Source: Dimargaris cristalligena
Taxonomy: Eukaryota
DNA: 49,136 nucleotides
Assembly: GCA_003614675.1 (NCBI GenBank)
Contig: ML002277.1
Span: forward strand, 1 to 49,136
Reading direction: 5' to 3'
Shown here: one piece after another, positions 1 to 49,136 of the stretch
Position numbering within the stretch: the first letter of the stretch is position 1
Layout of the letters: each line of letters starts with the position of its first letter
Position numbers and translations under genes: made by a program
Notes under the pieces: model-generated
The model's database searches: none
What the model saw: only the letters and a program-made list of their open reading frames with translations
Told to the model about the DNA's origin: nothing

Positions 1-900
1 AAAATGGAGGAAAAATGACTATACTCATCAGGGGCAGGGGCAGGGGCTCATTCACTCTTCAGGGGCATACTTCCGATAAGTGTGAAAAATGGATTAAAAA
101 TAAAAGTAGGTAAAAAAATGTGGTAAGTTCACCACACCCTCCCCACCCAGAGAGCAGCATAAATGAACCAACCAATACTGATAGTGAGAGATGTAATGTC
201 ACCTTGGACCCAACCATGCCTAATGCTTTGTTTGGAATGGGTTGGGGCCTCACTGTTTCAAGAATAGTGGTACCTGGATGCAGGTTGCTCCTGCAGTAGG
301 TGAAGGAAGTGGCAAATTTAGATTCCAATGGCCACCATCACAAATAACCTGAGCCTGTAGGTGCCATTTATGACAATTACCCAGTATTGCCCAACAAGAT
401 TAAACTGTCCATCAGTAATAAAGATGAACATTCAACTGAGGGCCAGAAATAACCCAGGACCCATTCAAAATCCCAAATCAAAGTGAGGGCTTGCATATGT
501 AATGTTTGCAAGAAATCATTTTCAAGACTGTTTCTTCTTAACAGGCACATAGGAATACACACTGGGGAGAACCATATACCTTGTAATATTTGTAATAAAT
601 ACCTTTCAAGTGTCAATTATCTCAGGGTATATATGCAAACACACAACAGGGAAAAGCCTCATAGCTGCAAGAATTGCGAAAAAAGATTTATAGCAACTGG
701 TGATCTCAAAAGGCATATACAAACACACACCAGGGAGAAGCCTTTTACCTGCACAATTTGCCAAAAACTGTTTTCACAATCTGATAGTCTCAAAAGACAC
801 ATGAAAATACACCCCAGGAACTAACTATTCACCTGAGGCTATTGGGTATATCCATTCATGAAACTTGGTAGCTTAAACCATCATTTGAAAACAACCATTT
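1..900 (+). pseudogene. Degraded poly-C2H2 zinc-finger gene, copy 1 (5' end lies outside the window)
   Basis: Frame of ORF 483..824 has four C-x2-C-x12-H-x3-H fingers with TGEKP-like linkers (TGENH, NREKP, TREKP). Finger 2 has H->Y. A fifth decayed finger follows the stop (N*LFT*GYW...LNHHLK). Upstream, the same frame aligns to copy 2 (VTLDP...KLS...DEH...PRTHS) but has stops at 111, 297, 345 and 450. Confidence 0.85.
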
Positions 901-1768
901 GTGGGAATTCTCCTAATATTTGAATACAGCAAAAGTGTTGATGAATTACCCCAATCCAAATTTCAAATTATTATATAATTGGGTCATATTGACAATGGCA
1001 TCTGGTTAACTGAAACATAGCTTATAATGAATGCTGCTAGAGTTAATATTTCACTATAGCATTTTCTATTTTCTAATCAATTATAAATAAACCTACATTA
1101 TTCAGTTTGGCATATAACCACCAAATAAGCTTGATGTTGTTGCACTCCCCCCAATAGTGTATTAACCCCTAATTTGAACCCCCCCCCACTAAAATAGAAG
1201 GTGGTTGGGCTTATCTGTGGGTATATTTCATCTATTGGCAGACATTTGAAATGCAACCAACCTCTAGCATTTATTCAGTAGCCTAATAGCCATACTTGCT
1301 ATATACAGACTCCAAATGTGTTATCTGAGTATTAATCCTCCCCAACACTAATGCAGTCCTCACTCAGACTATGGTGGCATTGTATTATATGAGCAGCAGG
1401 AAACATATTACTGGGGGTGTTTGCTTTCATCTAGCAATTGGTGGGTATACTCTTGCTTCAGTGTTGTTGAACAATGTAGCCATGCTATACACCCAACTGC
1501 TTTGCTTACACACACTTTAAGGTACACAATATATATATATATATATAAGTGCAAACCCTGGTATTTCCTGGCATGATACACCCCCCCCATTAGAATTCGA
1601 TTGAGTGTGGTCATATATACATTATTTGTTATATATATACATTTTGGATGTAAAATATACCTTAGGTAGATTTTTTTTCCAGCCATTGCTAGTGGTTTTT
1701 CTTATTTCGGTCTTAACTAATAATATTGTATCTCTTACTCTTAACTAACCTTGATCAGTCCTCCTAAA

Positions 1769-2796
1769 ATGTGCATATTCAAATGGGCCAGCCTTGTTCT
1801 GGCCTTACTTTTCCTAGCATGTGTCTCTGAAGTAAACAATCCTGAATCTGACCTAGATGAATTTATTATTTATCCCCCTGGTCCCTTGTTTAGTATTGAT
1901 TACACAACTATTAATACAATCCCAGGACCCTGCACCAAGAACCCACCATTATCTGAGATCAACTATTATATAAGTCAATCAGACAGGGATGGATTGGGGC
2001 AATCCATTGACCAGTTTGAGTATACCATGGGTGACAGCAATACCACGGGACTCCTCCAACCAGCAGATTTACTTGACTCCAACTACCTCAAAAATCAACT
2101 TGCATTAGTGAGACCTCTTTCTTTTACTGATGGTAGTATATTAGTTGTGATTAGGGCCAATGGCAGGGGCAACAGTGTCATTTTAGACCCAGCCCTGGTA
2201 AGTGACCTAACTAGTATGGATTGGGACCCCACTGTTGCCAGTATTTGGGAATTCTGCTCCAGCAACAGGTTGGGGAAATGTTGGCATTTAATCCTGCCAG
2301 CTGCCATAACAAACAAGGTAAACCTGTGGAGGCCATTCAGCATGTGAATCACTCAATATTGTTCAACAAGCAGAAACTGTCCACCGGTGATCAGGATGAA
2401 CATTTGACCACAGACCAGAAGCAACCTAGGACCTATTCAAATCCAGGTGTCAAAGAGAAGACTCATGTATGTGACATTTGCAAGAAACCACTTTTAAATA
2501 TTGCTAGTCTCAAGAGACAAATGAAAATACATACCAGGGAGAAACATTTTACCTGCCAGTTTTGCTCCAAGTCATTTGCAAAATCTAATTATCTCACAAT
2601 ACACATACAAACACACACTGAGGAGAGGCCTTTTGCCTGCACATTCTGCCCTAAATCATTTCCACAATCTGCACATCTCACATCATATATAAAATCACAC
2701 ACTGGGGAGAAGCCTTGTATATGTACCATTTGCCACACATCTTTCCCACAATCCAGTCAGCTTATAACACATATGAAAACACACACAAACCAATAG
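1769..2796 (+). pseudogene. Signal-peptide + poly-C2H2 zinc-finger gene, copy 2, frameshifted near 2245
   Basis: ATG 1769 gives MCIFKWASLVLALLFLACVS (short hydrophobic N-terminus). ORFs 1751..2347 and 2221..2796 join by a frameshift where copy 1 has extra bases (copy 1 TVSRIVVPGCRLLLQ vs copy 2 TVASI/GILLQQQ). Four fingers with TREKH/TEERP/TGEKP linkers; two have lost a His ligand (H->Q, H->Y). Confidence 0.8.
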
Positions 2797-2989
2797 TAAT
2801 TCACAAAATTTGGTGACTAACACTGCTATTTGGAATTGTTAGCTTATAGGATATTTCCAAATATTTAATTTTAACAATAGTCAACACAATCCATATGCAT
2901 TGAAACCAGCATTTCAATAAATAAAACAATCTTAAAATTGGCCCTATAACTATGGATATTATAATATTAGTACAGTTGATAAGACCTGT

Positions 2990-3054
2990 CCCAAGTTAGA
3001 TCTTATAACCAAAAGGGCTACTTAAGAATCCCAGTTTGGGATTCCTAACTTGGG
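2990..3054. repeat. Interrupted inverted repeat
   Basis: CCCAAGTTAG (2990-2999) plus GAATCCCA (3026-3033) is the exact reverse complement of TGGGATTC-CTAACTTGGG (3037-3054), with a 3-nt loop. Confidence 0.7.
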
Positions 3055-4459
3055 CTATCACCTGGATGGCAATATAGTAAGTTCCCAATTACTATTGCTC
3101 CTCTGGTTCCACCAGAGTCTTCCAGATCCCAACAGACTTTAACTGATCTACTTTGTATTTCTTAGTATCCTATATTATTCCCTTCTGGACAATCCCACAG
3201 TATTATCTAAGTATTTTAATACCCTGCCCATGACATGCCTTATTAAGTCCTTAGCTTTTATTTTCCTCTTACCTATCCAATAAATCCACCTATATGCTCA
3301 CCCTTGATAGTGAGTGAACATCTGTCCTGATTTATTTCTATACCCACATCATTTTCCACCTGTACCTGTCAGGTAAGTAGGTGTTAATTGGGAGTACTTC
3401 TGGTACTGTATCAGATAGAAGCCCACCCACATATACTCTTAAAAGATATGGCCAAGCCTGCCACAGATCAATTTCCCTTACTCTATCACCACTATATCTC
3501 CCAGTTATTCCTTAAACATTAACTGCCCATGCCTTCTGATACCATGGGCCTAACCTGGAATCTTAATGCTGTACTGAATACTTCCTGTCCTCATTTTAAT
3601 TACATAGGAATGTAGTGCTTTGCATCTTTATATTAAATATATAATACATTATTGATTTGTCTACCTATGTGGCTCTTATTATTATACAAAAATTTGTGGC
3701 ATCACTGCCTAGCCTTTTTCTGGGGTCTTCGGGCATTACTTCACTACTATATTGCTGCATTTAGGCCTCAACAGCCAAACTAATATTTTAAAAATGATTT
3801 ACTCTGTAGTCAATTACAAGGGATCATCATTGTCATAACTCTTAATTCATAGTATTGCACCTCAATTTACTTTGCTCCCCCACCTATCTGCATCTATTAC
3901 TATCACATCCGGAATAGAACTTTGTTTCAATATCACCATTAGCGCTGAATAAAGTCAGGATCTTCAACGCTTTTAGTGTTGCAGCTATTTCTAATGATGT
4001 AGAAAACTGACATGTGTTCGTTGTTTTGGAGCCCCACTCACATACAGGGTACATTTATCCAGCCAACGAACTGCTATTTAGTTCAGTACAGTGTGATTCA
4101 GTGTGCTAAAAGAAGGCCGTATTCTCGTTACCAGTGCAGTTAACAAAACCGAATCCTCTGTACCATAAGTGCAGCAATGTTATAGCTGTCTCAACCCCCT
4201 CCACTCACTAAGCTACCTTACCATCAATCCCCCAAGCAATGACTTAGATTTTGGCGGCTTATGAAATATCCCCCCGCGTAACGTATTTCTTTGGGGAGTT
4301 AACTGAGACTAAGTGGTCTCGGTGGAATTAGTTTAGTTCCAAAGTCCCTCTGGGGACATGGCTCACCACGGTCATTCCAAATCGTTCAACATCAGTCTTT
4401 TTTTATCTGCTGCTAGCTCTTTATGCCAGGGCGTAAAGCTTCTACTAATCTCCGTTAAC

Positions 4460-5936
4460 ATGTCGAAATTCAACAATTTATTGGAGGTGACGAAGACCTG
4501 CGACACTATGCCGCCCTTCCCATTCGAACATCATATGAATGCCGACGAGTGCCCGGTGCCCTTTACGTTTAGGGACCAAATCGAGCATGTGGGGGGTTAT
4601 ATTCTCCCTCGGTTTATCCCCGGTCTTCTTCGTGCCTGCGTGGCGCTTGGCCAAGCGAACGGTGCGGTGGGTACGACGGGAACCGATTTAGAAGAGCAGG
4701 CGACCACCACCACCACCACTTCTACCACCCCCCTTGAGTTTTACCTGACGACTTCGACTTGTACAATAAGCGGCCGCCCCGTCTCACTTGCACAAGCCCA
4801 ACAGCTCCTCGCCCAGGAGTCACCCGCGGGTACCGTTGAGCAGGGGAGGTGGGCCAAGGTGACACTGGCCCCCCACTTGGCCACTTACGAAACTCGTACA
4901 CGGGCCCTACTGGACCTCGCCCGGGCCCTGCAAAAGGCCGGCGAGTTTCTGGGCCTCCAGGGCTGGAGGGATGAGCTGTACCCCGTGTACGGTACGAGTG
5001 GGCCGGGTCGTCGGGCGGTGGCAAACCAGGCCGCCTTTGCCGTGGAACGGGCGGCGGCACCCATCTTTGGCATCCAAAACTTTGGGGCGCACATTAACGG
5101 TTATTCCTACGCTGAAGATGGCACCCTGTTTATGTGGGCGGCTCGGCGGAGTTCGACTAAACCCACCTGGCCTGGAATGCTCGATAATATGGTAAGTGAC
5201 GATTTTGTGGCTTGTGTCTGCTGAGAGAGCGGGGTAGGGTAAAGTGGAGTGAAACGTAATAATACTTCCCAGGGAACTAAGAAGCCTCCCTATTTCAGAA
5301 TAATCATTTACGTGTGGGTATCCATATAATATGTGGCTCACTTGAAGCAACCTGGCCGTGCTTGAATCCAGAAATGCCATTATCCGTTTATTTCGATGCT
5401 ATTATCCGGAATCTTCTGGGTACTGTACTGATCCGACTGCTGTCTTCCACGGAACTGATGGTTTTAATTGTTGCTCCTTTTTTGGGTAATAGGTGGCTGG
5501 CGGAGCTCCTTACAATATGGGTATTCGTGAAACGGTTGTTAAAGAATGCCAAGAAGAGGCTTCCATTCCCGCTGAAGTTGCCCAACGTGCTCGGCCCGCT
5601 GGTGTGGTTTCCTATATTCACCACAACCCAAATGGGTTGCAACCGGAATATCAGTTTGTCTACGATCTCCAACTACCCTGGGACTACGACGGGCTGCGCC
5701 CCAACGATGGCGAAGTAGAAGCCTTTTACCTTTTTAGTATGTCAGAGTTGCGAGAACGTCTATTGGCCGGGGAGTACAAGCCCAACTGTGCGCTGGTGTG
5801 CCTTGATTTCATGATCCGCCACGGAGTCCTTACCCCCGAAAATGAACCGGACTATCTGGCCATTATCCAGAGTATGCGGCGGGCCTTGCCTCTACCCGTT
5901 CCATCATTTGATGTTTACCGGGACCGAGTCCATTAG
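4460..5936 (+). CDS. Nudix hydrolase of the YJR142W / Tnr3 N-terminal / plant NUDT20-24 family; exons 4460-5191, 5493-5936
   Basis: Motifs GWRDELYPVYG, VERAAAPIFGI, GAHINGY, RRSSTKPTWPGMLDNM|VAGG, Nudix box KECQEEASI, PNDGEVEAF and KPNCALVCLDFMIRHG. GTAAGT...TAG intron 5192-5492. An upstream in-frame ATG exists at 4358. Confidence 0.92.
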
Positions 5937-7384
5937 AATACAGCCATCTGGCCAATCCTACATATAATTGGCTACATTGGGTATGGCCGCGTTCCACTGA
6001 ACCTTACACACCTGATCCCCAACTTACATCTTAATAGTTGATTTGGGCTATTCTTCCCCACTATATTGATGTATATGCAAGTCGATGCAATTGTCACCCC
6101 TTACTGCCACTGCGTACACTGGCAACAAATATTAACTAATATCCCCTCCTCCAGATTCCAAGCCTCCTGCTCCATTAATGGTGCTGCTGTTCCCCATACT
6201 ACGCGTAGGTGATGGATGCAACTGGGTACACTGGTTGTCCAATTGAATTCCCCTACTCTTACACTATCCTTCGTTGACTAACCTATATTTACAACTGAAC
6301 CGAATACGCCACGGACTTATGCTCCACCTATGCCGTATCCCAGACATGCTGATTAGCCAAGCGTACAAGTGGTAGCACGGTAGGTGCAAGGCGCCTTTTC
6401 AAATAATAAAGGGACATTCATTTCTGTCGCTGCCCATGGAGAGGCTAAGGGAGAAGGAGGATGGGGGAGGGAGGGGGGGTAGTACATGAATACATCAAGT
6501 GAGAATGCAATAGGTGAGCAGCAGAGGAAAATCAAGAAGAGGAGGACATGTGCCAAACAAGGTCTGGCTAGAGTTGATCTCCTCTAGGATCAGGTTCCAC
6601 CATTTGCTGTGTATAGTAGAGGGGTGAATATGTTCACTGGATTCTAACGGGTACATTATGTGGCGTAAACTAAACATACACTGCCTCCCACTTCCGTCTA
6701 CATTGGTTATCTCGCTAGTCAGCCGACTCCAACAGAATCATGGGTTGGGTTTCGACAGCAAACTTGAGCGCAATCCTCGCCCTTCTCATGGATTGCTTAT
6801 TCTTCAGCACGTGTATTGCTTGGTACGGCGGTATCCTCTAATCGACTTTCTTGGCAGTTGAATTTAACCATCTATTGACATTAATGGCAGATGTAGAGCC
6901 GCATGATCGCCCCGGTAGTTTATCGCTATCCCAGGTGTGCAACAATGCTCAGACCGGTGATTACACGGGAAGGAACCTTCAAGACTCCAATGCTTTAATA
7001 CTGGGCCAATATGGGTAAGGGGATTTCAAAGAGTATAAACTGGCGGAGGGTGAGGATAATAACTGGCAAATGGATGAGAAATACGCTGGTCCGTTGTTTT
7101 TTAAGGGGTGAAATGTCTTTAGGATAAAATATCGGCTGGTAAACATAACTCTCTAGGGGTTTTGAGGGGGAAATGATCATAGGAGATAAGGGTATGAAAC
7201 TAAAAAAAATAAAGAATTTAAGGACGAGAGCTTTGCCCGCGCCATGGGATTGGAGATTTGGATTTCCCCTGGTAAAGGGCTAAAGGGTATAGTAGATATA
7301 GAAGAGCCAAAAAAACAAACAAAAAGGAGGAGAAGGAGGAGGAGTAAAAAATCACGCAATAATGTATTTCTGCGGGTTGTCGCT

Positions 7385-7915
7385 TTAAGACCGTTCAATT
7401 TTCAGTATTTCGACTTGGCTATACGCATACCGATACATGTCAAAATGTTCAGTTACATAAATACCGAGGATTCCGGCGGCTGGGCTCGCGATAACGACGT
7501 CGCCCTCGTACTCCTGACCACTGCCGAGGTCGACAAAAACCACCTTGTCTATATCAATCAGGAGGATAAGGAACAAGGTCACAAATGAGTGGGGGAAAAG
7601 TTGAGGGAAGATGAGCGGATGCGAGGGGACGAGGATGCGACCAATGCGGATTTAGTGGTACGACCCCAGAGGTGTTACAAACCGAAAGTAGTTAGAGAAA
7701 GGGATAGACTATTAGCCAAGGCACAGGTGAATGGAATACATATATAACCGTACCCAGTAGGAAGAGGAGGTCCCCCGATGTATTTCCTAATTAACCAGGA
7801 CGGGAGAGTCATCGATATCCCCTCCCCAACATAGAAAATGAAACAACTAGGGGGGACAGGTGCTAATGAAATAGGTCTTACCACCGGGGATGAGGTCATT
7901 GGGTGAATATGTCAT
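7385..7915 (-). CDS. Small spliced orphan protein (65 aa), SH3/Tudor/KOW-like beta-barrel pattern; exons 7915-7882, 7548-7385
   Basis: A GTAAGA...ATAG intron (7881-7549) joins in frame to give MTYSPNDLIPGDKVVFVDLGSGQEYEGDVVIASPAAGILGIYVTEHFDMYRYAYSQVEILKIERS*. A pyrimidine-rich 3'UTR-like tract follows. Confidence 0.6.
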
Positions 7916-10900
7916 GGCGCTAACCGTTTGTCTATTTAGAGATAAATTAATTTTGGCGAAGTGTTTGCGGCTCTGCTTTTGAATAGAAGACCGTGGTGTA
8001 AAATCAAGGAGGGGTCCAGGGCAATAGTGCGTGTAGGATAGGAAGTCCAAGGATTTTCTTCGTAGCCGGGCTTATATACCAAGTACGACAGCCAAGTGCG
8101 AGTGGGAAAATGGGCCAGGTAGGGAAGATGGAAGGGGACGGGCAACAAAGAGGCGGAGCCTGGGTAGGACTAAAAACGGGGAAGAGGTCTTTGGGGAACA
8201 ATTGGCTGGAAATGGTCAATAATGGATTCTGCACTCAACACCCATCAGTACGGGTATGGGATACGGTGGCTTTTGGCAAAGGGGGTGTACAGTACAATAA
8301 GGGCAGTGGAAACGTGAACAATGTTGGCGTCGGGAGGCAGGCGCGAGGGGGGTGCTTATATATATATTCGCATCCGAGGTCACGCTAAACCAACTGTACC
8401 ACTGGGTCCCCGACGAGAATGGTGCCTTTCTTCTTGTCTTTAAAAAAAAGAAAAAAGGAAAGAAACCAGACCGGAAGGGTGGAAAAGACGCGGGGAACAG
8501 ACTGAGAAAAAAGGGTGCGCCAACACGTTATCTAGAGGGAAATGGCCAAATGGGTACACAGCCGGAATTCCTCTTATTCTTGTCGTTCTTTCTAAAAATA
8601 CGATGAAGAAGAAATGTGATTAATCCCTAGAATCCAGTGCAGCCGCGTCTGACCGAAAAAGGGCCGGTCATTTTGAGGGTTATTAAGCCAAACCCGGTGT
8701 TAAGGGCTGTGCCGCTCAACAACAAAAGTAAATACTGGCAATTATATGGTTTAGTAGATGTCGGTGTGGAGCTGTGACGTGTCAGTAATAGATTAAGAAA
8801 CTTCGGCCCCAAACCACACACTACTCATTCGGCAGAAACAAACCCAGTAGGTGGGGCGAAAATAGTTATGTAACGCCCCTCTTTTCCTCCATCACCTGCG
8901 CCAACGAAGGTGCGCCGCCGCACATAATTCGTCAGGGGAAAACTAGTACTCGATGGATTTACTGCATTATTTACTACCTGGACGAAACCGGTGCCCTCTA
9001 GGCGATAGCATAGACCGTCTAGAAGTTCCTTCATTGGGGAAGCACGGGGAGAAGAGTGGAGTGAAGGGGAATGCAGATAGCTGCGATGTGGCGCAGACAC
9101 AGGAAGTTGATTTAACATTAGATTGTGAAGATTGAATTGGAACGAAGTGCACGGGAGAGGGGGGAAGGCGAAAGTAGAGGTGTGCAAAGCCATTGACTGG
9201 TCCAACGTCCATGCCCCCCGTCGATCATCTTGGGGCATGGCGCATCTTTATTTCCCAATTCTTCAGACTACGCTCCTTTAGTCCTAAAATGTAATCTGGA
9301 ATAGCACCACTGACCTTCGGCATGGCATCCATGAAAACACCGGGCTCATCTGCCACCGCCAGCATGGGCTAGGGCTAGGGCTGAAGAGAGAGCATAAAGG
9401 TAAGGTCAGTTTTACAGAGGTGCTTGTTCGGCCTTGGAGGATCGATGAGGAAACACTGCTAGAATGGAGTAGTGGATGCGGAAAGGGGGGCTATCGCTCT
9501 TGATGGTTCTTCTCCATTGTAGCAGCTTGACCTAGCGGACCTCTGTTGGACAAGTTTCTATAATTAATGGCCCGCTTACGAGGGTGACGATTAGTGGTTC
9601 TATAATAGTGGCGGGGTTTCATTTTTGTAGGGGGTTTACTTCAGCCACATGGAAAGATTCGCAGGGGGTTTGTGATGGCATAGGTCTTACGTGGTCACAA
9701 CTCCATTACAAGTGTGGCAATTTGGGAGTACACGGCGGCCCCGAAGATTCCGTAGCTTGTTAATGCGGAACAGGTCTTCCAGTCGCCTCCACCTTTCCAC
9801 TCGCTTGTTCAAACGGGGCTTGGCGTCTTGTCATCCCTAGCGGCCCTTAAAGATGCGAACCATGGTGCTTCGCATATTACTTGGTTGACTGAGGTGGGGA
9901 CGGAGGCTGTTCATGGTGGTACTTTTTCCCGATATATATTAGTGATATGTATTAGTGTAACCACCACACAGGGTCATGGAGACTAAGCTGCAAAAGTATT
10001 AGTCAATTCCAATGGCCCAACGGATCCATGGTGCGCCAGTTATTTTTTTTAGTCCAACCACATGAAACCAGAGCCCCTCTATCAGACTATGCTGGGAGGC
10101 GTGCTACCGACCCACCGCGATATGTTCATGGGGAATGGCCATGGTCTAACCGCCATGGACCCTCCTCCCCAAACGCTGACAATAAGATGGCATACACCCC
10201 CTTGGGTCAGCCGAGAATGGCTTGGTGGATGGGCGGATGAATGGGAAGAGAAGGGTGATGAAAGGGGGCTGTTTAAGCACTCTGCGACCATCCGTCGTTT
10301 ATTTTAGATTTATGCATTACAGTGTAAATATCAGCGAATTCCCCCTCCAATTCCTATAATAGCCATGTCCATTGCAGGTGGCTCAGTGTCCTCTCCGTAT
10401 CTGAGGCTGATTTCAGACGCACAGCAAAATTGTCGAATAACTCAATGGCATGTGCATCTGGTAGTTTCCTAAATAGTCGCTGTTGGTCGGTCGGAATTGA
10501 CCAGGTAACAAACAGAGGCTTGGGTCACCAAAATACCCAGTTTTAGAGACTGGGTCTACGGAGGGAAGGAATACCGATCCGTATCGTCTGAAGGCCAGTC
10601 ATGGGCCGCTGAAGACACTAAACAGCAACGCCGAGGTCCCAGGCGGTGAGCGATGGCTGGGAGGTGATGGGTGTCCCGTGCGACTGGGAATTATCGGCAT
10701 TTCGCCCCAATTACCACGGGGCTTGGGTGCCGGTTCGTGATGGATCAGTTAACTCGAAAAGGAAATAGTGAGTTGGGGTTTACGACGTGTGAACGTGCCG
10801 AGTCGGTCATCTTGGACGGAATACTGGGTAGGCCGTGTTGTTCGAGGTCAAATCCGGGTTCCCTAGTTGATTTGGACTGGACATGTGCCATTCCAGTGAA

Positions 10901-11642
10901 TAATTTGAAATAAATCTCTGGTATTTTGACGGTGGGAAAGCGGAGTTTGCCGAATTCCTCAATACTCTCCGTAGTAAATGTTCGGGAAATGATGCTGCTT
11001 GATATACTCGATATCCTTTCCAGAACGACACCCATATACAACATTAGGTCGATTTTACGGCTAAATCCACTATTCGATTTACCCGGACATGGCCGAGGTA
11101 ATGGTGGCGGGTTGATTATTAGACAGGTTATTACTCCACTTTATGCAAGCTGAGGTGGCGAGACTATAACTTTACCAGTCTCGCAGTCATTTCGGCTCAC
11201 CCACAATGGTGGTGCGAGCGGGACCCTCGTCCGCCTCGATAAGCTAAAGCGTGCCTTGAAAAACCCATCCACGCATTTTATTTGGACCACCGCAAGATCG
11301 TATAGCAGAAAATCACTATAGGGAGAGCTTCATATGTGCATCATTGGTGGGACTTGGATTTCTAAGCACGCACCCTCCCCCCCTCTGCTTGCCAAACGCC
11401 CTGAATCATGGAAACTAAGGTTAGAACATCCGCACCATCCACCCCTATTCGTGGCTTTCATCCTCCGCAGACCTGACGGAATTCCACTCCCTTCTTGACC
11501 TTCTTGATTATCCTATTCTTGTTCCATTATCAGACTTACTTGTTCCTTCACCTATTCTGCCTCAGTTTAATTATAGCCACCATCCAACAGTCAGCCTATT
11601 CCCATTGCCTTACCATTGTCGGATTAGCTCGAATTCTACATC

Positions 11643-12934
11643 ATGGTAAGTCATTCAGTCGCGTAAAACCACGGCTCACGTTTATGGCCAACGTTGTAGC
11701 CTTTGGATGACCTTGGCTAGACGGCCAGTTCGCTATTTCCATCCTGCCGATTGCTAAAGGGTCTGGACATGGTGTCTTCTACACCTGCCTTCGAGTCATT
11801 AATAGCCCACTAAGTTGAATCAAGGATTCCTCGGCACTCCAGTGCTAAATGCCCGCCGGCTACTTTGTCCGCTTTTATAAGCCCGGGTGCAATACTTACA
11901 TTGTTCCCATTGACCAACCTACCTAACTCATTCGTCTCCCGATATAGTCGATTATGGAATATAACGGCGCGGCCGTCGTGGCCATGGTCGGGAAAAATTG
12001 TGTGGCCATTGCGTCAGACACCCGCCTCGGCCAGCAGGCCATGACCATTGACACCAATTTCCAAAAGGTGTTTCCCGTGACCGACAAAACCATGATTGGG
12101 ATGGCCGGTTTGGCCACGGACGTTCTCACCCTACGGGATCGCTTCCGCTACAAGGTCAACATGTACAAACTGAAGGAGGAACGTACGATTGAACCCCAGA
12201 CCTTCGCCCATATGGTGTCCGCCGCCCTTTACGAGAAACGCTTCGGCCCGTACTTTATCGAACCCGTAATTGCCGGGATGGACAAGCGGAACCAGCCCTT
12301 CATTTGCAGCATGGACACCATTGGCTGTATCAATTTCGCCAAGGATTTCGTGGTGGCCGGAAATGCGGGCGGTGGCTTGTATGGCATGTGCGAGTCTCTG
12401 TGGGAACCTGATCTCGAGCCTGAGGATCTATTCGAGACCATATCGCAGGCTCTACTTAACGCCGTGGATCGCAACGCCCTTAGCGGTTGGGGTGCCGTTG
12501 TGCATATCATGTAAGTAGCTATGACCACCGTGTTCTTGAATCTTCCGTTGCAGTCCATGCTGTGTAGTCACAGCCATTGGGACATTTTTTTCATCCGACT
12601 TATCTGCCCTCTCCCCACTTACACTTATATAATGCCTACTCCACAATCTATTCTCCCACATTAGTACCCCTGATCAAGTTATCACCCGCCAGCTCAAGTC
12701 CCGTATGGTAAGCTGTCTCATAGTTATATTGTCAACATATCGAGTGCTCATTCCGGCAGTTGAAAACTTCCCCAAATAGCTTGATTGGGCAGACCCAACT
12801 GTGAAGGATAAAGCAGTTCGATATACACGGCTTTAATATTACCTCTCTTGGTGCATTTTTTCTTCTAATTTACCCTTTAACTCCGCCTATCGTCGATTAC
12901 CCCTGTATTTTCCCGTCCACCCTATTAGGACTAA
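11643..12934 (+). CDS. PUP3: 20S proteasome subunit beta-3; exons 11643-11645, 11948-12510, 12665-12707, 12929-12934
   Basis: [83 protein letters not shown]. All introns are canonical. Confidence 0.97.
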
Positions 12935-13295
12935 ATTGCCTGTGCTTGGCAAGCCACACCCTCGAATGCCGCCCATATCCACCCGCCGTTGTTGGTGGAT
13001 TTTCCATTATTTTGTATCCCATTTTACCCTTCAATCACCGTTTACTACCTCCCGGTTATTATTCTTACTCCCTCGTTGAATAGCCAGGTTATCTTATTTC
13101 TGCTGTACTTTCTACACGGCTTTGTGAGGGGACATCCGATTAAACTTTATATTCATGGTTTTTTACCAGTGGGTCACTTTATTATAAATACCCAGTATAC
13201 ATTACCGATCCTGATTTCGTAAACAATTTCCTGGAAACGCGGGATTTTTGCTTCAAGGTGGGGCTAAATGGCGCAGAAGACACTTTATATTGCCA

Positions 13296-13945
13296 TTACC
13301 ATTTTTTCCCCAGCTAAGATGTTGGATAGTATGCAGCAAATGGTGTCGAATGGGTTAGGTATCCGTCAAGCTGGGCATCAAATAAACGGCGTCGACTACC
13401 ATGGCAAGGCCATTGATCTTTAGAGGAAAAAGAGGACAAATAACCTACATTTTTCTGAACGCAGGTCTTGAAGTGGGCGAATTGGGTGGCACAGGAATTC
13501 TTTTTGACATCACCTAATAAGCTCAAGACGCACTGCCCATAGGCCAACGACTACCATGGCAAACATATTGTCCGCAAATAATATGATGGTAACATATAGT
13601 TGGTTAGTCATTATTCACAGACCCCACTCTAAGCAGGCAATATGTATTCCGTGCTTATCGTCGAACTAGACAACGACCACTGTTGGGTTTGCCCACTCTT
13701 CCTTAGAGTATCAAGCGGAAACGGGGCGGGGAACATCCATGTTGCCCAATTAATACATTCAACTGTAGTTAGGGATTCCCAAGCGTAAATAAACAGGGTA
13801 AGACCCCTTAGACCGATCCCTTCCATGTTAAAATCGGGGCACCGATTTGAGACGGCAGTCTTACCTCAATTGAGCATTGACCAATGGCATTCCTGAAGCG
13901 TGGTAATTGTCGACGGGTCGACGAGGTTGTGAGTGGGGACGGCAT
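13296..13945 (-). CDS. NDUFAF8: Twin CX9C mitochondrial complex I assembly factor, NDUFAF8-like; exons 13945-13865, 13550-13449, 13313-13296
   Basis: Spliced product MPSPLTTSSTRRQLPRFRNAIGQCSIESLAYGQCVLSLLGDVKKNSCATQFAHFKTCVQKNLGKKW has two CX9C motifs and the AYGxCV signature. Confidence 0.85.
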
Positions 13946-14501
13946 GGGGAGAAATTGGAAGAGTTCGGTAAAACTTGAATGTGAAATTGTTTAGAAAATA
14001 ACAGTCAAATACATCAAAATAGACTGTCAGGATTTATATGGGACCAATGGAAAAGAAAGTAAACCTATATAATTAAGTTATGTTTAAGGGATAAACAGTA
14101 AGGAGTTGGAATGGGCATGCGGCGCCTCCAATAGGGATTACCAAAAGCCACACCACACACATACGTGTTCAATGAGACCAGGTTAAAATATGCCCCGGCT
14201 TCAGTTTATCGTAGTATTCTGCCTGTAGTAGTTTAAGGTTTTCTACTACTGAATTGATTGGGACCATCTATATAACTCTTACTATAAAAAAGGCTTAAAT
14301 AGGACCATATTAAAAAACCGTAACCCAACTCTGGTTTGAATTGGTGCCCAATTTCCCCTAAAATAAATCAAGTTGTTTTCAAATATTCAGTACCAACACC
14401 ACATGCCAATGAAAAATAATCGCCTATTTATTGATGAAACAATCGGTGCCATATTTGGCCTATACAGGTGGGAATTATCCCTAAGCTGGTGCAGGTTGAC
14501 A

Positions 14502-17091
14502 TCATTTTTCGAGACACCGCTGTTTGAGACGGTTAAGGTCTTGAATCACACGGTCTATCCGCGAGCTGTATTCCTCCGCTATAAGTAAGGAGAGGGCGAG
14601 TCGAAAATCCCCAATTATATCCAAAAAAAATAAAAAAAGATTAGTTCCCAGTAATCCGCCAAAATAACCAATGTTGGTATGTGATCTGTAAGGCGATTTA
14701 GAGGGCACCAAATCCTCAGGTTTTAAAATAACCGAACAGACAAACGAGACTTACTTGACTGGAGTAACGTGGCCGCACACTCATTCGGAATATCTTGCTT
14801 GAGAATAACTTGCTGGTGGCCAACGAGCTTGCGGTAAAGCGAAGCGCAGTCGGTGATGGAGCCTTCGACCTCGAGGTACATGCGAGTCTTATACGATTGG
14901 AAGCTGGAGAGGTGAAGGTTGTAGCATGGACCATGGTTGCTAAGTAATGTGGTACACATGATTGCGATACTAATAATATTACATTTGTGAGGGCAATGTA
15001 AAGTAAAGAAGGGCTCGGATGTACATACCTGGATTTAATCCGTTCCAGTTGCCCAGTGAGTGATTCAACCTTATTCGATAACCGGGACTCAGTCTTGGTT
15101 TGGTCTTTCTGTTGTTTTCCCCCGTGAATTAAAGTAAATACATGGCCAAACAGGCATGATGATTAGCTCGTTCCTGGTTAAACATAGTGCACTGGTTGGG
15201 GCAAAATTGCCTGGATTGGCGTCCAAATAAACGGGCCAACTGCTTGTCGAGAATTGTATGTACTGCCTAAGGCATGTGTCGAAATATAACAGACAGGTAT
15301 ATAGTAAATAGACATGGTGATTACCTGCGTGGACAGAAGCTCCTGGTTCGTTTGTTCGAGACGCCTCTGTAAATCGGCTATGGTGGATTCAAACTGACTA
15401 GATACTTGTCGCTCCACTTGCTGGCAATTCGGCAGATGATATATAATTATAATATAGCCAGTGAGCTAGGTTAGATAGTTGTCGTAAAACCATGCAGATG
15501 ATATATACCGACAATTGCCGGGTGGGGGATTTGTGATTTACCCGATCAGTGTCTATGGTAGACCACATCTTGGCAGTGTATAAAGAACATTTACTAACCT
15601 TATGAATAGAACGCAGCTTGCCTTCGGCAGAGGACAGTTGGGACTCGAGCTTGGTTCGTTGGCTGTTTAGTCGAGTTACTTCTAGTTGCTGGGCGTTGTC
15701 GGATTGATCCATCTGTTTGCGCAGCTTCAGCACCTCTACTCGATTTTAAAGCAGTGAGGACACAAGTGGCAGAAATGCCCATATACATACAGGCAGGTGG
15801 TGAAATATAAGTTATTCTAGTATTTTGCGAAGCACTAAACCTTACTGCCATCCACCGTTTACCATGTTGCTGCTAAACGTCAAACCATAACATGCATGGT
15901 TCTCGACAAAATATCTCCATAAAATAGAAGAATAGTACCGCGCGAATGGATCCTGACAACGAGCTACTTCAATATACCCTACCTTTTAAATTGTCAGTAT
16001 AAAATCCGTGGATTTTCAAGTACTTCTCTCTCGATAGCTGCAATGCCTCGGCATCTCGTTTAGTCCGTAAAGACTCCCGCTGGGTTAGGTTGGTATTTTG
16101 GGTAGCGATATTATGGTTAAGTCTTTCGAAGTGGGTCTTCTGATCGACCAACTGTGATTCGAGGGACTCGACCCTAAGCTGCAGAGACTGTGCTCTATGC
16201 TGCAGCTGGATGGAGTCCATTTCATCAGAAAGAGGTGAAACCATGGGTGATGCTTTTGGGTTGGGCGAGTGGTAGTAGCTATTGTCTAACCGGGCCCTTT
16301 TTGTACGGGACACGGAAGCCGGGGTGTATTCGACCGATCCATCACTTTCCAGCCGCTTAATGACTGAAAGCAAATACCGAGCCTTCTTGCGGTCTTCGAG
16401 TTCGCGGACTAAGATCGTAGTGCAATGATGGCATTATATAGGATGCCACAATTAATATGTGTATGTGTCGCCTGAGTAATTTAACCGGTATGTAGTCAAA
16501 AAGCTGATATTGAACTTTTCCAAGTGATGTTGACAACACTTTCTAACAACTTCATACATTAATTTACCACCAAGGCTGTTTGAATAACACCCAATTAAGA
16601 TAAATTCAAGTAAGATTCAACTGTTGGGGGGAATGACGAGTGAACGATTCTTACTTTTAAGGCCGTCGTTTTCCTTTGAGAGTTCAAAAACACGCTGTTT
16701 CTCCTGGATGAGGGCCTCCTGGGTCTTTTGGAGCGTGGTCTGGAGCTCTGCCATTTCGACCAGCCGTTGCTGTAGTTCCAGCTGAGTTCGAATATACTCG
16801 TTTTGGGTCACTTTACACCGATCAAGTTGAAGCTCAAAGTCGTGGTAAAATGCGTCGGACCGTTCTTATTACAGTTAAGGGAGGGAATAATAATAGGTAG
16901 TATAGTTATATAATGCTCTGGGTATAATTGAGACTGGGCTTATAGCGGGTAGAGCACAATATCGGCAGCGACTGTGTGAAAGTAACAGCATGAAGGTGGC
17001 AATGCTGGGTTTACTTACCTAGCTTTTCCTTGTAAAACCAAAGTAGGGCTTCGGACGGAGGAAGGTTGTCGATTTCTTGTGCCGTGTCCAT
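14502..17091 (-). CDS. CCDC77: Coiled-coil protein, CCDC77-like; about 8 exons, internal boundaries approximate
   Basis: Exon 1 (17091-17019) LPPSEALLWFYKEKL; exon 2 (16864-16655) ELQQRLVEMAELQTTL...QEKQRVFELSKENDGLK; exon 3 begins IRELEDRKKARYLLS; C-terminal RMYLEVEG. These match CCDC77 motifs as I recall them (LLEYYxxK, ENDRLRIRELEDKKKIQ, LEVEG). Confidence 0.8.
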
Positions 17092-18526
17092 GGCAGTTTT
17101 CCGGTATTGAGGCTGTTGGGGATGGTGGTCAATTTATAGGGCTCTACTGGTAAAAAGTACGAGGTTGCAATGCCTCAAGAAGTCGATAATGCTAGTAAAT
17201 GGGGACTTAATTGCAACGAAGAGTAAATTACGTGCAGGACGAGGCCGGGGTCAAGGAAATGTGAATGAATGGGGCGGCAAACTGAAATGGGTCGGGGCTT
17301 GAAAATATATGACCGCGTAATTCAAGGAGGTTAAATGGGTAGTTTACAAAAACACGAGATGGAGGCATGCAGTATTGAAAGGGAACTGAAATGCAGCTGG
17401 CAAGAGGCTGATTACGAAGTTTGTCTATCGTTTGGGTTTTGGTGCGGTATGGTATGGTATTTGGAAGCCAGGGGCCAATCCTTAGTTCCATCAGAGTATT
17501 TGGCCTCGCCAACTGCAGCCCTTCTCTAAACCAGTAGCTAACCAACTCTTCGACTATTTAATGTAACATCGTACGCAGTCACCATCGTGACTAAATTGTA
17601 TTCTAGGGCCTACACCATACCAGTCCTATCCTATATTTCAGATTGTAAGTATATTTTACAAACGAGGACTAGGTAGATAGAATGGCCCAGTCTATTGTTT
17701 ACGTAAAACCTATATTTGGACAAATCCGGATATGCTCTACTTGGATTCCCCGCATTTATAGGAAATGGTTAAGGTCGCCAGAGAAGCGCCTTATTTTCAT
17801 AATAAAGTTACAGACGGGCATGTGTACAATATAATCCGTGAGGAATTTGAGGGCGGATAGAGGGGGTAGGATTCAAAGTAGCGTGTAATTAGAGAAGACT
17901 AGGCGGTTTTTGCCATTTTGGATAACCCCATACTAGGCCCCCCAACGGTATGGAATTGCTTTGGGGAAATGCAATACTTGATTCAATGGTTCAAGGCTGC
18001 CACAACATGCTCCTTATATGGTATTCCACCATGTGCGTTCAAGGACTAAGCGTCCAATATCAGGTTATACCAATGCACCATTTAGGGTTAAACATTTGAG
18101 ACCCACTGTCGACTTCCACCACTTGTATAACACCGGCTGTCTTCCGGTATTACACTTGGGTAACAAAAAAGGAATATTGGTGGATTACTGGAGTAGCTAA
18201 GCGACTACTCCCAACTCGCTCATACCTTTCCGGTATGTGGGATTGGACGTAGGGGTTTACTCAACCCTGTGGGTATAGAACAAATGGCAAATCTATAAGA
18301 ATAACGGCACGCCCCTCGCCTAGGGTGGCCCTCGCTCGCTGATACTCCCCCTATATTTTCGTTGTGGTAATTGGCGAGTTCGCCATTAATTCTAAAGGGG
18401 TTACTTTCGAGCCCTTATTTATATATACCCATTCAACCCCCCTGTCTAGCTGTTTGCCTCCCTGTGGCTCTAATTATTACTGTCTGCGGATTTCCTAGAC
18501 CCGGAATTTAGCTGCTTTATTCCACA

Positions 18527-20659
18527 ATGAGGCCGGGCAGTATCAATATCTACTTTTTGGCCGTCATTGGTCTCGGCGTTAGTCCCGCGAAGCACACCGC
18601 CACTGCCATTCCAGGCATTTTCCCCAGCCATATGGAGTACGATAGTTTCGACCATATCTACCACAATCTCATGGAAGCCCTCAATACCCCTGGGTCAGGT
18701 AGTGCTTCCGACCTTCCCGCTCCGGCGAGCCCCAGTGGTCAACCCTTCCAAAACAATGCAGCGCAAGTATCTGCTTCGCGATTCTACGAGGCCCGGGTCA
18801 AACCTTCTCCGAAGGATACCTTTAAACTGCAGGGTTCGTCATCCAGTCCTTCCGCGACAGCGTCACCAGCGAAAGGGTCCCAAGGCCATCCGCCGGAAGA
18901 GGCTAGATCACCACCACCCATTAGTCCGGTACTAACAACAAAAGAGCTGGTTAAGCCAATCACCCCCCTGGGCAGCCAGGGAGGTGAACCATCTAACCTA
19001 CACCGTCGTCCTGCATCGGATCAGCTTAGTATTATTCAGCCGTCAACACCCTGTCAGGATATCCAAGCCAACCTTCCACCCACAAAAGACTTTGTCATGG
19101 CCCATCGCAGTAAAAATCGGACATGTATTCTAAAGCGGCTGGTTGAGTGTATATTCACCAATCAGTATTGGTTTATAAAGGTACGTGATTAAGTCGGTTA
19201 TATAATAATGCAGATGCGCTGTATGCCACTTAGGTAGGGCTTGGCCAAGAATAGCCCTGGAACTGGGGCCAGATTAATACACACATGAGTGACCTTTTAC
19301 CTCCACACACAATGTTCTATAGCTAATGGCTACTTCGTTACCATTGAGCTGATCAACTAATGTAGTTACCGCGATTTACGCTGATACTTCATTTGAACCC
19401 TGCAATATGTCGGGAACTGCCGGTTGGTTTATTAGCAACAACGCAAATTGTTTCAGAAAATTTACTTCGGCTTCAGGGAAGGCCTTGGTGAGTCGAGAGA
19501 GCGTTACCTGTCAGATACAGAAGCCCATACGATTCTGAAGAATTGGCGGTCTCTACTTATGCAGCAGTTGAAAAAGAGTATGTTTTTCATCGCCTATGCC
19601 AATTGGAAGGACCTCATCAACCATATCCAAAGATCCATCGGTCCGGGACCGCCCACGCTTAAACTCTCGGATATTCGCGAAGTTCTGGGCTACCTAACCA
19701 CTAACCTGAGAGAAACGGTTTTACACAACAAGCACTGGCGGTTCGTGGACCCGACCCTCATGTCACCGGTGGTACTATCCGTCCAGTTACCTTTGCTGGT
19801 TCTGGTGGACGCCCAGACCAACGGCGCCGATATTTTAAATATGTTCCGGACTTTAACCCATGCGTCGATTATGGGTTTTGTCCAACGGAAGTGGAGTCTG
19901 TCTAAATCCACCCGGCACGAAAATATACTACGCCGTCCCCACCAAAAGGCATGGGAGTGGACAGATCTAACGGCATATTTTGACCATTTCAATTTCAATC
20001 TAGCGGCCCTGGTCATGGCCCGACTGGCCACGACCGATCGTTTCGCCGATCTCGAGGAATTGGTGGTGGGCTTGGAGAAGTGGCTCCAGGTATACTGTGG
20101 GACCCGATGCAACCCGGATAATATCTTCCACCGGTTTATTCAATTCGGGGTGATCCTGGCCGCCGTAGCGCAGCAATTCCAGAGCTTGGCCCAATTTTCC
20201 CGAATGTACACGGATGACAATGGGCCGCTTCCTCGCGAAGATCTAGCCGCCGCGCGCTGCGAGCTAGCCAATTTCATGCGGCACATGGAATTGCCCCAAG
20301 GGGCCCGGACCCTGGAGGGCTACTGGAAGTGTCGGCCGGCGGTTGTAACGCACCTGAAATACAACCAGCTTCTGCCTATGGAGCAGCTGCATCTAACCAA
20401 CGACAACCGAATGGGCGTGTTGGTGTCAACGTCGACGTTCGATGAAGAAGACAAGGCCCAGCTTCCGGATATGGGTCCATGGGCATTTCAGAATTTAGAC
20501 TTGGGGTTTTTTACGAGGACGCTTAAGAGCCAGTTGGTCAACCAGCTTGAACGAGCCGTCAAGAACGGCAACCGCGCTTTCACTGGCACGGATGCCTACG
20601 TCTCTATGAATGAGCTTCTTAGTCACACGGTTCCAAAAACCGTCCGGTTTAATATTTGA
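18527..20659 (+). CDS. Hypothetical, probably secreted protein (~625 aa); exons 18527-19180, 19436-20659
   Basis: A phase-0 GTACGT...TTAG intron joins ORFs 18527..19192 and 19448..20659. Hydrophobic N-terminus (IYFLAVIGLGV), Ser/Pro-rich linker, then a helical-looking C-terminal region with no recognised domain. Confidence 0.75.
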
Positions 20660-21410
20660 TGGACATTTATTTATATTTATGATTATAGTTTATTAATTGC
20701 TTCTCCACCCATAGTGCTTTTCCCAGGTACGTCCCCGCAGCAATTTAGAGATTTTTGCAAATAATAGAGTCTAGTCCCCCTTAATCATTTTTGACATGCC
20801 CGTGTGTGAATAAGATAGGCCCCCAAGGTGCCTGGTATTGCTGGGTCTGGGAAGAGAACGGTGGAGGACAAATGTATTAGGGTTGGGTTGCGGCTTGGTC
20901 CATGCAGCGCTGCCCATTCGATTACTTAGTTGTGGGGAAATAGCTGCAAGTCAACGGGGATTGGACTACTTTATAGTGGAGCTGTATGAAATACGGTGGC
21001 GACCAATAGGCCATGGAATAACGCTAATTGAAAAGTAAAGTACCACTATCGGTTGGATCAACCTCATTAAATTGCTGGTGCCGACTGTCCCGTGATATTC
21101 CCACACCCCATATAAGCACCATGGGATCCAGTGACTGTGATATGTGTGAGCAAGAGAGGGAAAAAGATGGTCCGCCTATTTTCCAATGGCCCATACCACA
21201 CCACTCAGCGCCCAATCCCCCCGCTTAAACAGCCCGTTCTTACTTTTGCCCTTGTGACTGGTTTTATAACATACGGGCTTCTCGGTCCCAAGCCAGTCCT
21301 GCTTTATATCTCTCTTTTCCGCCGCTTCGTCAACCACCCCGACTTCCTATAATCCCTTTCGACTTTGCCCTCAAGCCACCCTTCCTCTGCATCTACTACC
21401 ATTTGGTGCC

Positions 21411-23638
21411 ATGTTCCGACTACTGCGAGACCAGCCCAGTTGCTTGCGGGCCCTTCAGGTAAGTTCAGACTATGTGTGTGTTCCTATAGGTAGACTCATT
21501 CGCAGACCCTCCCCCACAGTCTCAGAGCCCATCTCTTAAGCCAGGCCGCAACCCCCGTTGTATATACTAGTTCAACTCCCAGGCCATAAAAGGGCATGTC
21601 TCCATCCGGCCACTTAGACCCAGCCAAGCCTATCGGACTGCCACCAACTTGAAAATGAAGCTAACGACCCTCTTTTGAATATGTCTTTAATCGACACTTT
21701 CACCTGCACCCTCGCTGACCTCTAGAAAACTCCTCGGGCCACGACCAACCCGATTAGGTTATCCATTTCCCTCGTCCGTTCGGCACACACCCTCGGCAGT
21801 CCACAGGTAATCTTCGTTTATAACCAAAATATCCTCTTGCAAACTCCAGTCTGCCCACCAAATACCATCCCGTTGCGCGTTCCCCGAAAGCGTGGAAATC
21901 CACCTGATCCTTAATCCATTTACCCCGGGGGCTAATTACCACGTAGCAATTGACTGGCATATACCGCCGACATCTTTGTCCGTCAATTAGTTCCTTGTGA
22001 CTAGACTATACCCATTTAACTCCTCTTTTCTCATAAACTATGCCAATACTGACTGCCACAATCAGCGGCTAACTCGCGACGCATGCCTAACCCGGCCCCT
22101 TCGCATCGGCTTAACGGGCCCTACTGCATCCCGCCTGTTCCACACCTCTGGGGCCAGCCACAAGGTTGTTCCCTTCAACCTCGCGGACATTGGTGAAGGC
22201 ATCACTGAGTGTGAGATTATCCAATGGTAGGTTCAGCGGCCCATTCCACCCATGCCCTACTTTAAAATCCATCGAGTAATATGGACTATACTCGCCGTCT
22301 TCCCGGCTCCTTAAACCATCCACTAATCCGAAGACCCATCCACCTAAAACCCACCATGTCTCCTTATGACGATACAGGTTCGTTAAGCCTGGTGATACCA
22401 TTGCTCAGTTTGATAAGATCTGCGAAGTCCAGTCGGACAAGGCCTCCGTGGAAATTACCTCCCGCTATGATGGCCGCGTAAGTAAGCTCTACTATGATGC
22501 TGGGGCGGTAGCTAACGTCGGCAAACCTCTTGTGGACATTGAAGTCGGTGATGAGGGCGGGGAGGTTGATCCTGAGTTATCCGAGCCCGCCTCCGCTCCA
22601 AAGGTCCCTCCTCCTACCCCCAGTGCCCCAGCTCCGTCAACCAGCCCATCGATTCCTCCCCAGCTTGCTTCCACTGCGGCTCAGGATATCATTGCCATTC
22701 CGGCTGTTCGACGGTTGGCCAAAGAACATTCACTTAATCTAGCCCATATCCAAGGCACGGGCAAAGGAGGTCGCATCACCAAGGAAGACGTCCTCAACCA
22801 CCTCAATGAAGGTCCCGCCGCCCAATCACCGCCAGCCCCTTCCGCGTCGGCGACCCTATCCATGGCTGGGTCAGTCGAGGAGAGACCCCTGGCCAACATT
22901 GAACGGGCCATGTACAAATCCATGACCGCGTCCCGCACCATCCCGGATTTTATCTTCACCGACGAATTGGAGCTGGACACCCTAATGGGTCTGCGGCAAC
23001 AACTTAATGGCTGGTTGACCGCCTCGGGCCAGGCCGCCGGGGGCCCCGGTCTGGACAAGGTGTCCTACATGCCCTTCATGATCAAGGCCCTGTCCCTCGC
23101 CCTGGCCAAGTACCCCATTCTCAACGCCGCTATCCTCCACGAAGACCAGGGCGCCGACCGGGCGCGCATCCAATTCCGCGCCTCCCACAATATTGCCCTG
23201 GCGATGGACACCCCCCAGGGGCTCATTGTACCCAACATTAAAGACGTCCAGGCAAAAACTTTACTCGAGGTGGCCCAGGAATTGCAACGACTGGTGGCGG
23301 CGGGCAAGCGCAACGGCCTGGGTCCCGCAGATATGAAACACGCCACCATCACCTTGTCCAACGTGGGCATGATCGGCGGTACGAAACTGGGACCCGTCGT
23401 GCCGTCCGGTACCATGTGCATCGGGGCCATTGGGAAAATCCAGCGGTTGCCGCGGTTCGACATGGTCACGGATCCCATCACCCAAGTGACCCGGGAGGTG
23501 GTCGTTCCGAAACATATTGTCAATGTGAGTTGGGCGGCGGACCACCGCGTTGTGGACGGGGCTACAATGGCCCGGTTTGCGGTGTACTGGCAGAGTATAC
23601 TACAAAACCCCGGCCTATTCCTGGCCCAGCTTAAATAG
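21411..23638 (+). CDS. DBT: Branched-chain 2-oxoacid dehydrogenase E2 (dihydrolipoyl transacylase); exons 21411-21458, 22066-22226, 22378-23638
   Basis: Arg-rich presequence; lipoyl domain LADIGEGITECEIIQWFVKPGD...CEVQSDKASVEITSRYDG; E3-binding PAVRRLAKE...GTGKGGRITKEDV; catalytic WAADHRVVDGA. Confidence 0.95.
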
Positions 23639-24457
23639 AATCCACCCGATGCATGCATGATGGGGTGGGTCTAGTATGGCCCTCCGTATTCGTTAATGTT
23701 CCCGATTCGACCCTTAATCTCTTCTACTGACTGAGGTATCCGCTACCCAAGTCCACTATATATTATTCGTTATCTAGATGTCTATTGTTTATCCCTGCGG
23801 CCCTACCGAAATTATCCTAATGAAAAGCTGAGGTTGCTATTTACTTATTCGTGAGCGATTCTTTTACGAATAGAAGGTGATTTGCGGATGTTGGCCAGCT
23901 CAAATACTTGTAGGGTTTCTCAGTCTACTGCCAATATATATTGCTTTTTTAGCAAGGCATGTCCAACCCAGCGGATCTGGCTATATTTTGCCCTTATAAA
24001 CCCCACTCTTCAATTGATCCATTAACTTAGAATTTGCCCAGTGAGACAAATCAAGTATGGCGGGAATCGTTAGCGAAAAATTGGCGTGGAGCCATCACCC
24101 GTGGCGGTTCTTTAGAGGAAGGTTTGGGATATGAACTGTATATATTCTAATGGTCCTACAAGCTGGACCAAAAAGACAGCGATTGAGAATAGTAGTCATG
24201 TGAAGTTTGTGTTTAATCCTGGATTCTCTTAGGTTGGAATTTCAAAAAAGTGATTTGCTCGTCCACGCCTTCGGCAGGCTGTTCTACCAAACAATACAAT
24301 ATATATTGGTAGAAACATTGAATATCTTTATTGGTTAAGTGCCTCTGGGAAAAAGATAAAGTCACATATACCAATTCAAGTGGAGAAGCCGCTAGAGTGA
24401 ATAGCCCGCCGCAAATGCTACATAAATGAAATAGAAAGAAACTCGGATTAAGCATAG

Positions 24458-25638
24458 TTACTCTATAGGGACACAGGGCAAGGGAACCTTAGTGTCGTAG
24501 ATTTTGGTGATGTTCTCTGCGTAGGGATGTTTATCGTCAGGGAAGATAAGGAGGCGGGTCAACCGGGGATTTTGTAGCCGGTTTTTGGGCAACATGCCTT
24601 TGACGGCTTTCCGAATAATCTAAATTGGTATAATAAGGGTAAATGTAAGGAATACAGGCGTGTATAATTAGTATGATGAGATCAGGTGTGTGAAGGCATT
24701 CGAAATAGTTGAAACCAAATTTAGTCTTAAGAGTGGGACGCCCTATAGCATTGTTTTTATTACGGTTCTAAATGCCGAATTTTTGAAAATGAAGTTTCTT
24801 ACAACGTACCTCACTCGGATTGCGCTCCAGAAGCCGGGCAAACGGGATTTCCTTCAATCCACCGGGATAACCAGAGTGGCGGTAGTACATTTTTTGCTCG
24901 GCCTTCTTTCCGGAGACGTAGATGTCCCGGGCGTTGATAACCACTACGTAGTCACCGCAGTCGGCTAGTCATGCGTAAATCAGGTTGCATATTTAATCAA
25001 AATACCAATATAGTTTCAAGGCGAGGTGAGGTGAGATAGGATTAAGGGACCCCCACAAAAAATACGAGATTCGACTCAGGTATGGACTAACCCAAGATAT
25101 AATAGTTATATTTATATATAATTGACAGCAACGTATAAAAGTATTAAATCACTGTTTAGATGGGATCCACAAACCCCAGTAAAAATCGATAAACTTACCA
25201 GCGGGATCAAAAATAGGCTTGTGCTTGCCCATCAGAGTAGTCGCAATGCGGGTGGAGACACGGCCCAGAACCTGTCCCCGGGCGTCTACGAGGTGCCATA
25301 GACGGGCATAGGCTAAACCAGTCTATTATGCCGGGAACAAGGGAGAAATTGAGGTAAAAAATATATACGGACAAAAAGGGTCACTGAGATTAGCAAGCTG
25401 GGTAGGGTAGAGGAGTGTGAACCTAGCCTTGGTCCAAACCTGGCTGGCCAAGTGGCGGGCGTTTGGCTCACTCGATCGACGACCAGGTTATAAGTGGGGA
25501 GGACGTTAACCGCCGGGAATTCGGTCGTCGAAGCCCAAAGGCATTGCACGATCGGCGCATCCTGGTGAAGCAGGGTCACTTTTGGATCGCACGGTTGTGG
25601 GTTGTGGGCACACTTACATTGCCGATGGCGGTGGACAT
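24458..25638 (-). CDS. MRPL13: Mitochondrial ribosomal protein uL13m; 4 exons
   Basis: [60 protein letters not shown]...HSGYPGGLK...|[15 protein letters not shown]...HPY. Confidence 0.95.
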
Positions 25639-26727
25639 GGTGAACAACTAAGAAATGTAGGGGAAGTGGTTAGTCGGACAAGAATATCTAATGCGTCAAA
25701 GTGATTCAAGATTTTTGCTTGATCGTTGTTGGGTCGAGTTTGGAGTAGGGGTCTGATTTGCCACTGGATCTATGGACCTGTTCTGCATTGCATTCCGCTA
25801 TTACTGAGTAACTAACTACTCTACTCTACCTATTAGGTTAGGCGGCAGGCTAATCAATATAAAATGGTCCCGTGGTGGGACATGGATTTGCTGATAATCA
25901 AATGCTCCCCTCAATTTCCCAGGTCTTTTTTAACCCTTGAGCCACATTACCTATGTGGATACTTAATAAATCAGAACAATAATACATTAACATCTGAATT
26001 GGTTACATTAATTACCACATCACAAGATTTGGTTCAAATATTACCTTAAATCAATGGAGTTTCCGATGGCTGGCCCCATGGTCTTAAATACTATCCTGTA
26101 CGTCGGTCTGTCTACATCATCATAATATAGTTATGCCCCTCCACTGAAGCTATAGCTAAGTTGACTGGCAAGGGCTACTATATTGGGTTATTCGCTGTAT
26201 TTGAATTGAACCTTGGGACATTCTCCGCCTCCCCCAAGACCGACTGTTGTGTAGACTTTGCCACTCTAACTATATACACCTATGCCAAGCAAAGCCCAGT
26301 TGAGCCTCAGGCTTGGTTAGTTGACTCACATCAAATAACACCCGCCTCCCTACCCTTCACTGCCCATGCGCCTCCCCCCCCTTGCGAATGGATAAGGCGT
26401 ACCCATTACCATGCAGCTGCATTTGAGGATTTTATGACGCCTAAACTGAGTGCGTAAGCCCTCTCCCCTGGACATGAAAGGGGTAGGCAGGTGGGGGAGT
26501 ATGAAACGGATCAGAGCATACCTACCTCTGCCTGTTTTCTCCGAAATACCCATTCATTTCCTGCCGAACCCACTCCCAACTACATGGATTTGGCCTACCA
26601 CGTATTGCCATATAAAGCTGAGCTACCACCCCTCGCCTCCCTAATTGCACATCTTTTACCCTGTAACTAACTACTATTTTCCTTAATAACCTGCTTCTAG
26701 TCCTTGACGCCGCCTATATTCCACACC

Positions 26728-28431
26728 ATGATATTCAAGTCCATCTATCCGTCAATTGACATCCCAGCCCTCGACATTGGCCAATTTATCCTACAGCACA
26801 TCGATACCCATGAATTTTGGCAAGACCGCACCCGCCCCGTTTACATCGATGCCGCCACGGCCGAAGTATTGACCGTGGGCCAATTCCGCACCCAAGTCAC
26901 CGAACTGGCTTCCGGTTGGCGGCACCGGGTGAACCTTAAACCGGGCACCGTCGTGGCGATGGTGTCCCCCAACACTATTTTTTTCGGTGTCCTGACTTTG
27001 AGTGTTATCCTCGCCGGGGGGGTGGTCGCTTTTGTGAATCCGACGTACACGGCAGGTGAAATGGCCTATCAACTCCAGGACTCGGGGGCGCATTACATGG
27101 TCGTCGATAATGAAATAGCGACCAAGACCTTGGAGGCGGCCACCATGGCGGAATTGCCCCACAGCCGGATTTATCAAACGGGCCCTTCCCCATCGGACCC
27201 TAAAGAAAGAGGGGGGAGAGGAGGAATGACCGGGTCGAGCCTGCCTTCAATTATGGAACAGCGGGATACCCGGCCCTGGCAACAACCCCCGACCATACCC
27301 CCCAATACGCCCGCCTACATTTGCTATTCATCCGGCACCACCGGTTTATCCAAAGGTGTCGTACTCACCCACCGCAATATGGTCGCCAACGTCAGCCAAG
27401 TCAACGCCTTTACAACCCATAACCAAAACACCCATAATGGCCAAACCCTGGCTGGAGTTCTCCCTCTGTTCCATACGTATGCCCTCCACCTGCTTCTCCA
27501 CCTCAATTTCATCCAAGGGTTTACCACCATCATATTCCGGAAATTTCGCTTCGAACCCTTCTTACAAGCTGTGGAGCGGTTCCGTATCCACTGCGCCTAT
27601 TTGGTACCCCCTGTGATTGTAGCCCTGTTCAAAAACCCGTTGACCAAACTCTACGACTTGTCGTCGTTAAACCGCGTAGTTTCCGGGGCTGCGCCATTCT
27701 CAGCCGAGTTGGTCAAGGAAATCCTGGATTGCTACCATACCCGGGTTCACCAGGGGTACGGACTTTCGGAGGCCTCCCCCGTGGTGTTATTCACTGCCCC
27801 CCAGACCCAAGACTTGGGGTCCGTCGGTATCCTCATACCTAATATGGAGGCCAAGTTTGTGGACGGGAAGGGTAAGGAGTTGGGCTACGGCGAACAAGGC
27901 GAACTCTGCATCCGGGGGCCTAATGTTATGTTGGGATACCTGAATAACCCCGAAGCCACGGCCCAAACCATCGACGCCGACGGATTCCTGCACACGGGTG
28001 ACTTGGGTTATGTGGATGAGAATGGCGAGTTTTATATTACCGACCGGTTTAAGGAACTCATCAAATACAAGGGGTTCCAAGTCCCCCCCGCCGAACTGGA
28101 GGCTATTCTGGTAGCCCACCCCAAGGTACGCGATGTAGTCGTCATTGGCGTGAATGACGTGCAACAAATCACCGAAGTGCCGCGGGCGCTGGTCGTACTG
28201 CAGCCCAAATATCAAAGGGACGACTCCCAGCTGTCCCGAGCTGCTGTGGCCCAGGAACTCATCGCATATGTGAATAGTCAAGTGGCCCATCATAAACATT
28301 TGCGAGGGGGTGTATATTTCATCGATGCAATCGTCAAGTCCGCTGCTGGTAAAATCCTGCGCCGGGAAATGCGTGAGATGCATCTCAAATCGATTCAGGC
28401 GCGGGAGGACGAGGGCTTAGGTATGGCGTAG
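26728..28431 (+). CDS. 4-coumarate-CoA-ligase-like AMP-dependent acyl-CoA synthetase (intronless)
   Basis: AMP-binding YSSGTTGLSKGV, plus QGYGLSE, GELCIRGPNVMLGY, LHTGD, DRFKELIKYKGFQVPPAELE and KSAAGKILRR. Confidence 0.95.
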   Translation: MIFKSIYPSIDIPALDIGQFILQHIDTHEFWQDRTRPVYIDAATAEVLTVGQFRTQVTELASGWRHRVNLKPGTVVAMVSPNTIFFGVLTLSVILAGGVVAFVNPTYTAGEMAYQLQDSGAHYMVVDNEIATKTLEAATMAELPHSRIYQTGPSPSDPKERGGRGGMTGSSLPSIMEQRDTRPWQQPPTIPPNTPAYICYSSGTTGLSKGVVLTHRNMVANVSQVNAFTTHNQNTHNGQTLAGVLPLFHTYALHLLLHLNFIQGFTTIIFRKFRFEPFLQAVERFRIHCAYLVPPVIVALFKNPLTKLYDLSSLNRVVSGAAPFSAELVKEILDCYHTRVHQGYGLSEASPVVLFTAPQTQDLGSVGILIPNMEAKFVDGKGKELGYGEQGELCIRGPNVMLGYLNNPEATAQTIDADGFLHTGDLGYVDENGEFYITDRFKELIKYKGFQVPPAELEAILVAHPKVRDVVVIGVNDVQQITEVPRALVVLQPKYQRDDSQLSRAAVAQELIAYVNSQVAHHKHLRGGVYFIDAIVKSAAGKILRREMREMHLKSIQAREDEGLGMA

Positions 28432-28744
28432 TGAGCATCACCCATTAGGGTATTCCGGCATACTTGGCCGGAGTTAGGCAGTGGCTATTTTACAAGAAGT
28501 CGTTTACTACCACCTCTGTTATTGATGTATTTTTCAATTATAAATAAACCCTACGTAATAAACAACAGTATATGTTTTCTTAAAGAGCAATGCAGCTTTG
28601 ATCCGGTGAATCTCCCAATTTCTTGGTTATAGTATTTGGGGCTGGCGACTATAAGCCAATAGCCATTTATTTTTATTATTAACCTTACACGGGCAAATCT
28701 GCCGAGTAAAAATATATAGATACGGTACGGGTGATTTGATCACG

Positions 28745-31194
28745 CTAGCGAGCAAACAGTTCAATGTGTTTCTCGACTACCGCCACCATATCCAACTGGG
28801 TCAGCGACTTGACGGGCAACTCCTTCCGTAATGTAAACTGGCATGATTTGTAGACTTGGTTCCAGACATCCTTAAAGTCCGAGTGATTTCGATCAATTCC
28901 CATGCGCGCCAAGCCCTTCACAATCAGTTTCTTCAGGGCCACTTTGTTCTCGGCTTCAATGGGCCCTGCGGTGACGGACGATGGCTGACTAGAAGGTAAG
29001 TCAGTAGAGGAGGATGAAGGGGGAGGGGGGGTGGAGCTTAGGGAGATGGAGCCCGGGAGAGAATGTCGCATTCCACGGGCGATGCGTCTATGGGCCCGGT
29101 TGGCGTGGGTTTGGCGGCCAGCGGTTAAGTCCTGCAAGGATTCGGTGGATGCCTTTAGAGTTGGAGTGGGCCAGGTGGTTGTTTAATATAAATTACGTAT
29201 ATAAATATATTTCAATCAAAATGGGGGGGATGAGATGATATGTGTAATCGAACAAATATGTATTTTACTGGAGAATGCAGACACTATTCTTTATAGCCGA
29301 ATCACTTCACATGTTGGTTGAACTAAATTTCGATGACTTACCTTGGATGAGAGGAGGCGAACGGGGCCTTGCAGAGTTGGTGATGATAATTCCAGCTGCA
29401 TAGACTGGCGGCGACTGTCGGGACACGGCGAAATCAACGGACTGTCCGCGGTGGCTAATAGAGACCGAACGCCCAACCCACTTTTCATCCGATGAATACC
29501 TGAGTGCCGCCGGTTATTGTTGGTTAGCAAGTCCTTCAGCGAATTGGATCGACGAAGATGATGCTCGGAAAGGAAAGGATGATTCGGAGTGAGGCCTGAT
29601 CGATCGAACGGAACGGATGGTATTGTAGTGGCGGTAGTCGTGGACGAAGAGGAACTGGATAATCGGGTATCGACGTCGGCATTAGACGGGTAGGGTCGGA
29701 CAGACAGTGATTCTACGCCAATGGATACGGAGGAACCTTTGGACCGTTGGTGAGAGTTCAGGTGCTGAAGTAAATCATCTGTATGTGTGATTAAAATTCG
29801 CAATGAAAAGAGGGGTAAATGATAGGGTTTGTTAATCAAGCGATCTGGCCCATGCTTCACCATCAATGGGAAGCCATAGATCGAGAGGCGTACCAAAGGT
29901 CCCACAACGGGCTACAAAATCCATTACTCGGTATTCTGATTAGCGAATTATCATTGATTAATGGGGTACCTACCGTAGCCAGACGCATGATCAGTGATTG
30001 GGAAATTGGCCATTGAAGGACAGGCTTTAACAGCGGACCAGCTAATACTAATTATATCCGACATGGACCGTAACGTCGAGGCCCGTAGTCGAAGTCGGCC
30101 GTCCGTCTGACCCCGCATATCCGATCCAATGGTAGCAGCGCTCCGTTCGACCCATAGAAGAACGTGAAGTGGCGTCGAGCCGTCGGGTATATTTTCTGCT
30201 TCGGGAAAGTGTTCAATAAGTGGACGATGGCGACGACTATTTTAATAACCAGAGTACTGGGAAGTCAGTACATAAAGGGAGTCTAAAATACCGGCAATTG
30301 GCACCAGATCAGTGCGCATTTCCCTGGGGTACATGGCCGCGTGCGTGGACATCATCAATCGAATAATTTACCTATAGATTTACTTGATTGAGACCGCGAG
30401 TGTCGTCGACTGTTCGACTTCGAGACGGGATCATTGGATGGTTTTGTAATATCAATGATGCGGGCTACCATAGCGTATGAACTATCATTGACACACATTT
30501 CCTACACAAAATGATAAGTACGGTATAAAAGACCATTGGAGCCACGTGGTTAATTACAGCATATCCCTTGGTACACGGGAATGCTACCAGTGGCCATTTA
30601 ATTGAATCCAAGCAAGAGTAAACGGTGATATTATTGTGGATTAAAAGGACTGGTTTACCTACCGGTATGGCGGCGAGGGATTTATGTAGCCATTGACCAT
30701 TTGTCAGCCCGGAACCAGGTGCGGTGTAGCTATAGTGGGGAGATATGGGAAGGATCCGTGTATGGGGAATGGGGATCAGGCAGCGGGTACAGTTGCCTTG
30801 GCATTAGTTAATTGAGGGTTAGTTTAATAATGCAGAGCGATAAGTGATGGGACTTGCTAGGGGTAGAATAAACCAATTGCAATATTACGGACACATGAAA
30901 CCAAGTCCGTTTTTAGATTTGACGTTATTCATGACAACGAAGATAACTAGAAACAGAAATAGAGGGCCAGTGCTACACTTACACGGAGAAATTGGTTTCG
31001 CCAAAAGCCAATACGGGGACTGTGGCGATCAATATTGGGGCTACCAACTCAAGGGTACCCTCGAGCACGGTACAACCATCAGCCTCTCCAAAGTCTATAG
31101 GGGGCCGGCCAGGACTAGCAGGCCGCTGGTTGGGAATAAAAAATACCCGTGAATCTGGCACACCAAGTGTAGAGCGATATTGACGGCCCCGTCG

Positions 31195-31230
<36 letters not shown>

Positions 31231-31605
31231 TTGTTTGTTTGCTTTAGTTATCTAGTAATGGGGTGTAGGTCAATGGTTTAAGTCCAAATGGCTAGAGACA
31301 CCTGGTGGTGTCCGCTCTTATACAACTAGCACAGCCAGAAGTTGCGAGACTGGAATATTAATATTGGTGATATTATCCCTTCAATGGGACAATAAGTTAG
31401 GCCGATGGGCGCATAACAGCCGGGCATAGCAAACCAGACGTTAGTTGTATTGCCCATACGAGTTCCCGGATGTGAGGTATATTATATATGGCCTACCTGT
31501 GGGCTCTTCGCTGTCCGTCGGAGCGACATTAGTATGACCTGGGGCAATGGGCTGGCATATGTAGACGGGTGGAGGTGTTGCGGGAGAGGCGGCCACTGTG
31601 AACAT
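28745..31605 (-). CDS. Sld7/MTBP-like replication-initiation protein; about 7 exons, boundaries approximate
   Basis: C-terminus ENKVALKKLIVKGLARMGIDRNHSDFKDVWNQVYKSCQFTLR...VVEKHIELF fits the Sld7/MTBP C-terminal pattern. A continuous frame can be built from ATG 31605 through exons near 31.5, 31.1, 30.7, 30.4, 30.1, 29.6 and 28.9 kb using GT-AG introns. Confidence 0.6.
31197..31228. repeat. (AT)16 microsatellite in an intron
   Basis: Read directly from the sequence. Confidence 0.95.
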
Positions 31606-32278
31606 AATGAGACGGGTTATATGCGAAGTAAAATAGGAATGGGTCAAATTCTCAGTGGAATGAGGGAGAGTGCTATTTAGTTTAGCTGTGCGCGATAGGT
31701 TGCTCCGAAGACCTTTTTGACCCTGCTTATTTTTTCCCTACCAAGCCCAGTTTGACACCACCAAGTGAAGATGATAAAGAGGCGCTGGATATTCTCGTTA
31801 ATGCATTCATTAGCCATGGCTAGTGGGTGTGGTGGGGGGTTTAATGGGAAAATTATTTACGATACACTAAATTTAATGGGCCTTTTATTGTACCACCCAA
31901 ATAAATACTAAGGCCTAGACTATATCCATCTATCTACCTTGGCCCACCAGTTCGCTTAAAAGGAGTATGTCTACTATACTAATAACAACGCACATTCCAA
32001 CTCGAAGGCCCAGAGACTTCTTCCTGGGTTGCATTGCATTGCTAATGGACCAGACCGAAACCATTGCTACCTTTAGCAAACCCTGACTGGTACATATTAC
32101 CCCCTTCCTTCTTACCCATTAGTTATTCATTCTATCCACATTACCAACCCTTCCTCCCATCTCAGCCTGGTTAACCAGCTCATCCCACCCGGCGTCACTT
32201 CCGCAGGCCATTGCCCTCGCCCTTAATCACTTCTGCAATACTGCGTCCGAGGCCCGTTCGCCTGCACCGTTTACCACC

Positions 32279-33545
32279 ATGGCGGCCGTCACCCGTTCCC
32301 AAATCGCTACTTTTCGCCTCACTTCCAATATCGAGCTCTGCTTTAAGTTCATGTTCATTTTACTGTACCTATTCGACCATACCCTGATATTCTTCTTTTT
32401 GAGAACGTCGTTTTCCAAGGTAAGTCTGCCCCAGCACCACCCGACTCGCCCATTATTATGTACAATTGAGCCAAATTAATCCGGTTAGCCGATCATATTA
32501 TATCACTCATGGCCATTCTATGTGTGCTAACTAGACTATACCCCCCTCCTATCAATACAATGCATTGGCTCGGTACTAACCAATCGCCCCGCTATCTATT
32601 ATGTATAGTTCATTGCTCTTCGGGGATCCTCAATGTCGCTGGCCTGGTCGTCGATGGCCATTCTGTGCCTCAATTTCTTTAGTATTATGCGACATGTTTC
32701 CCTCCGCCCGTCCACGAGTTTAGTCATCGACTTTGTTGGCCAATGTAAGTGTACTCGAAGGTTTTCCCTAGGAGGGTTGGTACTATACCAGCGTTTAATT
32801 TTGGTGGCTAAAGAATGTGCAATATCGTGTTTACATATGGAATGACCATTATCCTTGATCCATCGTATCGCTTTTCTAACCTACCTATTATCTACTTATA
32901 CTGTCACCCATACCCATACCTATACCATATCCCTTATCACATCTCGACTACCCAAACTGTGCGTGTTACCAACCCCTTCCAACAGCATGGCAAAACAAAA
33001 CAATCGTCCTTGCCTTTGTGGATGGAGGCATTATGGCCATGCAATTACTATGGGTTGTGATTCTCTTTCGCTCGTACCACCCAGCTTTTCAGCCCGAGAC
33101 ATCGCCAGGTGACGTGGCGGCCTCCCCCCTTGACCAAGAACGAGTAGAGGCCCTCCTAGCCCAGTTAGCGGATACGCTACGTCAGCACCCGGGCTCGCAT
33201 CTCTCGGCCTCACCCACCATGGTCGCAGCTATGGCCCTACGGCCAGGCTCCGAACGGTCTCCAACACTTCCCCAGAGACCAGTATCCGAGATGGTCCCGG
33301 CAAGTTCATCGTCACCATCATCATCCTTGGGCTCAGCTGCCGCGAATCCCGAACAAGCCAATTTGCTTTCCCCATCATCCCACGCGGTCCAAACCCAGGA
33401 TGATGATCACTTGGAAGCCGAAGCCCCCACCACTGACGGACTTCTTTTCGACTTGACATGGGCCACCATTACTGATACCTATCGAATTTCCCGAGAGATT
33501 TTCAATCCAACGTCGGCGGACGACAACATCCAGCTTCCCGTTTAA
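32279..33545 (+). CDS. DUF1746-family membrane protein (Dsc4/Vld1/Gld1-like); exons 32279-32419, 32609-32744, 32986-33545
   Basis: Four hydrophobic segments, with LYLFDHTLIFFFLR and the spliced motif LVIDFVGQ|SWQNKTIVLAFVDGGIMAMQL, resembling the DUF1746 IDFxGQ...LD...LQ pattern. Confidence 0.65.
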
Positions 33546-35657
33546 ACAGCTGCGGAAAACTGCGATTGGTATTATTAGTAGTAGGAGAGTTTACTACCAG
33601 CTATGTGTCCGCTCTGCCCTATCCATGTTTAAAAAGCTAATTTGTACTTTACCATTCATTGCTGATGCCCGAGTTCTATTCGAAGGAACCATACATCGCT
33701 CGAAATTTAAATATTTACATTTACATAAACACACGTTGTTGAATAGACCTGTGTATCTGTGTGGCGACGGGCCCCTTCGTGAAAATGGCATATTGCTCGA
33801 AAGTAGCTGGAAGCGTCCAGCCAATTCCTGCCAGTGAAATGACGTCGTGGTCAAGCCCCATTTTTGTGTACAGGACCATAGTTGGGGAGGTTGAGTGGCT
33901 TGATTGTATACCGCCAAGACATTCGAAAGTCCCATCTGCTGGTCAACCGTGGCTGCGTTCTAAGAATAGTCAATATACCCAGGATGAACCCGTGACAATG
34001 GTGTGGCGCTTGGCGATATTTAATTGGCCCTTCATAATAACATGGGGGGGGGAGAGAGAGGAGGGGGGCACTGCTATTACTCTAGAATAGCATGAAGGAG
34101 GGAGGACATCCAAAGACTTAAAAAAGACTCGAAGGGTCTAAAATTAGACACATTCTCTCCTTTTATGTCACCACAACCGCGAATGAACAAACGCAAGCAT
34201 GGATGGGGAAAGGGTGTATGTTCTGCTGCCGTTGTCGGGATTTGGACAGCACACACTGGTGGAAAAGGATGGCGGGTACCTAACTGATTGATGCAGAACA
34301 CGGTAAGGGCCAATCGGCGGAGTATCAGGGATTTACGGTTTCACCTGGGGTGATTATAGCCATGAATGAAGGGAAGGCCCTCCCCCCACCCTTGTAGATG
34401 GAGGGGTGTCCGACTCTATTTGGGTGTCCCTGGGAGGGGCTATTTCAGAATAACCAAAGACCGTGGTGGAGAGTGGGCTGCAGAATGGTGGGAACCTACC
34501 TGAAATTACAAGCCCCGTTGTTTGGGGTTGATGGAGTAAAAGGAGACTTCGCTTAGTTTAAGCAAGTGGCTTTCTTGTATTCGGTTTTAAGGGCATTTGC
34601 AATCAAGCCACAGGTGTGAATTAACCTTGATTAAGCTAGGAGCACAGTGTAAGAAGGGCGGAGGTTTAAGGTGGTGGTAGAATATGGGAGTAGTTCAGCA
34701 GGGCTGTATAATGAAAAATCCATTTGATGAGGCAAATACTACTGGTTGAAAATAAACATCCCACCGAGTTTCCCATACACATATCAGTTAAACCCTTATA
34801 CAACCAAGCTGAACTTCACCCATATTAAGAAGTACTGGTAGGGTGGGGGATTGCCCCTCCAACTGTCGGGGGGACAGAGACCAAAAAAACCCTTGTACTA
34901 GTAGTACAAGTGGGTATCACATAGTCAGTGTGATTGGTAGTGTCGTTCCTTCCTTCAACGAGCGAGACCAGTAAATGGGGTTCTTTTTTGAATGTACAGT
35001 TAAGACGAATGAACAGGTATGATGGTCTGAGAGATGTGAGATAGTATGGGCTAGAGATGATCGCTGCGTCTGTTTTGCCTGAACTGAAGACCGAGAGAGG
35101 AGGGTGAGAAGTTCGGCGGCCGGAACCGGAGAGGACATGTCGGCCGGAATTCCTGGTGGTGGGCTAATCTTTGGCATGCTACATGTGCCCTGCAGCGGAA
35201 AAAGAGATGTACTAATAAAGAGGTGGTGCTGATACAATTATATATATAATATATATTTGCATACATAAATGTATAGTATATTTTGATGGAAAAGAAGGGG
35301 GCCACACGGCAACTGCTTGCTATTATTATATGGCCGGCAGTGAAGAGAATGCGGTGCAGGTTAGAATGTCCTGCAGCATAAGAGCTTCAATGGCCAGGGG
35401 ATAGATAGGAAGTTGGGATTATGGTCAGTTGTGTAAGTCGTGACTGTGTTGCAATGCCCTTCCCTTACTTTCCTTTGCCCCTCTCAGCAGCTAAGGGGAA
35501 AGAATGGAGGAGACCGATGCGTCTGTTGTATACTATTAATAAGGGCTTTTTTTTACTGCTGCTGGGCTTATTGCCCATGAGCTGAACTGAACTAAATAAG
35601 TGTGCGCGGGTGTGTGTGTAACTACCGTGCCCTATCCCAGCCCGAATTCCTGCTCCG

Positions 35658-35681
35658 CTCTCTCTCTCTCTCTCTCTCTCT
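35658..35681. repeat. (CT)12 microsatellite upstream of the kinase
   Basis: Read directly from the sequence. Confidence 0.9.
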
Positions 35682-36200
35682 ACGCGGGCCCTGTCAGCTG
35701 TCTGGCCGCTCCTCCAGGGCAGGGCGCATATACTTTTGCCTGTCCACCACACCTGCCTGGATCGTTTTACTACTACTAATAACTAACACAGCTTTGCTTA
35801 ACCACCAACTACTTCGTTGTCCACTGGGGCGGTTTGCTCTACTACTTTTACTTTACTTTACTTTACTTCTCCTCTTCTTATCGCCAACTGTCGTCGACAC
35901 GCACTGCTGTTGTCGTTGGTTGCGCATTCCCTTTCCTCTCCTTTCCCTTCGCTTTCCGACCTTGGCCGCATATATTCTCGGATGTACCAGTTATATAGCC
36001 TTCGCTGATGCCACCCCTCCTCCTCCTTCTCGTAAACCCTAGACTCTCTTGATTCATGACCTGCCCCATCTCTCGCATTCCCCCCCCTGTCGACTCCTTC
36101 CACTGCTCCTGCCTTTCCTTCATCTCACCCTGCGGGTCAGTATCCGTGTTCGGCCCCGCTCTACCTCTCTTCCCTGCGTCGCCAGTGTCTTTCACAACCG

Positions 36201-37619
36201 GTAAGTTTAACTACGCTCCAGACCCATATAGAGCAGTATCGGTATGCCTTTAACCCCTGTCCTGCTGGGCCACCGTGTACCTAGACGGGTTCCAGTTCCG
36301 TGCTCCCAAAGAGTGCGAGCATCGCTGGTGGATCCGTCCTCTATTCCTCCCAGCTGATGGGTGCCACAGGCCAACCCTTGGGGTGTATGTGTGTGTGTAT
36401 AGGGGGGGGGTGACCTTCCAGCCCCGCGGGCGTAGTCATACTATACAATAAGGACTTATTCGGCCTGTGGTGGATTTCATTACTGCCCTCCCCCAGCGGC
36501 TGGGTGCCGGAGCTGCCCTGCGTTGACGTGCACGGGGTAGAAGACTGCCCCTAGTTCGTTTGGTGGGTTGTTTTCTTGTTGCTGAAAGAGGGGTCTATGA
36601 GGCAAAGTCAGGAAATCGAGACAAGGCCACGCGTGCGCACAGCCGGGGTTTGGTGCATGTATGTGGCTATTGTGCCGAAAACATCCCGGTCATCCCGCTT
36701 CTGTTTGCACCTACTTTCTCTATGTATGCTGTATGCGCACCCCCCCCCTCTTTCTTCATGGGGGAGGAGACCCCAGCGGCGGCGGGGGGAGGTGGCTACG
36801 CTTTCCCTATCCTTTTGTTTATGCGCGCCCGGCTTGGCTGTCCGTCATCGGTTAGAGTTCGACCTTTCTTATTTTCCACCCGCGCGGTCTCTCTCTCTCT
36901 CCATCACCCCATCCGTTGGGATTTTTATTGAAGGTGCCATGGTGGTGCTGGGCCTTTCTTTTCGAAACTCCCTTCTTTCCTTCTGGCGAGGCCTTCTATA
37001 TATTATTCCTTCGCCCTCCTTGGCCTACACTACCTTCTCTGTGGGGGTTTGGGTTGCCCATTAAGCCAAAGACCCTTGCATATAAGCGCACACTGCACCT
37101 ACTTGCCACCGCCCTATCGGTATTGTATAGTATTACTTTCTATAAGAATTGTCCGACTCTGACATCCCAGCCCATTGTCACTTTCGCCCTATTTTCTCTT
37201 TTCCTTCCTCATTGCATCACTGCTACTACTACTACTACTACTACTACAACCCCTCTAACCCTTGATTTTCCTGCCTCCCCCCTAACCCTTTTTTCTTGAG
37301 TGACCCGGCCCTTGTCCGTTCCCTCTCGTTTGTATTTTCCAGTGCCCCGTACCGGCTCCCCCTCCCCAGTTTCCCCACTGCAAAGCCCTCTCTTTCTTCC
37401 ACACTCAAGCACACATTCCCTCTCCGCCCCTTCTCCAACTTTTATTGCCCTTGGTCAGCTCCTAACCCAAACTCTCTTTTTGCTGTCTATTTGAATTCTT
37501 TTTGCCCATTGTATATTCGCCTGTTCCTTGTATACACAGCCCTTAGCATTCCACAGCTGGCCTTAAAGTGTTCGTATAGCATTCCGTTTTGTGAAACCCC
37601 TCCCTCCCTCGTCTGATAG
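36201..37619 (+). other. Putative long 5' leader intron of the kinase gene
   Basis: Strong donor CCG|GTAAGT at 36201 and a pyrimidine-rich tract ending CTGATAG at 37619. Alternative acceptors lie at 37579, 37663 and 37686. Confidence 0.55.
37223..37247. repeat. (CTA)8 microsatellite
   Basis: Read directly from the sequence. Confidence 0.9.
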
Positions 37620-37696
37620 TACTTCCCTGCTCGAGTTGCCCCCACCCCTACACGCCTTGGCAGTTTATCGGCCCTACCAACCTTAGCCTTGCAAAA

Positions 37697-40465
37697 ATGA
37701 TGCAAGTACCCATGCCTATGCCCATGGTGGACGACAAAAGCCGCATGATCCCTATGCCAAATCCTGCCATGGGCCGGCCCATCACCACCGCCAATGCCGA
37801 GTCCCAAATGCACGCCATGATGAACGAAATGGACCCATTCGCCCGGCGGCGCTCCGCCTTCCCAACCCCCTCCGTCAATCCGTCCGCCTCCACTCACCTC
37901 AAGCGGTCCACCACCGCCGCCTCTAAAGACCCCACCAGTGCCCCGACCATTTACGGTTACCGGTTAACCAAGTCCCTTGGTCGGGGTACTTTCAGTAAGG
38001 TCTACCTGGGGGTAAATAAGGCCACTGATGAGCATGTGGCCCTCAAATTCATCAAAAACCGCCCCGGTAGCAAATCGGATAAACACGAAATCCGCGTGCA
38101 ACGGGAGATTAACATCCTCACCCTCATTCAGCACCCCAATATCATTTCCATCAAAAAGCGGGCCGATACCACCAATAATACCATTTTAGTCATGGAGTAT
38201 GCCCAGGGTGGTGAGCTGCTCTCATATATCCGCCAGCACGGCCGATTACAGGAGCAGGAGGCCCGCGTCTTTTTCCGCCAAATCGTCTCCGCCATTGACT
38301 ACTGCCACAAAAACTGCGTCCTACACCGCGACTTAAAGCTCGAAAACGTCATGCTTGATGCGCGTAAGAGTATCAAAATCATTGACTTTGGCTTTGCCAA
38401 TACCTTCCGGTACGATAGCCTACTGGACACATTCTGCGGTTCCCCCTTCTACGCAGCCCCTGAAATGGTCAACGGGGTGAAATATGTTGGCCCCGAGGTC
38501 GATATTTGGAGTATGGGGGTCATTCTTTTCTTCATGCTCTGTGGCCGAACCCCCTTCGAGGGTGAAAACCTACGCGAAATCTACCAGAAGATTTCCCAGG
38601 GCCATTACACCATTCCCCCCAACACCAGCATCTCGAATTCCGCCGCCGACTTGATCCGGCGCATGCTTAATACTGCCAAGGAGAGCCGGATCAAGATGCA
38701 CGATATCCGCCATCATCCCTGGGTAATGGAGACCTACGGGCAACCCCCCGACGACCATTTCCCACCTAGGCTTAATCACTCGTCCCTACAGCCCCGGCCC
38801 CAGATTATCAAGGAGCTGGTCGCCCGCCATAACTACACCGAGCGGGAGGTTCGGGAGTCTCTCAAGGCCTATCCACCTGGCAGCCATCCCATTGTGGCCC
38901 TCTACTACCTCTACGCCGATTATCTAGATCGACGCCAACGTCAGAAATCCCAGAGCATCAGCCGACAACCACCTTCCCTGGAACAAAAGACGTCGACTAG
39001 CCGGGACAAGCCGGCTATCCGTATGTCCATGCCCGTGGGCGATCGGGCACCCTCCTCCCCGGGCGCCTTTACCAAGAATGGTTCAATGGCGGACAATAAA
39101 GCCCGGCGCAGCTTCCACCCGGTCAATTCCAACGGAGGCCTCCGCCCCGACGGACGGGGGGCGTATGGCTCGGCTGAGGAGCATGCCCGATTGCATGAAA
39201 TCCATGCCGAACGGGCTCGCAAGCATAGTAACTCCTCGGCCCGGCGGGAGTCTAATGGCCACCCCTCGGTCCCCGGAGCCCCCTATATTCCCGGAGGTCC
39301 ACCTAACAGCGAGTATTTTGAGCGTCCCAAACATCATTCCCAGAATTTGGGCGAGAGTCCAGGGGGCGGTGGTACCTCGTTCTTTTCATCCATCCTGGGC
39401 GGTTCTAGGTCGGGTGTTAACAGTAAGAGCGGCCACTTTGACCAGGGTTCATTGGGTAATCTGTCCGTCGGAGTCATTGATTCCTCCGCCCCGAACCTGG
39501 AGAAGAAGAATCGCAAGTCGGCCATTTTCCACTCCATCATTATGAAGGCCCGTAAATCCATGCCGTTCCTTATCCGAGCCCAACATTCGCCCCCAACCTC
39601 GCCTATGATGCCCTCGCCCCACATTGTTCCGCCCACCCCCCAAATCCGGGCTACGAAAGGCAGGTCGCTAGACCCCCGCTTCCAGAACCCCATGGACGCA
39701 TTTAACAACGGTGCTCTCGATCCCCGGATGATAGCGGTGCCTATGAGTGCCCCCGCAACCCCTCTATCGCCATCGTTTCCGCCAGGCCCGATGCCCTACT
39801 CGGCTTTCCTGCCTGGCCAAGCGGTCCCCGCGCCGATGCCACCGCCCCCCACTTCCCCGCTTAATCACCCGGCCATGCATATGATGCACCCCATGCCACC
39901 CACCAAACATGTTATTACCCAGTCGAATTTGGGCGAGCCCCACCTAGTGGCCTCCCCCCGGGTCGGCTCTGAAATTACGGCGGCGGCGGCGGCTGCCGCT
40001 GCTTTAGCACCCCAGTCCGCCCACGGCTCCCCTACCCTACTGGCGGTTCCCTCTCCGATGATGCCTCCGCCGCAACCCCCCCTGGTCGTCCCCGCGCCCA
40101 TGCCGCCGCCCCACATACCTGCCCCATCGTCCCCCCTTGGCGGTGGCGCCCCCAGAAAGACGGATGACGAACGGACCGGTCTGTCGGCTTTTTTGGAAGA
40201 CCGGCGCAACACTAACCTGCCTTTGGAGGAGCTACGGAGCCGGGTGGACCGGATCGTCGCGAACCACAGTATTGAGAGAATCGAAACGAAACCCTTTAGA
40301 TTCTTCTGTAGCTGTCGAGCCGGCAAGTACCGCGGCCAGTCGTTTGACCTTATTTTCACCAACCCGGCCCCAGGGACGAACTCCATTTGCTTCCGCCACA
40401 CCAAGGGGAATTGGATTACATTTAAAAAGATGGTCAATCGATTCTACAAGGACATGGGCATTTAA
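37697..40465 (+). CDS. CAMK-group KIN1/MARK-like Ser/Thr kinase with UBA-like segment and probable C-terminal KA1-like domain
   Basis: LGRGTFSKV, VALK, HRDLKLEN, DFG, TFCGSPFYAAPE and YVGPEVDIWS. A long Pro/Ser-rich linker precedes a compact C-terminal domain ending FRHTKGNWITFKKMVNRF. Confidence 0.93.
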   Translation: MMQVPMPMPMVDDKSRMIPMPNPAMGRPITTANAESQMHAMMNEMDPFARRRSAFPTPSVNPSASTHLKRSTTAASKDPTSAPTIYGYRLTKSLGRGTFSKVYLGVNKATDEHVALKFIKNRPGSKSDKHEIRVQREINILTLIQHPNIISIKKRADTTNNTILVMEYAQGGELLSYIRQHGRLQEQEARVFFRQIVSAIDYCHKNCVLHRDLKLENVMLDARKSIKIIDFGFANTFRYDSLLDTFCGSPFYAAPEMVNGVKYVGPEVDIWSMGVILFFMLCGRTPFEGENLREIYQKISQGHYTIPPNTSISNSAADLIRRMLNTAKESRIKMHDIRHHPWVMETYGQPPDDHFPPRLNHSSLQPRPQIIKELVARHNYTEREVRESLKAYPPGSHPIVALYYLYADYLDRRQRQKSQSISRQPPSLEQKTSTSRDKPAIRMSMPVGDRAPSSPGAFTKNGSMADNKARRSFHPVNSNGGLRPDGRGAYGSAEEHARLHEIHAERARKHSNSSARRESNGHPSVPGAPYIPGGPPNSEYFERPKHHSQNLGESPGGGGTSFFSSILGGSRSGVNSKSGHFDQGSLGNLSVGVIDSSAPNLEKKNRKSAIFHSIIMKARKSMPFLIRAQHSPPTSPMMPSPHIVPPTPQIRATKGRSLDPRFQNPMDAFNNGALDPRMIAVPMSAPATPLSPSFPPGPMPYSAFLPGQAVPAPMPPPPTSPLNHPAMHMMHPMPPTKHVITQSNLGEPHLVASPRVGSEITAAAAAAAALAPQSAHGSPTLLAVPSPMMPPPQPPLVVPAPMPPPHIPAPSSPLGGGAPRKTDDERTGLSAFLEDRRNTNLPLEELRSRVDRIVANHSIERIETKPFRFFCSCRAGKYRGQSFDLIFTNPAPGTNSICFRHTKGNWITFKKMVNRFYKDMGI

Positions 40466-41876
40466 ATAAAGCAATGTATGGCCCATCGTTTGCCTATCAC
40501 ATACACACACCTCCCTTCACCCTTTTGTTCCCTCGCTACCATTACGTCATTTGACCTGGCATTACTTGACTTATAGGCAATGCAGGTTTGTATTTATGCC
40601 CCTTCCCCTGTCTTCCTATCAAACATTCGCACACACCACTGCTTCACACCACCCCCTTTTTATACCCGACTGTTTGTATTTTGGGATACATGATGATTTA
40701 AGTTCTTTTTAGTTTTGCGTTATCGTTTATACTTTATTCTTCACCATTTGGTTATGACTCTTTCCTCCTTTTCCGACATGACCGATCAATTTTATATCAC
40801 TATCCCGCCTAGTTGACTGGTGTCCCTTTTTTTATCCATACATTTATCCTTTCGGCCTATCCCATATCTATTCTCACCTGGTTTGTGTACGTGACATCCG
40901 GCCTTTTTACACTCCCAATTATAGGCTTTACTGAATCTATCAAAATATCCCCCTTCCGATTCTAAATCCACCCCCTTTTATTCATTGAAAAACAAACCTT
41001 GTGTTGTATGTTATATATATAATAATTTGGTCTCTGACCCAATCAGCCATACATATAGTTTTTGCATGGCCCTATTCTTTTCAATTTCGTTGTCGTTGGT
41101 TTTTCTCGATATTGACGCCTCACTAGTACCTTGGGTTCCTCTCCCAAGGTGGAAAATCCCCAATACTAGTCGCCCCGATTTGATCTATTTCGCATATTAC
41201 TCATATATATATCTATACTACCATTAATATTTCTCGTTGGCCTACCGTTTCCCTTGTTGATGGTGAAGCACTTTGTGTATGCCCTCTCAGTGATTCGGTT
41301 ATATTCCATTCCCCTCGATTCATCTCTTCACACTATTCGGTTGAACACAGCAGAGTGTATGGTGCCCCCTTCCGCCTGTGCATGTTCCCTGGCTGCCTTC
41401 GTATTATCCTTATTTCTCTCACTATCGCTATATCTGCCTTAATAATATAATCAACCTCTCCATTATCCTGGTACCCAATGGGTTGTTTAGTATTGCTATA
41501 TGAATGGGACTACACAGCGAGTGATTTTGTTTAAACTGTATGGTAGCGGTTTAAATATTGAATGGTTTAGCGTGGGCTTTCTGAGGCGATGTATGGAGCT
41601 ACAATGCGCCATGCTATCTAAATAACATTTCAATTGATGAGATGTATGATGAAAGGAACGGCCAGCCATAGCCAGAATCCCACTTCTAAGACTAACGATA
41701 CCAGGCAGGCATACGCAATACACAATTAAGGTTCATTAACTATTTATTAGTACAATTCCACTGAAAAAAAAACAATAATAGATATCTCCTAGAAGGAGAT
41801 GGGGAGGGAAAAGAAGAGAGGAGGGGGACTTTTGACAAGTGATTGAAAGGTAATTTTCCTTAGGGAATTTCATGAT

Positions 41877-43651
41877 TTATTCAGTAGTGACAGTAGTTGT
41901 TTGGGGCACCGTGCCAGGGAAATTCAACCGCTCGTATTCTTCCATTTCAGCCAATTCCTTTTCCAGATGTTCGCAGGCAAGTTGGAGTTGGATGTTTTGG
42001 GTAGTGGTTTCCATCCATTGCTGTTCGAGGGTGTCCAGCGTGCGCTGGGCCTTCAGCTATTTTGTATGTTTTTTTTGCGGGTTGGTTGGTTTAGAAGAGC
42101 GGGAAGAGTGCAAAGAATTAGTACTGAAATGGTTAAAAGGGAGGGTACAATTGGCCAGCCCCTTTCCATATACCCTAGTCTATATATATATATATATATA
42201 TAGATATGTGTGTGTGTGTGTGTCAAAACAAAGCAAGTAATAAGATGGCATAAAACCTACCTGAAGGGTTTGGCGTTCACGGTTAATATCTAAATTAACC
42301 CTATCTAAATCCGCCTTGGTGGCCTCACACGCTGACTGCGTTTGCTGCAATTCGTTGTTAAACGTCCGCCAGGTGTTTGGACCCGTCTTTTGGAGAGTGT
42401 CGAGATTGGTTTGCCTAGTAGTGCAACGAGGATGGCGATGATTATTTACAAGCGGTAAAAATAATCGGGAATTAAAACAGCTAATCCAAATCGCGAGGGG
42501 GGGGGGGGGGGGTAGGTTCACAGCCCGAGTCCATTAGTCTACTATACTCGGCTATGGATCAATCATATCTACTTGGATTTAAGATGTGTGTGTGTGGAAA
42601 GAGGAGGGAAGGGGGAGGGGCAGCAATCAGAAAGGCGCAACATGAACCTTCTCAAATTCGACGGATAATTTACTTACCTGATGGTCTGGTGCTGGGCCTG
42701 GGCTTCCGCGTTGCGGAGGGCCTTCAGCCATTCCGTTACCTGGGTGGGATCCGAGGGCTCGGGGACATCGTACCGGGACGTGTCCAAAGGGGGTAGTTTG
42801 CGACCGCTAGTCACCCGCTGCCATTCGGTGTGCAGTATGGGCGAGCCCTGTTCGACCGACATGGGCCCAGTGTATTTAAAAAACCCCGGCTATACTCGTT
42901 AGTACTATGATCAGCCGATGGGTGGTCTCGTCAACCAGTCCGAATCTAACCTCTCCCGCCCATATAATAAAAGGAGGGGGGCATGGATTCCACCCTGCGA
43001 TTGGGGATATAACTAGAGGGCCAGGATCACTCGGAGAATTCATATACGTTAGGTACTAAGTGCCTATGACCCCAATTAAACCTACATTAAATAGTTCGGG
43101 TACCGGTGGAACATGGGCCAGGTAGTCGCCTTGCACAAATGGTACACCGTTCATTTCCTGGGCGATGAGGCTATCGACTTTCCGCTTAGTATCTACATTG
43201 GTAAAGGAGATGGGTGAAAATATGGATTAGTCGTTAACAAAGAAGAGTTGGTGATGGGTGGAGGGTATACATGCTTGTATAAAATAGCCGTTTGCAGAGG
43301 GAAAGAGAGCGTGTGTGTGTATACAACACACCATCCCTGCCAGACCAAAATATTCTGGGCCCTTTGGTATGCCCAATGGCGTAGGGCCGACGATAACTAT
43401 TATTAGCAATTACCTTCATTGTCGTAATCGTTATCGATATCTGGCGTAGAAAGCAGAGGAAAGGCCCGGGAAAGTTGAGCCATGTGTAATAGGGTTTTAC
43501 AGATGGTTAGTGACAGGGAGAATCCATAGTTACGCAGGTTCCCTATTTTAGCGCATGGGATGACCCCTCCAAATAGCCAAGTAAACGCCTGGGGCTGAAT
43601 GCGGCCGTGCATTGGGCAGCACTTACAGGGTAGGGAATCAACGACGTCCAT
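41877..43651 (-). CDS. SPF27: Pre-mRNA splicing factor SPF27/BCAS2; 6 exons
   Basis: MDVVDSLP|YIDNDY...KVDSLIAQEM...EWQRV...LDTSRY...EWLKALRNAEAQAQHQTIR|QTNLDTL...GPNTW...INRERQTLQ|...LEQQW. Confidence 0.9.
42181..42222. repeat. Compound (TA)11/(TG)8 microsatellite in an SPF27 intron
   Basis: Read directly. A G16 run lies at 42497-42512 in the neighbouring intron. Confidence 0.9.
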
Positions 43652-44295
43652 GGTGGCCGGTAGGATAAAGAGGGTGGGGGCGGATTGTAAGAATGGGTTA
43701 ATGGTAAGTAGTACGTAATAAGGGAAATACCAGGAAGAAAAATACACCAAAAAGAAAGCGGCCGACAAGTCACTTAAGCCAAGGCCAATTGATAGCAAGC
43801 CTAGAAAGGGAAGGTCCGGCTGTTAATCGAATGGGTGGTATAATATAACATCTCCCCCCTCCTATACTGTTCATGGCAGTCGCCAAACTTTCTCGCGTCG
43901 ACGCATTAGAATCCCCGGTGGGCTATAGCCACGGTCACGGTTAAAATTTGCCCCATAGAGGGGAGAGGAGTTTTCCCTTGCTATTGAGACTGCCTGGTAA
44001 GGAAAGGCAGTACGCACAACCCGCTGCTAAGTTGATCTGGGGCGCCATTCATTAGCTGTGGGTGAGAGAAGAGCAGACTGCCGATGTAGAGACTGGAAGA
44101 CTTGTGATTTGATTCATGGGCTCCCCCTTCCCATACTTCTTCGTTACTTGGATCCTTACAAAATCGTCTCTGTCGTCTTTCCCCCTCCTGCCATTGTTAC
44201 TTTAACTAGTACTGTATTTACATATAACATACCACTACTACTTCTTTCCCATTAACTCCTCCCCCCCACCTACCCCGCTTATCACTTGCTCCACA

Positions 44296-44966
44296 AGTAA
44301 GGCCCCGATCCCGCTCGACTGAATCCCGCTTTGAATTGTTCGCTTCTGTTTGATCCAGGCCCCCCATTGTTCTTGGTATAAAGAAGCTGATAGAAGCCCA
44401 CACACCTCCACCCGCGATGGATAAGGTCAGATCCACCCACCCATTCTTAAAAACTAAACCCATTTCTCTAAACTATTATTCTCCCCTATTAACCGACTCA
44501 CCCTTTCTTGACAGTGGCCAAGAAAGCCAAGGCCCGCACTATCCTGGTTAAGTTGCTAAGCACGGCCAGCACCGGCTACTTTTACGTACGGAGCCGGCCC
44601 CGTGTATCCCCTAAACTGTCCTTCATCAAATTTGACCCCCGGGGTAAGTATGCTTCTTTCTATACGTATATATACATAAAATACTACAGGAAATTTTTGG
44701 CGAGCATGGCATGGCGCTGACCTCCACAGCCTTGATCACCTTTCATTTAATGGTTTACGTATCTTTAGAGACCCATTCTCTGCAATGCCCCTTTCTATCT
44801 ACCAAGCCGCTGGTTGACTGCACCACAATGCCCTTATTTTATATACAGCTTCATACTAAATGGATTGTGAACTAACCCACTAGGATCCCCCTACTTTATT
44901 GAACTCGAACTTCCTATATCTTTAGTCAATCGCCGAGTACTGTTCAATGAAGCCAAAATGAAATAA
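44296..44966 (+). CDS. MRPL33: Mitochondrial ribosomal protein bL33m (56 aa); exons 44296, 44515-44643, 44926-44966
   Basis: [56 protein letters not shown]. The start codon is assembled as A|TG across intron 44297-44514. Confidence 0.9.
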
Positions 44967-45458
44967 TAGAAACCAAGTCACCCCCCGAATCTGCTTAATA
45001 GCGGAGGCTATCGATCATGTGCGCTTCTATACATCTTATTGATATTGGCATTGGTTCGATATCAATTTAACCTGCGACATGCCCTGCTTGAATTTTTTTT
45101 CCAATTTGATTCATCTTCAAAATATAGATTTACCCTTCTTTTCAACGCAGTAACTGCCAGAATTCCACATTGTTCAGGTTGAGAATAGATTTAGGGAAAT
45201 AATAATGGTGATGTTGATTTGTAATCGAAATAGTGCAAAAAATAATAATAGAAATTAACCGATAAAAATAAGTATATAAAGGGAATGTCCAGGTTTTCAT
45301 TCAAAGAAGGGGAATAAATCAGAAAAATAACGTAATAAATATATAAAGGAATGGATAATATACGGAACAGCGTGGCAGATAGGAAAGAGCCATATCCATA
45401 CCTATTAACAACACGTGTTTTTTTAGCAGAGGGCCCAATATTACTATTGCTAACTCGC

Positions 45459-47558
<2,100 letters not shown>

Positions 47559-49136
47559 GGTGTACTGTCAATGAAGGAGAGAAAAATAACGTAGTCAATA
47601 AAAAAAGGTCAATAAGAATAACCACAGCTAGAGGTAGCAGGTGATAAAGGCTTCGTGTAGGGCGGCTGAAAGTTAAAAAAAGCTAAATGGAGAGAAAGTA
47701 ATAGGTTTACGAGGAGAAGGGAATCCGTTCGGCTGAGGGAGCTAAGGGGTCGACGACGGTGGCAAATAACCAGATAATTGCTAAACCGACGAGGAATCCA
47801 ACGCTGGAACTGGACTGGACTGGGAAAAATAAGAGTCAGAAAGTAACCTTGGGAGCGACCCACGACGATTAGAAGAACAGGAAGGAGTCTCTTTGGTATC
47901 AGCTACGGGCAGTCGGGGTGTTTAAACTAAGTAAGTGTAAAGCAACAAGTGAAATAAATCATACTAAAGCAGGTAAAAATAAGACGCTGTGCGGGACGGA
48001 GATTATTCTCATTAAATAGCCTCTTCCCAGTGTCTCTGTGTATGCGCATTCCGTGCATATAGAGAGGGTGGATAAATGCTAAGGTGGGGGGAGAAGAGAG
48101 CGAGCGCGTTGCATTCTTTGTCCAGGGGGTGAACGAGTGGATCGAGGCATGGAGGTATGCGCCCGAGGCAGATGATTGGCTAGTGGGCAACGGTGAATAC
48201 GGCCCACAAACCAGTCACTTTGAGCCGAAATTGCGTGATTGCGCCAGAGGGAAAAACCCATTATTAACCAACTAAAACAAGCCAACCCCATGCAAAAAAA
48301 ATGGTGGTATGGACCACCCTCCCCCCTCAACAGTGTTTAGTTTGAATGTCCGTCGGGTATTATGATGGCCATTTCACCTACTAATAAATAAGTGCGTGAC
48401 CGAGCCCGCTTGGCAAAACAAAAGCACCGCCTAGATACATTTTTTCACCTGCCCAGCAACAGCTTTAGCACCACTCCAGCCAATTGATCTTACTAATGGC
48501 CCAACCCCTTTTGGATATGGTTTGTCATCTTTGGTATGTTTATACGAGGGTTGGCAATATTCAGCTGCCTCATGATAACCCATTTTCACCACCAGTATTG
48601 TTTATGTAAGAGAAATTAGGTCTGGCTGTATAGCAAAAGTCACATTTGATAGAGCTGGTTGTATCATTAGCTAAAAACAACTATACTGCCTATATCCCCA
48701 TCATATTATATAGTCCATGATATTTAGAATTCCTCCAAGCGAAAAAAAAAAAGTTATAGCATTGACTATTCCCAAGTGGTCACCCACCTCAGTACTAAAT
48801 CAACTGATATCCACTTAACTTCGCAGATCCAACGGGATACGGTGCAAACGGGTACATATGGCCATAACTGAAAATGTTGTGGTGTGGCAGAATGACTTAT
48901 ATAATAACAGGCGTAAATGTCTTATAATCAAAGAAATAATAGAATTAAACCTCAAAATAATTAGGACAACTGTAGGCAAAACTGCCGGTACAATTCATAA
49001 GAATGAAAAAAGAGATGTTTTATTAAGAGCTGCGATTCTTGGAGGTATTTATACTTAGGAGGTGGTTGAAGTTCAACCTGCGTAGTATTACTGTTTGGAT
49101 TGATAAATAATAACGAGTTTACGAATATATCTGGCT

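Follow-up and report, generated by a model that had tools for sequence, protein, structure and literature searches.

Does a locus at the start of contig ML002277.1 of Dimargaris cristalligena (assembly GCA_003614675.1) encode, within one protein, a secretion signal and an array of Krüppel-type C2H2 zinc fingers, and is it still at work as a gene? The question arises from a preliminary description of the 49,136 nucleotides that are referred to here as the window, in which a frameshift interrupting positions 1769 to 2796 was repaired with the aid of a nearby paralog, and the resulting protein was regarded as a candidate for export into a host cell, where it would reprogram transcription. The locus is called copy 2 in what follows and its tandem paralog copy 1; both are read on the forward strand.

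Copy 2 consists of two overlapping open frames. Frame 2 is open from 1745 to 2347 and, according to the sequence and the ORF tables, reads MCIFKWASLVLALLFLACVSEV from its first ATG, at 1769. Its N-domain coding part (1769-2243, + strand) comprises 158 codons and is acidic; homology stops at 2243 and the frame stays open until the stop codon at 2345-2347. Frame 1 is open from 2215 to 2796 (+ strand), overlapping the frame-2 ORF 1769-2347, and encodes the linker and, at its end, four C-x2-C fingers. Public annotation covers only 2278-2796 of this second frame, in the form of P0009, a model of 172 aa that begins at ATG 2278 and is 100% identical to the finger ORF of copy 2. When the block in which copy 2 lies (1-3950) was simulated with a first-order Markov model, the longest frame reached at least 193 codons in 4 of 2000 simulations, and two frames of that length occurred together in none of the 2000. 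The distance from residue 21 to the first finger Cys amounts to about 214 residues, in good agreement with the spacer of some 210 aa given in the preliminary description.

The N-terminal domain and its relatives

The first residues of copy 2 (1769-1828, + strand), MCIFKWASLVLALLFLACVS, resemble a signal peptide when judged by simple n/h/c and −3/−1 rules rather than by a trained predictor. The n-region MCIFK (+1) is followed by a run of 15 residues free of charged or N/Q/H residues, the maximum KD(10) is 3.25, and sites compatible with the −3/−1 rule are found at LAC/VSE and CVS/EVN. The same simple rules give a Sec-type layout at two further loci: the order is MCIFK, WASLVLALLFLACVS and CVS/E in copy 2, MRVFK, TAGLVLVFLSVA and ARA/S in P0005, and MHACK and MTGLLSLLFLVCTSGA in P0007, where the −3/−1 site is SGA/N. 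The copy 2 N-terminus aligns with MRVFKTAGLVLVFLSVARAS of P0005; P0001 and P0005 start MRVFKTAGLV..SVARAS/EE, and P0007 starts MHACKMTGLLSLLFLVCTSGA. In P0001 the hydrophobic run is interrupted by a Q. A hydrophobic N-terminus is thus kept in all three loci at which the N-terminus is visible (copy 2, P0001/P0005 and P0002/P0007), so that the signal-peptide-like start noted earlier in copy 2 is a family feature and a putative signal peptide.

It had also been suggested that the second codon of copy 2, TGC, is a deaminated CGC. The paralogs speak for it: at alignment positions 2 and 18 there is R in P0001/P0005, C in copy 2 and H or C in P0007, and the replacement of R by C or H at these codons is what CpG deamination of CGN produces. 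Both P0001 and P0005 begin with MRVFK, P0007 has H at the second position, and the surrounding DNA displays decay of CpG to TpG and CpA (see below).

The relatives of the N-domain were collected with phmmer, using residues 1-143 against 1.84 billion representatives. Six matches were obtained at E ≤ 1e-3, four of which are short hypothetical proteins of D. cristalligena, from two assemblies, with E values of 7e-13 to 2e-6. The other two were judged to match by composition and were left out of the family: P0003, a repeat-bearing, subtilase-like protein of 1148 aa, and P0006, a repeat protein of acidic character. Apart from these low-complexity-type hits, no relative of the N-domain outside D. 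cristalligena was present among the 1.84 billion representatives; word-index homology searches with the N-domain, covering longer and near-length proteins, gave no match, and single-protein scans with the copy 2 N-domain and with P0001 found no relatives. The paralog models pair up as P0001/P0005 (alleles or models of one locus), P0002/P0007 and P0004/P0008, and their N-domains are 34-43% identical to that of copy 2. All six contain the N-domain only and measure 116-192 aa, with P0002 and P0007 ending within it.

Judged from sequence, copies 1 and 2 are diverged tandem members of a small gene family for which the mycoparasite D. cristalligena is the one recorded source. A parasitic or mycoparasitic fungus had been named as a possible source of such a protein, and the family is indeed recorded only from a fungus of that habit; the Dimargaritales are haustorial mycoparasites according to the accessible text of PMC9866270. 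The family itself is real and lineage-specific, and on the sequence evidence its design unites a signal with C2H2 fingers; its paralogs, known here as protein models, may or may not carry fingers.

The part that follows the signal is poor in recognizable structure. The N-domain matched 0 Pfam families, and a profile search of the PDB with it returned no match at E ≤ 1. In copy 2, the mature N-domain has 19 acidic and 6 basic residues and 1 Cys, and an AlphaFold model of the N-domain, built on 5 sequences, has a mean pLDDT of 35.2. The approximately 140 residues after the signal are, by this prediction, probably largely disordered.

These properties allow another interpretation, namely that the hydrophobic N-terminus is no secretion signal (it may anchor the protein in a membrane, serve as an organelle presequence or be the outcome of chance) and that the family is, or once was, an ordinary endogenous nuclear C2H2 transcription factor whose acidic region serves in activation. 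An acidic disordered region followed by C2H2 fingers, as seen in the residue counts and the pLDDT of about 35, is the standard build of an activator. Zinc fingers need reduced cysteines and are ill-suited to the oxidising secretory pathway, and with its single Cys the mature N-domain is unlike many Cys-rich secreted effectors. However, three loci keep the basic n-region (MRVFK, MCIFK, MHACK), 12-16 uncharged residues, small residues at −3/−1 (ARA/S, CVS/E, SGA/N) and the acidic stretch, and the positive-inside rule would place the C-terminal part in the lumen. Moreover, secreted C2H2 effectors exist, as reported in the accessible text of PMC7672089. We regard a non-secretory N-terminus as rather unlikely and retain the putative signal peptide.

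Copy 1, the tandem paralog

The preliminary description held that at least two tandem copies are present, and a diverged copy 1 was found at 114-824 (+ strand). Translated in one frame, copy 1 yields the C-terminal portion of the N-domain, followed by the linker and by four fingers; its 5′ part is lost at the contig start. By tblastn, the paralogs P0004, P0008 and P0001 match copy 1 over 117-353. DNA identity between the two copies is 66% over 482 aligned columns and is limited to their coding parts; their flanks were compared as well, and no similarity was detectable. Three in-frame stops interrupt copy 1 (TAG at 297, TAA at 345 and TAA at 450) where the aligned codons of copy 2 are CAG, CAA and CAA, each stop corresponding to a C-to-T change of a Gln codon. 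Copy 1, with three nonsense codons and truncated by the contig end, is long dead.

The zinc-finger arrays

Each copy ends in four C2H2 fingers, located at 2470-2784 in copy 2 and at 498-812 in copy 1 (both + strand). The finger array region of copy 1 extends over 453-824. The pattern C-x2-C-x12-H-x3-H is fully matched by two of the four fingers of copy 2 and by three of the four of copy 1. In copy 2, fingers 2 and 4 are intact and fingers 1 and 3 each lack one zinc ligand, the first His in both: finger 1 carries H to Q together with F to L, and finger 3 carries H to Y. In copy 1, finger 2 carries H to Y. A His ligand has hence been lost in 2/4 fingers of copy 2 and 1/4 of copy 1. Degenerate fingers occur in working proteins.

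Copy 2 scores 45.1 bits with the Pfam family zf-C2H2 (PF00096; cut-off 25.2) and 42.5 bits with zf-H2C2_2 (PF13465; cut-off 40), and copy 1 scores 63.7 and 69.1 bits, respectively. The 28-residue periodicity of the fingers is visible in the DNA as 84-nt repeats. Four fingers are therefore present as had been claimed for the repaired protein (at least four), whereas the TGEKP linkage attributed to them holds exactly for a single linker: the inter-finger linkers are TREKH, TEERP and TGEKP in copy 2 and TGENH, NREKP and TREKP in copy 1, so that the exact TGEKP occurs in one of six across both copies.

The best PDB sequence matches of the fingers are ZFP568 (E 2.8e-49), Aart (5.9e-43) and PRDM9 (4.7e-38), with CTCF also among them, and the alignment to ZFP568 shows Q and Y at the His positions of the copy 2 fingers. 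The array thus bears a strong sequence likeness to classical tandem C2H2 factors of the Krüppel type, such as ZFP568, PRDM9, CTCF and EGR1/Zif268. Those factors are nuclear and have no signal peptide, and copy 2 departs from them further in the two fingers without a His ligand and in its single TGEKP linker. A homology search with the finger ORF returned P0009 and generic C2H2 proteins only, with no named Dimargaris paralog.

The frameshift and the ancestral frame

The frameshift that had been located near 2245 is real and was correctly placed. In the zone concerned (2244-2255, + strand), about 10 nt that copy 1 possesses are missing from copy 2, the alignment showing gaps of 1, 5 and 4 nt at 2245, 2249 and 2255, and homology changes frame at the same place: that of the N-frame ends at VAS (2243), and that of the finger frame to the tail of P0001 begins at 2248. 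In copy 1 the N-domain tail, the linker and the fingers all lie in a single frame. In P0001, DWDPIVAS runs on into the linker in one frame, which is the true frame of copy 1 and the finger frame of copy 2. Since copy 1 and P0001 each read through from N-domain to linker in this way, the two ORFs of copy 2 originated as parts of a single gene, which upholds the earlier joining of the signal ORF and the finger ORF into a single protein.

Out-of-frame reading also appears to account for several protein ends. The last 34 codons of the N-terminal ORF of copy 2 are linker DNA read out of frame, in the same wrong frame as the P0005 tail. For the tails of P0005 and P0004 and for the last part of P0008, the best account is linker or pre-finger DNA translated in a wrong frame, which may go back to mutation or to errors of gene calling. 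An equation of the P0004 tail with NPASCHNK of copy 2 was considered and dropped, an out-of-frame reading of the pre-finger region giving the better fit.

Could the halves now be two separate genes, a small secreted acidic protein (1769-2347) and a fingers-only nuclear protein starting at ATG 2278? Public annotation does call P0009 from 2278, and the six paralog models, short and confined to the N-domain, of which P0002 and P0007 stop inside it, speak for this reading too. Yet the N-terminal ORF of copy 2 is unannotated, an exact look-up being negative and no cluster representative being found at ≥50% identity, and its last 34 codons are the out-of-frame linker DNA just described. The ATG at 2278, 33 nt past the frameshift, is the default choice of a gene caller, and P0009 lacks a separate promoter region, its start lying inside the upstream ORF. 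Two present-day genes seem improbable on this evidence, and the halves are better read as parts of one ancestral gene. At present the locus is chiefly of use for annotation: the public fingers-only model that starts at ATG 2278 represents the downstream half of a gene broken by a frameshift, and in several paralog models the linker is translated in the wrong frame.

A block depleted of CpG

Both zinc-finger copies and the spacers around them lie in a CpG-depleted block at the contig start (1-3950), with a GC content of about 38% and a CpG observed/expected ratio of about 0.06, versus about 0.8 elsewhere. In bins of 500 nt the ratio is 0.00-0.27 in all bins from 1 to 4000 and 0.67-0.88 in the next four, and positions 1-3968 contain 10 CpG in total. 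CA and TG are in excess within the block (1.26-1.38) and TA, at 0.94, is not. The rise of CpA and TpG in the absence of a rise of TpA is a footprint of CpG deamination, unlike the CpA-to-TpA signature of RIP in ascomycetes. Codon usage bears the same mark: the arginine codons are of the CGN type in 0 of 8 cases in copy 2 and 0 of 14 in copy 1, versus 64 of 70 in a kinase ORF on the same contig. Beyond the block the contig carries ordinary eukaryotic genes, among them the neighbouring DUF4743 and NUDIX gene (4460-5936) and genes for a 2-oxoacid dehydrogenase E2, an AMP-binding enzyme, a protein kinase and an alpha/beta hydrolase.

We infer that the CpG loss stems from long-term cytosine methylation of repeat-like DNA, although another cause could account for it. 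According to the accessible text of PMC11258239, nearly all 5mC of the related Linderina pennispora lies in repeats, and 5mC is scarce in the lineage. With its sharp boundary beside normal genes, the low-CpG block resembles fungal repeat compartments, methylated or hypermutated, in which effector genes reside, as well as the 5mC-bearing repeats of L. pennispora and Phycomyces; ascomycete RIP differs in the TpA excess that is missing here. Of the 15 ORFs of 40 aa or more that the block has outside the copies, 10 were scanned for remnants of a transposon, with no Pfam match better than E 0.1, and no terminal repeats were found in the block, its only repeats being the finger units and a (TA)n tract. 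The low CpG and the animal-like top matches of the fingers raised the possibility that the block is foreign or of animal origin; this was rejected, given that N-domain paralogs lie on other contigs of two D. cristalligena assemblies. The CpG-free block, with its sharp boundary, is a usable marker of targeted cytosine methylation or of methylation-driven mutation.

Decay or function of copy 2

No stop codon occurs in the 326 codons of copy 2. Simulated neutral decay yields that outcome in 0.44% of runs (a chance of 0.0044) at 0.17 substitutions per site, which is half of the divergence between the copies, and in 17% of runs at 0.05 substitutions per site. Inactivation of copy 2, if real, must accordingly be recent, both ORFs being stop-free. 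The absence of stops, together with a coding likeness between the copies that has outlived the likeness of their flanks, argues for copy 2 having been long under constraint. Decay is suggested by the frameshift, the lost ligands, the missing CGN codons and the condition of copy 1, and to a limited degree by substitution patterns. Between copy 1 and copy 2, dN/dS is 0.55 (0.44 in the fingers and 0.85 in the linker), little lower than in the wrong-frame controls at 0.64 and 1.1, a weak test at a pS of 0.47, and the differences are spread nearly evenly over the three codon positions (54/42/56).

The stop-free ORFs might be taken to mean that copy 2 is a working gene for the full signal-plus-four-finger protein, the frameshift being due to a short unannotated intron or to an error of sequencing or assembly at 2244-2255. 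Introns do occur in neighbouring genes, one of about 300 nt (GTAAGT..TAG) lying between 5191 and 5492 in the DUF4743/NUDIX gene, and in-frame GT..AG candidates are numerous around the frameshift. The most promising donor, ctg/GTAAGT at 2198, is accompanied by a CTAAC box and by AG at 2241, 2262 or 2268. However, the GTAAGT encodes L-V-S within DPAL..MDWDPTVAS, a stretch conserved at the protein level in P0001, P0004/P0008 and copy 1 and hence coding, and copy 1 has no GT at the equivalent site; this donor was dropped as the cause of the frameshift. The next in rank, aag/GTAAAC at 2318 with AG at 2370 or 2373 (53 or 56 nt), could rejoin the frames and would keep DWDPTVAS, but it would remove the linker residues KPVEAIQHVNHSILFNK, which are common to copy 1, and neither copy 1 nor P0001 requires an intron at that place. 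Furthermore, the annotators' own model leaves the ORFs unjoined, and two fingers are without a His ligand. That copy 2 still makes the full protein is, in our judgement, a poor prospect.

The frameshift and the lost ligands on the one hand and the stop-free ORFs on the other are reconciled most simply if copy 2 was a working gene until recently. On balance, and with a modest preference only, we favour the view that copy 2 is a recent pseudogene beside a dead copy 1 and that the ancestral gene comprised signal, acidic region, linker and four fingers. The most that could be left of copy 2 is a split remnant whose annotated fingers-only ORF is expressed. In this model, the ancestral product would have been read in one frame as a cleavable-looking signal of about 20 residues, an acidic region of about 140, a linker of about 70 residues and four C2H2 fingers. 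The 3.95-kb block has lost nearly all its CpG to TpG and CpA. Copy 2 would have stayed open for most of its history and would have been disabled later by the deletion of about 10 nt at 2244-2255, which would split the signal and the acidic part from the fingers.

Relation to secreted regulators and meaning for the family

TAL effectors, to which the product had been loosely compared, are bacterial proteins of Xanthomonas with 34-residue repeats and an unrelated fold that are delivered by type III secretion and act on host nuclear DNA. The concept alone, a parasite protein that goes to the host nucleus and binds DNA, is held in common with them. A closer likeness is offered by MoHTR1 and MoHTR2 of Magnaporthe oryzae, in which a signal peptide is combined with a C2H2 domain and which are secreted, reach rice nuclei and bind promoters (accessible text of PMC7672089), and by MoHTR3, a small secreted C2H2 protein according to the corresponding text of PMC10189765. 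These proteins were overlooked by the statement, made in the preliminary description, that TGEKP-linked arrays are not normally secreted, and the signal-plus-C2H2 design is not unprecedented.

As far as the accessible descriptions go, MoHTR1-3 share with the present family a fungal secretion signal, putative in the latter, a C2H2 module and a restriction to one lineage. They are set apart from it by their description as GAGA-like: their authors liken the MoHTR proteins to the single-finger GAGA type (PMC7672089), whereas a tandem array of four fingers follows a spacer of about 214 residues here. The host of MoHTR is a plant; here it would be another fungus, and the copies are broken and known from sequence. 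A literature search by title or abstract found no paper on a nuclear effector of mycoparasites.

A secreted gene regulator is, on sequence grounds, a plausible product of the family, though not a demonstrated one at this locus. One intact ORF joining the signal and a finger is absent here, with copy 2 frameshifted, copy 1 bearing 3 stops and signal and fingers joined in 0 of the 7 annotated models (P0001, P0002, P0004, P0005, P0007, P0008 and P0009). An intact member would most probably enter the ER co-translationally by its N-terminal signal, be cleaved near ARA/S or CVS/E and be exported. Were the protein then passed from the haustorium to the host fungus, its fingers would be expected to bind the nuclear DNA of that host, in the manner of the MoHTR effectors. 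The full scenario, in which the haustorium secretes intact family members (one candidate being encoded at the locus of the partial model KAJ1984501), which enter the nuclei of the host fungus and reprogram transcription with their four fingers, while a methylated, CpG-mutating compartment turns the family over fast and the window holds its casualties, is one to which we attach very little credence.

Should an intact member prove to be secreted and to reach host nuclei, a mechanism of the MoHTR type would be extended from an ascomycete plant pathogen to an early-diverging haustorial mycoparasite. If true, the protein would be the first transcription-factor effector passed from fungus to fungus.

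Nonsense codons and frame disruption in the zinc-finger family

The dead tandem paralog of the zinc-finger gene (copy 1, 114-824) is interrupted by three in-frame stops, at 297, 345 and 450, and all three correspond to C-to-T changes in glutamine codons, CAG or CAA. The changes sit at CpA and not at CpG, from which it follows that copy 1 accumulated transitions beyond those that CpG decay accounts for. Between copy 1 and the frameshifted copy 2 (1769-2796) there are (TA)n tracts with short inverted repeats, at 1527-1546 and 1630-1640, and a threefold CAGGGG repeat lies at the contig start (about 29-46).

P0005, P0004 and P0008, the annotated D. cristalligena proteins encoded outside the window and related to the N-terminal domain of copy 2, have C-terminal tails whose best alignment is with out-of-frame translations of the linker DNA that precedes the finger arrays of the window copies. 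Judged from these translations, the three loci would be either frame-disrupted as well or mis-annotated.

Gene content of the contig

Ordinary housekeeping-type ORFs encode a 2-oxoacid dehydrogenase E2 with lipoyl and E3-binding domains (22370-23635), an AMP-binding enzyme (26701-28428), a Ser/Thr protein kinase (37595-40462) and, on the minus strand, an alpha/beta hydrolase (45462-46340); four more long ORFs, at 18512, 19436, 32880 and 29294 (the last on the minus strand), gave no Pfam family. A 2026 report (PMC13533422) presents D. cristalligena as the sole non-zoosporic fungus in Mycocosm matching a giant-virus major capsid protein model; nothing viral was seen within the window.

Boundary of the CpG-free block

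The block holding both zinc-finger copies (1-3950) ends very sharply, CpG o/e jumping from about 0.06 to the value of about 0.8 of normal DNA within 3900-4020. About 450 nt downstream of this edge is the ATG (4460) that opens a two-exon DUF4743/NUDIX gene (4460-5936; DUF4743 match, 46.8 bits). Between the exon ORFs of this gene, 4337-5224 and 5493-5936, some 300 nt run from GTAAGT to TAG (5191-5492). Scarce 5mC is described (PMC11258239) for the early-diverging fungal lineage of D. cristalligena. The sharpness of the CpG o/e change suggests a tightly delimited, putative methylated domain in an early-diverging fungus.
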